A stretch of DNA of 64,000 nt from Methanotrichaceae archaeon (lineage in GTDB: Archaea > Halobacteriota > Methanosarcinia > Methanotrichales > Methanotrichaceae). The position numbers were made by a program, and so were the translations under genes. The notes under the pieces were generated by a model that ran no database searches, was not told the DNA's origin, and saw only the letters and a program-made list of their open reading frames with translations. Numbering within the stretch: the first letter of the stretch is position 1; the number at the start of each line of letters is the position of its first letter. Below, one piece after another: positions 1-64,000 of the stretch. The stretch spans positions 256,001 to 320,000 of the forward strand of contig CAWDLW010000015.1 of NCBI GenBank assembly GCA_963803145.1. The letters are read 5' to 3'.

Positions 1-2
1 TG

Positions 3-1031
3 GCAGGGCTATGTGACAGAAGAACTGCCGCTATGCTTGTGGCACGGGAACTGGGCGCTTCAGAAGTCATTACAAAGATAGAAAGGATCAGGCCTGAGAT
101 AGGAATGGTCGTATTCACAGGCAAAGTCCTCTTCATCTCAGATATCCGTGAGTTCAGCAGGAGCGATGGATCAACTGGGAGGGTGGCGAACCTAACTTTA
201 GGAGATGAGACAGGCACGATCCAAGTTGCCCTGTGGGATGAGTATACAGATGTTGTGAAATCGGGCGATCTGAAGACAGGTATATGTCTAAAGGTTAAAG
301 GCGTAGCCAAAGAGGGCTATAAAGGCACTGAAGTAAGCTTGGGCCATGGCGGAAGCATAGAAGAGGTTGATATAGATATAAAGCCTCGGGAAGAGCCCTA
401 CAAAATATCTGAGATCAAAAGGGATATGGGCGAGGTGAATATTATTGCACAGATCATTGACCCTGGAGAGGCAAGAGAGTTCACCCGCAATGACGGCTCA
501 AAAGGCATTGTCAGATCTCTTCTTCTTGGAGATGAAACAGGCAAGATCAGGCTCACGCTCTGGAACGACAATGCCAAGATGGATTTGGCCAGGGGAGAAA
601 CTCTTGAGATTATAAACGGATCTTCACGCGAGAGATATAACCAGGTAGAGATACAGACTGGCAGTTACACAGTTTTAAGGAAAAGCAATCATAAGATAAA
701 CTATTCAGAGAAGGTCACTCCTATTGAGGACCTCAAGCCGGGAATGATATGTAGCGTATCAGGATATGTTACTGGCCTTGGAGAGGTTCGTGAATTTCAA
801 AGAGAGGACGGCAAAGCCGGAAAAGTTGTGAATATTTACATCTCCGATGCTACGGGGAGAGTCAAGGTCGCCCTCTGGGGAGATCATGTCCAACTCATCG
901 ATGGCCTTGATCTAGGGTATAAGGCTGATCTGATCGATTGCCAAGTTAAAAGCGGCTGGACCGAGGGGTTGGAGATCAGCTGCGGCTGGCGAACAAGGAT
1001 TACTTTCGCCCCGCCTGAGAAAATGAGTTAA
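3..1031 (+). CDS. rpa: Replication protein A (multi-OB-fold ssDNA-binding protein), 5'-truncated by window edge
   Basis: Three repeated OB-fold motifs (REF-R-DG--G-V...LGDETG-I---LW); frame is open from base 3 (AGLCDRRTAAMLVA); directly upstream of radA. Confidence 0.9.
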   Translation, partial: AGLCDRRTAAMLVARELGASEVITKIERIRPEIGMVVFTGKVLFISDIREFSRSDGSTGRVANLTLGDETGTIQVALWDEYTDVVKSGDLKTGICLKVKGVAKEGYKGTEVSLGHGGSIEEVDIDIKPREEPYKISEIKRDMGEVNIIAQIIDPGEAREFTRNDGSKGIVRSLLLGDETGKIRLTLWNDNAKMDLARGETLEIINGSSRERYNQVEIQTGSYTVLRKSNHKINYSEKVTPIEDLKPGMICSVSGYVTGLGEVREFQREDGKAGKVVNIYISDATGRVKVALWGDHVQLIDGLDLGYKADLIDCQVKSGWTEGLEISCGWRTRITFAPPEKMS

Positions 1032-1068
1032 ATATGCAGTTTCAATGATAGCCGGAGGAAAAGAATAG

Positions 1069-2037
1069 ATGGCAACATTATTAGAAGATCTTCCAGGCGT
1101 AGGACCTGCTACCGCTGAAAAGCTCAGAGAGGCTGGATTCAACTCAATCGAGACGATTGCAGTTGCATCTCCGGGGGAGCTTGTAGCTCTTGAGGTAGGC
1201 GAGGCAACAGCATCAAAGATAATTGCCGCTGCACGCGAGGCTGCGGACATCGGAGGGTTTGAGACAGGAGATCAAATCCTTGAGAGGAGAAAGCACGTCG
1301 GCAAGGTCACAACCGGCAGCAAAAGCTTTAACGAACTTCTGGGCGGAGGAATGGAGACCCAATCCATAGTCGAACTCTATGGCGAGTTCGGCTCAGGCAA
1401 GACACAGGTGGCTCACCAGCTGGCTATAAACGTTCAGCTTCCTCTGGAGATGGGGGGGCTCAATGGCTCGGCAATAATCATCGATACTGAGAACACATTC
1501 CGGCCGGAGAGGATCTCCCAGATGGTCGATGGTCTGCCCCCCCACGAGGGTTATACATGGGATTTTGGAGAGTTTCTCAAGCATATAAATGTTGCAAGGG
1601 CTTTTAATTCCAACCATCAGATACTCCTGGCAGAGAGTGCAATGGAGCTTGCAGAGAACCTCAAAGATTCAGAGAAGCCTGTTCGCCTCCTGATCGTTGA
1701 TTCTGTTACAGCGCACTTCAGGGCGGAGTACGTAGGGCGCGGAACGCTGGCCGATAGGCAGCAGAAGCTGAACAAGCACCTGCACGACCTTATGCGATTT
1801 GCCGATATTAACAATGCCCTGATACTTGTGACCAACCAGGTAATGTCAAAGCCTGATACATTCTTCGGCGATCCCACGAAGCCTGTCGGCGGACATGTGC
1901 TGGGCCATACGGCTACGTTCCGTTTGTACCTCCGAAAGTCCAAAGGCGAGAAGCGTATAGCCAGGCTTGTCGATTCTCCAAATCTGCCAGATGGTGAAGC
2001 AGTCTTCAATGTAACTACAGACGGCATAAAGGATTGA
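1069..2037 (+). CDS. radA: DNA repair and recombination protein RadA
   Basis: N-terminal HhH ([12 protein letters not shown]), Walker [46 protein letters not shown]; no intein. Confidence 0.98.
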
Positions 2038-2118
2038 GCTAAATTACCAGCTGAGTTGTTTGATGTCTAATCGTCCTATAGGAAACTGAGCTGAAAAGGA
2101 TCAACCGGTCCATAAAAA

Positions 2119-2186
2119 GTCAAACGGCTGCGGTGCACCCACTGCTTGCAGTGGGGCATACAGTGGGGCATACAAGGCGCCGTCAC
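2119..2186. repeat. Isolated palindromic element with internal 12-bp tandem duplication
   Basis: CCCACTGC-TT-GCAGTGGG hairpin 2138-2155; CAGTGGGGCATA x2 at 2149-2172; outer ACGGC/GCCGT arms; starts GTCAA, ends TCAC. Confidence 0.5.
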
Positions 2187-2589
2187 ACTATAGGCAAACT
2201 GATCCATCCCTAAATTAGATAAGGATGCTCTTTATTCCATCCAAGTAAAAATGACTATAACCATCCAATGAGATGCGACGCAGGATAAACGAATTAAATA
2301 TTGTTTTAGAGGATGCGAAGGCTGGTGAGGCCAGATATTTCACTAAAATAGCTTATTATAGCTTATAATGGCGAACTTAAAGGAAATATGGAGTGAACTG
2401 GCTAGATCGCTCTGGAAGATATTTTTAGCTGTTTTATAGCCTTATATAAGGCACAATTTTTGCCATTTGGCCACTAAAAGAGAGCTTTTTATAGTTAGAG
2501 TCATTTAAACAAATAGCTTTTCCGGATTGGAGGCTTGGGATATGAATATCCTGATAGCCGACGCATAGCTATAATCTGGAGATAACAGT

Positions 2590-5256
2590 ATGCTGGCAAC
2601 TCCTGATCGCAGATGCTTTTGCATTGTCCTCTGCATCCTGATCTTGATAGTTCTGTGGGTGATGCCAGCTATGGCTGACGACAGTAGTCCTCAGGTTCTT
2701 ATTCTTAATTCCTACTCAAAGTATAATTCCTGGACGAACGAAGAGATGGATGGATTTATGGAGGTCTACCATCGAGAGATTTCAGGCTCCTTTGATCCCA
2801 TGATCGAGTACATGGATTCTGACCGATATCCGGAAAAAGATGATGAAAAACTTCTTCTTAATATTTATCGTTATAGATACTCAGGAAAAAAGTTAGATGC
2901 AGTCGTTGTTTTTGATGCTCCGGCTCTGGCCTTTGCACTTGAACACCGAGCGGAACTCTTTCCGGGAGCCTACATGATCTTCGCCGGGATTAACAGCTTC
3001 AACGAATCACGTACCGCTAGCCATGACAAGATCATAGGCGTTTTAACGAAACCGGATATAGCCGGCACACTAGGGGCCATGCTTCAGATTCATCCTAATG
3101 CCAAACAAATCCTTGTAGTGATGGACTCCACAGAATCCGGAGATGCCTTCAAGCAAGAGCTGAACCAACAGATCCAACCATTTAAAGATAGGTTGAGCTT
3201 CCGGGCGCTGCAGGATGCCAATATGACCTCAGTGCTTTCGAAAGTGTTGGCCCTTAACAACAGCAGCCTGATCCTTTGTGGACCCTTCAATCGTGACCAG
3301 GACGGGCGAATATTCAACTCCAGTGAGGCCACTGAAGAGATTAGTTCTCACAGCAGGGTGCCTGTTTACGGAGTCTGGGATTTTCAGCTTGGGATGGGCA
3401 TTGTTGGAGGCCGATTAGTATCGGGGAGAGTTCAGGGTGAAAATGCTGCCACTCTTGCAATTGAAGCATTGAGAGGAGATAATCCGGCCATAATCCAAAA
3501 TAGCTCAGCTGCACTAGAATTTGATCTGCAACAGATGGCCCGCTTCGGCATCTCGCCGCAATCATTGCCCAGTGGGAGCAAGGTAATCAATGTTCGGCCT
3601 TCAATTTATGATCAATATAACTCCCTGATCCTGGCTCTTGCAACCATGCTTCTTTCCATAATCCTTGGACTCGTCGCAATCTCGGCTATAAATATCAGAC
3701 AGCGATCTGCCATAGAAAAAGGGCTGAAAGATAGCGAGCGAAAATATCGAGAATTAGAAATCCAGCTGCCCCAGACAGTGTTCGAGCTGGATTCCTTAGG
3801 CGATATAGCATTCATTAATCGTTCTGGCCTCCAGTTATTTGGATATGCTCCTGAAGATCTGTTAGCAGGCTTGAACATCCTCCAGGTTGTAGCAACAGAG
3901 GATAAAGAGATGGTCGATCGTGATGTCAAGCTGGCATTGAGCGGTATTCCACAGGTACACGAATACCGATTGCAAAAGAAGGACGGCAGTACATTTCCTG
4001 CCATCGCCTATTCGATACCTATAGTTAGAAAAGGTAAGACTGAGGGCATCAAGGGAATCTTTCTTGACATCTCTGAACGCAAACGGACTGAGGAGGAGCT
4101 GAAGAGTGCAATGGAGGCAGCACAGGCTGCTGCACGCGCAAAATCGGATTTTTTAGCAAATATGAGCCATGAGATTCGAACGCCCATGAATGCGGTCATT
4201 GGAATGACCAGCCTTCTTTCTGAGACCAACCTGAACAAGGATCAAATGGAATACCTTGAAACAATCAGGACCAGTGGCCATGCTTTACTTGCCATCATAA
4301 ACGATATCCTTGATTTCTCCAAAATAGAGAGGGGAATGATCGAGCTGGAATACAAGCCCATTCACATACAGGATTGCATTAAGGAAGCTCTAAGCCTAAT
4401 CTCTTCACAGGCGTCGGAGAAAGGCTTGAAACTTCACTATAAGCCGGAAGGCTATATTCCAGAAACAATAGTGGGTGATGCCGCAAGAATTCGCCAGGTC
4501 CTGGTTAACTTGCTCTCGAACGCTGTGAAGTTTACCGAAGAAGGCAATATAGAGGTACAGGCATTGGCATCTGAGCTTTCAGAAGATAGCTATGAGCTGC
4601 ATATTTCAGTCAGGGATACTGGTATCGGCATATCTCAGGAGACCAGTGCCAGGCTATTTCAGCCTTTTTCGCAAGCCGATGCTTCTACTTCCAGGAAATA
4701 TGGCGGAACCGGTCTTGGGCTCGCCATAAGCAAGAGACTTGTGGAGCTTATGGGAGGGAGAATTTGGGTTGAGAGTAAGGAAGGGAAGGGCAGTACCTTC
4801 CACTTCACTATTCAGGTCAACGTATCTGATAGCCCGCCCGAGACTTTAAAGCCAACCTTGGCTTGCAAGGATAAGCTAAGAGAAAAAGAAGCTAGGGATT
4901 TGCACATTCTCCTGGCTGAAGATAATCTAATCAACCAAAGGATAGCTATTCTAATGCTGAGGAAGCTGGGATACATTGCAGATTCAGTGGCCAACGGCAT
5001 TGAGGTCATCGATGCCTTGGATAAACAAAAATACGATCTTATACTGATGGACGTTCAGATGCCCGAAATGGATGGCCTAGAAGCCACTAGAGAGATACGA
5101 AAGCGGTGGCCATCTGATGGCCCCAGAATTGTGGCCCTGACTGCACATGCCATTGAGGGTGATAAAGAGAAATGTCTTGAAGCTGGCATGGATGATTATC
5201 TATGTAAGCCAATAAGCTTAGAGAGTCTAAAGGCCGCTCTAGAGCATTTCCTGTAA
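2590..5256 (+). CDS. Membrane-bound hybrid sensor histidine kinase (extracellular ABC-substrate-binding-like sensor, PAS, HisKA, HATPase, REC)
   Basis: Two TM segments; H-box [14 protein letters not shown]; [22 protein letters not shown]; receiver LLAEDN...[14 protein letters not shown]. Confidence 0.93.
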
Positions 5257-5265
5257 ATGCGGATA

Positions 5266-6297
5266 TTATTTTATAATCCCAAACATTACTTCCAGTAAGA
5301 CTACAATTAATGGAATAATGATGATTAGAGCTACATATAATATCTCATAGATGCCAAAAGGCCATTCGCTCATTTGATCCAATCGATTTTGAACAGATAA
5401 CATATCTCTTAAATGCAATGTATTCTCATCAGTCGGATTACTACCGGATTCATCCAAAGCTGCTCTAAGCTGGGATGAAAACATATCCATCTTTTCTTTT
5501 TTAGTCGAAGCCATCATCCGATGGATGCTGTACTGGGGCAATATGAAGTACGCAAAAAGCAGGACTGCAAAGGCCAAAAACCATAATATAATTTGCAAAG
5601 AAGAGAACTCTGGAGGGACTATCATATGGAAGAATCCCCATAGAATATAAACGCTGGCTGCTAAGATCGTGAACTTTGAGTAGAGTACCCCTATTGCGTG
5701 AAAATCTGAGTACAAAGCATTGACCCGCAATGGGAGTCCCCCTATTTTATGAACTGTCAGGGCAGTCATTGCCCCGATATATAAACCGGCGCCCTCAATG
5801 TAAACTGCAAAATAGTATCCAATTTTGAAAATAGCATCCGAAATTACGGAATTAAACGTAATCGCATGATAATCAATGCCGGAGGCATGGATAAAGGCGA
5901 TAAAGATGATTGCAAATATGGTCATTCTCTTATCGTTGAATATATTAGCCTTCTGCTCCTTGTATGATTTAACTATCACCTGCTTTGGCAGATCAACAAT
6001 GTTAAAGAGAATCTTATCAAAAGAGCCCAGCCTAATAAGCGCCCAATTGATGGTTATACCCTCAAGAGCAATTATAGCTGAAACGATTAAGAAAACACCG
6101 ATATACTCGAATGATTTTTCAAACAGCATCAAGGCGAGATAAGAAATTAACAGGAAAGCAGCTGCAAAGATAGGCCATCCCAGATAATATGGAACTGGAA
6201 TTGGAGATACAATCTTCTCTAGATGAGTCTTCTTAGATCGCTCTTTTGGGGTTGAAATGGCTTCATCCTGGCTGTCGTTGAGTACCATAGATTTCAT
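5266..6297 (-). CDS. Hypothetical multi-pass membrane protein
   Basis: 343-aa ORF with about 7 hydrophobic segments; no recognised motif. Confidence 0.7.
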   Translation of the reverse strand: MKSMVLNDSQDEAISTPKERSKKTHLEKIVSPIPVPYYLGWPIFAAAFLLISYLALMLFEKSFEYIGVFLIVSAIIALEGITINWALIRLGSFDKILFNIVDLPKQVIVKSYKEQKANIFNDKRMTIFAIIFIAFIHASGIDYHAITFNSVISDAIFKIGYYFAVYIEGAGLYIGAMTALTVHKIGGLPLRVNALYSDFHAIGVLYSKFTILAASVYILWGFFHMIVPPEFSSLQIILWFLAFAVLLFAYFILPQYSIHRMMASTKKEKMDMFSSQLRAALDESGSNPTDENTLHLRDMLSVQNRLDQMSEWPFGIYEILYVALIIIIPLIVVLLEVMFGIIK

Positions 6298-6526
6298 AAG
6301 GGGCTACCATCGGGCTAATTTTCCTACTCTGCCATAATTGTCATTGTTTTTCGTTTTAAACATTTGGCGAAGGGTACTATGACGGCATATGATATATTTT
6401 TTTCTCAGACAATGGAATTTACTATAGGGCTTTATTAAGTCATAACCCTTGAAAATGGAGAAGGTATAGTAGATCGTCCCAGTTACCCATTTTATAGCGG
6501 ATCTTAATCTTCATTTTCCTCAATTC

Positions 6527-7318
6527 TCAAGCTGGCGATTTATGCTTGCTCAGGCTTATAGTGTACATCGACGATAACCCCGAGCTGGAGAACCCAGACA
6601 GTATTCCGCTCGCAATCTGAAGATCTACTGTCTCTACTCCGCCCCCGCTAACGTGATTGATTGTGAGAATGCCGCTAGCCGTATCTAATGCCAGGTCTAC
6701 CGCATCAGTCTTGGTTGGATCAAAGGGATATAATATAATGGGCGGAGCTTTCTGGTAGGGATTTGTTAGTGTGTCCAGGTTCCACATCCTATTATTGAAG
6801 TATTGTTTGCCAGCTCCTTCGAAAACACCGGTTTCATCGCTGTATTTTAGAATGCCGTTTATATAGCTAACAGTGTTATCCTGTTGGTTGGTGGCCGCAT
6901 ATATTTCGATATCGTGAACAGAGGAAACATCGGAATTATCCATACACCATTCTATGTAATCATTGAAAAACTCTGAGAGGGCCTTTGCTTTGGCTATCGA
7001 GCTAAGATTGACCGATGGTGTATATGTCCTATATCCCGGAGACGTAGACTCAACAGGTTTCGAGATATTCGTGACTGCACTTTGCCTTGTGGGTTGAATA
7101 TTTGCTATTATATTTTTGGAAATCCCAGTAGATATTCCGTTAGATGGTCCTTTTAAAGTGCCGTTAGAAAGACCATTGACTGATAGATGATTGCCAGATA
7201 GCCCATTACCAGATAACCCATTGCTTAGTAGCCCATTCCCCGTCAACGCCGAATCTGCGATACCTGCTGACAGCAGAGTGATTGATACCATTAAGAAAAG
7301 CACTGCAAGCGGTTTCAT
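6527..7318 (-). CDS. Hypothetical secreted protein with N-terminal NGLS(G) pentapeptide repeats
   Basis: Signal-peptide-like N-terminus, SD-like GGAG upstream, repeats GNGLL-SNGLS-GNGLS-GNHLS-VNGLS. Confidence 0.7.
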   Translation of the reverse strand: MKPLAVLFLMVSITLLSAGIADSALTGNGLLSNGLSGNGLSGNHLSVNGLSNGTLKGPSNGISTGISKNIIANIQPTRQSAVTNISKPVESTSPGYRTYTPSVNLSSIAKAKALSEFFNDYIEWCMDNSDVSSVHDIEIYAATNQQDNTVSYINGILKYSDETGVFEGAGKQYFNNRMWNLDTLTNPYQKAPPIILYPFDPTKTDAVDLALDTASGILTINHVSGGGVETVDLQIASGILSGFSSSGLSSMYTISLSKHKSPA

Positions 7319-7681
7319 TTTTTAACCACGCTCCTCCATGGCAAAAAGTATTATTTGTTCATCTATTTAGCCCTCTGCTCCAGGATCAACGGTCATATAT
7401 CAAGTGCTCCAGTCAAGATCGCTCTGATCACATCGATTGTTATTATCTATCTAATATTGTTTTAGGACAATAAGCTTTTCACTATCACGAATGGAAAGGA
7501 TGCCTCTGCCTTAAAATACCCTTTTCTGCAGTGGATAAATTTGGGTTAACTCCATTAAGAGAGAATGTCATGTAGCTTTTTCTTAAGCCATGGTGATCCA
7601 ACAATAAACCATGTGGCTGAAGCCAGGATGCAGCAAAAATAGAACTAGTTGAAATACAATGATCTTTGTGGTGCTCAATAA

Positions 7682-8386
7682 TTGATCCGCGCAATAGCTG
7701 TAGACATAGATGGAACCTTAACAGATGGCAATAGAGTCCTCTGTCCTGAATCTGTCAATGCCATAAGGCATCTTAAACTTCCAGTTGTTCTCGTCACTGG
7801 AAACACTCACTGCTTCACCAGGGCTACATCAGTGCTTCTGGGCACGCCTCGCATATTCATAGCAGAAAATGGAGGCGTCGTCTCCCATTCAGAGAACGAT
7901 ATGGAGATCTTGGCTGATCCTGTTGTCTGCCAGAAAGCATATCAGGAGCTTTCCAAAGCATTTCCCCTCGAGGTATACAACTCATCCCACTACAGATTTA
8001 CGGATATTACTCTAAAAAGAAACTTCGATGTGGCAGAAGCTTCTCGATACGTAGAAGAGCACGATTTGCCAGTGGAGATAATAGATACAACCTTTGCAGT
8101 ACACATAAAAGATAAAAAGGTGAATAAGGGCACTGGGCTACTCCACGTAGCAGAGCGCATGGGCCTGGACTCAAATGAGTTTGCAGCAATCGGCGACAGC
8201 TTGAGCGATATCCCAATGTTCAATCTGGCAGGTTTCAGCGCATCTGTTGCAAATGCGAGCCCAGAGCTGAAAAAGATATCAAATTATGTGGCAGAAGCAA
8301 GCTACGGCTCTGGCTTCGTCGAGATAATAAAGCACATGGGCGAGCATGAGATCTTCAGCCCTGACTCCTGGACTCCATTTCGCTAA
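7682..8386 (+). CDS. HAD-superfamily phosphoglycolate phosphatase (Cof/SPP-like)
   Basis: DIDGTLT motif I, VTGN, AENG, NKG, IGDSLSD. Confidence 0.9.
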   Translation: MIRAIAVDIDGTLTDGNRVLCPESVNAIRHLKLPVVLVTGNTHCFTRATSVLLGTPRIFIAENGGVVSHSENDMEILADPVVCQKAYQELSKAFPLEVYNSSHYRFTDITLKRNFDVAEASRYVEEHDLPVEIIDTTFAVHIKDKKVNKGTGLLHVAERMGLDSNEFAAIGDSLSDIPMFNLAGFSASVANASPELKKISNYVAEASYGSGFVEIIKHMGEHEIFSPDSWTPFR

Positions 8387-9014
8387 GAAGTCTTGCCCAG
8401 TTGTTCTCGCAGATTATCCACCATCCAAGAGTATCCTTGGCAACCTGGCGTGCTGCCGGGCAGAAGGCATCTACGGCCAGATTGTACGGCATCTCCTTAA
8501 GCGGTGGATGAAGGGGATACTTGGTGCAGGTCTGCGGGCGGATGGAGTATATGCGGCACTCTTTTTTGTTCATATCGTAAAAAGGACAGGGCTGTTTCAA
8601 CACCCAGGCCTTTAAATCTTTATCATATCTGCAAAGGGTTTTGAGCTTCTTTTTTGAGCCAAGATGCCCCGCTATACTCTCGAAGTCCTCCTTTTCCAGG
8701 TAAAGCCCGGCGCCAGGGCTGTAGCAGCACCGCCCGCACTTCTGGCACTTGAACTTCTCCCAAAATAGCTTCACTCCAGCGTCCGACTCCATCCTTCCAG
8801 GATCTCTGGCAGGCAACGGGAGAGCAATGTCAAATGGGACTTTATCTCCGAGATCGATCTGTTTGAACTGCTCATCTCTTTTGAGGATTGACCAGTGGGG
8901 CCTCTGCTTCAGGAGATTCTCATGCATGCCCTGACGCTTTTGATCTACGCAGATTTGGCCTAAATGCTTGTGGCACAATTTGCGTACGTGAGTTAACTGA
9001 TCTTTATTATTCAT
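8355..9014 (-). CDS. YkgJ-family CxxCxxCC cysteine-cluster protein
   Basis: FKCQKCGRCC ... PCPFY ... CRIYSIRPQTCTKYP. Confidence 0.85.
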   Translation of the reverse strand: MNNKDQLTHVRKLCHKHLGQICVDQKRQGMHENLLKQRPHWSILKRDEQFKQIDLGDKVPFDIALPLPARDPGRMESDAGVKLFWEKFKCQKCGRCCYSPGAGLYLEKEDFESIAGHLGSKKKLKTLCRYDKDLKAWVLKQPCPFYDMNKKECRIYSIRPQTCTKYPLHPPLKEMPYNLAVDAFCPAARQVAKDTLGWWIICENNWARLLSEMESRSQG

Positions 9015-9199
9015 ATCATGAATACCTTGATGATATTAACTGAAGCAAAAAGATATCTGATTTGCCACCCCTCATATCATATTTGACCGTCTTCATTAAG
9101 TGTTTATATATCTTTGTTCAATTATCGATTGGTTAGCTACAAATATATTGGAGATTAATCCAGAGTACGTTATACGAACAAAATCTGTTGGCGGTAAAT

Positions 9200-9478
9200 A
9201 TGGCAAAGAAAAAAGAACACCATGTGGTTCCGGCTTCTGGGGGAGATTGGTGTGTTAAGAAGGGTGGTGGTGGAACCCCCCCAAAAAACGGCCATGTAAT
9301 AGATCCGCATCCTTCGAAGGATGATGTCCATGCAATTGACCATAATGCTGGACATATTGTTCATAGCAAGGATGGAAAGACTGAAGTTGCTGACAGTAAG
9401 AAGCCAGACAAAAAACGTTCCAATAGGTTACCAGGAGATCCAACAGAGCCTCCAGATTATCCATGGGATAAAAAATAA
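9200..9478 (+). CDS. DUF2188-like small protein (divergent copy)
   Basis: HHVVP..GDWCVKKGG and IVHSKDGK motifs shared with 10625..10861; ATG at 9200 preferred. Confidence 0.65.
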   Translation: MAKKKEHHVVPASGGDWCVKKGGGGTPPKNGHVIDPHPSKDDVHAIDHNAGHIVHSKDGKTEVADSKKPDKKRSNRLPGDPTEPPDYPWDKK

Positions 9479-9517
9479 AATTCCAGTATCGGGAGCGATC
9501 GATTTAGGGGCACAATA

Positions 9518-10501
9518 ATGTTTTCCGACTTAACTAAAATATTTGATAGAAATTTTATTATTGGCTATCTTTTACCTTCAATTCTATTTATCCTGTTATC
9601 TTTAGCTTTAATCTTGCTTTTCTTCCCAAATTATTTTTTATATGCTTGTATTTTTCTGGGGGAACCGCAAAATAATACCTTGAATCAGTTACCCCAAGGT
9701 ACAATTTCTTTGTTGGAGTCTCTACCTAATTTTTGGAGCTTATCATGTGCGATATTTTTGACTTTGTTATTGAGCATTTTATTAATGGTTTTAAATAGGG
9801 TACTTATACGTACGCTAGAAGGTTATAATACTCTCATGAGTATTTTATTGAGGAATAGACAGCTAAAATTATTTGATCGTCTAAAAGAAGAAATAAAACT
9901 AGTTGAACAGAGGGGAGCAGATGAAAAAAGTAAAGGCCCTGTATCAAAAGAGACAGAAAAGCGGTATATGAATTTGCAAATTGAATTACGGACTAAATTC
10001 CCTGTAGAAAGAGATGAAGTGTTACCTACCTCGTTTGGTAATAGAATTAGAGCATTTGAGGTTTATTCTAGAGTAGTATATGGTTTAGATGCAATTCCCG
10101 TTTGGACACGCATTATAGCCGTAGTCCCAAGTGAAGCCCGAGATGGCGTAAATAATTCGAAAGCACAAGTAGATTTTGCAGTTAATTCAATGTATCTCAC
10201 GTTGGTCCTTTTTATTGAGTATGTTTCTTTCGTGGCAATAACAAAAACATATCCTATGTGGTTCATCCTAATTCCAATTTTAATTATGGTAAGGATATAT
10301 TATTATTTTGCAGTATCTTCTGCGATCGAGTGGGGTGAGTACGTAAAAGCAATTTTTGATCTATATCGTAATCATCTATTATCACAAATGGGGATAGAAA
10401 TACCGAAGGATTATATTAAAGAAAAAGAATTATGGAGAAAGATAAATAAGACAATGATTTATGAGGATGCATTGGACGTAGAAAGGGACTTTAAAAAATG
10501 A
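9518..10501 (+). CDS. Uncharacterised AT-rich membrane protein (about 4 TM)
   Basis: 327-aa ORF; hydrophobic segments flank a soluble core LPTSFGNRIRAFEVYSRVVYGLDAIPVWTRI. Confidence 0.75.
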   Translation: MFSDLTKIFDRNFIIGYLLPSILFILLSLALILLFFPNYFLYACIFLGEPQNNTLNQLPQGTISLLESLPNFWSLSCAIFLTLLLSILLMVLNRVLIRTLEGYNTLMSILLRNRQLKLFDRLKEEIKLVEQRGADEKSKGPVSKETEKRYMNLQIELRTKFPVERDEVLPTSFGNRIRAFEVYSRVVYGLDAIPVWTRIIAVVPSEARDGVNNSKAQVDFAVNSMYLTLVLFIEYVSFVAITKTYPMWFILIPILIMVRIYYYFAVSSAIEWGEYVKAIFDLYRNHLLSQMGIEIPKDYIKEKELWRKINKTMIYEDALDVERDFKK

Positions 10502-10624
10502 GGAATGAACAGAGGTCTGATACCATTTGAGAGAATGTATATCAAGTGTTCAATAATCATATCGAGTTATTAATCTTTTAGAAAGTTATATATGTCTTTA
10601 TAATACTCAACAGTAAGGGATAAA

Positions 10625-10861
10625 ATGACAAAAAGGAAAGAGCACCATATAGTACCGATTTCTGAAGGAATTTGGGGTGTTAAGAAGAGCGACGGTGAGA
10701 AATCCATAAAAAATTTCGATAAAAAAGCGGATGCTGAAAGCTTCGGAAGGAAAGTTAGTCAAAATCAAGGCTCCGAGCTTGTTATCCATGGTAAAGATGG
10801 GAGAATACAAAGATCCGATAGCCATGGACCAGACCCACATCCTCCTAAGGATAAAAAATAA
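10625..10861 (+). CDS. DUF2188 domain protein
   Basis: HHIVP..G.WGVKK..FDKKADAESFGR..ELVIHGKDGRIQRSDSHGPDPHPPKD, typical DUF2188 pattern; TATA-like AAAGTTATATA upstream. Confidence 0.85.
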   Translation: MTKRKEHHIVPISEGIWGVKKSDGEKSIKNFDKKADAESFGRKVSQNQGSELVIHGKDGRIQRSDSHGPDPHPPKDKK

Positions 10862-11225
10862 TAGATCATATACGTTTCCTTCAATTAATTTCACTTTTAT
10901 AGTAATCAAGATCATTAAAGACAGGTAGTCTGCTTTCATTAAGTTTATCAATCCTTTTGTAAATTTGATGGGCTAGCCAAGAAGAGTTGATTCGACACGG
11001 TTGACCCTCTATAAGTGCTGTTATCTAGGCATAAGATGTCTTCAGATTTTGTTTTCAAGTCAATCAACTTATTTTCGATAGACTACCTAAAAACCTCAAG
11101 AGCCGAAAATCCTCTTCCTTAACAACTATAATCTTTATTAGCATTTTATTAGCAAAGGAATACTTTCGCTCCGCCTAGGGGAAGCTTATCTACTGATCCT
11201 TTCCTTTTAACTTAAACTGATTCAG

Positions 11226-11705
11226 GTGATTTTGATGGCTAAGAATTCAGATGCGGTGAGACAGGCCTCAGAGCTGGCGCGGGCTCAGGATTCGATGAGG
11301 TTTGCGAACGAAGAGCTGATCAAGCTGTCCCAAAGATTCGGACGCATGATACCTAGGCTTCAGAAACTGGACAATACGTCGGGAGTTCTCTCCTGGTTCA
11401 CTCAGTATAACAAGCTCAAAGACTCCGTAAACAAGGCGGATGAAGCTTTACGGCCACTTCTTGGTAGTGATGAGATCCTGGCGAATCCCGTGATGGCCTC
11501 ATTGATCTCATATTATGGTGCGCAGAGATCCAGGTACTGCTTCAAGGTGGAGGTCATGGATGATATATTAAACGGCATGATAGAAGATTTGAGCGACAGC
11601 ACCGCATTTAACGACGCTCAAAAAGAGGAGATGAAAGCGGCTCTGGATGAGACCATTGGACGACGCATGAAGAACATCGATCAGCTTCCGGTTCTTGCCG
11701 CCTGA
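11226..11705 (+). CDS. Hypothetical alpha-helical protein
   Basis: 159-aa ORF with host-like composition; AGGTGA SD precedes ATG at 11235. Confidence 0.7.
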   Translation: MILMAKNSDAVRQASELARAQDSMRFANEELIKLSQRFGRMIPRLQKLDNTSGVLSWFTQYNKLKDSVNKADEALRPLLGSDEILANPVMASLISYYGAQRSRYCFKVEVMDDILNGMIEDLSDSTAFNDAQKEEMKAALDETIGRRMKNIDQLPVLAA

Positions 11706-11744
11706 GCATGCATATGTCTTCATGATAATTTCCCTCTTAAAGCG

Positions 11745-11931
11745 TTAACCTTCAGACTTGTTAGGTCGGGAATACAAGTCAGTTGCCTGTACCATGTATC
11801 CTGTAAAGTCGAACTTGGATTGGGCAACAACGTAGTAGGCACGGACTGTGTCGAATTCAAGCCTGTGGAGAACCCAGAAGGTGTTCGTTGAAGCAGGAAG
11901 CCCCGCTCTTCTAGGGCGGGGAGGAAGTCAC
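11745..11931 (+). mobile_element. IS200/IS605 non-autonomous remnant: tnpB 3' tail plus right-end hairpin
   Basis: VVGTDCVEFKPVE TnpB-like C-terminus (11832-11891), GAAGCAGGAAG, hairpin CCCCGCTC-TTCTA-GGGCGGGG (11901-11921), terminal TCAC (11928-11931); left boundary approximate. Confidence 0.75.
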
Positions 11932-13223
11932 TCAAGGAAATGGTGAGTCAGCTTGGTCACATCTCTGTAATTCACCACTCCTACCATCCTCTCATCATCA
12001 TCCACGACCGGCAGAGCCCTGAAGTCGTATCTTAAGAACATGGTTGATGCATCTCCAAGAGTGTTCTCCTTCTTTAGAGATATGACGTTCTTGACCATGA
12101 TATCCTTCAGTAGAGCTCTGTCATCTGCCTTCAGCAGTTCCTTGAGGTCGATCACTCCAAGCAGCTTATCGTCTTTATCGGTGACATAGAGATACATTAT
12201 CTCATCTTTGCCCTTTGCAAGCTTGGGATATCCATTCTGAACAGCCTCTACGGTCTCCTCTGGAGAAACCTTCAGGTATTTCTCCGTGGTGAGATTTTGA
12301 ATGTTCTCCTGCTGCTTCTCCAGAATCGACTTTATCTTATCTAGGTTATCCTGTTTCATCAACTTCATTATTGTATTCTGGTCCTCGAAGGTCAATACCG
12401 ATAGCACGTCCGCTGCCTGGCCTGGAGTCATCATATCTAATAGGCATGCCACTTTTTGTTTGTTCAAGGAGGATATTATCTCCCTCTGCATGTTCGGGTT
12501 TATCTCCTCCAGAGTATCTGAGGCATGATCGGCATCCAGCTGGTTGATGACCATCACTCTTTGCTCATGATCCAGGTCCTCCAGCATTTCCGCTAAATCT
12601 ACGGGCGGAAGGTCGTTCAGCTTATCTTTCAGTACCTTTAGCTTTACATTGCCTTTGAAGCTGTCAATATCAGATGGTAAAGCCTGAACATAGAGCCATG
12701 GGATAAGGGGATCCTCACTCTTTTCATGCTTCTTTTTGACCAGATGGGCAAATGGGCTTTCACTTCTCTCAAAATGGTCTAGGCCAATCCTTCTCAGCCT
12801 GGCATACATTGAAGGATCCACATCGGTCACGTAGAGCTTATTCTTAATGAGTACCATCTTGAGGTCGTAAACTACTTCCACTTCGTTGTCTTCCATATCG
12901 AGGATCTTCTTATCCAAAATGTAGTCCTTCAGGAGCACCATTCCTTCAGGGACTTTGCATGCGAACTTTTCGACATCATCGACGTCAATGACGATCTCTT
13001 TTCCATCGAATGATTGTACCTTTTCCCAAGGTATCATTAAGGAGGGATGACCAAAGGGACGGCTGATTACTAGATGTGTGACCTCAGCTGCCTTATCTTT
13101 ATCCAGTATGACCAGATCAGAGATACTGCCTATCTTCTTAGTCTTTACGAGGACCTTTTCTTTGAGCACATCGCTTAGAAAATAGGCCTTTTCAGCCAGA
13201 TGTTTTTCTTGAGGCTTCTCCAT
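11928..13223 (-). CDS. Cytosolic MgtE-like protein (PRC-barrel + MgtE N-domain + tandem CBS; no transmembrane pore)
   Basis: KIGSISDLV/KKILDMEDNEV PRC-like repeats, LPPVDLAEMLEDL MgtE_N, YLYVTDKDDKLLGVIDL and LPVVDDDERMVGVV CBS pair; no TM segments. Confidence 0.85.
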   Translation of the reverse strand: MEKPQEKHLAEKAYFLSDVLKEKVLVKTKKIGSISDLVILDKDKAAEVTHLVISRPFGHPSLMIPWEKVQSFDGKEIVIDVDDVEKFACKVPEGMVLLKDYILDKKILDMEDNEVEVVYDLKMVLIKNKLYVTDVDPSMYARLRRIGLDHFERSESPFAHLVKKKHEKSEDPLIPWLYVQALPSDIDSFKGNVKLKVLKDKLNDLPPVDLAEMLEDLDHEQRVMVINQLDADHASDTLEEINPNMQREIISSLNKQKVACLLDMMTPGQAADVLSVLTFEDQNTIMKLMKQDNLDKIKSILEKQQENIQNLTTEKYLKVSPEETVEAVQNGYPKLAKGKDEIMYLYVTDKDDKLLGVIDLKELLKADDRALLKDIMVKNVISLKKENTLGDASTMFLRYDFRALPVVDDDERMVGVVNYRDVTKLTHHFLE

Positions 13224-13237
13224 GGCTTCTCCTTTAG

Positions 13238-13462
13238 CTACCTAAAACTAACTATAGTATAGAACTTATACATCAATATGACCACCAGAAATATCAAATA
13301 AAGTCTGAGAATCAAGAGGGATGCCTTGACGAGAGGTGTCATCTTCAGCCTCGGTTGGCTATATTTTTTGTTGATCGCCTTTATCGTGGCAGTCCATTCC
13401 TTAAATACGCGACTGAGCCTTCCCTCCTCGGGCGATATACGGCATTCATCATCTGCATTCAT
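13238..13462 (-). CDS. Small single-TM membrane protein in Mg2+-transport operon
   Basis: 74 aa, C-terminal hydrophobic helix LLILRLYLIFLVVILMYKF; 2-nt and 14-nt gaps to neighbours. Confidence 0.75.
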   Translation of the reverse strand: MNADDECRISPEEGRLSRVFKEWTATIKAINKKYSQPRLKMTPLVKASLLILRLYLIFLVVILMYKFYTIVSFR

Positions 13463-13464
13463 AT

Positions 13465-14733
13465 TTATAACACCTCGGGGAAGAGGACGCTTATTGCATA
13501 CAGCGTCGAGAGAACGACTATCATTGTAACTATTGCTATACCAATTATATTCTGAATTAACGTATTCTTGTATCGCCCCATAAGCTCTTCCTGGTTTAGC
13601 AGCAATATCAGGAACACGAGGGCGGCAGGCAGAAGGGTAACTGCAATCACCTGTACGAACAGAGTTATGAGGACCAATGGTGCCCCTGGGATCAGCACTA
13701 CTGTGCCGGCTACGATCAGGCTCACGAAATAAAACGCATAGAACATTGGCGCTTCTGTTATCTTATTATTAATCGAATGAGCCCAGCCGAAAACTTCCCC
13801 CATGGCCCATGAACTTGCCATAGATATACATATAGCACCCAAGAGTCCAGCATCGAAGAGACCTATAGCCAGGGCAGCTCCGACCAGCGGATAGCTCCCA
13901 ATGATGACCTGAGCTGCCTGGGCTGCGTTATCTATAGTCGTGCCATTAGGCGGCTTGTAGAGCAGCATTCCTGTGAGGATCATGACGAACGCAGCCACGA
14001 ATATGACAAATATGGATCCCATCAGCGTATCAAACCTGGCCCAGGGAATATCCTTCTCTGTGAGCCCCTTATCAACAACTGAGCTTTGGTGGAAGAACAG
14101 CATCCATGGCGCGATGGTAGTTCCTATATTAGCCATCAGGAAGAAGAATATATCCGGAGTTATGCCGTTTGGGAAAACAGGGACTTTTAGAACCTGGCTG
14201 AAGTCAGGATGAAGGAGCAGCGTAGCAGGAACGTAAATCAGATTCAGCCCACAGAAGAGGAGAACAATCTTCTCCCAGGTCCAGTACCTGCCATGCATCA
14301 CAATGGCGACCATCAGTACGGAGACGCATACTACTGTTACTGCCGGTGGCACACCAAATACACGCATTGCCGCAGTCATACCTACGAATTCCGAGATCAA
14401 TGTGAGGAAATCCAAAAAGCCCAGGTCCAGCAGTGAGAACCAGCCCCAGAATGGACCAAATGCATCGAATATGGCCTCAGCATGTCCTCGTTTGGTGACT
14501 GCGCCAAGTCTCACACACATCTCTTGAACGGCAAAGGCTGCGGGACCAAGTAGTATTATAAACCAGATCAAGCTGTAGCCGAATTTAGCTCCCGTTGCCG
14601 CATAGGTGGTGATTCCGCCGGCATCGTTATCTGCTATCATCACGATTATGCCAGGGCCTGCAAGAGCCAAGTATAAACTCAACCATTTTACAAACCTGCG
14701 ATATTTATAGAAAAGGCTGGCTCCAAATTGCAT
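13465..14733 (-). CDS. NRAMP/SLC11-related divalent cation (probably Mg2+, NRMT-type) transporter
   Basis: GPGIIVMIADNDAGGITTY (DNDAG instead of DPGN), VQEMCVRLG, IGTTIAPW (instead of MPH); about 11 TM. Confidence 0.88.
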   Translation of the reverse strand: MQFGASLFYKYRRFVKWLSLYLALAGPGIIVMIADNDAGGITTYAATGAKFGYSLIWFIILLGPAAFAVQEMCVRLGAVTKRGHAEAIFDAFGPFWGWFSLLDLGFLDFLTLISEFVGMTAAMRVFGVPPAVTVVCVSVLMVAIVMHGRYWTWEKIVLLFCGLNLIYVPATLLLHPDFSQVLKVPVFPNGITPDIFFFLMANIGTTIAPWMLFFHQSSVVDKGLTEKDIPWARFDTLMGSIFVIFVAAFVMILTGMLLYKPPNGTTIDNAAQAAQVIIGSYPLVGAALAIGLFDAGLLGAICISMASSWAMGEVFGWAHSINNKITEAPMFYAFYFVSLIVAGTVVLIPGAPLVLITLFVQVIAVTLLPAALVFLILLLNQEELMGRYKNTLIQNIIGIAIVTMIVVLSTLYAISVLFPEVL

Positions 14734-14745
14734 TATACCAGATCC

Positions 14746-14925
14746 CTATTGATAATACTTCATTTCGCTATAGCAGCATATCCTTAGAGTATCACTCACA
14801 CCGGGATACCGTTTTTTTGGACGTGGCTGCTGTACCCAGAGGTATTCGTCTTCGGCACCTTCTGAAGACCTTGCCCCTTCCGATCGGCTGGTTGAGCTTT
14901 GAAAATCAACATATGTATGCCTCAT
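14746..14925 (-). CDS. Upstream ORF / putative leader peptide, 59 aa (MRHTYVDFQSSTSRSEGARSSEGAEDEYLWVQQPRPKKRYPGVSDTLRICCYSEMKYYQ)
   Basis: Manually translated; ATG 14925-14923 preceded by GCGGGG, TAG 14748-14746 ends 12 nt before the transporter ATG; lies downstream of TATA box at ~14990. Confidence 0.6.
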   Translation of the reverse strand: MRHTYVDFQSSTSRSEGARSSEGAEDEYLWVQQPRPKKRYPGVSDTLRICCYSEMKYYQ

Positions 14926-14986
14926 ATGCCCCGCAATTGGTCTTAAATTGCCTCAATGGCTATACTCGGCGGGTTGCCTTCTGATG

Positions 14987-15005
14987 TTATATAAGCCTTT
15001 TTTTC
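14987..15005 (-). promoter_or_regulatory. BRE/TATA promoter of the uORF-NRAMP-mgtE operon
   Basis: Minus strand GAAAAAAAGG-CTTATATAA; would place the TSS near 14963, giving an ~230-nt leader. Confidence 0.55.
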
Positions 15006-15103
15006 ATGATCTATTAAACATATAGTATTCCAGAGAATATTTATATAGGTTTTTAGTGATATACCAATAACTAGAATAAATTATTGGAAGAAATGGGATA
15101 ACT

Positions 15104-15562
15104 ATGGGCAGTACACAGGATTTGGATGAAATAGATTCATCCATCCTCAAGCTTCTCCGCGAGAATTCAAGGAGGAATTTCCACGAGCTATCCAAGCTAA
15201 CAGGCATTTCAGATGCAACTATCCAGTTCAGGCTGAAGCGCATGAAAGCTCGCGGGATAATTGATAAGTTCACAGTAATTGTGAACCCTGCAGCAACAGG
15301 CTACGCAGTCACCGCCATAATGCTCATACAGACTGAGACCGATAAGCATGACGAGGCCAAGGTAGCACTCGCAAAGATTCCGGAGGTCACAGAGGTATAT
15401 GGCGTTTTAGGAGAGCAGGATCTTTCCATCAAGGTCTGGTCCAGAAGCCTTCAAGAGCTTAATGCTATAATAAACGACAAAATAAGATCCATAGATGGCA
15501 TCGAGGATATTCAAGAGATCGTTGTAGTCGAAAGGGTGAAGGAAGAGATGCCACCTATTTAA
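15104..15562 (+). CDS. Lrp/AsnC family transcriptional regulator
   Basis: LDEIDSSILKLLRENSR HTH, RLKRMKARGII, C-terminal RAM domain (YGVLGEQD). Confidence 0.92.
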   Translation: MGSTQDLDEIDSSILKLLRENSRRNFHELSKLTGISDATIQFRLKRMKARGIIDKFTVIVNPAATGYAVTAIMLIQTETDKHDEAKVALAKIPEVTEVYGVLGEQDLSIKVWSRSLQELNAIINDKIRSIDGIEDIQEIVVVERVKEEMPPI

Positions 15563-15622
15563 AGGATTGATAAACGATAATAACTCAGAATGCCAAAGTA
15601 ACAATGGTCGTGATACACTTCG

Positions 15623-16684
15623 ATGCAGACTGGAAGAGATTCAACCAAATCGGATGCATTATACTCGCATCAGCCCCATGCCTGCAGTTCTGAAGAGGCT
15701 CCAAAGATAACCGTTATCGATTATGATGAAACCCATTACCAGGAGGCGGAGGTTAAGGTAGCTGAGGAATGTTTCACCTTCAGAGCCTTGCCAACAATAA
15801 CCTGGATAAACATAGATTGCCTCCAAAGCATCGATCTTCTCGATAAACTGGGTGCATGCTATGGGTTCCATCCATTGGTGCTGGAAGATATTCTCTCAGA
15901 TCAGCGCCCGAAGTTGGAGGACTACGAGGACTATATCTTCATAGTGCTCAAAATGTTATACTATCATGAGCATAATGGAGAAGCGGCCACAGAAGCAAAT
16001 CAAATAAGCATCATCCTCGGTCCGAATTATGTGATATCATTTAAAGAGAAGGCTGGAGATGTATTTGATCCCATCAGAGATCGCCTGAGGACTGGAAAGG
16101 GCAGAATACGGAAGCTGGGTGCGGACTATCTGGCCTACTCAATGATAGATGCAATAGTCGATAATTACTTTTTTATCATGGAGCGGCTTGGAGACAGGTT
16201 CGAAAATGTGGAGGATGCTGTCGTGACCCGACCGGATCCTGATGTTCTGCTGGATATATACAACCTGAGACAGGATACCCTCTCCCTGCGCAGATCTGTA
16301 TGGCCGGTGAGGGAGGCTATAAGCAAGATGGAGAGGACGGATTCGCCCCTTGTAACGGATGTCACGAAGGTCTACCTGAGAGATGTCTATGACCATACCA
16401 TTCAGGTGATAGAGAACATAGAGAACTTGAGGGATACTTCAGCATCGCTGCTTGATATCTACCTCTCCAGCCTGAGCAATCGACTTAACGAAGTGATCAA
16501 GGTACTAACAGTGATATCAACAATATTCATGCCCTTAACATTTATATCGGGGCTATTCGGGATGAATGTCCAGAGGATGATAGACTGGCTCCAGGTACCC
16601 TGGGCATTCTATGCTATCATCGCCTCTATGATTGCTGTAGTCGTTACAATGCTCGCATATTTCAGAAAGAAAGGATGGCTTTAA
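15623..16684 (+). CDS. corA: Magnesium/cobalt transporter CorA
   Basis: HPLVLEDI, QRPKLEDY, YLRDVYDH, C-terminal TM pair with GLFGMN signature. Confidence 0.95.
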   Translation: MQTGRDSTKSDALYSHQPHACSSEEAPKITVIDYDETHYQEAEVKVAEECFTFRALPTITWINIDCLQSIDLLDKLGACYGFHPLVLEDILSDQRPKLEDYEDYIFIVLKMLYYHEHNGEAATEANQISIILGPNYVISFKEKAGDVFDPIRDRLRTGKGRIRKLGADYLAYSMIDAIVDNYFFIMERLGDRFENVEDAVVTRPDPDVLLDIYNLRQDTLSLRRSVWPVREAISKMERTDSPLVTDVTKVYLRDVYDHTIQVIENIENLRDTSASLLDIYLSSLSNRLNEVIKVLTVISTIFMPLTFISGLFGMNVQRMIDWLQVPWAFYAIIASMIAVVVTMLAYFRKKGWL

Positions 16685-16695
16685 GAAGCTCTCAA

Positions 16696-17724
16696 TCAGA
16701 CCAATATCCTTTCATACCTCTGTTTAACCCTCTCCAATATATCCATATCATAAGGCTGGTGTGTAGGCAGTATCACATCTGCTGTCAGCCCTGAGCAGTC
16801 TGATGCAACTGTCGTGCCATCTGCTTGGACTGAAATCCTCAGGTCCCTGGCAATATCCTCAATGATTGGCGTCATCGGCCTGATTGGCCTGGCAGTCTTC
16901 GCTCTCTCCCTATAACTCTGGAGAAGGGCATCTATCTCTGCAGCTACTCCCTCAATATTGCCTGAACCGCATGCGGCTGATATCTTCTCTGCGCTCTCCT
17001 TGAGCTTAGATAGTGTGCCAACGCTTGCTTCAATAATCTTTCCAGAATAATGCTCTCTGACTTTATCCGCATAGCCTGGTGCTATTACTAGAAGCTCGAT
17101 ATCATTCAGCTTTTCCAGATCGTTCTCATCAGGCTTGTAGGCATTCACTACCAGGAAATCCAGGCCGAGGCGTAGGGCTAGGCTCTCATACATCGGTGTG
17201 ACACCTATCGGCCTTTTATCATTCATTATTACTCTTCTGACAGATTCCGGACGATCCGACATCAGGCCAAAATAATCCGCAAATGCCTTCGTAGTTGTAA
17301 TAACCTTTGTTCTTCCCTGCTTGGCACAGGATATCAGCCCCATCTTCTCAAGACCTTTGACATGAGCATAGCTTTTATTGCCTCTGATCTCTGCAAGTAT
17401 GCTCTGCTTTATTGGCTGTTTATAGGCTATTATCGCCAGAGTCCTTATAAGCGGTGCATCGATCTCTTTAGGGGCTACTGATATAACGCTATGAACAAGA
17501 GCTGTCCTGACCTGCATGGCGTATTCATCGCCGAATCTGATGATCTCCATGCCCCCGTTACGGATTGAGTATTCTTTTGCCAGCTCTTCGGCAAGGGTAT
17601 GAGCCATATCCTCAGGTATGCCCGAGAGGTCAGATAGCTCCCGGATTGAGAGCATTTTGCCGCTTGCAAAAAGCGCAGCCTCAATAACTGCCTTCGGGTC
17701 GATATCCTGAGCTGAAGAGTTCAT
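16696..17724 (-). CDS. scpB: Segregation and condensation protein B with long C-terminal extension
   Basis: IEAALF, TLAIIAYKQPI, IRGNK, TTKAFADYFGL; near smc/scpA. Confidence 0.92.
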   Translation of the reverse strand: MNSSAQDIDPKAVIEAALFASGKMLSIRELSDLSGIPEDMAHTLAEELAKEYSIRNGGMEIIRFGDEYAMQVRTALVHSVISVAPKEIDAPLIRTLAIIAYKQPIKQSILAEIRGNKSYAHVKGLEKMGLISCAKQGRTKVITTTKAFADYFGLMSDRPESVRRVIMNDKRPIGVTPMYESLALRLGLDFLVVNAYKPDENDLEKLNDIELLVIAPGYADKVREHYSGKIIEASVGTLSKLKESAEKISAACGSGNIEGVAAEIDALLQSYRERAKTARPIRPMTPIIEDIARDLRISVQADGTTVASDCSGLTADVILPTHQPYDMDILERVKQRYERILV

Positions 17725-17761
17725 AACATGGGATCTGCATTTTGAGTTTTAAGCTCTTTTG

Positions 17762-18930
17762 GGTAGTCTACCTTAGATAAGTTGTTATATTATCAACTGC
17801 AATCATATAATTGGAGGAATACAATGATGAATGAACAATTGGTTCCTCCAAGCACGTTTTGCTGGAACCAAGAGTGTATCGACTATTGCAAAGTAAAAAA
17901 TGAAAACATCATAAAATTTGGCCGAACCGCCAAAGGAACACGCTATCGATGTAAGACCTGTGGGAAGACATTCGTTGAAAACATAGGTACAGTATTCTAT
18001 GGTCGCCATCATAGCCAGGATACAATTCTAAAATGCTTAGCCTTGCTGGCCGAACGCAATAGTCTGGCATCCATCCATCGGGTTATGGGGATTAAAGAAG
18101 AAACAGTTATGGATTGGCTTCACGAAGCAGCTAGCCACGTTGAAGAGCTAGAGGCTCTAATGCTTGCAAACTATAAACTGACTCGTGTTCAACTGGATGC
18201 TATGTGGTCATACGTAGGAAATAAAGGCGAAAAGGGGGCTATCCAGAAGAGAACGATCGTGGTAGCTTCTGGCGCGGTACAACGATAGATATGGATACTC
18301 GCCTTAGAGTTGGGCGGTCAATCAGGAAGAGTGAAAGCGAAGTCTCTATGGAATTGATGGCCCAGTTGAAGGCTCGTGGTAATCCGGATAAACCTCCTGC
18401 TATCGCTACTGATGGCTATGATAGTTATCCGGAGGCCATGCTCGAGACTTGGGGGAAAGTACCTGAATACTCTGGTAGAGGAAGACCGCCTACTCGAAAG
18501 AAGTCTGAGCCTGATTGGAAATGCATTCAGATAATCAAAACACGATCTGGAGGGCATCTTGTTAGTATCCACTACAAAGTTGTCTTTGGTGATACGAAAG
18601 GGGTCTGTGATCTAATGGGCACCCATACTGCCTATATCGAGAGGACTCATCTAACATCCAGACAGATGAATGGGCGATTTGTTAGAAAGACCATTTCTTT
18701 CTCTAAAGAGATCGAGATGCATAGGGCTTCTTGTGCCTGGGAAGATTGGGTTTATAATTTGGCCAGGCCTAATAAGTCATTACGAATCGATTCAGCAGAA
18801 TCTCAACGATGCTGGACGAAAAGATCTCCAGCTATGGCTGCAGGTTTGACTGATCATATTTGGACTATAAAAGAAATCCTTATGAATGTCGTGGTTCCAG
18901 ACGGGAGCAACATGAAATAGGTAGACTACC
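17762..18930 (+). mobile_element. IS1-family element (two-ORF transposase, -1 frameshift)
   Basis: TIR GGTAGTCTACCT/AGGTAGACTACC; 8-bp TSD CTCTTTTG (17754-17761, 18931-18938); ORFs 17782..18288 (Zn ribbon, HTH) and 18291..18920 (DDE); X-XXY-YYZ heptamer A-AAG-GGG at 18231-18237. Confidence 0.93.
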
Positions 18931-18978
18931 CTCTTTTGATTTGGGCGATTATTTTAATTTGTAGTCCTTCTTTGACTA

Positions 18979-20061
18979 TAGTTAATCTCCTAGCTTTTTG
19001 CACTAAGAAATCGCTCCACCCAGGACTTTGAATATCCATCCTTTTTGGAATAAAATATTTCTAAAGCGCAATCTTGGCTAGCTATAATAGCTTCATCGAA
19101 ATCAGTGTATTTGGCGATCTCTCTTTTGAAATCCTTCCAACCGAATTCTATAGGATTCAAATCTGGTGAATAGGGGATATTATAAATTAAGTGAATATCG
19201 ATTTCCTCAGCTAGTTTTCTAAATTTCTTGGCCAAATGAATTCTAGCATTATCTAAAAGTATACAAATTGGCCTCATAATATTATTATTTCTTATATTTT
19301 GAGCAAATGCCATCAACGCTTCCTTCTTAGAGGAGTTGGAAACCATAACCTCATCATTGCCATTTAATGCTATAAATCCAAAAATAGTTCTTGATCTAAC
19401 CTTTCCAGGTTTATAATTTATTAAATGAGTGTTTAAGACTCTACGTGTATTAGGGCGCTGTTGTAAAGAGCTTTCATCAAGAAATCCTATAACAGGATCA
19501 GTAACAGTGGTCAGCACTGATTTTATCCTTTTTTAAAAAACTTTCTGCATCTGCAGGCCTCTTTTCATTTCTGATGTATGGTTTCCCATACTTAACTTTT
19601 TTCACTACTCTTAAAATTCGCCAGCCATATTTATATGAAAAATCTATACCTCTTGTATCCCTTACATATTTTAATACGTCTTTTATCGTCATTCCTTTGT
19701 CTTCAATTTCTTTAATAACTCTATCCCATTCATCAAGAGACATCTTTGGCTTTTTGCCATTTCTATTCTTTGGTGTCAATCCATTATAGCCATGATTATT
19801 CCATCTGCTTAACCAATGTTTTATTGTCCTCTCGCCCCTTTTTAAAATATCAGCTACCTCATATACGTTTTTCCCTTCATATAAATGTATTATTGCCAAT
19901 AACCGTTCCTTAATCCTTAGATCAGTCTCTTTTTTATATAATTTATCAAGGTCTATCTTTGATATATGCCTAATTATTATAGGTTTTCTACCCATGCCTA
20001 TGTATTTTCACGCATTAATTATTAAATGTATCTATAGGGCAATAAGCTCAATGATTAACTA
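18979..20061 (-). mobile_element. IS630-family element (HTH ORF 19498..19995 + DDE ORF 18990..19517)
   Basis: TA duplications flank imperfect TIRs beginning TAGTTAATC; DDE motifs GFLDES, LLDNARIH, YSPDLNPIE; T6A6 tract at the ORF junction. Confidence 0.9.
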
Positions 20062-20169
20062 TAATTGACGAATGAATTCAAGAAATGTTCATGATCCGGC
20101 TGTCACCTGATAGAAGCACTATAATCGCCAACCTGAAAGCTCCATAATCCCTAGCAGGCTATCTGGATT

Positions 20170-20859
20170 CTACGGATGCCGCCTAATGTAAAGCTCCTGG
20201 AAGAACTCCTCCTGTTCGAGCCATACCTGCCTTCGCTGTGCCATAAAAAGCAGAGAAACATAATCCATGACCCTCTCTTTGCTTTTTATATCTGTAAATG
20301 TCGCAGTCTTGCTGCCTGCAAAAATACTGTCCAGAATAGGGCCAAGCGCCTTTATACGATCTTCAATTCCCTCTTCATGGGAGAGGTCCATAGCCTTCTC
20401 CGCAGGCGACTCAGGCCAGCGCTCCCTCATGGCCTTCCTCCTGCCGACCATCTCTGCCTTCCGGAGCTCTGAGATCAGCTCCTCCAGAGTTACCGGCCTT
20501 TTTGTATGCCTTCTTATAGGCGGCTGGGGAAGACCATCTATAGTCTCTTCGACCTCAAATTCAACCTCGTCGGGAATAAGCTCCGGCTCCTCCTCTTTGG
20601 ATTCTTCTACAAAATCCGATTTCATCCTGAGAAGCATGGCGGCATAGAGTAATGTCCTGGCCGGTATTCTAAGATCCCTCTTCTCAAGCGAATCTATGTA
20701 CTCAAGGAACCTCTGCGTAGTGAGAGCTATATCTATATCCCAGGGATCTATCTCGCCCTTCTTTGCGAGCTCAACCAGAACCTCGGCAGGCTCACCGAAC
20801 CCAAACTCGATCCTAGGCCCAATAGGGCTCTTCTCGGAAGCAGAACTTCCATCGGTCAT
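20170..20859 (-). CDS. scpA: Segregation and condensation protein A (kleisin)
   Basis: LAKKGEIDPWDIDI, RTLLYAAMLLRMKS, VWLEQEEFF; follows smc. Confidence 0.93.
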   Translation of the reverse strand: MTDGSSASEKSPIGPRIEFGFGEPAEVLVELAKKGEIDPWDIDIALTTQRFLEYIDSLEKRDLRIPARTLLYAAMLLRMKSDFVEESKEEEPELIPDEVEFEVEETIDGLPQPPIRRHTKRPVTLEELISELRKAEMVGRRKAMRERWPESPAEKAMDLSHEEGIEDRIKALGPILDSIFAGSKTATFTDIKSKERVMDYVSLLFMAQRRQVWLEQEEFFQELYIRRHP

Positions 20860-20866
20860 GGAGATA

Positions 20867-23800
20867 TCAGCTCGTGCATATCGTGCATATTCCTGTCACG
20901 CTCGAGATATTGTTCTCCTGCATCGTCACGCCCAGAGTATACTTCGATTGCTGTATCATGGGCTTACGAAGGGAGACAACTATGAACTGTGCCTCCGCTG
21001 AGATCCTCTTGATGAGCTTTGCCACACGCTCGGCGTTAACACCATCAAGGAACATATCGATCTCATCCATAGCATAGAAGGGAGCTGGCCTGAACATCTG
21101 TATGGCGAATATAAAGGAGAGAGCTGTCAGGCTCTTTTCGCCCCCCGACATCGCCTCCAATCTATGGAACGGCTTTCCTGCTGGCCTAGCCTTTATAGTC
21201 ATGCCCGCAGTCAGAGGATCATCTGGATTCTCAAGTATTAGCTCGCCTTCGCCCTTCGAAAGCTCCCTGAAGATTGACTTAAAATTCTTATTGATCTCAT
21301 TGAAGGCCGAGAGAAATGACTCCTTCTTCATCTGACCATATCTATCAAGCCTGTCGATTATGATCTCGCGCTCTCTGTAAAGCGTATTGCGCCTATCCTG
21401 AAGAACGCTGTTTCTCTTCTCAACGTTGTCATATTCCTCTATCGCCAGCATGTTGACAGGCTCCAGATTGGCCATCACTTGAGTAAGGTCCTTTATCTTC
21501 TGGGCAACGCTCTCGCTACTCGGAGGCTCCCGGGTAGAATCAACTCCTCGAGTCTCTATCTCTGATCTCAGGTTTTCGGCACTAGACCTGGCCTCAGCCA
21601 CGGCTGCTTCTGACACAGCTAAACGTGCCTCTGAGCGATCTCGCTCTCTCTCCGCCTGATCTACATCCCTCTGCAGAGCAATTATTTGATCCAGGATCTC
21701 TTTCCGATCTCCTTTTAGACCTTTAAGCTCAGACTCTATCTCAATCTCACGATCAGAAGTGGCCTTCAACTCCACCTCTAATGAAGCTATACTCTCTGAG
21801 GCAATACGCGTTCTCTCTAATGCCTCTGCTATTTTGGCATCCAGAGACTCACGTCTTGTCTGAAGATCCTTAAGCTTCTCAGCGTTTGCCTCCTCGCGGA
21901 TCTTATCTTTCAGGATACTTGCCTCGATCTCCTTCAGTCTAGCCTCAAGGCGCTTGATCTCTGCTGAGGCCGTATCCGCCTGAGCTGAAAGCTCAGGAAT
22001 ATCAGAACCAGCAAGCCTGCCTTCGATCTGATCTATATTCGCTCTGAACTCTTCAAGAGATTTATTGATGCTTTGTATATCTTTCTCGATTGCATCTAGT
22101 CGCTCCCTGGAGCCGAGAGATTCATTCCCCAATTGAGCTAGCCGCTCCCGCTTTTCCTGTAAAGATTTTTCGAGATTGGGTAACGTTACCATTAGGTCAT
22201 CAAGTCTGAAGGTCTTTTTAGATATGGCCTTGTCAAGCTCCTCTATTTCACGGTTTATTCTTGAGATATCCTCCTCGATGCTATCTTGCTTATCGAGAAG
22301 TGAACTGCGATTGCCTTCGGCTGAAGAGATCTTGCCTGAGAACTCAACAAGCTTATTGCCCTCCTCAGCCGCAAACTTTACCCTCGATTTATAATGGCCG
22401 CCCGTCATTGCGCCCGACTTTTCGATAAGATCTCCATCCAGAGTTACCATTCGGTATCTGCCCATGAGCTGCCTTGCATGAGAGAGCGTCTCCACAACAA
22501 GCGTATCTCTGAAGACATACCAGAAGGCTGAAAGAAACTTGGGGTTGAAATCTACAAGGCTTAAGGCATAGCCAATTACCCCAGGCCTCTCAGGCTTTGG
22601 CGGAAGGTTTCCGGCCTCCAGCTTATTCAGCGGCAGAAATGTTGCCCTGCCTATCTGAGATCTTTTAAGGTAATCTATAGCATGAGCTGCATCCTCATCG
22701 CTGTTTGCAACAATGCTTTGCAGACGTGCTCCAGCAGCAACCTCAAGGGCGGCAGAGTACCTGGGGTTCACATCTCCAAGCTCAGCTATAATCCCATAGA
22801 GGCCTGATAGCATCTGCTTCTTTATTGCTGATCTTATCGATTCCACTGCATGGCTATAGCCGGATCTGTCCTCTGATGCCCTAAGGCGCGCATCTATCTT
22901 CGCATACTCGCTCTGAAGCCTTTGTAGTTCACGATCCGCTTCCGCAATATCACGGCGTATTCTGAGTCTTGCGCCATCGAGATTGTCCCTATCCTTTTCA
23001 AGATCGAGGGCATTATTATTTAGAGAGGCAAGATCTATCTTAAGCTGCTCAACTTCCTGATTTGAGGATGATAAAGTGCTTGATATTTCTGCTATGCCTG
23101 TCTCTATATTCTCTCTCTCGGTTGTGCTGCGCCTGACAGAGTCCAGCAGTCGGTCCTGTTCTCTGATAAGGTCTCCTAGTTTGGCTTTTGCGTTCTCCTT
23201 TTCCGACCTCACTTTTTCGAGCGTATCTCTCAGCTCAGAGTACTGGGCATCTGCTTGAGCGATCTTTCCCTTTGCATCTGAGAACAGCAGCATCTGGTCG
23301 TTCAGTTCACCCCGAATGCTCGCCTCCCTGAGGTTCGCATCCATAATCCTCTTCGAGAGCTCCTCGATCTCCTGCTGAAGATTGCCTATCTGAATGAAGC
23401 TGGCCCTTTGCTGCTCCTCTGCCTCGGCTATAGCCTTCTCCGCCATCTCTTTGCGAGAGACTTCACGCGCAATCCCTCCCTTCAGCTCCTCTATCTTACG
23501 TTTGACCTGGATCTGTTCATCCTCGCCTTTGTGATCGATCTCTGAGTTCAGGCCGTTTAGCTTAGAATCGAGCCCGCTAAGCATTGCCTTCTTTGACTGC
23601 GACATCTGCTGAAGCTGAATGCCCTTTGCTTTAAGTCCATTGAGCTCCTTTTCAACGCGCAATAGATAATCTGATGATTCTTTCAGCTTAGCGAGAAGGA
23701 GGAAGGCTTCCTGCCTGCGCAGCTCATCGCGGCTGGCCTGATAGCTCAGGGCTCGGTCTCTCTCATCCTTCAGCTTAGCCAGCTGGGCCCCTACCTCTTC

Positions 23801-24391
23801 AAGGATGACATCAACCCTGCCGATCCTCTCACGAACCACATCCAACTCTTCAAGTGCCTTCTTTTTCTTCTCATCGAATTCTGCTACGCCTGCTATCTCA
23901 TCCACGATCTTGCGACGTTCCACAGGCGCCATCTGGATGATATGCGTCACATCCCCCTGCATCACCACATTGTAACCCTCAGGGGTTATGCCTGCCTTTC
24001 CGAGCTTGTCCTGAAGTTCACCTTGGCTGCAGGGTTTTCCATTAAAATAGTAAGAAGAGGCACATTTATCATTGTTCACCTTGATCTTTCTGGATATCTC
24101 TATGACATCCTCCTCAATAGGAATCGTCCTTGAGATGTTATCCAATTTGACTGTGACCTGGGCAAAATCGGGATTATGACCATTGTCCCCGCGGTATATC
24201 AGATCTGGCAGCCTCTCGGCGCGCATTGCCCGAGAGCTCGATAGACATAGTGCAAAGAGGAGAGCATCGACTATATTCGACTTCCCGCTGCCGTTCGGAC
24301 CAGTTATGGTCAGGAAGTCATTCCTCAGAGGTACCTCTACGCGCTTGCCGAATGACTTGAAGTTCTTTAGCTCCACCTCTTTGATATACAA
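20867..24391 (-). CDS. smc: Chromosome segregation protein SMC
   Basis: NFKSF, GPNGSGKSN, coiled coils, hinge (GRATFLPL), MSGGEKS, AMDEID. Confidence 0.98.
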   Translation of the reverse strand: MYIKEVELKNFKSFGKRVEVPLRNDFLTITGPNGSGKSNIVDALLFALCLSSSRAMRAERLPDLIYRGDNGHNPDFAQVTVKLDNISRTIPIEEDVIEISRKIKVNNDKCASSYYFNGKPCSQGELQDKLGKAGITPEGYNVVMQGDVTHIIQMAPVERRKIVDEIAGVAEFDEKKKKALEELDVVRERIGRVDVILEEVGAQLAKLKDERDRALSYQASRDELRRQEAFLLLAKLKESSDYLLRVEKELNGLKAKGIQLQQMSQSKKAMLSGLDSKLNGLNSEIDHKGEDEQIQVKRKIEELKGGIAREVSRKEMAEKAIAEAEEQQRASFIQIGNLQQEIEELSKRIMDANLREASIRGELNDQMLLFSDAKGKIAQADAQYSELRDTLEKVRSEKENAKAKLGDLIREQDRLLDSVRRSTTERENIETGIAEISSTLSSSNQEVEQLKIDLASLNNNALDLEKDRDNLDGARLRIRRDIAEADRELQRLQSEYAKIDARLRASEDRSGYSHAVESIRSAIKKQMLSGLYGIIAELGDVNPRYSAALEVAAGARLQSIVANSDEDAAHAIDYLKRSQIGRATFLPLNKLEAGNLPPKPERPGVIGYALSLVDFNPKFLSAFWYVFRDTLVVETLSHARQLMGRYRMVTLDGDLIEKSGAMTGGHYKSRVKFAAEEGNKLVEFSGKISSAEGNRSSLLDKQDSIEEDISRINREIEELDKAISKKTFRLDDLMVTLPNLEKSLQEKRERLAQLGNESLGSRERLDAIEKDIQSINKSLEEFRANIDQIEGRLAGSDIPELSAQADTASAEIKRLEARLKEIEASILKDKIREEANAEKLKDLQTRRESLDAKIAEALERTRIASESIASLEVELKATSDREIEIESELKGLKGDRKEILDQIIALQRDVDQAERERDRSEARLAVSEAAVAEARSSAENLRSEIETRGVDSTREPPSSESVAQKIKDLTQVMANLEPVNMLAIEEYDNVEKRNSVLQDRRNTLYREREIIIDRLDRYGQMKKESFLSAFNEINKNFKSIFRELSKGEGELILENPDDPLTAGMTIKARPAGKPFHRLEAMSGGEKSLTALSFIFAIQMFRPAPFYAMDEIDMFLDGVNAERVAKLIKRISAEAQFIVVSLRKPMIQQSKYTLGVTMQENNISSVTGICTICTS

Positions 24392-24779
24392 GAGCTACCT
24401 CCATAAGGTCATGAGTATACCATCCTACAAGTCGCCTCCCTTCCCCCGCTTCGTTGCCAAAATCTCTCTCCGAAGATCCCTTAGTACATGAACGCAGTAA
24501 TTTACATCCTTAACTTAAGCATGTATTCAAGGATGTATATATCATTTTCCCTATACATCCATATGTTTTCTATGGCGGATTATACCCTTGAACACCAACT
24601 GAAATCATGAGAAATATATTTATTGGATTATCTATATTTACATGATTATTGCTATTACCACTATTGCAAATCTCTCTGCCTTTCTCGCTTCCATAAATTA
24701 TCTTTCTTGATGGCATATCCAGGCATATACATTTTCGAATCAAAAACGTATTTACCCTCAAGAAGATCCGAGCACTACT

Positions 24780-25997
24780 ATGGATATACTTGCCGATGTC
24801 GGCGGAAGGCCGGGCCTAGATTGCAAAGGCTTCTGCAGCTACTGTTATTTCAGAGGTGTCAAGGACATAAAGCCCTTCGGGTGCAAATACTGCATGCCTT
24901 TTCAGAAGGGCTGCGATTATTGCTCTCGCGCCATAGTTGAGGGCTATCCAGGCTTCAAGCCACTGGATATGGTTGTATTCGAGGTTGCGCAGAAATGCAT
25001 CGGCACGGTTCCTGATAAAGTCACAATAAGCGGCGGAGGAGACCTTAGCTGCTATCCTCATCTGCTTCCTCTGGCGGAGATGGTTGGCCAGGGAATAGTG
25101 CCCATAAGCTTGGGCTATACAAGTGGAAAAGGCTTCACAAAAGGTGATGAGGCCAAGGCACTCATCGATGCTGGCGTAAAGGAAGTTTCATTCACGGTAT
25201 TCTCTACGAGTTCAGAGCTTCGGCGCAAATACATGGCGGATAAGCACCCGGAGGCCGCGCTTTCAAACCTCAGGCGGTTCTGCGAGAGCTGCGATGTCTA
25301 CTGCGCGTCTGTGCTCATTCCAGGAGTGAACGATGGCCCAGAGCTAGAGAAAACCTGCAGTGACCTAGAGGAGATGGGCGCAAAAGGCCATATATTAATG
25401 AGATTCGCCAACACTCGTGAGCAGGGTCTGATACTCGGAAATGCGCCTATCATTCCAGGGATTGTGCCACATACAGTCGAGGAGTTCAGGCAGATCGTAA
25501 CCAGGACGAGCGAAAGCCATAGCTTCCGAGTAACAGGCACACCCCTTTGGGACCCGGCTACCGGGGCTCCGTTTGCTCTAGCTACGCATAGAAGCGAGAT
25601 AAGCAGATTGCCAGCAGTAGAAAAAAGCGCCACTATTATCACAAGCTCAATCGCCCAGCCGCTCCTGTCCGTTATATTCGAAGAGCTCGGCGGAAAGGTG
25701 AATGTGGTAGCAGTGAACAAGGACATTGGCTGCCTGATGACCATCGATGACCTTCAAGGGATTGACCTAAATTGCGTGAAAGATACTGTCCTCGTTCCAG
25801 GCAGAGCATTAGCGCATGAGAGGGAGATAAAAAAGGCGCTGAACCGTGACGGGGAGGATAGACTCGTACTGCGAGGGCCCGATCGCCTTACGGTTGATGG
25901 AGAGATGAGCATATCCATGAACACTAGGCAAGTTCTCGATATTGAGATCGAGGCATTCAAGGAGCTTATAGAGGAGATCAACGCACTGGGAGTTTAA
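24780..25997 (+). CDS. mmp10: Methanogenesis marker protein 10, MCR arginine C-methyltransferase (cobalamin-dependent radical SAM)
   Basis: [19 protein letters not shown] (CX3CX2C), GCKYC..GCDYC iron loop, C-terminal [13 protein letters not shown]. Confidence 0.93.
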
Positions 25998-26340
25998 TTA
26001 TTGGTATTTAATTCCCGAGATCAAAGTACGAATAATCTTCAGAAGGTATTATCTCTAAACGAGATCTATTGGCATTTGAATAATGTCTTGTCGATGAACG
26101 GAAATACGGAGTAAGAGGTCATAGTTTCAGTCTCTTATCAGCCCAGTTTCTCTTGGAATCACCACGGCGCCAGCTATGATTAGGGTGAATTGAGTTCCTA
26201 TTGTGGAGTCCAGATTGGCCTTATATATAACCCGGGTCTTGTTTGCGCCATCTGCACATATATCTAGGATCTGGACTGTAACCAAAGATAGCGTTTATGC
26301 AAGCTGTTTCCCCTCATTTTTTATCTTCAATGGATAAGCC

Positions 26341-26574
26341 TCATTTCTTCAGCATCTTCTTGATCTCTTCCACAGTCGCCGTTTTGCCGACTATCTTAGA
26401 CTGGCCATCAATATAAAGGGCAGGAGTCATCATAACCCCTCGATTCATGATCTCTTGGATGCTGTCCACCTTCACGATTTCTGCCTTGATGCCCAGCTCC
26501 TGGACTGCCTTCTCTACGTTCTTCGTCAGGCTTTTGCATTTCGCACAGCCTGTTCCAAGGATTTCTATTTTCAT
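26341..26574 (-). CDS. Small thioredoxin-fold redox-active disulfide protein (MTH895-like)
   Basis: MKIEILGTGCAKC ... GVMMTPALYIDG. Confidence 0.9.
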   Translation of the reverse strand: MKIEILGTGCAKCKSLTKNVEKAVQELGIKAEIVKVDSIQEIMNRGVMMTPALYIDGQSKIVGKTATVEEIKKMLKK

Positions 26575-26599
26575 GACTTACCACCTATTTCAGACATCT

Positions 26600-27718
26600 T
26601 TATACGATTCTGTATCCCACGATCGCACCATAGAGCATACCCACGAACGTTGAAACCAGCACCACAAGGCTGATATAAGCGCCTCCTTTCTTTGGGCCTA
26701 TTAATTTTATTATTACTATCATGCTCGGCAAGCTCAGCGAAGGCCCTGCTAGAAGTAGCGAAAGCGCTGGACCTGGCGCAGTTATCCCTGCGCTATAACC
26801 AAACAGCGTTCCGACTATGGGTACCTCCAAGAGAGTCGGCATATAGAGGAGTGCACCTATAACCGATGCAATAAAGCATGCCAGGAAGCTATTCGAACCG
26901 AAGATCGACCTGATCAGATCCACAGGCAGGAAGTAACCAATCACGCCTGTAATGAATGTCCCAACGATTAGCAGGGGAAAGATCTTCCTGGCGAGATCCC
27001 ATATTTCACTGAAGAAGACGCTTCTCTCATCGTCGGAGAAGTATCTTCTCAGGATAAAGGCGGATGCTAGTATGAAAGCTGCCGCTATCGTCCATCTCAG
27101 CAAGAACGAAATTCCTGATGTGGCTGAGAGGAGCACTCCTATCAGAAGCGCCAGCAACAATATCGACTTGTGCTTTAGACCACCTGACTCCGCAGAGTCT
27201 TCAGCCGTTTGTAATGGATTTGTAGTTACGGCAGTATCTTCTCCCGGCTTTACTTCGCACTTCGGCGGGTTTCTTTCAAATATAGCCGCCATGATCAGTC
27301 CGATGATAACAGACATGGAGACAGCAGCTACAGCCCTGGCAATGCCTATGTCTAAACCCAGGACTCTTGCTGTAAGCACTATCGCCAGCAAGTTGATTGC
27401 AGGGCCAGAGAAGAGAAACGCGGTTGCAGGACCGATGCCAGCGCCTTTCCTCTCAATGCCCGCAAACATAGGCAGTATGGTGCAGCTGCAGACCGCCAGG
27501 ATAGTTCCTGAAGTGGCGGCAACTGAGTAACAAAGCCACTTGGGAGCACCCGCCCCGAAGTACTTCAGAACAATCTCCTTCTGCAGCAGTGCTGCTATTG
27601 CCCCAGCGATAAAGAATGCCGGCACCAGGCAGGTCAGAACATGTGCTGAGAGGTACCCGAGCAGAGTTGTAATCCCGGCCTGAAGAGCAGGCATAAACAT
27701 TTGAATGTATGTAACCAT
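26600..27718 (-). CDS. ArsP/DUF318-type permease
   Basis: HVLTCLVPAFFIAG, AVCSCTILPMF, FLFSGPAIN, LLLAGPSLSLPS; ArsR-permease-thioredoxin context. Confidence 0.88.
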   Translation of the reverse strand: MVTYIQMFMPALQAGITTLLGYLSAHVLTCLVPAFFIAGAIAALLQKEIVLKYFGAGAPKWLCYSVAATSGTILAVCSCTILPMFAGIERKGAGIGPATAFLFSGPAINLLAIVLTARVLGLDIGIARAVAAVSMSVIIGLIMAAIFERNPPKCEVKPGEDTAVTTNPLQTAEDSAESGGLKHKSILLLALLIGVLLSATSGISFLLRWTIAAAFILASAFILRRYFSDDERSVFFSEIWDLARKIFPLLIVGTFITGVIGYFLPVDLIRSIFGSNSFLACFIASVIGALLYMPTLLEVPIVGTLFGYSAGITAPGPALSLLLAGPSLSLPSMIVIIKLIGPKKGGAYISLVVLVSTFVGMLYGAIVGYRIV

Positions 27719-27730
27719 AGGATCAGCTTC

Positions 27731-28070
27731 CTACTTACATAGGGATTTTTCCAGAATCTTTCCTGCCTCAGCCAAGTTGGAGATCTGTCTCAAAGCCAGG
27801 GCATCCACCGCTTTGATGATCTCGAAAACCTGAGGATCTTTTATTCTGTAGAGAGTTTTCTTTCCATCTATCCGGCGATCGAGGATGCCTGCTTCGTAGA
27901 GGATATTCAGGTGTTTAGAAATGGTGGACTGGGGACCGCTGAAAAGCCGGAATGATCTCGCAGACGCACCTCTCGCCAGGTCTGAGGTATTCGATTATCT
28001 CAAGACGGGTAGGGTCCGATAAGGGACTCAGGACCTTCACTCGCAAATCCGAGACTGATATTTGAGCCAT
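27731..28070 (-). pseudogene. ArsR/SmtB family regulator with +1 frameshift
   Basis: Frame 1 MAQISVSDLRVKVLSPLSDPTRLEIIEYLRPGERCVCEIIPAFQRS; after removing one base of the G4 run at 27931-27934, QSTISKHLNILYEAGILDRRIDGKKTLYRI...CK*; span 340 nt = 113 codons + 1. Confidence 0.85.
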
Positions 28071-28106
28071 GATTAATCTGATATAGAGACATATTTAAAT
28101 ATGAAC

Positions 28107-28129
28107 ATATCGCCATAAGACGATATAAA
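28107..28129 (-). promoter_or_regulatory. Putative ArsR operator overlapping TATA box
   Basis: ATATCG-N8-CGATAT inverted repeat 28107-28126; minus-strand CTTTATATCG TATA overlaps it. Confidence 0.5.
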
Positions 28130-28484
28130 GCCTCAGAATCACAAGTATATACAACCCGTAGAATAACATATTTTTCGATAAGCATCCACTGCAAGATCCC
28201 GTATATTGATCAAATCTGTCCATATCAAACTTCGGCGGCGCATTTGGTATGGTCAATAGAGAAGGTCGACAAGCAGGTCAGTTATTGTCAACAGAAGAGA
28301 CAGTAGCTCTCATTGAAAGGGTAATTAACTTCATAGAAAAATGTCCTTCCAAAGAAGCGGTTAGGAAAGCTAATCGATCGTGTTGGGTGAGACATGTTCA
28401 TGAATGCTATCGACTTAACGCTTTAGTTACTCTAAATCTAGAGCGGCCTTGGATGTTTCCTCGAAAAATCAATAGTCGAAAATA

Positions 28485-29709
28485 GGTCGTGTATGCGTTC
28501 CGATGAAATAGTTATATGTTTATAATGATACATTCTTTAAAAGGGATGTATCAAAAATGTCTGATATTACATTGTCCGATTACTGGTGCCATCATGAAGG
28601 CTGCCAGGATTATGGCATAAACGATAAAGGCAACATAGTGATAAAAGATCACTATGGAAAGAACAACCGTGCGCTCTTGAAGTGTAGAACATGTGGTCAT
28701 TGTTTCAGCGAGACTCGCGGAACAATATTTTTCGGTTTAAGCACATCAGATGAGGAAGTCTTAGATGTCCTGGCCCAATTGGTAGAAAAAGGCAGTATTC
28801 GTGGTGTTGCAAGATCTACAGGTCATGATAAAAATACAATCTGCCGATGGCTCAAAAGGGCAGCGGATCATTGCAAAGAGGTCAATGATTACTTCCTGAA
28901 CCATCTTCATCTTACACAAGTGCAGATAGATGAAATATGGTCATTTTGTAAAAAAACAAAAAAATGTAAGTAGCTATGACTCAAAAGACGTTGGTGACGT
29001 ATATAGTCTGACAGCAATAAATGCTGAATCAAGGTTACTAATCTGCCATCATGAAGGTGGCCGAACTATAGAAGATGCAACTGCCTTATTTAGTGACTTA
29101 GAACATAGACGGGCGACAGGCACACCTCTTCCGGTATTCGTTTCCGATGATTGGGATCCATTTTCCAATGCCCTCCTTGAAGTCTACGGTGTCAAGGAGA
29201 CGCCTGAATACAAAGGACTAGGCAGAAAACCAAATCCTATACTTGTTCATCCTCCTGACCTTAAATATGCTCAAATTGTGAAAAATAAAAAGAATGATGA
29301 AGTGGTTAACACATTTGAACGGATTGTATATGGTGACCCGAAAGATGTGCTTGAACTGCTTTGCCCAACATCGAAAGAACATATCCAGACATCCTACGTC
29401 GAACGAATGAATCTCACTTTCAGGAATTATCTGGCCAGGTTTATACGTGAGTCTATGAACTTTAGTAAAGATAGGCAAATTCATACCGGCGCAATAGACT
29501 TTTTCCAAGCTTGGTACAACTTCGTTAAGCCGCATGATTCTTTAAAAATTGAGATAAACCTTGACATGGAAGAAGTGGGATTCGCTCTGAATCCTAAAAA
29601 ATGGATCCCTCGAACGCCTGCGATGGTTGAATTGATTACCGACCATATTTGGACTATGAAGGAGTTAATGACTTGGAGGATCCCATTTCAATAGGTCACA
29701 TACACAACC
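28485..29709 (+). mobile_element. IS1-family element, copy A (1225 bp)
   Basis: TIR GGTCGTGTATGCG / CACATACACAACC; 8-bp TSD CGAAAATA (28477-28484, 29710-29717); ORFs 28557..28973 and 28930..29694 joined at A7CA7 (28950-28964). Confidence 0.95.
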
Positions 29710-29761
29710 CGAAAATATATACCCAGACAATCTTATGAATAGTAAAGAAGGTTGAAAGTAT

Positions 29762-29908
29762 ATGGCCTTAGATCCAGTATGCAAGATGATAGTTGATGAG
29801 AAAACCGCGAAGCTAAAAAGCGAGTATAAAGGAAAAACATACTACTTCTGTGCACCAGGATGCAAGAAGGCGTTTGATGTAGCACCTGAGAAATACCTGG
29901 GTAAATAG
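29762..29908 (+). CDS. YHS/TRASH-domain small metal-binding protein (48 aa, below ORF cutoff)
   Basis: MALDPVCKMIVDEKTAKLKSEYKGKTYYFCAPGCKKAFDVAPEKYLGK. Confidence 0.9.
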   Translation: MALDPVCKMIVDEKTAKLKSEYKGKTYYFCAPGCKKAFDVAPEKYLGK

Positions 29909-29923
29909 AAAAGAAGAGAAGCT

Positions 29924-30421
29924 TTATAACTTGGCAGTCCTGACTACATGTTCATTTAAAGTCTCATTTTTGAATGAGGCAACAATTTCTACGCATGTTG
30001 TGAAATTATTGCCCGTTACATATAGTGGTGCAATAATGCCCCAGAAAGCTTGGCCCCCGAGGCGATCTGGCCCTGTTGAAAGGTATCCATCGTTATAGGA
30101 CTGGATAGACATCGTATCGCACATTGCTCCCATAATGCTGGCTAACTCCTTCTCCAAATCACTGATAGGGCGAGGATTCTCATGGCCAATTAAATATGCG
30201 AAACTTGAGCTATTTGTACTACGATCTACCATCTTTACGTAATACGTTGATACATCCATACACTCCTGATAATCCGGTGCCATTGGTATAACGGCGATGT
30301 TTTGTCCTCCGAAGTCTAAAGAGATATTATGGCTACCAAGGGGTATAACCTGATAGCTGCCTAGTGCCGGGATTACAGCAATCATAATCGCAAATATCGA
30401 GGTAAGTATTAAACGGAGCAT
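29924..30421 (-). CDS. Hypothetical secreted protein
   Basis: Signal-peptide-like N-terminus, AGGAG SD. Confidence 0.65.
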   Translation of the reverse strand: MLRLILTSIFAIMIAVIPALGSYQVIPLGSHNISLDFGGQNIAVIPMAPDYQECMDVSTYYVKMVDRSTNSSSFAYLIGHENPRPISDLEKELASIMGAMCDTMSIQSYNDGYLSTGPDRLGGQAFWGIIAPLYVTGNNFTTCVEIVASFKNETLNEHVVRTAKL

Positions 30422-30523
30422 GCTCGTTCTTCTCCTAATTGCATAACTAACAATTAAAAGGTAATGCGGTCCCTCTAAATTTGGGATTCCTTATAATTAG
30501 CAACGCCATAAGTGGAGGCTAGG

Positions 30524-31417
30524 CTAGTAACCCCCACTTGGCACCGATATAACATTGGATTTCGAAATCGTCTGCGTAACCTTGGAGACGATTTTATCGA
30601 AAGCCTTTCCGGCATCAGTATCCTGGCCCTCGAAAGCCACACCTTGATCGCCAAGCCGCCCAATCTCAGTGTCCAATGGTATTGAGCCCAGAAAATCTAC
30701 ATTTAATTCTTTTGCAGCCATTTCGACATCGCCTTTATTGAAGACCTCTACGACCTCGCCACAGTGAGGGCAACGTAGGCCGCTCATGTTCTCGACTATG
30801 CCCAGCACGGGCACATTCATCATATGGAACATGTTGACCGCCTTCCTGGAATCCAGCAATGCTACCTCTTGTGGCGTAGTGACGATAATTGCCCCATCCA
30901 GTTCGGGTATTAGCTGGACTATGCTAATGGGTTCATCACTCGTCCCTGGGGGTAGATCCACTAGTAGAAAGTCCAAGTCGCCCCAGTTAACCTCGGAGAG
31001 GAACTGTTTCAAGGCAGCCATTTTCATAGGACCTCTCCAGACAACTGCTGAGTCACGGCTCTCCAGGAGAAAGGCCATGGATATTACCTTCACTCCATCA
31101 GCATTTGCAGGCTCTATGCCATCACGCCCTGCTGTAATATGTTGGTTCTCTATGCCAATAAGCTTGGGTATGTTAGGGCCGGTGATATCTGCATCCAGGA
31201 TCCCCACTCGGTAACCTCTACGTTTAAGAGCCACGGCCATGTTGACAGTTACGGTGCTCTTGCCAACCCCGCCTTTCCCACTTCCCACCACGATCTTGTG
31301 CTTTATCCTGCCCATGCGTGTTGATGTCTCGCTCTGTGCTCCGGGATCAGTACAGCTGCTGCGCTCAGCGCAGGAGTCACAACTTCCACTGCAACCGCTT
31401 TCATCAGAACTGCTCAT
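30524..31417 (-). CDS. Mrp/NBP35 (ApbC) Fe-S cluster carrier ATPase
   Basis: N-terminal Cys cluster, SGKGGVGKST, DADITGP, WRGP, DLPPGTSD, ENMS..CPHC. Confidence 0.93.
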   Translation of the reverse strand: MSSSDESGCSGSCDSCAERSSCTDPGAQSETSTRMGRIKHKIVVGSGKGGVGKSTVTVNMAVALKRRGYRVGILDADITGPNIPKLIGIENQHITAGRDGIEPANADGVKVISMAFLLESRDSAVVWRGPMKMAALKQFLSEVNWGDLDFLLVDLPPGTSDEPISIVQLIPELDGAIIVTTPQEVALLDSRKAVNMFHMMNVPVLGIVENMSGLRCPHCGEVVEVFNKGDVEMAAKELNVDFLGSIPLDTEIGRLGDQGVAFEGQDTDAGKAFDKIVSKVTQTISKSNVISVPSGGY

Positions 31418-31656
31418 ATTGTCATCACCAATTAATTACGAACTATACATTGCCGACAAAAAGTAGCTTATGAGATCATATATTTAAGAATTTCCCAAAA
31501 ATAGAAGACAAATTAAAATATAAAATTATCAGAGAGTGCGGTCTTGGCAATTAGGCTTAAAGGAACTCTACGGAAGATACATGCATCAATCATGCTAATA
31601 TTCATTATCTAGGCGTTATGACTTACTGAGATAGACATAGTTATGATTAGATAATC

Positions 31657-32154
31657 TCACTTCGGGCTTGTCTCCTTATTATACTCCACTGATGCTTTCA
31701 GAGCTATCATCTTTGTATTAATGAGGTCCAGCCTGGTTCTTAGAAGGTGCAGCTCTCTCTCCATCAGGCTGAGTTCTGATTCTTTTGCAGTTTGCTCGCC
31801 CTGCTCTGGAGATGCCTCTCCTTCCTCAGCACCTCTCAGTAGATAGCTTCCTCCCTCGATCAGAATCCCAGAGCCGTAGACTAAAGCCATAGCAATTTTC
31901 TTTCTGGCGATTACTAAATCGTTCCAGAAGGCCTTTCGGGAGATGCCCATATAAGAGGCCGCTTCCTCCTGTTCCAGTTCCAGCAAATCTACTAAGCGCA
32001 CTGCCTCTAGCTCTTCCAGGGTCAGAGCAACATAGTTGGCTTCCCGGGGGCAACCTGCCTCCCTAGGGCAACCGCCTACGGGCATGAAACATCTGATAGG
32101 AGGTATCTCTGATATCCACCGCTTTCCACGACGTCTGCCTCTGCAGGGACACAT
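31657..32154 (-). CDS. DUF134 family HTH protein
   Basis: RGRRR..R.I, LTLEELEAVRLVD, QEEAASYMGISR, ARKKIA.AL; start taken at MCPCRG (32154). Confidence 0.88.
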   Translation of the reverse strand: MCPCRGRRRGKRWISEIPPIRCFMPVGGCPREAGCPREANYVALTLEELEAVRLVDLLELEQEEAASYMGISRKAFWNDLVIARKKIAMALVYGSGILIEGGSYLLRGAEEGEASPEQGEQTAKESELSLMERELHLLRTRLDLINTKMIALKASVEYNKETSPK

Positions 32155-32457
32155 AGTTATCGCTGTGCTAAGGTAATATTTGAATTTTTGGTTCTTAGAA
32201 ATATTTAAATATATCACCTCATAAGCTACTATTACTCATGGGTATGACCCATCTCAGCAGCCCACGCCTGCTGAGGATATAAAGGTCATTGGACGGCTTC
32301 AATTCGATAAAATTATAGTTGAGGCAACGATCTACGGCCTGGCTGTAGTATAGATGAAGGCTCCAGCCGCAGATGCCATTATTGTGCTGCGGGAAACTAC
32401 AATCAGAGATTTTGGATTATCACTCAACCGCTATAAAAAAGAGAGATCATTAATAGG

Positions 32458-32730
32458 TTACCAGCCCCAATAATATGTGGTTCTAACAGGGCCGTAGACG
32501 TTAGCAGCCCACCAAGGGTCAAAGTAATTGTAAGGATCGATGTAATTGTAAACCACTGGTGTGTACCAAGCATAGTATGGAGCCGGATAATACCAGGTGC
32601 TATAGTATGTAGTCGGGTACCAAGTTGTGTGGTGCACAGTAGCTACTCCGCCTGGGGAAAGCCAATCATAATGTGGAATTGCCATTGCTGTACCCATAAA
32701 GCAGAACAGCCCACAAGCCATAATTACCAT
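32458..32730 (-). CDS. Small Tyr/Trp/Pro-rich secreted protein
   Basis: Signal-like segment followed by TTWYPTTYYSTWYYPAPYYAWY...; may start at in-frame ATT 32751. Confidence 0.65.
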   Translation of the reverse strand: MVIMACGLFCFMGTAMAIPHYDWLSPGGVATVHHTTWYPTTYYSTWYYPAPYYAWYTPVVYNYIDPYNYFDPWWAANVYGPVRTTYYWGW

Positions 32731-32980
32731 TGCAAGTTTGATCGTGCTAATTGTAATTCCTCCACTGAGTTAAACATCCGCTCTGCATAAAAGGGTACTT
32801 TTTATGTGGGCCTCGCCTTAAAGTCATATGAATCACCGCTATTTAGATAGCGATATTTTATGGGCAGGATTCGCCAGAAAGTTGGTTCATAGGCGGTGGT
32901 CGACCATGGCAATATCGAGCAGTACCTCATATCTTTTACGCGGCAGTAAGTTCTTACTCTTAGACTCTTGAGTTTAAATT

Positions 32981-33766
32981 ATGGATCGTATATTCGATGA
33001 AACCATCGATTTAGAGATAGGCTCGCTTTATCAGGCGAGATCGGTCGAAGAGATTCCAAACGCACAAGATGGAGGAGTGGTCAGCTGCCTTTTGGGGTAT
33101 GCCCTGGATAAAGGCATAATAAAAGGAGCAGTAGTTGTGGGGAAGGATGACCATTGGAATACATTTCCAGTGCTTGTGACCGATTCGAGAGAGCTCAAAA
33201 AATATGCGGGAAGCGTTTATTTTCCCATAAATAACAGAGAGCATAGGGCGATGATCAGAAGGGCAATAGATACTTACGGAGATATTGGAATAGTAGTCAC
33301 GCCTGGTGAGATGAGCGTTCTTGGCACGGGCACCAATATAGTAAGGCCTGATGAAATTTTTCTGAAAATAGGACTTTTTTGCCTTGGAAGTTTTAGGCCA
33401 GAGGAATTCTGGAATTACGTAGACGGAGAAATAAAAAGAGAAGATATTAAGAGATTTGAGATTGGTGCGGAGCTCAAACTTATCGATAAAGAAGGAAGAA
33501 CGGTTTTCCAAAGGCCAGTCAATGAAGCTCACGATTATTCAACTTCTTGGTGCAAAAAGTGCCATTATTTCATACCCGATACTGCCGACCTGTCCATCGG
33601 ATCGGGGCCAAAAAAGGGTACGAGCGCGGTTTATCTGCAAACCACAAGAGGCTTGGAAATCTTCAGGAAAGCGTATGAAGACGGCCGGATGATTGTAACA
33701 GAGATACCGCCAAAATTTAAGGAAAGGTTCGAAAAGACCATGCATCAAAAGCGAGGGTTTATCTAA
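32981..33766 (+). CDS. Stand-alone FrhB/FdhB-family F420-binding subunit
   Basis: QDGGVVS, IGLFC, CxxC..ADLSIG; the conserved PC cysteine is replaced (TPGE). Confidence 0.8.
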   Translation: MDRIFDETIDLEIGSLYQARSVEEIPNAQDGGVVSCLLGYALDKGIIKGAVVVGKDDHWNTFPVLVTDSRELKKYAGSVYFPINNREHRAMIRRAIDTYGDIGIVVTPGEMSVLGTGTNIVRPDEIFLKIGLFCLGSFRPEEFWNYVDGEIKREDIKRFEIGAELKLIDKEGRTVFQRPVNEAHDYSTSWCKKCHYFIPDTADLSIGSGPKKGTSAVYLQTTRGLEIFRKAYEDGRMIVTEIPPKFKERFEKTMHQKRGFI

Positions 33767-33816
33767 ACAGGCAAGAGCCAAGGATTACGCCCAGAAAACG
33801 AAATGCTTATGTAGCA

Positions 33817-33930
33817 TCAGTGGCAGCAATGGTGCTCATGGTGGTGCTCTTCATCACGACAGTGCTCATGAGTATGCACCACGCCTGATTCGTGTTTATG
33901 CTCATGCTCATCACTGGTATGACAGCACAT
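33817..33930 (-). CDS. 37-aa His/Cys-rich metal-binding peptide (Hpn/metallothionein-like)
   Basis: MCCHTSDEHEHKHESGVVHTHEHCRDEEHHHEHHCCH; perfect SD GGAGGTGA 5 nt upstream; TATA-like TATTTAAA near 33973-33980. Confidence 0.8.
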   Translation of the reverse strand: MCCHTSDEHEHKHESGVVHTHEHCRDEEHHHEHHCCH

Positions 33931-34020
33931 CAGCTTCACCTCCAATTAAAATTTTATCTCGCGTTCTTAGCATTTAAATAGTCCTTATAATCTAAATATC
34001 TTTTGGCCGATAGTATAAAG

Positions 34021-35079
34021 TGTAGAGTCCCGAATGTTTTGACTTTATATACTCGGTCTCTACTTTTAGGTTCTATCTCTAACATTTAATTCAGTCTCCA
34101 TACGATCGAGAAACATTTTCAGCTTGCACCCTTCTGGTAGCCTGGACCAGAAAGCACTATCTGGCGTCTGAAGATACCATTTTGTATCGAGCGATTCATG
34201 GAACCTAACAGTGTTATACCAATCCATGAAATTGTCAAAATTATCGAACCTAGACCTGTTCTTTTGGTATGTATCATTCCATTTTTCGAATTTGCCATTT
34301 GTCTGAGGGTGTTTGACTCTCGCTTTAATATGGACTATTTTATTATCCTTAAGGAAGTTCTCAAATCTGCTATCGGCCTCTCCCTTTTTATCTCGTTTAT
34401 TGGCATAGAACTGAGTTCCATGATCAGTCATTACCTGACTGATTCCCGTCAGCCATCCAAAGTTATCCAGCGCCTCCTGAAGGAGCATGATACTATTCTC
34501 AGTAGTTTCTGCATCGAACTCTCCGCCTGCGAGAATTCGCCGCGAACTATCATCAAGAACTGCACATACCTTTTTTCCATTGAGCTTACTGGTATGCCAG
34601 TCCAGATGTACCAGTGTCAGGCTGTGCTTGCGTTCCCACCTGACCCAAGGTTTTCTACGCTTCGCTTTATTACGGTTTACTTTAGCTTGGCCATGATTCA
34701 GCAGAACCTTGTGAATTGTGTTGTGAGGGATATGTTTTCCGTACTTGAATTCTATGATCTTTTCAAGACGCCTTGCCCCCAAATTTTGCTCTTTGTTGGT
34801 TTCTAATATCAATCTCTCTGATTCCTCATCAACATCTTTTTTCTTACGTCCAAATTTGTTAATGTTTAGGGGCATCTTGGTTTTCATCCAATGCATCCAG
34901 ACTCGCTTAACGGTTGACTCGCTGACTTTCATCTCAGCAGCGATTCTTTTGGTGCTGATGTTACTGGTTTTAGCTCGGATTATGTACCGGATCTTTCTTT
35001 GTGTTAGCTTTACAACCTTATTCTTCTTTCCCATGCCCCTTTGGTGGGTATATAAAGTCAAAGATTTCGGGACTACACA
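34021..35079 (-). mobile_element. IS481-family element (transposase 34066..35034)
   Basis: TGT...ACA ends, ~31-bp imperfect TIR (AGTCCCGAA..TTTGACTTTATATA), 15-bp direct repeat GCCGATAGTATAAAG; rve motifs HLDWH, LDDSSR, TDHGTQF, PQTNGKFE. Confidence 0.93.
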
Positions 35080-35128
35080 GCCGATAGTATAAAGCTTATA
35101 AGAGATTAACTTCTATCATCAAGGGAGC

Positions 35129-36370
35129 TTGAATAAGTTAATGAATGGCTTTCACAGAACCGAACCCACAATATGCAGGGTTGCTCTATACTCACTGCTG
35201 CTAAACCTGTCTCTAGTATCCACTAAGCTTGTGCTCTCTATAATCACGGGCAGCCTAGCGCTACGCGCCGATGCTATACACTCTTTGGTTGATGTTTTTG
35301 GATCGTTAGCTCTGATAATGGGATTGGTTATATCCAGCAGAAAGAGCAGCAGCTTCCCATATGGTCTTTACAAAGTAGAGAATATGGTTTCGATTATTAT
35401 ATCTTTATTGCTCTTTTCGACGGCCTATGAGATCGTCAGGGAGGCATTAACTGTGGAACAGTCAATCAATCCCTATGGCGAATGGGTTCTATTGGTTGCG
35501 GGTTTTATGATCCCAATCCCGCTTCTGTTCGGTCGCTTTGAGGTAAGGGCTGGACAGAAAGCAAACTCCCCAAGCCTGATTGCTGATGGCAGCCAGTTCA
35601 AGATAGATGCCTTTACAGCATCTATAGTTCTTTTCGCTTTGGTTGGTCAGCATTATGGCGCCCCTCTGGATAGAATCGCAGCAATAGTGGTTGCTATTTT
35701 CGTAGTCAGAGCAGGTTGGAGCATCCTGGTAAGCGGGATGCGGGTGCTCTTGGATGCATCTGTGGACGCACAGACACTGGAGAAAATTCGGATAGCGATA
35801 GAGGCCGAACCAGATGTGAGTGCTGTGAAGTCAGTCACAGCTCGTAACTCTGGACGATATCTTTTCGTTGAGGCTACGGTAGCGCTGCGTATCACCGACC
35901 TGACGAAAGCGCATCAGGCTAGCGAGCGTATAGAGAAGAAGATACGGGAAGCAGTGCCCCATGTGGATCGAGTCATAATACATTATGAGCCCCAGAGCAG
36001 GACCCGGATTCGCTATGCTATTCCTCTAGCAGATGCCGGCGGAGAGATCAGCCTCCACTTTGGAGAGGCTCCCTACTTTGCCCTGGTGGAGATAGATATG
36101 CAACAGAAGATAGTCTCCCGACGGGAAGTGCTGGCCAATCCTTATAAGGATCTGGCAAAGGGTCGGGGACTACGGGTAGCTGAGTTCCTGCTCGACCACA
36201 AGCCGGATTTAGTCCTGACCAGAGAAAACCTCTCAGGAAAAGGCCCCGGCTATGTCTTCGCCGAGGCAGGTGTGGAGATAGTGCAGACCGAGGTCGAGAC
36301 GTTGGGAAAGCTAATTGTTGATCTGCTAGCAGGGCTCGAAACTAATTCTTCAAAGGACCTATCTACATAA
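35129..36370 (+). CDS. Cation diffusion facilitator fused to C-terminal NifX/NifB-like domain
   Basis: SLALRADAIHSLVD, FPYGLYKVE, ZT dimer domain, then HFGEAPYF NifX-like motif. Confidence 0.9.
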   Translation: MNKLMNGFHRTEPTICRVALYSLLLNLSLVSTKLVLSIITGSLALRADAIHSLVDVFGSLALIMGLVISSRKSSSFPYGLYKVENMVSIIISLLLFSTAYEIVREALTVEQSINPYGEWVLLVAGFMIPIPLLFGRFEVRAGQKANSPSLIADGSQFKIDAFTASIVLFALVGQHYGAPLDRIAAIVVAIFVVRAGWSILVSGMRVLLDASVDAQTLEKIRIAIEAEPDVSAVKSVTARNSGRYLFVEATVALRITDLTKAHQASERIEKKIREAVPHVDRVIIHYEPQSRTRIRYAIPLADAGGEISLHFGEAPYFALVEIDMQQKIVSRREVLANPYKDLAKGRGLRVAEFLLDHKPDLVLTRENLSGKGPGYVFAEAGVEIVQTEVETLGKLIVDLLAGLETNSSKDLST

Positions 36371-36561
36371 CCATAATTGCTTATATGGATTTACTTGAAC
36401 GCCATATGGAGCAGGCTAACGATCAATATTTTCAATTAACCAGTTAGCGCCAACAATGCTTTCCAAGATGCTGTGCGTATATGCCCTTCTTCGATTTGAG
36501 TTAATTTTAAATACAAAATCGCATATTGGCATAATTGTTTCGAAAGACAGTGAGGTATTTA

Positions 36562-36921
36562 ATGAAGGTATGCATCCCAACTATGGGCGACGGCGGCATG
36601 GAAGCGTCAGTTTCTCAGCACTTCGGACGGGCTCCCACTTTCACAATTGTGAATCTAGACACCAGAGAAGTGCAAATCTTAGCCAACAAGGGAGAACACA
36701 TGGGCGGCAACGTCTTGCCGACGGATACGCTCAAAGATCAGGGAGTTCAGGTTATAATCGTGGGTAACCTGGGGCCTAAGGCCATCCAAGCCTTTGCTGA
36801 GCAATGTATTGAAGTTTTCGTCGGGGCGACGGGCACGGTCAAGGATGCCATCGATGACTGGAGAGAAGGGCTACTGACGAAAGCAAGCTCTGATAACGCC
36901 TGTCAGGAGCACAGACATTAG
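36562..36921 (+). CDS. NifB/NifX family (dinitrogenase FeMo-cofactor biosynthesis domain) protein
   Basis: MKVCIPT..VSQHFGRAPTF..LGPKA..G.TVKDAI, C-terminal ACQEHRH; GAGGT SD before ATG 36562. Confidence 0.88.
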   Translation: MKVCIPTMGDGGMEASVSQHFGRAPTFTIVNLDTREVQILANKGEHMGGNVLPTDTLKDQGVQVIIVGNLGPKAIQAFAEQCIEVFVGATGTVKDAIDDWREGLLTKASSDNACQEHRH

Positions 36922-36952
36922 AAAGAAGGCTTACACATAGGAGTATGATAGC

Positions 36953-38557
36953 TTGGCACCTTTTATCGAGATCCGGAACCTGACAGTTCGTTTTGGAGAA
37001 GTTGAAGCCCTGCATAATATCAACCTAACTATAGAGGAGGGCGAGTCGGTAGGCATCCTGGGGAGGAGCGGCTCAGGCAAGAGCATCCTATTGCATGTAC
37101 TCAGGGGAACTGAGACATTTCAGGATATCAGCGGAAGCGTGATCTACCATGTGGCCAGGTGCAAGGCATGTGGGCATGTCGAACCGCCAAGCCTGGCAGG
37201 GAAGACATGCAGGTGCGGCGGCATTTTAGAGCCAATTGATGCCGATTTCGCTGCTCTGGATGTCAATAATTCCTTGAGGAGAGATGTGGCCAGGAGAATT
37301 GCCATAATGCTTCAGAGGACATTTGCCCTCTATGGAGACGAGAGGGTAATAGTCAACGTAATGAGGGCAGTAGAGGAGTCTGGAGATGGAAATACCATGA
37401 GCGTCCAGAGGGCTGCGGATCTGCTAGATGAGGTCGATATGTCTCACCGCATGATGCATGTGGCCCGTGAGCTATCAGGAGGCGAGAAGCAGCGTGTGGT
37501 CTTAGCCAGGCAGCTGGCTAAGTCACCGATGATCCTTCTGGCTGATGAGCCTACGGGAACGCTCGATCCAGCAACGGCTGAATTGGTCCATGAGTCCATA
37601 AGGCGAGCAGTCAAGGACTTTAGGATGACTCTAATCATCACAAGCCATTGGGAAGATGTGATGGTTAACCTGGCAGATAGGGCCGTACTTATGGATAAGG
37701 GGCAGATCAAATCCATAGGTTTGCCTGGGGATGTGGCTGCCGAGTTTATAGCCATGGCCGGGGAGCTAGGCAAGCGCGAGGCTGTAGAGGTTGGCGAGCC
37801 TATAATAAAAGGCAGTGGCCTCTCCAAGCGCTACATAAGCATTGATCGAGGCGTTGTCAAGGCAGTAGATAGTGTAAATTTTGAAGTCAAGGAAGGCGAG
37901 ATCTTCGGCATGGTAGGAGTCAGTGGTGGAGGAAAAACCACACTATCTAGGCTCATAAGCGGGCTCGTCACGCCGACTTTCGGGAATATATCTGTTAGAG
38001 TTGGAGATGATTGGATAGATATGACAGTCTTAGGCTCCGGAGGCCGGGGAAGAGCTACAAAATATATCGGAGTGCTTCACCAGGAGTACACGCTTTATCC
38101 CTCCAGATCTGTTATAGAAAATCTGACGGAATCAATAGGCTTATCGCTTCCATTCGAGCTTGCAGAGAGAAAGGCAATTCATACGCTGACTACGGTTGGC
38201 TTTACAGAGGAGCAGGCTGAGGCTGTGCTTGCCAAAATGCCGGACGAACTGAGCGAAGGTGAACGGCATAGAATTGCCATGGCCCAGGTGCTGATAAAAG
38301 AGCCTAGCATAATTGTTCTGGATGAGCCGACTGGAACCATGGATGCCATAACCAAGGTTGAGGTGACGAAATCTATTCTCAGCGCTCGTGAAGAGCTGAG
38401 TGAGACATTTGTTATAGTCAGCCATGATATGGACTTCGTGAAAAACGTATGCGATAGGGCTATGCTAATGCGTAATGGAAAGGCCGTGTTCACTGGCAAT
38501 CCTGATGATGTTTTGGCCAAGATTACTGAAGAAGAGCATGAGCTGATGGATAGCTAA
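36953..38557 (+). CDS. atwA: Methyl-coenzyme M reductase system component A2 (dual ABC ATPase)
   Basis: Two ABC cassettes, Zn motif CKAC..CRC, RRIAIMLQRTFALYG, HRMMHVARELSGGEKQR, ILHQEY-like VLHQEY. Confidence 0.95.
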   Translation: MAPFIEIRNLTVRFGEVEALHNINLTIEEGESVGILGRSGSGKSILLHVLRGTETFQDISGSVIYHVARCKACGHVEPPSLAGKTCRCGGILEPIDADFAALDVNNSLRRDVARRIAIMLQRTFALYGDERVIVNVMRAVEESGDGNTMSVQRAADLLDEVDMSHRMMHVARELSGGEKQRVVLARQLAKSPMILLADEPTGTLDPATAELVHESIRRAVKDFRMTLIITSHWEDVMVNLADRAVLMDKGQIKSIGLPGDVAAEFIAMAGELGKREAVEVGEPIIKGSGLSKRYISIDRGVVKAVDSVNFEVKEGEIFGMVGVSGGGKTTLSRLISGLVTPTFGNISVRVGDDWIDMTVLGSGGRGRATKYIGVLHQEYTLYPSRSVIENLTESIGLSLPFELAERKAIHTLTTVGFTEEQAEAVLAKMPDELSEGERHRIAMAQVLIKEPSIIVLDEPTGTMDAITKVEVTKSILSAREELSETFVIVSHDMDFVKNVCDRAMLMRNGKAVFTGNPDDVLAKITEEEHELMDS

Positions 38558-38881
38558 TTCCGAGGGTATATCGAATATATGGAGGCTCACTGGAATTGGA
38601 GTTCGACCAAGTTGGCCATGATATTCATCATCAACGTTATACAAAGCTATAACAGCTGATGAAGGCGGATATTTTGATGTATCACCAAATTTGGTTACTA
38701 GCGGGCCAAGTGATAGGCTGGCGAATTACTGGCATGTGGTCGCCCTGAAATATGCCTCCCAGATAGTGATACCTATGGAAGTAGGTGGTTCTGTTGAATC
38801 TTATGGTGGTAGCTTGGATAAATCGATATCATTCAATCACCCCAAATTCCATAACACCATCGGATGCAACAGAATACTGAT

Positions 38882-39334
38882 TCACCTAGATACGTCTCCT
38901 TCAATCATCAAGTTCATGACATAATCGAACTCCATCGCCTGGCACCATCCGGACTTCTCAAAGATGGACATAAAGCAGACACCTATGAGCTTTTTGTACT
39001 TAACCTTGGTTAGAAAATTTTTCATTTCTTCAGGTTTTACGCCTATCTTGGGCATGGCCATACCTCCTAGAACTACGACCACATCTGCATCGGCGCTGCT
39101 TCCCTCACCAAGTTCCAACCCATACTCCGTTGAGATTATTTTGCGCGCTTTTTCCTTATTTAGGCTCGGCACGAAAGCCAGCTCTTTGTCTCGAACTGGA
39201 TAGCCCAGGAAGAGTGCAAAAGGCGTACAAAAACCAGGGGACCCAACGAAGGTTATCTTCTTTTCATCTTTCACCAGATCTCTGAAGCCGTTCAGCATTC
39301 CGCCGAGGCCTTTAACATCCTGAACCTTTTCCAT
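38882..39334 (-). CDS. DUF2124-family methanogen conserved protein
   Basis: GSPGFCTPFA, VVLGGMAMP, IGVCFMSIF. Confidence 0.75.
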   Translation of the reverse strand: MEKVQDVKGLGGMLNGFRDLVKDEKKITFVGSPGFCTPFALFLGYPVRDKELAFVPSLNKEKARKIISTEYGLELGEGSSADADVVVVLGGMAMPKIGVKPEEMKNFLTKVKYKKLIGVCFMSIFEKSGWCQAMEFDYVMNLMIEGDVSR

Positions 39335-39471
39335 AATGATCTGTTCAGACTACATCTCCTAGAGCATTAACTTTTGGTTAGGGAAAGAGAATCAAATGTG
39401 ATGCAATCCTCCGCAGCAGTCAAGCGTAAGTAAGAAATGCTGATTTACCCACTGTACCCATTGGAGATTAT

Positions 39472-40182
39472 ATGAACCTTAATGAAATATCCGATGTTTT
39501 GAAGACATCCCTTGGGATCAAAGATAACCCAGTTGGCGTAGTCCTATTTAAGAGAGAGGAGGACATACCGAAAGAGATAATGGTCACAGAGCGGCCTTTT
39601 AACTACTGCCAGATGATCCAGGGTGCCAGGCTGAATGGTGAGAGCTTCCTTGCACATGCCGATTATCATAAGTGCAAAGGAGGCGCAGCAGGCCTTGGCC
39701 TATTGGAGTGTCCTGAGAATATTTCATCAGGAACTCTGTATTTTGAAAAGCTTCATAAATGCGCGTCTAAGGAGGCCGGATCACAAATCGCTGCCAATAT
39801 GCCTCGCCTGCCCGCCGGTTCAACCGTGGCGACATATGTCGCTCCTCTGGACAAGATGGTGGTCAGCCCAGATATCGTCATAGTGGTGGGCGCTCCGCTC
39901 GCGGCCAGGAGAATCACTCAGGCTGAGATGTATGCCGAAGGTGGAAGGGCGAATTTCAGCACCGCAGGAATTCAGTCCTTCTGTGTCGACGCTACTGCAT
40001 CTCCATATCTTAAAGGTGAGGTCAATGTATCTCTTGGATGCGATGGATCTGCCAGGAATGCCAACCTTGAGGATGAAAGCGTAGTCATAGGCATACCCTT
40101 CGATGTGCTAAAACAGATCACCCCAGTTCTCAAAGAGCACTATAAGGGATGGGATGCCTTCATGAGGAGCAAACCAAGCTAG
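39472..40182 (+). CDS. DUF169 family protein
   Basis: PVGV, YCQM, CKGGAAGLG, PDIVIV, SLGCDGSA. Confidence 0.85.
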   Translation: MNLNEISDVLKTSLGIKDNPVGVVLFKREEDIPKEIMVTERPFNYCQMIQGARLNGESFLAHADYHKCKGGAAGLGLLECPENISSGTLYFEKLHKCASKEAGSQIAANMPRLPAGSTVATYVAPLDKMVVSPDIVIVVGAPLAARRITQAEMYAEGGRANFSTAGIQSFCVDATASPYLKGEVNVSLGCDGSARNANLEDESVVIGIPFDVLKQITPVLKEHYKGWDAFMRSKPS

Positions 40183-40390
40183 CTCCCCTACATAAGATTT
40201 TTAAAGAGTAGTCAAGTTTCATGGGCATATATGCCTTAGATTGCCAAATATGTTACATATAGTACCCAAAAGAGAGCAGAAGAAACATACCTTTGATAAG
40301 ATGTTATTGTTTATTCCAATAATCTTCCATGCCACCTGGAGGATATGAAGGCTCTAATTATAGATTCCATGAGCCTGCAATAAAGATATG

Positions 40391-41275
40391 CTAGAGTTCT
40401 ATCAGGTCTCCTGAGGCCAGAGGCTGACACCGGTCTCCAAGAGAATCCATAAGGCAGCAGATAGCCTTGGTACCTGTGCAATGCCCTGGCCTGAGTATTT
40501 CAGGATCGAGCTTTACCATCTCCTTCGCCATCAACGCCATGTGATCCTTATCCGCTCCATTGAGATGAAAACCACCTATCACTGCATACAGATCCTCAAT
40601 GCCGGTAATCTTTTGAGCGTACTTTGTAGTGTTTATTATCCCTGAATGAGCACAGCCAGAGACGACCACGAGTCCTTTGCCTTCGATGTTTACTATCATG
40701 GCCTGATCGCCCTGAATAAGGTCCTGCGAATATATGCCCTCCTTAGTTGTATAGAAGCCGGCCACCTTTTCAAAGGGCATCTCTCGTATTATTTCGCCTG
40801 TTGTCATAAATCCATCAACCAAAGTGACAGGATTTCTGGCATATACCATGACAGCGCCTGATGCCTCTGCTTCTGTTTGGGAGAAGGGCGGACCAATGAA
40901 CTTCAGAAAAGGCTTTGATTTCAGCTTGGGAGAGAAGATATCTGGATGGGCTAAAACTGGTATCCGCTTATTTACCCTTTTCAAGACCCCAATCAGGCCG
41001 CCAGTATGGTCGTAATGCCCGTGGCTTAGAAAGATGAGGTCGATATCATTCAGGTCAAGCTTCAGGGCATCAGCATTGTGAATAGTGACTTCAGAGGATG
41101 ATCCCGTATCCATCAGTACTTTCAGTTTCTCAGAGCAACCCAAATCCAGCTCCAAAAAAAAGCTGAGCCCATGCTGTCCCCATATCAGGGGGTCTGTTGT
41201 AGAGGCGGAATCCTCCACCACTACTCTGAGCTTTAGCCCTTTAACCATGGTATTGAACAGGCATCCTCCATGCAT
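40391..41275 (-). CDS. MBL-fold metallohydrolase (methanopterin-biosynthesis DHPS-like subfamily)
   Basis: HGLSF, DTG, LSHGHYDHTGG, GCAHSG, IGGFHL, PGHCTG. Confidence 0.85.
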   Translation of the reverse strand: MHGGCLFNTMVKGLKLRVVVEDSASTTDPLIWGQHGLSFFLELDLGCSEKLKVLMDTGSSSEVTIHNADALKLDLNDIDLIFLSHGHYDHTGGLIGVLKRVNKRIPVLAHPDIFSPKLKSKPFLKFIGPPFSQTEAEASGAVMVYARNPVTLVDGFMTTGEIIREMPFEKVAGFYTTKEGIYSQDLIQGDQAMIVNIEGKGLVVVSGCAHSGIINTTKYAQKITGIEDLYAVIGGFHLNGADKDHMALMAKEMVKLDPEILRPGHCTGTKAICCLMDSLGDRCQPLASGDLIEL

Positions 41276-41326
41276 AGGGAGATTCTAAACAGACATATGG
41301 GCTCCAAACAAGTCGATACTAGAGGC

Positions 41327-41974
41327 TTAAAGCGAATCGCTCTTGCCGACGAGTCTTTCGAAGCACTCTTTGCAGACCACTTTCCCGCATGCAGTTCTGC
41401 CTTTTATCTCCATAAAGTTCTCGCCGCATTCTTCGCATTTGAGCGAAGGATATATTCTGGCCATTTCCGGAGCAGGAATATCCACTTCTTCTATCGATAG
41501 CAGATCCTTATCAGGTGCATTTAATATATACTGGAATAGCTGTTCTCTTAATCCTTCAAGCTCTTCTTGCTCTTCTTTCGTCAGCTGGCTTCTGGATAAC
41601 TTCTCCTGAAGCTGACCCATGCGCTTAGGGATCTCACCTTTAAAGTATATCCTCAGAGCTTTGTTATTTCCTCTGCTGTAAAAGGTGAAGGCCTGCTTTC
41701 CATAGTCTTTGAAGACAAGGTTACCCTTCCCAAAGGTACAGCTGAGCATCTGCTGAATGGCATCAACGCTACAGGAGTTATTATCAACAATTGCAACTAG
41801 CTCTTCGTCCTCGGCTTTACCGTAGTGTTCCTTAACATATTTAGCTACTCTATAACCGATCGCTAGTCCAATGCACTCATGTCCATGAAATTCTATAACC
41901 TTTCTGAGATCTTCATCCATATCAATCGCCGGATTAGATATCTCTAAGCCTGGCGATAAGTATGTTCTGATCAA
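41327..41974 (-). CDS. FmdE-family protein with C-terminal zinc finger
   Basis: FHGHECIGLAIGYR, CSVDAIQ..CTFGKGN, CEECGE..CKEC. Confidence 0.9.
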   Translation of the reverse strand: MIRTYLSPGLEISNPAIDMDEDLRKVIEFHGHECIGLAIGYRVAKYVKEHYGKAEDEELVAIVDNNSCSVDAIQQMLSCTFGKGNLVFKDYGKQAFTFYSRGNNKALRIYFKGEIPKRMGQLQEKLSRSQLTKEEQEELEGLREQLFQYILNAPDKDLLSIEEVDIPAPEMARIYPSLKCEECGENFMEIKGRTACGKVVCKECFERLVGKSDSL

Positions 41975-42331
41975 GTCCCCTTTTATTCAGAAGCTGAAGT
42001 ACATCTTCCGATCCACAGTTTTTTTCTTTTGTCTTGCTTTATAGAAAAGCGGCAAGACTGCCAATATATCCTCTGGATTCATGCTAACCCCCTGGGAGTC
42101 TTTGCTGATACTCCCGTTTGAATATAGCGCTAGGATTGAGGATATTAATATCCTCCTCATTGTTATCAATTTCTTGGATAACTGTAGCAGGCAAAACGGC
42201 ATCTAATGGGCCTTGAATCAGAAGTTCAAGAGGGAGAAAACTTGAAAAAAGTTGAAGAAAAAAGGAGGAAAATATTGCCATAGCATTTATTGCATGACAA
42301 GCTAAGAAATTAAAAATTTTGTTATAGTGCA

Positions 42332-42658
42332 CTAGTCCCCTTTGACTTTAATGGAGTTAATTTCGTGCCCTATAATAGTATACCTTTTTCCTCTTAAAGC
42401 ATCCTCGAGGCCATCAATGATTCTGCGATAATTGTTGGAGCCGACAACTGTATTTATCATGATGCCAGGCTCCGACTGATCTTTTATTGCATTTAGAGCC
42501 ATGTCTGGGTCCTCGCTGAGACGGAAATTCTTCCAGGCATTGGGGGCCATACCCCGATACTCTATTAGATAAAAGCCTGTTATCTCAAGTTCAGACAGCA
42601 TATTTATGACCTTAACAAGGTTGTCATGGTCTACGAAAATCTGGGCCATTATCTTCAT
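42332..42658 (-). CDS. MJ1244-like small methanogen protein
   Basis: IFVD..N..K.IN.LSE..ITGFYLIEYRGM.P..W..F...EDP pattern; start taken at MKIMAQ. Confidence 0.65.
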   Translation of the reverse strand: MKIMAQIFVDHDNLVKVINMLSELEITGFYLIEYRGMAPNAWKNFRLSEDPDMALNAIKDQSEPGIMINTVVGSNNYRRIIDGLEDALRGKRYTIIGHEINSIKVKGD

Positions 42659-43003
42659 GAAATACCCCAAAGCGGTTAATTCTATGGCATATCTTAAATA
42701 GCTTCCCAAGATCAGAAAATATTCTTTTATCCTACATGCATATTGGAGATCGCATGACAGAGGATAGATGGTTGCATCCAGCATCTATCTATTCTGCCTC
42801 TCTTTTCTTTGTGATACTAAAATATATATAACCTGTAGGATAGCGATCTCATTACCTAAGGCTATGTGAGTATATGAATATTATTATAAAAGCATCTTCA
42901 ATCCTCTTACCAAACATCTTTACGCTCTGAAAAGCCAGTAAGAGCGGCAAGAATTCGATAATTTCGGAAAGTATTTCAACACTAAATAACAATATAATGT
43001 GTT

Positions 43004-43213
43004 ATGGCCAAAGAAGAATATAAGCAATTTACCTGTAGTGATATAGGCATGGCATGTGGATTTCAGGTTCGTGCTAAGACTGAGGAGGAGGTCATGGAGC
43101 ATGCGAAGATGCATGCCTCAAAAGCCCATGGCATGAAGGAAATATCTCCGGATTTTGCAAAGAAGATCAAGGCCAGTATTAAATCAGTGCCGGTAGATAT
43201 ACCGAAGACCTAG
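43004..43213 (+). CDS. DUF1059 small metal-binding protein
   Basis: FTCSDIGMACGF..A.TEEEV..H..HA..H. Confidence 0.88.
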   Translation: MAKEEYKQFTCSDIGMACGFQVRAKTEEEVMEHAKMHASKAHGMKEISPDFAKKIKASIKSVPVDIPKT

Positions 43214-43248
43214 GCAGAACCTCTTTAACCTTCCTTTTTTTATTGATG

Positions 43249-43632
43249 TTACCAAATCACTAAGTAGATTTTATCGCCTTCCTTCTTACCTTTCACTAGC
43301 TGACAGTGCCTGAGTATTGCGAACTCATTCTCCAGTTCCCTTGGGCTCAGCTTGAACTCATTTCCTATTTCTTCCCTGGTAGCCGTTCCTTTAGCTTTAA
43401 TGAACTCGTAGATGCCTTTCTGCAGATCAGTAAGGCCATCGGTTCCAGTAAGGCCATGGCTCTCTCTAAAGACCCGCTTTGATCTCTCTCCCCAGGGATC
43501 GCATACTCTGATCCTATGTCCTACTTCGATATAGCAATCCTCGCAGAGAGTCTGGCCTCCTGATGCGAAGACCTCCTCCTCAGGAACATCTTTGCCGCAG
43601 CTTTGGCATTTTATGTAATTGGGCATGCTCAA
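43249..43632 (-). CDS. Conserved hypothetical Zn-finger + winged-helix protein
   Basis: CQSC..CEDCY, CDPW, FAILRHCQL. Confidence 0.75.
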   Translation of the reverse strand: MSMPNYIKCQSCGKDVPEEEVFASGGQTLCEDCYIEVGHRIRVCDPWGERSKRVFRESHGLTGTDGLTDLQKGIYEFIKAKGTATREEIGNEFKLSPRELENEFAILRHCQLVKGKKEGDKIYLVIW

Positions 43633-43638
43633 TCTCTC

Positions 43639-43941
43639 CTAATCCTCAAGAAGCAATGAAGCAGCATTGAATCCAGAACCCATGCGTACTAATCCCGCTA
43701 CTGCAGCGGCTTCAAGGAGTTCATCTCTGCTGGCACCAGCAACTAAAGCGCGTTCTTTGTGCACCTTGACGCAAGTTTCACATTTAACTGCAACGGCACA
43801 CGCCAATGCAATGATGGCTTTATCTTTTGAGGAAAGCGCGCCATCTTTTAGAATCTCTAATGCCAATTTCTTAAAGGCAAGATCTACTTCCTCACCTAAC
43901 GCCTCTGCGAACTTATCTGCTCTGGGTTTTTGTCCTATCAT
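43639..43941 (-). CDS. Carboxymuconolactone decarboxylase/AhpD family protein
   Basis: [25 protein letters not shown]. Confidence 0.88.
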
Positions 43942-44050
43942 TTCGAATTACCTCATAAAACTCAGATATCCTTATTTCAAGATACTAATAGCATCACACC
44001 ACGCCATGTTATGTAAGGTTAATAATAGTTGATATGGTTTACTTCTCCCT

Positions 44051-44491
44051 TCACGACCTTTCATGAGGTACTATCAGAACTGGCGCCTTAGAGTATCGAA
44101 CTACTTTTTCTGCTACGCTTCCGAGAAGTGCACTCGTAAGTCCGCTTTTTCCAATGCTACCGATTACCAGCAGGCCAACACCGTGTTCCTGTGATATCCT
44201 GACCAGTTCCGTGCCAGGATCGCCCTCTACTATAACCCCCTCGCAAGAGACTCCCTCGGTCTTGGCTATCTCACTGATATCTTTTATTGCTTTTTCCCCT
44301 TCCTGCTGCAAGCATTTTCGTATTCCATCTGAAAATTCTCCGCAGTTGGATAGATAAGCCAGCCGGATAACATCCGCTACATAGACTCCGATAACCTTGC
44401 TACCGGAGAGTTTCGCAATCTCTATGCCCGAGATTGCTGCATTCAGGCTCGTATCAGATCCATCAGTTGCAACTATTATCTTCTCAAACAT
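44051..44491 (-). CDS. Universal stress protein
   Basis: KIIVATDGS, GDP, IGSIG..LLGSVAEKVVR..PVLIV. Confidence 0.93.
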   Translation of the reverse strand: MFEKIIVATDGSDTSLNAAISGIEIAKLSGSKVIGVYVADVIRLAYLSNCGEFSDGIRKCLQQEGEKAIKDISEIAKTEGVSCEGVIVEGDPGTELVRISQEHGVGLLVIGSIGKSGLTSALLGSVAEKVVRYSKAPVLIVPHERS

Positions 44492-44823
44492 GAAATTGAG
44501 TATGATATATTACAACAGAGTTATATAGGCATATCCATGCAGATATGCTAGATTCTCATTACTCCTATAGCGTCAATCCTTGACTGTTGCTTTCTATTTA
44601 CTTTGTGCCCCTGTCTTTGAAATAGTCTAACAACGATTTGAATTTACAGCAGATCTCTTTTTGAAAGGCTTGTAGTCTGAAAACTTCTGCATCGTCGGAA
44701 AGACTAGAGAGCAGCCTGCCAGCATCGCCCTATGTGGTAAATGCGGGCTGATCCACTATGAGAAAATAGATAAAATCAAAGAGTTCTAGCTTAGTCGCTT
44801 CTGATTTCAACTTTTTGGGATTA

Positions 44824-46029
44824 TCATTTTATCGATGTTTCCGCACTGAACAAGCGTAAAGACTTATCGTAAACATCTTCCGTCCTCTCAGCAATCTTAT
44901 CCCATCTGAACTCTGCTTCGACCCTTTGTTGTCCAGCCTTGCCTAGCTTATTCATCTCTGAAGGATTATCTAAAAGTCGGTTTATGCACCACGCGATAGA
45001 TTCGGGCTGAATATAAGCCAACAGACCATCTTCGAAGTTCCTTATAATGCTGATCGCCTCGGTTGCTACAACAGGTTTGCCCGCATCCCAAGCCTCTAAG
45101 ATTATGACCCCAAAAGGCTCGTTCCTGCTGGGGACGCAGACAAGATCGCATGCGCTTATCAACGTCTCTTTCTGTGGACCTGGCACGTATCCCAAAAACT
45201 TGCATGCCTCTTGTATACCGATGCTTCTGGCCCGATGCTCACATTCGGCCTTCATATCGCCTTCGCCCATGAAGATGAAATTTGCATTATTATGTTTGCG
45301 AAGCACTAGTGGTATAGCTTCAACTAGGAGATCGGGGCCCTTCTGGTAGCTTATCCTTCCGCAAAAGAGCACTAATGGATCAAGCGGATCTATGCTATAC
45401 TTCTTCTTAACCATTCCAGGATCTGGATATCTATTCGCCTCTTTTCTCGCGATGCCATTTGGTATAATGTTTATCTTGCTTTCAGGAATAGAGTAGATCT
45501 TCTGAATCTCATCCAGCATCTGCTTTGTAGTAACGATAATCTGCGATGATTCATAACCTCCAAGCCATTCCCTGTGAGAGATCTCCTTAGACGCGCTCGA
45601 ATTGCCAAAGTTATTGCCGTTTCTACCCCAATCGGTGCTATGTATGGTAAATGCATAAGGAATGTTATGCTCGAACTTTATGCGATTGGCTGCTAACACT
45701 GGGTGCCAGTCGTGAGCGTGGATTACATCGAATCTGCCAAAGATCTTCTGAACTCTTTCAAAGCGATCAAAGATGGCCTCGCACATCCCGTTCATTTGGG
45801 ATATGACATCTCCTGTGCTATCCGAATCAACTCTCTGGTAGTGAACCTCATTTATCTTATCATAAGCATCAAAGTCGCCATTGCGGGTAAATACGTGTAC
45901 CTCATGGCCCTTGCTGGCTAGCGCCTCAGAAAGTTGAGATACATGGGGCGCTATGCCGCCCACTTTTATAGAGTACAGACTCTCCCAGGAGAGCATTCCT
46001 ATGCGCATCTCTTCACCTGCTAATTCCAC
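44824..46029 (-). CDS. Glycosyltransferase family 4 (glycogen synthase-like)
   Basis: GMLSWE..KVGG, HAHDW, GRISYQKG, PSRNEPFG. Confidence 0.9.
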   Translation of the reverse strand: MELAGEEMRIGMLSWESLYSIKVGGIAPHVSQLSEALASKGHEVHVFTRNGDFDAYDKINEVHYQRVDSDSTGDVISQMNGMCEAIFDRFERVQKIFGRFDVIHAHDWHPVLAANRIKFEHNIPYAFTIHSTDWGRNGNNFGNSSASKEISHREWLGGYESSQIIVTTKQMLDEIQKIYSIPESKINIIPNGIARKEANRYPDPGMVKKKYSIDPLDPLVLFCGRISYQKGPDLLVEAIPLVLRKHNNANFIFMGEGDMKAECEHRARSIGIQEACKFLGYVPGPQKETLISACDLVCVPSRNEPFGVIILEAWDAGKPVVATEAISIIRNFEDGLLAYIQPESIAWCINRLLDNPSEMNKLGKAGQQRVEAEFRWDKIAERTEDVYDKSLRLFSAETSIK

Positions 46030-46130
46030 TCAGCGTTTATTATGTCATTTACGTCTATTTAAGGCATCTATGAAAATTCATGTTAAATCGAAAAGGATCC
46101 CCTAAATGGTACATGCGTTTTGGATTGCTA

Positions 46131-46156
46131 AAAAAAGAGAAAATTGGGTGTAGGCC
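46131..46156 (-). terminator. Oligo-T terminator of mcr operon
   Basis: Minus strand ...CCCAATTTTCTCTTTTTT directly after mcrA stop. Confidence 0.6.
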
Positions 46157-46163
46157 TTGCGGC

Positions 46164-47876
46164 TTACACTGCTGGCATGACCAGGGATCTCTCGCCTGCA
46201 GCGCGGAACTCGCGTGCACCGCCCTTGCCGAAGCCACCGCGGACATCGTCCCAGGTAAATACCATTCCTGGGTTGGCGAATGTTACCTTGATCAATGGGT
46301 TGATGGCGAACGCATCCATGCGGCCAGCGTGAGCAGCAGATGATATGCCTGCATACTCGCCCTGGTGGCCCACGTTCATCGCGTAGTTCGGATAGTTGGC
46401 GCCCCTCAGCTCCAGTGGGTTGCCCTCGTCGGACTGATAGGAGAACACGTTTGTTGGACCGCACTGATCCTGCAGGTCGTATCCGAAGAAGCCCAGTCTG
46501 CCCCAGCCTTCCTTGTGCAGGAGCATGCTGAGATACCAGGCAGCGAGTCCAACCTGGCTGTGTCCGGAGGCGATTGCGCCAGTGATACCGGAGGCAGCGG
46601 CCAGGACGGAAGCCCTCTGGGATCCGCCGAAGTGATCCTCGAGCAGTGTCGGATATGACTCATACTGCTCCATGCCGTAGAGAGTGACCTCAGTGCCCAG
46701 CTCCTTGGCTATATCCAGGGTCTTGGGTGCCTTGGCGAATCCGCCGAACTTATCGTTGGCGAAGTCTACGCCGTAGTAGCAGAAGTCGTCCAGGACGTCA
46801 TTGGTGTAGGCTGCTGTTGCGTACTGTGTGAATCCGACACCGCCGGACATGTAGCTTCCGAGCCATATCTGGTCATAGAGCATAGCGCCAGCGGCGACTA
46901 CGTTCAGGGAGACCTTGACTGGGTCCTGTGGGTTTGTCCTGGATGTCTGGACCATGTCTGCCAGGAATCCGAAGGATATACCGCCGGGGTTGTTGGGTCC
47001 GCGGGCCCTTCTGGCGGGCAGCATCTCTGACATCTGCAGAACTGCAGCGTGCTTGGCAGCGAATGCCAGGTCAGCTACAGCGGCCTCACCGGCGCACATG
47101 TTGTATGCATCGATGAAGGTCATGCCGAGCTGCATGGCGCTCCACCTTGATGTGGTGCCGCCGTCGCAGGATCTGACTACGATAGTTGGGATGTGGATTG
47201 CCTGCCATGTGGTCTTGCCGATGGCTGCCTTGAGCGCCTCTGCCTGATCGGCTGGGAATGCCTTGTTGATGTTGATTACATACTGAGAATCGATCTCATC
47301 AGCCAGGGCATCGTCGCCTGTGAATACACGGACGTTGCAGTCATCTACCAGGCCGGGGTGAGTCTCGCACATGTGCTCCTGAACCACGGCTGCGCCGGGC
47401 ATGGCGTGGTTGAGGATCTCGAGATAGTTGTTGATGGTCTCGGGTGTGACCTCTTTGCCGAGCCTCTTCTCCAGAACCTCGTGGGCCAGATCCAGGCCTA
47501 CGATTATGGTCCTGCGAACATCGTCCCACATCTGCTGCATTGCAGGGTTGTTGACGAAGTGCAGGTCATCGCCCTCTACTACATACTCAGTTCCTGAGAG
47601 CTTGTAGGGGACGAGCTGCCTCTGACCCAGGGGTATTCCGCCTGCGTGTACATAGGGATTATAGAATGAGACGCCACGCTTGCCCTCAAGCTTCTTGGAG
47701 AACTCCATGAACTCTCTCTTACGGGGGCTCTGATCGGGGCCGAGCCTCAGGTATCCGGTCTTCTGGTCCTGGAGGTTCTCTTCCATTATCCCTGCAGTAG
47801 CGAGCAGCTTCTTCTCGGCTGCAAACTTCTTATCGAGAGCCTTTATGAATAGCTTCTTGCTGTGTAACTTTGCCAT
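46164..47876 (-). CDS. mcrA: Methyl-coenzyme M reductase alpha subunit
   Basis: [55 protein letters not shown]; canonical methane-type active site. Confidence 0.99.
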
Positions 47877-47893
47877 TTTATATCACCCACCTT

Positions 47894-48649
47894 TTACTCT
47901 GGCCTGAATCCCCACTTGCTGCGCAGCTCCCACATATGATGTAGGGCGGTGATGGTTTCACCGTTCTGCTCTTTTCTGAGGTTGACGCCGTCAACTCTGA
48001 ATATGGTGGTTCTCTTCTTGGCCTCAGACTCGCTCATGGGCTTGCCAATATTGATCTTTCTGTCCAGTGGGATTCCGACCTGGTCCTTGACCTGGTAGAC
48101 GTTTCCGTCCTTGCCCATCTCAGTCCTGGCCAGCATATCGAACATCATGCCGTTCTCTTCCAACCTCAGGGAGTGGCCATGCACAGTGCAGCCTCTCATG
48201 GAAGAGAGAGCGACATCAGTCATCTCGCTGTCCAGCTGCTTCTTGGTGTATGCCTCGATATCCCTCTCCCTGGCCTCGATGATCTGTCTTCCGGACAGAG
48301 TGCCTGGGTCGCATCCCTTGCAGTTGATGGCTCCCCAATAGGATCTCCAGTAGGGGATTGAGGGTGCGAAGTAGTATGAATCGGCAAACTGGGAGTACCT
48401 TACACGGTCACCAGCTGCTGCACCGGGTGTTGGGGTTACGATCTGTCTTACTGGGCAGTCGGGCTCGCCCATCTCCTTGAGTGGTGGATGGGTGCTTGGA
48501 TAATCGGCACCTGGCGCCCTGTGGCCCATTGTTGTTACTACATCAGCCTCGGGAATATCTCTGAGCTTCTCGAGGTTGCCGGACATGTGCTTCCTCCTGT
48601 TAATGCCAACAGAGGTGCTTCCGGGATAATATTGTGGTGTGTATGCCAT
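47894..48649 (-). CDS. mcrG: Methyl-coenzyme M reductase gamma subunit
   Basis: PQYYPG, GHRAPG, DPGTLSGRQ, TVHGHSLRL. Confidence 0.98.
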   Translation of the reverse strand: MAYTPQYYPGSTSVGINRRKHMSGNLEKLRDIPEADVVTTMGHRAPGADYPSTHPPLKEMGEPDCPVRQIVTPTPGAAAGDRVRYSQFADSYYFAPSIPYWRSYWGAINCKGCDPGTLSGRQIIEARERDIEAYTKKQLDSEMTDVALSSMRGCTVHGHSLRLEENGMMFDMLARTEMGKDGNVYQVKDQVGIPLDRKINIGKPMSESEAKKRTTIFRVDGVNLRKEQNGETITALHHMWELRSKWGFRPE

Positions 48650-48652
48650 ATT

Positions 48653-49174
48653 TTATCTCTCCTCATCATTGTCGTCAATAGTCACATGTTCTTCAGACAG
48701 AATTGAAAGCCTATCCTTCTTAGCCTTCGGATCGGTCAGCCCTAAAATCCTCTTGTCTTCGACTTTGCTTCCGTACTTGGCATAGTCGGAGACTGTCAGC
48801 CGGTCATGGAAGAATTTGCCTATTTTGATCTGGCAGGAGAATGGCAGCGCTCGCTCACACGCCGCCTTTAAACCCTCTAGGTATTCCTCGCTCTCCAGCT
48901 CGAGCCTTATTCTTCCTACCTTTACTTTCAGCTCAAATGCCTGATCTCCGATCTGGATGAGGATGTCTCTGTTCTCCTCTATGGGAGAACCCTTGCCCGG
49001 GCCGTAGGGAACCGACCTGGGCATATTGGGACCATGTATAGTGATCCTCAAGACACCCCCATTCTTATAGATCTCGTTGAGAAGGCGCTGAGCCGATTCA
49101 GGCATCAAGAACCTGCTGGGGAATATCTCAACCTGGACTGATTTCGTGTCTGATTCAGTGACCATGTCCGTCAA
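48653..49174 (-). CDS. mcrD: Methyl-coenzyme M reductase operon protein D
   Basis: VEIFPSRFL, HGP..P..VPYGP, TVSDYAKYG; between mcrB and mcrG. Confidence 0.95.
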   Translation of the reverse strand: MTDMVTESDTKSVQVEIFPSRFLMPESAQRLLNEIYKNGGVLRITIHGPNMPRSVPYGPGKGSPIEENRDILIQIGDQAFELKVKVGRIRLELESEEYLEGLKAACERALPFSCQIKIGKFFHDRLTVSDYAKYGSKVEDKRILGLTDPKAKKDRLSILSEEHVTIDDNDEER

Positions 49175-49177
49175 GTC

Positions 49178-50482
49178 TTATACAGCCTCCGCAACCGATA
49201 CGATCGGCTCACGGAACTCCTTAATCTCACCGTATATGGCACCGACCAGTCCAGATGTCATCTCAGGTGTAAACATCTGGGTTCCGGCGTCAAGAGCTAC
49301 TGCAGCAGCCACACAGGGGATAGCAAATCCTCTGGAGTGCCTTGTTACAACGTGGTTGCCGTTGAAGACTCCGGGCCCGCCGCCGCCATAGATGGAGTGG
49401 CTGAAGAACGAGAATCCGACAGCAGTACCCATGACCCTTCCGAAGTCGCATCCGGGCAGGGCTGTCTCCTTCTCAATTAGATCGTTGAAGTACAGCAGTG
49501 TCGAGGACACAGCCTGGGCACCCCTCAGGGAGCCGCAGTTGACCATTGTGGCAGCCAGTACGCCAGCGGCGCAGTAGGCGTTCCACTTGGATACATCGTT
49601 GGCCTCATACATGACATATCCCGATGGGAGCTTCTTTCCGGCCTTGATGACCTTGTCCTCAATGGCCTTGCCGACTGTGCTCTGAACGACTGTGCCTATT
49701 GTTCCGGTCTTGCCGTTGGCCTTGACGCACTCATAGACCATGTTATCGGCGTTCAGGCCCTGGTATGCCATGCCCAGGAGCTGGTGCCTCTCGAATATTC
49801 CAAAGGCATTGCCCATCTCGAACTCGCCGATCTGCTCATATATTGAGGCTAGAGCGGCTGCATTCATGGCGTTCCTCTTTGTGATTGCTGCAAGGTGGTT
49901 TGCCATGACGTTCCTTAGAGCGAAGCCCAGACCCTCGTCGTTCTGGGGGATGTTGAGAACAGATGCGACGTTTCCGCCGGCCATTCCTACTGTCTGTGGA
50001 TACTCGCCCCAGACTGAAGCATGTACCATTGGTGCATCGATCATGTTTGTCTTGAACTGCGAAACGATTGCCTCGACTGTGGCTGCGGCTGCACCGGTTA
50101 ATCCTACGACGAACTCAGAGGCTGCATTCACACGGGCAGTTGGGACCTGGACGAGCAGCTGCTTTCCGCCACCAAGTACTCGGACGGCGGTGTCGTCGCC
50201 TGAAGAAACCTGCAAAAGCCCCTTTATCTTTTCTGCGAGAACATTAGCGTTCGCAACTACATCATAATTAAGCTCACGACCCTTGATCTGCCTGCGTCCT
50301 CCTGCTACCTTTCCCGTCTTCAGGGCGCCTTCAATCCCAGCCAGATTGACTGCGACTGTTCGCTTAGTAAGGGAAATGAGTCTCTGCATGGCAGCGTTCT
50401 TAAGTGGGCTGACGGCGCTTAGATCGACGTCGCTCTTTATAAGAACTCCGCGGTCGCTATATAGGTCTATCTTGTCAGACAC
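49178..50482 (-). CDS. mcrB: Methyl-coenzyme M reductase beta subunit
   Basis: SDKIDLY, WGEYPQ, FSFFSHSIYGGGGPG, NHVVTRHS; GTG start with AAGGAGG SD. Confidence 0.99.
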   Translation of the reverse strand: MSDKIDLYSDRGVLIKSDVDLSAVSPLKNAAMQRLISLTKRTVAVNLAGIEGALKTGKVAGGRRQIKGRELNYDVVANANVLAEKIKGLLQVSSGDDTAVRVLGGGKQLLVQVPTARVNAASEFVVGLTGAAAATVEAIVSQFKTNMIDAPMVHASVWGEYPQTVGMAGGNVASVLNIPQNDEGLGFALRNVMANHLAAITKRNAMNAAALASIYEQIGEFEMGNAFGIFERHQLLGMAYQGLNADNMVYECVKANGKTGTIGTVVQSTVGKAIEDKVIKAGKKLPSGYVMYEANDVSKWNAYCAAGVLAATMVNCGSLRGAQAVSSTLLYFNDLIEKETALPGCDFGRVMGTAVGFSFFSHSIYGGGGPGVFNGNHVVTRHSRGFAIPCVAAAVALDAGTQMFTPEMTSGLVGAIYGEIKEFREPIVSVAEAV

Positions 50483-50633
50483 GTTCTTTATCCTCCTTTA
50501 CCTTTTTAGCTGAAGAAATGTAACTACGTCATATGCCGAAGCGACGATAAGAAAGACTCCGCTAGGGAATATCTTATCCAGCATATTCACAGTCCGTTAC
50601 AGTCTCCTGCCGCGTTCTTTACTGTCTCATAGC

Positions 50634-50650
50634 TACTTAAACTTTTTGCG
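50634..50650 (-). promoter_or_regulatory. Putative BRE/TATA of mcr operon
   Basis: CGCAAAAAG-TTTAAGTA on minus strand, ~150 nt upstream of mcrB, followed upstream by ~600 bp AT-rich intergenic DNA. Confidence 0.55.
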
Positions 50651-51297
50651 TGATTAAATTATAACAATCAAAATTATATCAATCTGTACTCATTGTGAGG
50701 ATTTTATAGGGCGAATTTTTAATATAAACTTTATTGTAACAAATGCTCATAATATCGCTATCTGTCGGCACCTTGGTTTTAATATAGTAATGCGATCTGG
50801 AAACGTTAATACGATTTTATTAAATAATATGTTGACGGATAAGGATCTTTTAAAAAAGGAGTTTTATTGCAGGAAGTTGATAGAATGAAATGTCCTTAAA
50901 AAAAAGTTTGTTATCATGTCGATATTGTCTAATCAAACAGAGTTTTAGGCCGAATGTACAAAACCTGCTACCATGCATGATTTCAGTATTGTATCAAGAA
51001 ATATCACAATTAAAAATTGTTGATTAATCATGTTGATTGCCTGTTTTATAAAACCAATCGAATAGCTAGAATATTTTATATCCTCGTATGTGCTATTAAG
51101 TATGTATGCGCGATGAAATATCCTTGGCTGCCAGTGATAGACACCTAAATCGACCTGAAATCACTCTGAACTCAAGAGCACTTCTTTCCCTAATTGGCTA
51201 TTAAGATTAAAATATAGAATGCTGAAGATATGAAACGCTGCCGCCTACGCATGTTTTCCGAAAAACTTATATCGACCATAAGAGTTGGCTGAGAAGA

Positions 51298-53520
51298 ATG
51301 CATCTTATCATTACAGAGAAGCACGATGCTGCGAAGAGGATTGCCCAGATCCTTGCAGGCGCAAAGCCGAGCTCCAAGAGGACGTCGGGAGTTGAGACAT
51401 ATCATTTCGATAATAAGGTCATCCTTGGCCTCAGCGGCCATATAGTCGGAGTAGATTATCCACCCGGCTATAATAACTGGCAGAAGGTCGACTGCAAGGA
51501 GCTGATAAGGGCCGATATCATTACAAGGCCACTCCAGCCGAAGATAATTTCAGCCCTACGGAGCCTAGGGAAACAGGCAGATAAGATAACGATAGCAACG
51601 GATTACGATAGGGAAGGAGAACTTATAGGCGTCGAGGCCTTAAAGATCGCCCAGGAGGAAAACCCTGGACTGAAAGCCGATAGAGTCAGGTATAGCGCCA
51701 TTACAAACAGCGAGATATTGGCTGCCTTCAAGAATCCAGGAGAGGTGGACTACGATCTCGCATCCTCAGGCGAGGCTAGACAGGTTATCGATCTCGTTTG
51801 GGGAGCCGCCCTAACACGATTCATATCACTCACATCAGGACGGCTTGGCAAGGAGTTTCTATCGGTAGGCCGAGTCCAGTCGCCTACGCTTGCACTCATC
51901 GTGGATCGAGAGAAGGAGATAGAGGCATTTATACCGAAGCCCTACTGGGAAATATACGCCGACCTGGAGAAGGGCCTCAGAGCTCATCATGCCAAGGGGA
52001 GGATTTGGGATAAGGCTGAAGTCGATAAGATTATCGCCAACCTCGGACTTGAGGGAGTCGTAAGATCGATAGAAAATAAGGAGAGGCATGACAAACCGCC
52101 TACGCCCTTCGATACAACAAGCTTTATCTCAGCTGCAAGCGGTATTGGATTCTCTGCAGCAAACGCCATGCGCATTGCCGAATGGCTTTACATCAACGGC
52201 TTCATCTCATACCCAAGAACCGATAACACAGTTTATCCAGCATCCATAAACCTCAAGTCTTTGATGGCACTCTTTACCAAAGGTGCATTTGCACATGAAG
52301 CCAGTCAGCTTCTCAAGGGAAAGATGGTTCCAACATGTGGAAAGAGGTCGACTACAGACCATCCTCCAATCTATCCTACAGCGCTCCCAGAAAAGAAGGA
52401 TCTAAAAGAGGAGCAATGGCGAATCTATGAGCTCGTCATTCGTCGTTTCTTTGCAACTCTTGCTGAAGAATCCATTTGGGCAATTTCAACCCTAAAGTTG
52501 GACATAGGGAAGGAACCTTTCAAGGCAAACGGCGCTAGATTGATCCAGCCCGGATGGCGTGCCTATTATCCATACAGTAAGGCTGAAGAGACCATCCTGC
52601 CGGAGCTTCGTGAAGGCGAGCGTCTGTTAGTTCTGGGCCACGAGGTCCTAGCCAAGGAAACGCAGCCCCCAGCGCGTTACGGTCAGGGAAAGCTCATCAA
52701 GGTTATGGATGAGCTGGGACTCGGCACCAAATCAACAAGGCACGATATCATAAGCAAGCTCTATGCGCGTGCGTATGTCCAGGGCAATCCCATGAGGCCA
52801 ACAAACACGGCTCACGCTGTTGTGGGTACACTCGAGAAATATGCTCCGACGATTACAAAGCCTGAGATGACCCAGACCCTTGAGAAGGATATGATTCAGA
52901 TCTCGGAGCAGAAGATCAAGGAATCGGAGGTCATAGATGAGTCGCGCGAGATGCTTTCATCGGTCTTCAATGATCTTTTAGGCAATAAAGAGGAGATAGG
53001 CACATCATTGAAGGATGGCCTAAGAACAGATAAGATTGTGGGAACCTGCGAAAGATGCGGCTCGGAGCTGTTAGTAAGACGGGGAAGGCAAGGGAAAAGA
53101 TTCATTGGATGCTCAGGCTATCCTAACTGCAAGTTTACACTTCCCCTCCCAAGATCAGGCATACTTGTTGTTACAGATAAGCTCTGCGATAAGCACCGCA
53201 TGAACCATGTAAGGATCATTAACAAGGGCAAGAGACCCTGGGACTTGGGCTGCCCCCATTGCAATTTCATCGAATGGCAGGCAAAGAAGGCATCTGAGCC
53301 TAAGAAGGTCGAGGCGAAGGCAGCTATGAACGGCCTAGCCGATGTCCAGGGAATAGGGCCTAAGACCCTTGAAAAGTTGGCTGCAGCGGGCATAAAAACT
53401 GCAGAGGATCTTCTCCACTCAAAGGCAGCGAGCTTGGCAGAGAGGACCGGCTTAAGCGAGAAGAGGATCACGGCCTGGCAGAAATCTGCCAGGTCACAGG
53501 CTGTATTAGGCAGCTCCTAA
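51298..53520 (+). CDS. topA: DNA topoisomerase I (type IA) with Zn ribbons and C-terminal HhH
   Basis: LIITEK, ATDYDREGE, SVGRVQSP, ISYPRTD catalytic Tyr, GLGTKSTR. Confidence 0.97.
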   Translation: MHLIITEKHDAAKRIAQILAGAKPSSKRTSGVETYHFDNKVILGLSGHIVGVDYPPGYNNWQKVDCKELIRADIITRPLQPKIISALRSLGKQADKITIATDYDREGELIGVEALKIAQEENPGLKADRVRYSAITNSEILAAFKNPGEVDYDLASSGEARQVIDLVWGAALTRFISLTSGRLGKEFLSVGRVQSPTLALIVDREKEIEAFIPKPYWEIYADLEKGLRAHHAKGRIWDKAEVDKIIANLGLEGVVRSIENKERHDKPPTPFDTTSFISAASGIGFSAANAMRIAEWLYINGFISYPRTDNTVYPASINLKSLMALFTKGAFAHEASQLLKGKMVPTCGKRSTTDHPPIYPTALPEKKDLKEEQWRIYELVIRRFFATLAEESIWAISTLKLDIGKEPFKANGARLIQPGWRAYYPYSKAEETILPELREGERLLVLGHEVLAKETQPPARYGQGKLIKVMDELGLGTKSTRHDIISKLYARAYVQGNPMRPTNTAHAVVGTLEKYAPTITKPEMTQTLEKDMIQISEQKIKESEVIDESREMLSSVFNDLLGNKEEIGTSLKDGLRTDKIVGTCERCGSELLVRRGRQGKRFIGCSGYPNCKFTLPLPRSGILVVTDKLCDKHRMNHVRIINKGKRPWDLGCPHCNFIEWQAKKASEPKKVEAKAAMNGLADVQGIGPKTLEKLAAAGIKTAEDLLHSKAASLAERTGLSEKRITAWQKSARSQAVLGSS

Positions 53521-53627
53521 TTTGAAGAACGCAAATAAAAATTCGCGATAAAGATAGTATTGCTAATTATGATTATAACCCCCAATTATTTTATTAATTT
53601 TCAGTCAAGGAGTTACGATTTCCAGCA

Positions 53628-53702
53628 TGGGCCTGGCCGGATTTGAACCGGCGACCACCCGGTTATGAGCCGGGCGCTCTTGCCGGACTAAGCTACAGGC
53701 CC
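53628..53702 (-). tRNA. tRNA with CAT anticodon, probably tRNA-Ile2 (agmatidine type)
   Basis: GGGCCTG acceptor stem, CCCGG-CTCATAA-CCGGG anticodon arm, GGTTCAAATCC; Ile-type acceptor, downstream of tRNA-Asn. Confidence 0.85.
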
Positions 53703-53712
53703 GAAATGGATG

Positions 53713-53802
53713 CGCCGCCAACAGGGCTCGAACCTGTGACATTCTGGTTGCTGCTTTACGACAATTAACAGCCAGACACTCTACCATCTGAGTTATGGCG
53801 GC
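53713..53802 (-). tRNA. tRNA-Asn(GTT) with 17-nt intron at 37/38 (53749-53765)
   Basis: GCCGCCA acceptor, TCTGG-CTGTTA^intron^A-CCAGA, GGTTCGAGCCC; 90 nt = 73 + 17; BHB present. Confidence 0.9.
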
Positions 53803-53859
53803 CCGAACCCATTCCTTAACACACAATGATTTAAGCCTTTTGATTAGATGTAAGTATTC

Positions 53860-54900
53860 ATGCGTGTCCTGAAGAAGAACCTGCGCGGCGATGAAGGCGA
53901 GATCACACTCCTGCCTGAATCGCTCGACGATCTCTGGCACCTTCAGTATCTGATAGAGCCCGGGGACCTGGTGTTTGCACTAACCCACAGAAAGGTCCAG
54001 GCTGCGACAGATAAAGCCCGTCCAGAGAAGCTTGAGCGAAAGCCCGTACGTCTTGGCATTCAAGTAAAGGAGATTGAGTTCCATATCTACTCAAACTGGC
54101 TGAGGCTTCATGGAGTGATAAGGTCGGGCATGGACGTCGGCGCGTATCATACGCTGAACATTGAGGTAGGGACAGACCTCTCGATAATCAAGTACCACTG
54201 GAGGCTTGACCAGTATCAGAGGATAGAGGAGGCTGTTGCAGAATCGCAGAGGCCAAAGGTTGTGCTTGCGCTCGTTGAAGAGGGCGAGGCGACTATCGGC
54301 GTGCTGCGTCAGTTCGGGGTGCAAACGGCTGCCGAGCTTCGTTCAGGCAGCGGCAAGGGTGCAGGCGAGGATTCGCGGGAACAGTTCTTCAGATCAGTCG
54401 CAGATGCTATGGTTCAGGCAGCTGGCGATGATGCCCAGGTGATTTTGGCAGGCCCTGGATTTGCCAAGGAGGATCTTAGGAAGATCATAAATTCGGCTTA
54501 TCCTGATCTTGCGAAAAGGATAACGATGGACGAGGCATCATCGATAGGCAGATCCGGCTTTCAAGAGGTGCTGCGCCGCGGTGCAGTGAACACTGTTCTT
54601 GAGAACAGCCGCATAGCCATGGAGACAAAGCTGATCGATGATCTCTTCAGGGAGGTTGCAACGAACGGAAAGGCTGCCTATGGCCCAAAGGAGGTTGAGA
54701 CCGCCATGAATTATGGCGCAATCGATTATCTGCTTGTGCTAGATGAAGTAGCAAGAAGGAGAACGCTGGAGTCGCTTATGCAAAATGTGTCCAACGCACG
54801 CGGCAAAGTGGTGATCTTCAGCTCGGAGTTCGAGCCCGGAGAGAGACTGCGATCCTTGGGCGGCGTAGCAGCGCTTCTGCGATTCAGAATCACTAAATGA
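53860..54900 (+). CDS. pelA: Ribosome-rescue factor pelota (Dom34)
   Basis: PESLDDLWHL, GAYHTLNI, LAGPGF, AAYGPKEV, LGGVAALLRF. Confidence 0.95.
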   Translation: MRVLKKNLRGDEGEITLLPESLDDLWHLQYLIEPGDLVFALTHRKVQAATDKARPEKLERKPVRLGIQVKEIEFHIYSNWLRLHGVIRSGMDVGAYHTLNIEVGTDLSIIKYHWRLDQYQRIEEAVAESQRPKVVLALVEEGEATIGVLRQFGVQTAAELRSGSGKGAGEDSREQFFRSVADAMVQAAGDDAQVILAGPGFAKEDLRKIINSAYPDLAKRITMDEASSIGRSGFQEVLRRGAVNTVLENSRIAMETKLIDDLFREVATNGKAAYGPKEVETAMNYGAIDYLLVLDEVARRRTLESLMQNVSNARGKVVIFSSEFEPGERLRSLGGVAALLRFRITK

Positions 54901-54927
54901 TCATACAATATCGATTACGGGGATACG

Positions 54928-55791
54928 ATGAAATGCGATAAATGCTCTGCAGCTGCTGTCATATATCAGAAGTACTCGGGAATGCACCTTTGCACTGCGC
55001 ATTTTCAGGAGGATGTCCACCGCAAGATTCGAGGGTCGTTGCGTGAATCTGGGATCTTCGCCCATGGCGCAAAGCTTGCTGTGGCTGTGAACGGCAGCGC
55101 AGACAGCGCTGTGCTGATCTATGTGCTAAAGAGCCTTTTCTCGAATAGGAAGGATATTGAGCTTGTGGCAATCATGATCGACGAGGGGATTGATGGCTAT
55201 AGATATCAGGCCCTGGATTGTGCCGTAAGGCTGGCTGATGAACTTCATGTTCCTTTTGTAATAAGGCGCTTCAGTGATGCTTTTGGAGCTACGATGGATG
55301 ATCTTCACGATGTTAAAGAGCCGTGCTCTATCTGTGAGCCAATGAGAAACGAGCTTCTGAACATGACAGCCACTCAAGTTGGCGCGAATGCACTGGCTAT
55401 TGGCAGTAGTCTGGATACAGAGGCCGCAGAGATCATGCTTAGGTATCTTCATGGAGATATCGAAGGCACATCAGATATATCGGGTATATCAGGTACATCA
55501 GGTACAGCGAGTACTATGGGCATATCCCCTCACAACGCAGGAGAAAAAATCCCTGTTATAAAGCCGCTAAAGCGCATTCCTTCAGAAGAGGCCAGGCTTT
55601 ACGCGAGAAACCTCGGGATCTGCTTCACTTCAACCCCTTGCCCATATGCCCGCGGACTACTGACGGATGTCAAAAAAGAGCTTAGGGGATTTGAAGCAAG
55701 GCATCCGGGCACAAATTATTCGCTGCTACGAAGCCGGGAGCGTATGGCAGAGCTTCGCCTATTGCGCGATAAAGAGGGGCAAAGCCTTTAA
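54928..55791 (+). CDS. TtuA/NcsA (tRNA 2-thiolase)-like protein with degenerate PP-loop
   Basis: N-terminal CDKC..HLC..HF Zn finger, IDEGIDGYR, PCSIC, CPY; SGGKDS appears as NGSADS and GHNLDD as GSSLDT. Confidence 0.75.
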   Translation: MKCDKCSAAAVIYQKYSGMHLCTAHFQEDVHRKIRGSLRESGIFAHGAKLAVAVNGSADSAVLIYVLKSLFSNRKDIELVAIMIDEGIDGYRYQALDCAVRLADELHVPFVIRRFSDAFGATMDDLHDVKEPCSICEPMRNELLNMTATQVGANALAIGSSLDTEAAEIMLRYLHGDIEGTSDISGISGTSGTASTMGISPHNAGEKIPVIKPLKRIPSEEARLYARNLGICFTSTPCPYARGLLTDVKKELRGFEARHPGTNYSLLRSRERMAELRLLRDKEGQSL

Positions 55792-55819
55792 GAATAGACG
55801 AGAAAATAATCTCTAGCGC

Positions 55820-55894
55820 GCCTCGGTAGCTCAGCTGGTTAAGAGCGATTGACTTGTAATCAATAGGTCGCGTGTTCGAATCACGCCCGGGGCT
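55820..55894 (+). tRNA. tRNA-Thr(TGT)
   Basis: GCCTCGG/CCGGGGC acceptor, ATTGA-CTTGTAA-TCAAT anticodon arm, GTTCGAATC. Confidence 0.93.
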
Positions 55895-55920
55895 TAAAAT
55901 TGTTCTAGGGGTTAACCGTT

Positions 55921-56388
55921 ATGAATATGAGGGCATGCTTGGCTTTACTCATAATAATAGCTATATTGGCATCGCCATCATTCGCAAAGCCGTCTGCCTT
56001 TGCGACGGATAACTCGGACAAGGACCTCCAGGATCTGGAGTCGATGCTATCTGGAGAGCACAGAGGCGCACAGTACGCCGAAAGTGTGCTGCCAAATCAG
56101 ATGCCAAGTCAGCTGCCAAGTCAGCTGTCAAGTCAGCTGTCAAGTCAACTGAGTCCAATTGGCGCGCTTTATGATCCACCTTATAAAAATGAATTTTTAA
56201 ATGATACCTTCTTCGGAGATTTCCTACGAGAGTTGGGGGGAGGTCCCTCAACACCTCGAGCGAACCTGACATGGCCCGAGATTCTCCTCACAGGGCGTCC
56301 CTACTCGAATACGAGCACTACTGTCAAGCCTTCAGGGACCAATAACCATCATATAAAATCGGTATTGGTAAAGGAACCTGATTTCTGA
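55921..56388 (+). CDS. Hypothetical secreted protein
   Basis: Signal peptide; internal (P/S)SQL repeats. Confidence 0.65.
   Translation: MNMRACLALLIIIAILASPSFAKPSAFATDNSDKDLQDLESMLSGEHRGAQYAESVLPNQMPSQLPSQLSSQLSSQLSPIGALYDPPYKNEFLNDTFFGDFLRELGGGPSTPRANLTWPEILLTGRPYSNTSTTVKPSGTNNHHIKSVLVKEPDF
56092..56151 (+). repeat. Five tandem 12-bp coding repeats (consensus CCAAGTCAGCTG)
   Basis: ccaaatcagatg/ccaagtcagctg/ccaagtcagctg/tcaagtcagctg/tcaagtcaactg. Confidence 0.85.
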
Positions 56389-56662
56389 GCTATAGAATCC
56401 TCCTCGACTTTTTAACATCTAATCTAGTCTTACACCTAGGGCATGCTTTAGGCTTGTTCACCCTTGTTTCCCATCCGTAACTGCATTTAGGACATTTCAT
56501 CTGTTTCATATAACTACGGTTGTAATAAGAGTATTAATAACTTTCCATTGATATGAATATACATACTACTCCGATAAACTTCATAGAGAAGTTTCCAGAG
56601 ATATTTAAAACATCCGAGGCGTAAAGCCTTTAATTGAATTGCAGTAGTAAATACAGAATTTC

Positions 56663-57142
56663 ATGAACGAGATTTTGGAGATCCTTTCCGAGAACGCCAG
56701 GGCTACACCTATGGAGATCGCGGCACTTCTGGGCATACCTGAGGACGAGGTCGCCAGAAGAATCAAGAACCTGGAGGACTCGGGCATCATAAGGAAGTAC
56801 GTCACGCTCATCGATTGGGAGAAGCTCGATGGAACTTACGTATTTGCAGTGCTTGAGCTGAAAGTCGCGCTGCAGCGCAAGACTGGATATGATGCAGTGG
56901 CCGAGAGGATCGCCAGATTCTCAGAGGTTGAATCCGTCAGGCTGATCTCAGGGGATTACGATCTCTCGGCGATCGTGAAGGGCAAATCGATGAAAGATGT
57001 GGCTTACTTTGTTGCTGAGAAGATCGCGCCTTTGGAGGGCATACAGTCAACCTGTACCCATTTCATATTGAAGAGCTACAAAGAGCATGGCGTAATATTG
57101 ACTGAGCGGCCTAAGCCCAAGAGGCTGGTGGTGACTCCATGA
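56663..57142 (+). CDS. Lrp/AsnC family regulator
   Basis: ILEILSENAR HTH, LISGDYD; overlaps aminotransferase start (ATGA). Confidence 0.92.
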   Translation: MNEILEILSENARATPMEIAALLGIPEDEVARRIKNLEDSGIIRKYVTLIDWEKLDGTYVFAVLELKVALQRKTGYDAVAERIARFSEVESVRLISGDYDLSAIVKGKSMKDVAYFVAEKIAPLEGIQSTCTHFILKSYKEHGVILTERPKPKRLVVTP

Positions 57143-58332
57143 AACTGAGCCTGAAGAATATTTCCGAGTGGAGTCCGGAGGCTCACCTTTCCAGGCTGGT
57201 GAAGGATATGCCGCCCTCAGGCATACGCAAGTTCTTCGACCTTGTAAACGAGATGGAGGGCGCGATATCCTTAGGCGTCGGCGAGCCTGATTTTGTGACG
57301 CCTTGGCATGTTCGCGAGGCATGCATATATTCACTTGAGTCGGGCAACACCTCGTATACATCCAATAAAGGGATGCCTGAGCTGAGAGACTGCATCTCAG
57401 AGCAGATGAAGGAAGATCTGGGGCTAGAGTATGACCCTGCTGAGGAGATACTCATCACCACAGGCGTAAGCGAGGCAGTTGATCTCGCATTTAGGGCCAC
57501 TCTGAACCACGGGGACGAGGTGATTGTGCCTGAGCCGTGCTATGTTGCCTATGCACCAGACGTTGAATTGGCAGGCGGAGTTCCACGGATGGTTCCAACG
57601 AGGCTAACAGAAGAGTTCAAGGTCAGGCCTGAGGACATATCCTCAGCTATAACCGACAGATCAAAGGCTCTGATGCTCAGCTATCCCAACAACCCAACAG
57701 GCGCAATCATGACCCGCCAGGATCTTGAGGAGATCGCCGATGTCGTCGTTGATAACGACCTCCTTGTGGTGTCGGACGAGGTTTACTGCAAGCTCAGCTA
57801 CTCAGGAAAGCATGCCAGCTTTTCCCAGCTTGAGGGAATGCAGGACAGGACATTGATCCTCAACGGCCTTTCCAAGTCTCATGCCATGACCGGCTGGAGA
57901 ATAGGCTTCGCCCTAGGCAATTCTGCATTAATCGGCGCTATGACAAAGGTTCACCAGTATACGATGCTTTGTGCACCTGTCATGGCACAGGTGGCGGCAC
58001 TCGAAGCCCTGCAGCGCGGCGAAGATGAGATGCTGCATATGAAGCATGAGTACGACCTGCGCCGCAGGATGTTCGTATCAGGGCTGAACAGAATAGGCCT
58101 GAACTGCTTCGAACCCCGAGGAGCATTCTACGCCTTCCCATCTGTAGAAAGCACGGGAATGAGCTCAGAGGAATTTGCTGAACGCCTGCTTAAGGAGCAA
58201 AAGGTTGCAGTCGTGCCTGGAAATGTATTCGGACCGAGCGGCGAAGGCTTCCTGCGGTGCTCTTACGCAACATCGCGTGAGGAGCTGATCGAGGCGCTGG
58301 ACAGGATGGAGACATTCCTAAACAGGCTGTAA
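57139..58332 (+). CDS. PLP-dependent aminotransferase class I/II
   Basis: SGIRKFFD, LGVGEPDF, PNNPTG, SDEVY, SKSHAMTGWRIG. Confidence 0.93.
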   Translation: MKLSLKNISEWSPEAHLSRLVKDMPPSGIRKFFDLVNEMEGAISLGVGEPDFVTPWHVREACIYSLESGNTSYTSNKGMPELRDCISEQMKEDLGLEYDPAEEILITTGVSEAVDLAFRATLNHGDEVIVPEPCYVAYAPDVELAGGVPRMVPTRLTEEFKVRPEDISSAITDRSKALMLSYPNNPTGAIMTRQDLEEIADVVVDNDLLVVSDEVYCKLSYSGKHASFSQLEGMQDRTLILNGLSKSHAMTGWRIGFALGNSALIGAMTKVHQYTMLCAPVMAQVAALEALQRGEDEMLHMKHEYDLRRRMFVSGLNRIGLNCFEPRGAFYAFPSVESTGMSSEEFAERLLKEQKVAVVPGNVFGPSGEGFLRCSYATSREELIEALDRMETFLNRL

Positions 58333-58427
58333 GGGCTTTAGAAGAATTAAAGAATACACGGATAATAAACGATAAGGACAACAAAGGTTATAGGGATTCA
58401 ACATAAAAGGACTAAAGGATTAAAAGG

Positions 58428-59042
58428 ATGTTCAAGGCGAGGCTGAGATCGGAAGATACAGATAGAATTCTGCAGGGCTTCGCTTCCTTTGGCCTAGGAC
58501 CGAATGCCTGGACGGCGCTGTCCATCATCCCGGCACTTGCAGGCTTTGCCGCCCTGGTATACTACAGACTTGAAATCGGCCTAATATTTTTCGTGCTTTC
58601 AGGATTCATGGATATGATTGATGGGGCTGTTGCACGTGCCACCAATAGCACGAGCAGCAAAGGAGCATTCATCGATGGAGTGCTGGATAGATATATCGAG
58701 CTTCTTCTTATCCTGGGGCTCACGATCTACCTTGGAAAGACCGATTTTCTAGCGGCCCCATCTGAGGTATGGATGGTCTTGCTGCTCTTCGGAGCTGTGA
58801 TGACGAGCTTTGTCAGAGCATATGCAGACCACAGGGGGATCGTTAAGAATCCAGAGGAGCAGAAGAGGATGGGAGGGCTCCTGGAAAGGGCAGAGAGGCT
58901 TATGCTGCTCTATATTGCAATGCTTCTGGGGCTGTTCAACTTAAGCTGGATGATGATTGTAATAGCAATAACTGCAGTGCTTGCAAACGCTACGGCGATA
59001 CAGAGGATTCTGTTTGCGCTAAGGCATGGAAATGGCAGGTAA
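58428..59042 (+). CDS. CDP-alcohol phosphatidyltransferase (archaetidylinositol-phosphate synthase-like)
   Basis: DMIDGAVAR..GAFIDGVLDRY signature; GLLERAER. Confidence 0.9.
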   Translation: MFKARLRSEDTDRILQGFASFGLGPNAWTALSIIPALAGFAALVYYRLEIGLIFFVLSGFMDMIDGAVARATNSTSSKGAFIDGVLDRYIELLLILGLTIYLGKTDFLAAPSEVWMVLLLFGAVMTSFVRAYADHRGIVKNPEEQKRMGGLLERAERLMLLYIAMLLGLFNLSWMMIVIAITAVLANATAIQRILFALRHGNGR

Positions 59043-59371
59043 GATTATGGCCCGTTATTTTATCATAGGTTATGTATTCGTGCACTTTTGACCCAACCAC
59101 AAAGGCAGCATATTAAATCTTGTCCCATCAACCTCATCGCCTGTGTTTCCAAAACATTCCTTCGAAAATGGGTTAGGGGTAGCCCGCATGGCAACAGAGT
59201 ACGCTAGTATAATCGTTAGTAGCAGCCCCAAATGCGAAAGTCAGAGCAGTTTTGGAATGTACGCTCTTGGATTATAATCTCTAGAAGAACACTATCGTAT
59301 GGGAAGCAGCTGGCCCAAATGAAGTGTAGGCAGTTCATCGTTTGGCTACTGCTAGTCATCTGCGACAGCTA

Positions 59372-61054
59372 TCACCCCATCGGGTTCAATGGATCAGACC
59401 AATATGGACCCGATCTTGGCGAGTTATAATTTGCATTGTAGGGCGGATTTGGGTTGTGTATGTGACCTATTGAAATGGGATCCTCCAAGTCATTAACTCC
59501 TTCATAGTCCAAATATGGTCGGTAATCAATTCAACCATCGCAGGCGTTCGAGGGATCCATTTTTTAGGATTCAGAGCGAATCCCACTTCTTCCATGTCAA
59601 GGTTTATCTCAATTTTTAAAGAATCATGCGGCTTAACGAAGTTGTACCAAGCTTGGAAAAAGTCTATTGCGCCGGTATGAATTTGCCTATCTTTACTAAA
59701 GTTCATAGACTCACGTATAAACCTGGCCAGATAATTCCTGAAAGTGAGATTCATTCGTTCGACGTAGGATGTCTGGATATGTTCTTTCGATGTTGGGCAA
59801 AGCAGTTCAAGCACATCTTTCGGGTCACCATATACAATCCGTTCAAATGTGTTAACCACTTCATCATTCTTTTTATTTTTCACAATTTGAGCATATTTAA
59901 GGTCAGGAGGAGGAACAAGTATAGGATTTGGTTTTCTGCCTAGTCCTTTGTATTCAGGCGTCTCCTTGACACCGTAGACTTCAAGGAGGGCATTGGAAAA
60001 TGGATCCCAATCATCGGAAACGAATACCGGAAGAGGTGTGCCTGTCGCCCGTCTATGTTCTAAGTCACTAAATAAGGCAGTTGCATCTTCTATAGTTCGG
60101 CCACCTTCATGATGGCAGATTAGTAACCTTGATTCAGCATTTATTGCTGTCAGACTATATACGTCACCAACGTCTTTTGAGTCATAGCTACTTACATTTT
60201 TTTGTTTTTTTACAAAATGACCATATTTCATCTATCTGCACTTGTGTAAGATGAAGATGGTTCAGGAAGTAATCATTGACCTCTTTGCAATGATCCGCTG
60301 CCCTTTTGAGCCATCGGCAGATTGTATTTTTATCATGACCTGTAGATCTTGCAACACCACGAATACTGCCTTTTTCTACCAATTGGGCCAGGACATCTAA
60401 GACTTCCTCATCTGATGTGCTTAAACCGAAAAATATTGTTCCGCGAGTCTCGCTGAAACAATGACCACATGTTCTACACTTCAAGAGCGCACGGTTGTTC
60501 TTTCCATAGTGATCTTTTATCACTATGTTGCCTTTATCGTTTATGCCATAATCCTGGCAGCCTTCATGATGGCACCAGTAATCGGACAATGTAATATCAG
60601 ACATTTTTGATACATCCCTTTTAAAGAATGTATCATTATAAACATATAACTATTTCATCGGAACGCATACACGACCCGGATTTGTATAGTAAGGTGAATT
60701 TGTGTAGTAAGGCGAATTGGGATAGTAGGGCGGATATGCGTTGGGAGCATAATAGCCATCGTGATTAAGAAAATTGTTGACTTCCTGCTCCCATATCATC
60801 TGCTCATAGTAGGCCCTGCCTGGACATGTTCCGTTGAAGAAAGACCATAATTCGCAATACGACCCATCAGGGAAGTAGCAGTTGCCACCGCTAGGACAGC
60901 CACCATGCTGTATACAGTAAGCTTGAGCAGCATTCCCGGCCTGACATTGACCGGGACCATAGGACCCGAAGCCTTGGGCGCATACAGGCTCAGCTATAAA
61001 AATTAGTCCGATGATCATCAGCACCATCAGTGCATTTTTATCATGCGTAAACAT
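59372..61054 (-). pseudogene. Secreted DUF333-like protein interrupted near its 3' end by IS1 copy B
   Basis: Signal peptide, AQAYCIQHGG..CYFPDGSYCELWSFFNGTC; removing the IS and one TSD restores ..YTNPPYNANYNSPRSGPYWSDPLNPMG* (stop 59372-59374). Confidence 0.75.
59452..60676 (-). mobile_element. IS1-family element, copy B (1225 bp), near-identical inverted copy of 28485..29709
   Basis: Same TIRs; 8-bp TSD CGGATTTG (59444-59451, 60677-60684); proteins differ from copy A only by H->P in ORF2. Confidence 0.95.
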
Positions 61055-61232
61055 CCCTCCTTAGTATCCCTCTTTTCTGCTTAGTATCTATCTTATCCAA
61101 TATAAGGAGATAGCACGACCGAGAGATTGGAAAGCATAAGGGAAATGATCAACTCTTATCCGGAGAATACTCAAGCGCATTTTACTACTGACAAATAATC
61201 CTGCTTAAAAGCTATAGCATCTTTCTAAATGG

Positions 61233-61265
61233 CAAAAACAGAAAAGGTCTGGGCGAGAGCCCAGA
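61233..61265 (-). terminator. Hairpin plus T-tract terminator
   Basis: TCTGGGC-TCTC-GCCCAGA followed by CCTTTTCTGTTTTT on minus strand, just after the stop of 61271..62131. Confidence 0.6.
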
Positions 61266-61270
61266 GCGGT

Positions 61271-62131
61271 TTATTTTGGAAGAGTACTATTAAGCTGTGT
61301 GGCGTTGGCTGCTGGAGTTACTGTGGGGGCTACTGCGGGGGTTACTGTCGAGGTAGCATTGCTGGGAAGCGTAACATTCCCGGCAGGCATCTCCTTGTTT
61401 GCAAAGTTGATACCCGTTATGTCCTTATCTGTCAGATTGACAGTATACTTGCCATCAGCTGGCGTAACTATAGCCCATCCCAGGGGCAGAACCTCAGAGA
61501 CAACATACGTTCCCGGGTTCAAATTGCTGAAGGCATAACTCCCGTTGTTGTTAGTCGTAGCATTAGAGATAACTGTGCCCGCAGGCTGCTCGAGGTTGAC
61601 CATCCAGCTGGCTAAGCCCACACCGCTTGTATCATTGGTTACTACGCCCATAATGGCGAATGTAGCTGGCGCAGGTGCTGCTTGTGATGCCGGTGCAGTT
61701 ACATTTTGTGGAACAGCTGTACTTGGCGCCTGGGTTTCGGTAGGTGCCTGGGTTACGGGCGCTGCTTGGGTGGTCGAAGCGGCATTCTTAGCTAGAGATC
61801 CAAGAGCTATAGTTCCGGGCGCTGTCTGCATGCCCTCAGGCGTTGCAGTTGCCCCAGATGCCAGCTTAATGGAATATGGTGCTGCTGCTCCGAGCTTTAT
61901 CGAGTATGGAACATTAGTAACTGTGACCGCTGATGCCGGGGAGACCTCTGATGGTATCATGCCTGGAGTAATATTGTGGGCAGGCGCTCCCATGCTTATC
62001 GAATAATTGACTGGAGTCGACTGGATGGAATATGTCTGGTTAGCCCCTGACTGAATAGTGTACCCCATCACAGGCGATAGAACAATTGCCGCAAACATAA
62101 CAGCTGCGATAATAGCCAAAACTTTTCTCAT
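61271..62131 (-). CDS. Secreted/cell-surface protein with SdrD-B/Cna-like beta-sandwich and Thr/Ala/Pro-rich linkers
   Basis: Signal peptide, AGGAGGT SD, TTNNNGSYAFSNLNPGTYVVSE motif, many N-x-S/T sequons. Confidence 0.8.
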   Translation of the reverse strand: MRKVLAIIAAVMFAAIVLSPVMGYTIQSGANQTYSIQSTPVNYSISMGAPAHNITPGMIPSEVSPASAVTVTNVPYSIKLGAAAPYSIKLASGATATPEGMQTAPGTIALGSLAKNAASTTQAAPVTQAPTETQAPSTAVPQNVTAPASQAAPAPATFAIMGVVTNDTSGVGLASWMVNLEQPAGTVISNATTNNNGSYAFSNLNPGTYVVSEVLPLGWAIVTPADGKYTVNLTDKDITGINFANKEMPAGNVTLPSNATSTVTPAVAPTVTPAANATQLNSTLPK

Positions 62132-62286
62132 TGTAAATTACCTCCTATTAATCTAGTGCATCGCATTTATGACTATAGCTTGGGCATCCTCCCATTTGAG
62201 AAGAATTCACCACTTGTCTAGTTATTCTCTATATATATAGACTTTCGTGGTGCAAGGAATTTAATGTTAGGCATTAAATAATGCGC

Positions 62287-63156
62287 TTATATCGATCGAA
62301 TTAAATGAGATCCATCGCATGATACTTTTCGCTGACTGATCAATCCCTCCCTACAGGCAGCAAAGCTCATACCCTCATTAGTGGCTGCCATCTCCATATC
62401 ATGCATTATGCTCTGCCTCAGCTCCCTAGGCAAGTAAAGGCTTCCTCCAATCCGCTCTCCATTCTTAAACAGGTCCTTAAGAGCCTCTGCCTCAATAGGA
62501 AAAGCAGTGGACAGCCTTTTCATGCTATCGGGCCTGGCCTTATAGGTTGAAGAGGTAATGTGCTGAGCCCCGGCGTTAAATGCCTCGGAGACAACATCAT
62601 TAAGCTCCAAATCGTTTATGCCGGGTATGATCGGGTCTACTCTGACGGATACTGGTATTCCATTATCGCTCAGCCTTCTGATTGCCTGAAGCCGCTTGCC
62701 TGGTAAGGGCGCACCTGGTTCGATCTTTCTGGATAGTGTGTCCTTTAGAGTAGTAATTGTAATATTGACAACAGATCTCATGCCCGAAAGCAGATCGATA
62801 TCTTTGCAAACCGTATCGGATTTTGTCACCACTTGAACAGCCATGCATCCAGATCTCAGAACCTGAAGGCAGCCACTTGTAAGCCCAAAATCTTTTTCGG
62901 CTGGTTGATAAGGATCTGTGCTGCCTGATATGGTTATGAGAGTTCCTGGAGCTATTTTGGAGATATCGCGCTCTGGCTGTCTCAATAGGTCCTTCTTTGG
63001 CCTGCACTCGGAAAACCTGGGTATATACGACGATGCATAGCAGTAAAGACAACCGTGTGAGCATCCCGTATAAGGATTCAGACTCAGCTTTGAGGGACAA
63101 GTACAGAGTTGATTCTTCCACGGATCGAATGGCTTGAGGACTGCCATTTTAGTCAA
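62287..63156 (-). CDS. Radical SAM protein, SplB/spore-photoproduct-lyase-like family
   Basis: LNPYTGCSHGCLYCYA, STDPYQPAE, VVTKS, IEPGAP, DPIIPGIND. Confidence 0.88.
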   Translation of the reverse strand: MTKMAVLKPFDPWKNQLCTCPSKLSLNPYTGCSHGCLYCYASSYIPRFSECRPKKDLLRQPERDISKIAPGTLITISGSTDPYQPAEKDFGLTSGCLQVLRSGCMAVQVVTKSDTVCKDIDLLSGMRSVVNITITTLKDTLSRKIEPGAPLPGKRLQAIRRLSDNGIPVSVRVDPIIPGINDLELNDVVSEAFNAGAQHITSSTYKARPDSMKRLSTAFPIEAEALKDLFKNGERIGGSLYLPRELRQSIMHDMEMAATNEGMSFAACREGLISQRKVSCDGSHLIRSI

Positions 63157-63995
63157 ACTATTTCCTCTGCAGAGGTTATTCCCTCAAATGGAAATGCCTT
63201 TGGAGCTCCAAACAATGATATCATACGCTGTCGCCGCTCAGCATAGCCATTTCCAGTCATATCCTCCCCATCGATATAGAGCAGATCGGATACCACGAGC
63301 GCGGGGTTAATGCTGCTTCGCCTTGAGAAGTGCCTGCGGTTAATGTACCTAACGATCTCGCTCTGGTTCAGCATCCTGCCATCCTGAGAGCCTACAAGGA
63401 TCGATTCGGCAACGAAGTTATGCTTTATCTTAATGTCTCTGAACACGACCGCCAACGCTGGCGTTATATTCTTTAAACGTGCCGTATAGGCGTAGAATTT
63501 GTTCTCTAGGCCATGAATCTGTACTCTAAGCCCCGGATATTTTTGCAAATATGCGTTTCGGGACACTGTATCATCTTGCCTGAGCTGCAAGAGCCTTATG
63601 GGCCTTGGAGGTACTATTGTTATATTATCTAGCCTTCGATTTAAGGCAGCAACTGCTACCATTCCAGTATCTGGCATGAACGAGTATGCTTTTTCAACAG
63701 TTTCACGGCTATAGCCAAATGCTTCCGATATCGCAGAGATCATAGTCCTAGGTCCAAGCCCTATGATAGTGTTGCCCATAACAGCCCGTGAAATATATTT
63801 CCCCTCTAACGGTGATGCTTCTAGAAGAAGCCCTCGCAATATCGCAGCCTTTCTGTAATCGGATCCAGGTCCCGCCTGATCTGAAATGCGCAGAAGACCT
63901 TCGTAGACGGACATGCAGTCCATTGCATCTGAGCTGAGAAGCTTCTGCGATTTTCGCATCAAGGCAACCTCTGTAACCGCGCCTATTTCGCCCAT
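63153..63995 (-). CDS. Degenerate ATP-dependent DNA ligase-like protein (DBD + partial adenylation domain); may extend beyond window
   Basis: ASPLEGKYISR DBD motif, KYPGLRVQIH (cf. KYDGxRxQxH), SDLLYIDGED; stops after FEG, no OB domain. Confidence 0.7.
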   Translation of the reverse strand: MGEIGAVTEVALMRKSQKLLSSDAMDCMSVYEGLLRISDQAGPGSDYRKAAILRGLLLEASPLEGKYISRAVMGNTIIGLGPRTMISAISEAFGYSRETVEKAYSFMPDTGMVAVAALNRRLDNITIVPPRPIRLLQLRQDDTVSRNAYLQKYPGLRVQIHGLENKFYAYTARLKNITPALAVVFRDIKIKHNFVAESILVGSQDGRMLNQSEIVRYINRRHFSRRSSINPALVVSDLLYIDGEDMTGNGYAERRQRMISLFGAPKAFPFEGITSAEEIV

Positions 63996-64000
63996 GTTTT

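What the first reader, a model, noticed from the sequence alone, without database searches (positions are those of the whole stretch)
14746..14990. Hidden 59-codon leader ORF (acidic patch + EYLWVQQPRP) in the structured 5' leader of an archaeal Mg2+-transporter operon
Seen: the only clear minus-strand TATA box is ~250 nt upstream of the NRAMP-type transporter. Most of the gap is one open frame, MRHTYVDFQSSTSRSEGARSSEGAEDEYLWVQQPRPKKRYPGVSDTLRICCYSEMKYYQ, one codon below the ORF cutoff, stopping 12 nt before the transporter ATG. The leader also holds hairpins (GCAATT/AATTGC, GTTGA/TCAAC, GTCTTC/GAAGAC, GAGT/ACTC inside ATCC/GGAT inside GCAGC/GCTGC) and lacks M-box or yybP-ykoY consensus. Established: in enterobacteria the acidic/Pro-rich leader peptide MgtL couples ribosome behaviour at low Mg2+ to mgtA expression. 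Inference: this may be a leader/arrest peptide that senses Mg2+ on the archaeal ribosome, with EDEYLWVQQP as the stalling motif. I know of no described archaeal equivalent.
Basis: partly seen in the sequence, partly recalled or inferred. Interest (0 to 1): 0.82.

Follow-up and report, generated by a model that had tools for sequence, protein, structure and literature searches.

The report
Conserved archaeal leader peptide, different frame

Summary
The 59-codon ORF (14746-14925, minus) exists, and so does the TATA box about 255 nt upstream of the transporter gene. There is no M-box or yybP-ykoY match. However, that frame is broken in every relative: the start is lost and there is a TGA in the closest one, and a TAA in two others. 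The leader also folds no better than shuffled copies.

What is conserved is the +1 frame, a 38-codon uORF at 14796-14912 (minus). Its N-terminus reads M-x-x-F-[KR]-x-Q-P-x-[DN]-R-x-G-Q-G-L-[QK]-[KR].
- It occurs once per genome, always directly upstream of the NRMT-type transporter, in 8 of the 11 Methanotrichaceae genomes that carry the orthologue, and nowhere else in 392 genomes of the class.
- Substitutions are mostly synonymous in this frame only: pN/pS is 0.04 for GQGL against about 2.7 in the other frames.
- An SD-like tetramer precedes the ATG in 11 of 11 versions.
- The tail beyond about codon 25 drifts and is frameshifted.

Best reading: a cis-acting regulatory leader peptide. Bacterial orthologues of the transporter carry M-box riboswitches, so Mg2+ is the likely signal, but this is inferred only. 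There are no expression data. The scan has noted leader uORFs before bacterial NRMT operons; this is the first archaeal case I saw in it.

The parts
14796..14912 (-). Conserved leader ORF (uORF): 38 codons plus TGA, peptide MLIFKAQPADRKGQGLQKVPKTNTSGYSSHVQKNGIPV.
   Evidence: ORF listing and homologues. The profile of its first 21 codons hits once per genome, always just upstream of the NRMT gene, in 8 of 105 family genomes (E 6.5e-13 to 2.8e-10; next best anywhere 0.004) and in no other of 392 class genomes.
14850..14912 (-). Constrained N-terminal part of the uORF (codons 1-21). Consensus M-x-x-F-[KR]-x-Q-P-x-[DN]-R-x-G-Q-G-L-[QK]-[KR].
   Evidence: Alignment A2. pN/pS is 0.47 for codons 4-18 against 0.97 and 1.14 in the other frames. 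In the substitution-placement test, frame 0 gives p down to <5e-5. All three antisense frames carry stops in several homologues. No consensus RNA structure.
14865..14885 (-). Core motif D-R-K-G-Q-G-L (codons 10-16). It is written in minor codons in this genome: CGG 0.08, GGG 0.14, CAA 0.28, GGT 0.15 of their families.
   Evidence: G13, Q14 and G15 are invariant in 10 of 10 versions with 3, 2 and 3 different codons. pN/pS is 0.04 for codons 13-16 against 2.78 and 2.69 in the other frames. Codon usage is from ORFs of at least 250 aa in this window only.
14920..14923 (-). Shine-Dalgarno-like GAGG, 7 nt upstream of the uORF ATG.
   Evidence: GGAG, GAGG or GGGG lies 3-9 nt upstream of the uORF ATG in 11 of 11 versions. 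The same tetramers occur before 16 of 37 long ORFs of the window and at 738 of 5000 random positions.
14987..14994 (-). TATA-like box TTATATAA of the operon promoter, 75-82 nt upstream of the uORF ATG. It follows an A-rich, BRE-like stretch.
   Evidence: Read. It is conserved 59-84 nt upstream of the uORF ATG in L001-L004, L135 and L015. The transcription start is not mapped.
14746..14925 (-). It is open in this genome only.
   Evidence: The frame is broken in L002 (no start, TGA) and in L003 and L004 (TAA). No peptide-level signal in this frame (frame 2).
13465..14733 (-). NRMT-type (NRAMP-related Mg2+) transporter gene, first long gene of the operon.
   Evidence: Pfam Nramp 8.2e-73. Best solved relative is 7qia at E 2.7e-62, with the NDAGGI and IGTTIAPWM site stretches identical. 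The site substitutions are as described in passages of PMC8806188.
13238..13462 (-). 74-aa small ORF between the transporter and the sensor-domain gene.
   Evidence: Conserved next to the transporter in 17 of 18 loci examined, including Methanosarcina, Methanoregulaceae and Omnitrophota. In the 18th locus, L135, the contig ends inside the transporter. No Pfam hit.
11928..13223 (-). Soluble MgtE_N + CBS protein (no pore), last gene of the operon.
   Evidence: Pfam MgtE_N 3.5e-19 and CBS 5.8e-18. Syntenic in 17 of 18 loci examined.
15104..15562 (+). Divergent Lrp/AsnC-family regulator gene. It shares the 370-nt intergenic region with the operon.
   Evidence: Pfam AsnC_trans_reg 2.4e-16 and HTH_AsnC 3e-12. 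Full-length beside 10 of 13 Methanotrichaceae-type loci examined, and cut to 29 codons in L002.
15623..16684 (+). CorA Mg2+ channel gene downstream of the Lrp gene.
   Evidence: Pfam CorA 2.3e-63.

Best explanation
The leader of the NRMT / 74-aa / MgtE_N-CBS operon carries a real, translated upstream ORF at 14796-14912 on the minus strand. It is not the 59-codon frame.

Only its first 18-25 codons matter. They encode M-x-x-F-[KR]-x-Q-P-x-[DN]-R-x-G-Q-G-L-[QK]-[KR]. I read this as a cis-acting regulatory leader peptide. While these residues lie in the exit tunnel, the nascent chain slows or stalls the ribosome on the leader, possibly helped by the minor codons of the core. Where the ribosome sits, or whether it reaches the uORF stop, then sets how well the transporter start is used. 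In one architecture the uORF stop lies 2-4 nt before the transporter start, which suggests termination-reinitiation or occlusion. In the other it lies 26-62 nt upstream.

The signal is most likely cytosolic Mg2+, because this element occupies the place that an M-box riboswitch holds in bacterial orthologues of the same transporter.

Shown: the ORF, its peptide-level conservation, its SD-like site, its exclusive link to this operon, and its drifting tail.
Inferred: that it is translated, that it stalls, what it does to the downstream genes, and the signal.
For: 1. Presence and exclusivity.
- Of 105 family genomes, 11 carry the transporter orthologue at E<=1e-100. In 8 of these 11 the 21-codon profile hits once, directly upstream of it (E 6.5e-13 to 2.8e-10). 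The next best hit anywhere is E 0.004.
- Across 392 class genomes the only other hit at E<=0.001 lies antisense inside a uvrA-like gene.
- Among 176 upstream regions of orthologues from genomes and metagenomes, 16 (10 distinct sequences) score E<=6e-12 and the rest score E>=0.6.

2. Coding signature in this frame only.
- pN/pS is 0.56 (codons 2-21), 0.47 (4-18), 0.27 (10-17) and 0.04 (13-16). The other two frames give 0.96-2.78.
- L015 and L018 differ at 37 of 63 bases, yet score BLOSUM +43 against a null of -7.8 (p<5e-5). The other frames score -13 and -23.
- 9 of 10 pairs have p<0.07 in frame 0.
- Gly13, Gln14 and Gly15 are invariant with 3, 2 and 3 different codons.
- The ATG is invariant.

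3. An SD-like tetramer lies 3-9 nt upstream in 11 of 11 versions, against a background of 15%.

4. Other explanations are excluded.
- All antisense frames have stops.
- The RNAalifold consensus is -0.88 kcal/mol with 0 compensatory pairs.

5. The tail is unconstrained.
- Lengths run from 26 to 57 codons.
- Between the two closest genomes a 1-nt indel at codon 26 shifts the frame.
- This fits a nascent-chain role better than a folded protein.

6. Link to Mg2+.
- The transporter is NRMT-type.
- 4 of 20 sampled orthologous loci have an Rfam M-box upstream, all four bacterial. By nhmmer the count is 14 of 169.
- Bacterial NrmT genes were found behind M-boxes (PMC4072509, passages).
- uORFs mgtL and corL control bacterial Mg2+ transporter genes (PMC11552253, passages).
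Against: - There are no expression data: no transcription start, no Ribo-seq and no proteomics.
- The sample is small and related: 10 distinct sequences from three genera of one family, all from metagenome-assembled genomes. The p-values come from overlapping pairs, and the 'core' windows were chosen after seeing the alignment.
- Over the whole 21 codons the third-position excess is modest: 34 extra base types (distinct bases minus one, summed over columns) at third positions against 20 and 22 at first and second.
- No conserved RNA switch links the uORF to the transporter start. Masking a 30-nt ribosome footprint opened the start region best near the motif in only 4 of 11 leaders, and elsewhere or not at all in 7 of 11. 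The leader is not unusually stable.
- The peptide has none of the Pro or acidic richness that makes MgtL Mg2+-sensitive.
- Three of the 11 genomes with the orthologue manage without an intact copy. G089 has a deletion of about 88 nt, G082 has a degenerate copy, and G002 has a strongly diverged one (hhalign probability 62%).
- Orthologous operons in Methanosarcina have short leaders with no uORF.
Confidence: 0.6

Rival explanations
1. The uORF encodes a small protein that acts in trans, for example on the NRMT transporter, the MgtE_N-CBS sensor protein or the Lrp regulator. This would resemble small regulators of transporters in bacteria.
For: Peptide-level conservation and strict co-occurrence with the operon fit this reading as well as the cis model. 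A leader peptide with a trans role is on record: peTrpL, PMC7298713, seen only as a listing and abstract.
Against: - Only the first 18-25 residues are kept.
- The tails differ in length (26-57 aa) and are unrelated between groups. They are frameshifted between the two closest genomes.
- No gene caller's product like it exists among 5.8 billion clusters or 1.84 billion representatives. The single hit there, at E 5.9e-4, is an unrelated repeat protein.
- The peptide is hydrophilic, so it is not a membrane partner of the kind known for transporters.
Confidence: 0.2
2. The conserved block is a non-coding element, either an RNA motif or an operator for the Lrp-type or another regulator. On this view the open frame is incidental.
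For: Some nucleotide-level conservation exists: CATATG at the start and CAAGG(T/C)CTT in the core. The control frames also reach p 0.025-0.06 in a few pairs, as expected if differences are clustered. Gln14 uses the minor codon CAA in 8 of 10 versions.
Against: - Variation falls on third positions of one frame only, with pN/pS 0.04-0.56 against at least 0.96 in the other frames.
- Two versions that differ at 59% of bases keep the peptide.
- There is no consensus structure and there are no compensatory pairs.
- No Rfam hit.
- The block lies 75-140 nt downstream of the TATA box, which is not where archaeal repressors usually bind (general knowledge).
Confidence: 0.08
3. One reading: the 59-codon ORF 14746-14925 is the functional leader or arrest peptide, with the acidic patch and EDEYLWVQQP as the stalling motif.
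For: The ORF is open here, has GGGG 4-7 nt upstream of its ATG, ends 12 nt before the transporter start, and is longer than 96-97% of shuffles.
Against: - The start codon is deleted and an in-frame TGA is present in the nearest relative.
- There is a TAA in L003 and L004.
- The motif is lost through a 1-nt indel.
- No peptide-level signal in this frame (frame 2; pN/pS 1.07-2.69).
Confidence: 0.03
4. A translated uORF that merely damps or couples translation of the transporter, with no sensing and no role for the peptide sequence.
For: In five versions the uORF stop lies 2-4 nt before the transporter start, with the transporter's SD inside the uORF. That is the classic layout of translational coupling.
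Against: It does not explain why the amino-acid sequence of codons 4-18 is kept through synonymous change.
Confidence: 0.09

Closest known systems
MgtL (mgtA leader) and CorL (corA leader) of Salmonella and E. coli
   Same: A short ORF in the 5' leader of a Mg2+ transporter gene. Its translation efficiency sets expression of the transporter (PMC11552253, passages read).
   Different: - No sequence relation; NCBIfam and Pfam give nothing.
- The peptide is basic with one Pro and one Asp, not Pro- and acid-rich.
- No pair of alternative leader helices was found.
- The bacterial output is Rho-dependent termination, and archaea have no Rho (general knowledge).
- The host is a methanogenic archaeon.
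M-box (RF00380) riboswitch in front of bacterial NrmT/NRMT genes
   Same: It holds the same position, upstream of orthologues of the same transporter. 4 of 20 sampled loci, all bacterial, have it, and 14 of 169 do by nhmmer. Shin et al. 2014, PMC4072509, passages.
   Different: The M-box is an RNA aptamer that binds Mg2+ directly. Here there is no M-box, and the conserved element is read as a peptide.
Sequence-specific ribosome arrest or sensor peptides (SecM, TnaC, ErmBL/ErmCL, MifM class)
   Same: - Conservation is at the amino-acid level over about 18 residues, a length that fits the exit tunnel.
- The sequence beyond that is free to drift.
- The element sits immediately upstream of the regulated gene.
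   Different: - Stalling has not been shown.
- No motif is shared with those peptides (comparison from recall only, not tested by a tool).
- No arrest peptide from an archaeon turned up in my searches.
Leader uORFs noted by this scan before bacterial NRMT operons (AI notes e1-5262645, e1-5039761, e1-2159318, e1-2166200, e1-2741057)
   Same: Lineage-specific short ORFs under peptide selection in the leader of NRMT or Mg2+ transporter operons that lack an M-box.
   Different: Those are bacterial, and their peptides were not seen by me. No look-alike of this peptide is in the scan's index. They are unchecked notes, not evidence.

Membership tests
MgtL-type Mg2+-sensing leader peptide | Short ORF inside the 5' leader of a Mg2+ transporter gene | tested here: met
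   The uORF at 14796-14912 lies between the TATA box (14987-14994) and the NRMT start (14733). The transporter is NRMT-type.
MgtL-type Mg2+-sensing leader peptide | Proline codons and acidic residues that make elongation depend on Mg2+ (PMC11552253, passages) | tested here: not met
   The consensus has one Pro, one Asp/Asn and three to five Lys/Arg. The acidic patch belongs to the non-conserved frame.
MgtL-type Mg2+-sensing leader peptide | Two mutually exclusive leader RNA structures coupled to Rho-dependent termination | tested here: not met
   Leader fold z +0.53. No consensus structure. The footprint-masking test was inconsistent, 4 of 11. That archaea lack Rho is general knowledge.
MgtL-type Mg2+-sensing leader peptide | Sequence homology to MgtL or CorL | tested here: not met
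   No NCBIfam or Pfam family at E<=1 for four versions of the peptide.
Ribosome arrest / sensor nascent peptides | Selection on the amino-acid sequence of a tunnel-length stretch, with free sequence outside it | tested here: met
   pN/pS is 0.04-0.56 in this frame only. Substitution test. Tails are 26-57 aa, unrelated and frameshifted.
Ribosome arrest / sensor nascent peptides | Ribosome stalling at a defined codon, conditional on a signal | not testable with these tools
   This needs toeprinting or Ribo-seq. No RNA run is listed for this DNA.
Ribosome arrest / sensor nascent peptides | The stalled ribosome changes access to the downstream start (mRNA rearrangement, coupling) | tested here: inconclusive
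   The masking test supports it in 4 of 11 leaders only. In five versions the uORF stop is 2-4 nt from the transporter start.
M-box riboswitch (RF00380) | Match to the Rfam covariance model at gathering score | tested here: not met
   None in the window at 13000-17000 at E<=10, nor in L001 at gathering score. It is present in 4 of 20 sampled orthologous loci.
yybP-ykoY (Mn2+) riboswitch | Match to the Rfam model | tested here: not met
   No match at E<=10.
NRMT (NRAMP-related Mg2+ transporter), for the downstream gene | Metal-site substitutions relative to classical NRAMP: Asn to Gly on helix 1, Ala to Thr and Met to Ala on helix 6, first helix-6b His to Trp (PMC8806188, passages) | tested here: met
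   The alignment to 7qia shows NDAGGI and IGTTIAPWM identical in query and EleNRMT, at E 2.7e-62. The second helix-6b position is His here and Asn in EleNRMT.

The most novel reading that the evidence does not exclude
This is the first ribosome-arrest or sensor leader peptide of an archaeon. The nascent M-x-x-F-K-x-Q-P-x-D-R-x-G-Q-G-L chain would make the archaeal ribosome itself the Mg2+ (or cation) sensor for an NRMT uptake operon. It would be a functional replacement for the bacterial M-box that arose independently of MgtL. A second, unrelated 6-codon leader ORF sits before the same operon in Methanoregulaceae.
Probability: 0.3. Interest if true: 0.85.

Novelty: new variant of a known kind. 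Interest (0 to 1): 0.6.

Why it matters
Regulatory leader peptides are textbook material in bacteria (trpL, mgtL, secM, tnaC) and in eukaryotes. For archaea I found only lists of candidate uORFs from ribosome profiling (PMC11456600 and PMC10117724, passages). I found no worked example in searches.

Here is a concrete candidate defined by comparison. It has a short motif, a defined start, two natural architectures and natural loss variants. It sits in front of an operon whose bacterial orthologues are known to be Mg2+-regulated.

That makes two questions directly testable with reporter fusions and toeprinting:
- Do archaeal ribosomes use nascent-peptide sensing?
- How do methanogens regulate Mg2+ uptake?

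It also warns that in such leaders the longest ORF is not necessarily the functional one.

Tried and rejected
Rejected by comparison.
- **Structured leader.** Not supported.
- **Conserved RNA structure in the conserved block.** None found.
- **RBS unmasking by a ribosome on the motif.** The largest opening came with the mask centred at +38 to +62 in 4 of 11 leaders (L001, L004, L100, L019). It was elsewhere or absent in 7 of 11. This is inconclusive and is not used as support.
- **T-run in transporter codons 6-9 as an archaeal terminator.** It is T4-T8 in all 11 uORF loci. However, 64 of 129 other distinct orthologues also have T4 or longer, and the run encodes the conserved (L/F)FY. I rejected it as a by-product.
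- **Antisense ORF 14817-14984 (+) as the real gene.** Stops occur in all antisense frames in relatives.
- **Similarity between GATCGGAAGGGG here and GATCGAATGGGGGG in Methanoregula leaders.** I judged it coincidental, because it is not kept in the other Methanotrichaceae versions.
- **Search for the peptide among predicted proteins.** None among 5.8 billion clusters. One unrelated repeat protein appeared at E 5.9e-4 among 1.84 billion representatives. No Pfam or NCBIfam family.
- **Expression.** No RNA holder is listed for this DNA.
- **Binding of the peptide to operon proteins.** Not tested.
- **Literature.** Searches were run. I read passages only of PMC4072509, PMC8806188, PMC11552253, PMC11456600 and PMC10117724. 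From PMC11890864 I saw only a reference-list line. All other papers were seen as listings or abstracts.
- **Supplements were closed.** The uORF tables of PMC11456600 and supplementary figures S4 and S5 of PMC4072509 might bear on archaeal uORFs and on NRMT operon contexts.
Full report
**What is at the coordinates**

The minus strand of 14734-15103 is the 370-nt intergenic region between two gene sets.
- One is an operon: an Nramp-family transporter (13465-14733), a 74-aa ORF (13238-13462) and a soluble MgtE_N + CBS protein (11928-13223).
- The other is a divergent Lrp/AsnC regulator gene (15104-15562), followed by corA (15623-16684).

A TATA-like TTATATAA lies at 14987-14994. No Rfam family matches in 13000-17000 even at E<=10, so there is no M-box and no yybP-ykoY.

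The 'structured leader' is not borne out. The minimum free energy is -63 kcal/mol against -65.6 +/- 4.9 for dinucleotide shuffles (z +0.53), and 137 of 200 shuffles fold at least as well. A 59-codon ATG ORF turns up in 140 of 5000 shuffles of the leader and in 204 of 5000 shuffles of the intergenic region. An ORF of 38 codons or more turns up in 967 and 1249 of 5000. ORF length alone therefore says little.

**The organism and the transporter**

Named relatives of the locus are Methanotrichaceae / Methanothrix metagenome-assembled genomes. The transporter's best solved relative is 7qia at E 2.7e-62. That entry is the Mg2+-transporting EleNRMT of PMC8806188. Canonical MntH/Nramp chains score about 1e-14.

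The aligned site stretches NDAGGI and IGTTIAPWM are identical to EleNRMT. They carry the substitutions that the paper describes for NRMTs: Asn to Gly, Ala to Thr, Met to Ala and His to Trp (passages).

**Comparison with relatives**

Searching the transporter in 41 relatives and then in 105 genomes of the family gave 11 genomes with an orthologue at E<=1e-100 (77-100% identity), in three genera. I aligned the leaders and translated them in all frames.

- In the closest genome (L002, transporter 95% identical) the start codon is deleted, the frame has a TGA, and a 1-nt indel turns EDEYLWVQQPRP into EDECLRYCSTIR.
- In L003 and L004 the frame has a TAA.

A different frame is kept. The versions are:

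| Locus | Peptide | Length |
|---|---|---|
| Window | MLIFKAQPADRKGQGLQKVPK... | 38 aa |
| L002 | MLFLKTQPNDRKGQGLQRMPK... | 47 aa |
| L003 | MSTFKAQPADCKGQGPKKSPA... | 53 aa |
| L004, L135 | MSMSKAQPADRKGQGLK(K/E)SPA... | 53 aa |
| L014 | MQAFRNQLRDRAGQGLQRAALDIPEG | 26 aa |
| L100 | MQAFRNQLRGRAGQGLQRAAVDRILES | 27 aa |
| L015 | MRIIIFNSWPKDRKGQGLII... | 38 aa |
| L016 | MLAFRNRPRNRIGQGLQRSALDTPER | 26 aa |
| L018 | MLAFRNQPRNRTGQGLQRSALDTPER | 26 aa |

In L003, L004 and L135 an in-frame ATG four codons upstream would give 57 aa. The consensus is M-x-x-F-[KR]-x-Q-P-x-[DN]-R-x-G-Q-G-L-[QK]-[KR].

**How specific it is**

- A profile of the first 21 codons, run over the six-frame translation of 105 family genomes, hits 8 genomes at E 6.5e-13 to 2.8e-10. 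Each genome has one hit, always directly upstream of the transporter. The next best hit anywhere is E 0.004.
- Over 392 genomes of the class, the same 8 appear plus one hit at E 1.5e-4. That hit lies antisense inside a uvrA-like 757-aa ORF and is chance.
- I took 176 upstream regions of orthologues from species genomes, named genome contigs and metagenome contigs. Several loci are the same contig fetched twice. Of these, 16 (10 distinct sequences) score E<=6e-12 and all others score E>=0.6.
- The element is absent from the 72-76% identical Methanosarcina orthologues, whose leaders are short with a strong SD. It is also absent from Methanoregulaceae and from bacterial orthologues.
- Three of the 11 family genomes with the orthologue lack an intact copy. 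G089 (L017) has a deletion of about 88 nt. G082 (L019) has a degenerate version, MLANRNQSRNNAGHYLH. G002 (L005) has a strongly diverged ORF, MSAFESRVKDKNGHGFH, behind a GAGGAG. It aligns start to start with the profile at hhalign probability 62%, pairwise E 7e-5.

**Coding or not**

The evidence that this frame is read as protein is as follows.

- **Synonymous versus non-synonymous change.** The ratios below are. The windows were chosen after seeing the alignment, so the narrow ones overstate the signal.

| Codons | pN/pS, uORF frame | pN/pS, other two frames |
|---|---|---|
| 2-21 | 0.56 | 0.96, 1.07 |
| 4-18 | 0.47 | 0.97, 1.14 |
| 10-17 | 0.27 | 1.24, 1.88 |
| 13-16 | 0.04 | 2.78, 2.69 |

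- **Invariant residues, varied codons.** Gly13 uses GGG, GGC and GGT. Gln14 uses CAA and CAG. Gly15 uses GGT, GGA and GGC. Arg11 uses CGG, CGA and CGT. The residues stay the same.
- **Substitution-placement test.** I placed the observed number of differences at random and compared BLOSUM scores. The uORF frame gives p 1e-4 (L001-L018), <5e-5 (L015-L018, which differ at 37 of 63 bases: +43 against a null of -7.8), 0.003, 0.003 and 0.009. In all, 9 of 10 pairs have p<0.07; the tenth is 0.11. The other two frames range from 0.025 to 0.91.
- **Antisense frames.** All three carry stop codons inside the conserved block in several homologues.
- **RNA structure.** RNAalifold finds no structure there: -0.88 kcal/mol, four weak pairs and no compensatory change.
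- **Start site.** The ATG is invariant. A GGAG, GAGG or GGGG lies 3-9 nt upstream in 11 of 11 versions. Such tetramers precede 16 of 37 long ORFs of the window and occur at 738 of 5000 random positions.

There are caveats. Over all 21 codons the third-position excess is modest: 34 extra base types (distinct bases minus one, summed over columns) at third positions against 20 and 22 at first and second. The sequences are related. All come from assembled metagenomes.

**Anatomy that bears on mechanism**

- **Only the N-terminal part is constrained.** Total lengths run from 26 to 57 codons, and the tails of the two groups are unrelated. The window and its nearest relative keep register through codon 25. 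They then differ by a 1-nt indel, so the tails are read in different frames.
- **There are two layouts.** In six versions (L001, L002, L003, L004, L135, L015) the uORF stop lies 26-62 nt before the transporter start. In five (L014, L100, L016, L018 and the degenerate L019) it lies 2-4 nt before it, and the transporter's GGAG-type SD is inside the last uORF codons.
- **The uORF lies inside the presumed transcript.** The TATA box is 59-84 nt upstream of the uORF ATG in the first group.
- **The core uses minor codons in this genome.** CGG is 0.08, GGG 0.14, CAA 0.28 and GGT 0.15 of their families, estimated from long ORFs of this window only.
- **I could not find a conserved RNA switch.** Masking a 30-nt footprint along each leader opened the transporter start region most strongly near the motif in 4 of 11 leaders and not in 7.

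**The link to Mg2+ is by association**

- The three-gene module (transporter, small ORF, MgtE_N/CBS) is kept in 17 of 18 loci examined, across archaea and bacteria. The 18th locus ends inside the transporter.
- 4 of 20 sampled orthologous loci have an Rfam M-box at gathering score upstream on the same strand. They come from Actinomycetes, Chloroflexi, Acidobacteriota and Geobacteraceae genomes, with the transporter 63-66% identical. None of the 8 archaeal loci in that sample has one.
- An nhmmer profile built from those four finds 14 of 169 loci.
- Bacterial NrmT genes were discovered because they sit behind M-boxes (PMC4072509, passages).
- In enterobacteria the uORFs mgtL and corL set mgtA and corA expression through their translation efficiency (PMC11552253, passages).

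**Interpretation**

The best-supported reading is a cis-acting regulatory leader peptide. Its N-terminal 18-25 residues act as a nascent chain. The output would be coupling or occlusion at the transporter start, and Mg2+ is the likely signal.

| Claim | My odds |
|---|---|
| The uORF is a real coding element under selection | about 0.85 |
| It regulates the operon in cis through the ribosome | about 0.6 |
| Mg2+ is the signal | about 0.4 |

It is not a member of the MgtL family. There is no homology, the peptide is not Pro- or acid-rich, there are no alternative helices, and archaea have no Rho. It works 'like' that class only in the broad sense.

I found no archaeal arrest or leader peptide with a shown function in searches. 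Archaeal Ribo-seq papers list 5'-UTR small ORFs only as potential uORFs (passages). This scan has already noted lineage-specific leader uORFs before bacterial NRMT operons. Those are AI notes and I did not test them. They led me to scan the other orthologous loci.

**Seen in passing**

Methanoregulaceae-type orthologues carry their own conserved leader element in 21 of 162 loci with enough upstream sequence. It consists of a hairpin (CCATTCG ... CGAATGG, with a variable loop), a G-run SD and a 6-codon ORF, M-[TIN]-x-T-M-[HNDG]. The ORF ends 17-28 nt before the transporter start and uses all three stop codons: 13 TGA, 6 TAA and 1 TAG among 20 distinct versions. Two archaeal lineages therefore have unrelated short ORFs in front of the same operon.

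Noticed in passing
L047:1452-1472 (+), and 20 further loci (L048, L049, L054, L056, L057, L059, L065, L075, L076, L087, L099, L122, L123, L128, L132, L133, L137, L153, L161, L164): Methanoregulaceae-type NRMT operons have their own conserved leader. It consists of a hairpin CCATTCG...CGAATGG with a variable loop, a G-run SD and a 6-codon ORF M-[TIN]-x-T-M-[HNDG]. The ORF ends 17-28 nt before the transporter start. All three stop codons are used at the same place (13 TGA, 6 TAA, 1 TAG among 20 distinct versions; 21 of 162 loci). It is unrelated to the Methanotrichaceae uORF.
   Followed up: partly
window 15053-15067; better copies in L003, L014, L016 and L018 upstream regions: An inverted repeat of the type TTGGTA-N5-TACCAA lies between the second TATA-like box (15040-15048, TTTATATAG on the + strand) and the Lrp/AsnC start (15104). 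It is imperfect in the window (TTGGTATATCACTAA) and near-perfect in relatives (ATTGGTAATTTGCCAAT, ATTGGTAGTTTACCAAC), with extra TTGCCAA/TTGGCAA copies in the short-leader group. It is probably the regulator's own operator.
   Followed up: no
L002 (G001), upstream of the operon: In the nearest relative the divergent Lrp/AsnC gene is reduced to its first 29 codons, and corA lies next to it in the opposite orientation. The uORF is intact there. L005 and L019, whose uORFs are diverged or degenerate, show no Lrp gene within the 1.5-kb flank. The numbers are too small to call a correlation.
   Followed up: partly
L089:1026-1193, L063:922-1088, L066:739-915, L069:898-1065: M-box riboswitches (RF00380, 98-142 bits) lie upstream of bacterial orthologues (63-66% identical) of the window's transporter. 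nhmmer with these four as seed finds 14 of 169 loci.
   Followed up: partly
window 13238-13462 (-), and all orthologous loci examined: The 74-aa ORF between the transporter and the MgtE_N/CBS gene is conserved (52-82% identity) in 17 of 18 loci from Methanotrichaceae, Methanosarcina, Methanoregulaceae and Omnitrophota. It has no Pfam family. This belongs to the scan's separate note e1-6368107.
   Followed up: partly
L017 (G089), about 35-120 nt upstream of the transporter start: A natural deletion of about 88 nt relative to L018 removes the uORF from its start through the GQGL core. Only the last 10 codons (MRSALDNPER) and the transporter start remain. It is a ready-made natural loss variant.
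   Followed up: no
In the window one extra base puts it out of frame, and that creates the 59-codon ORF.
   Followed up: partly
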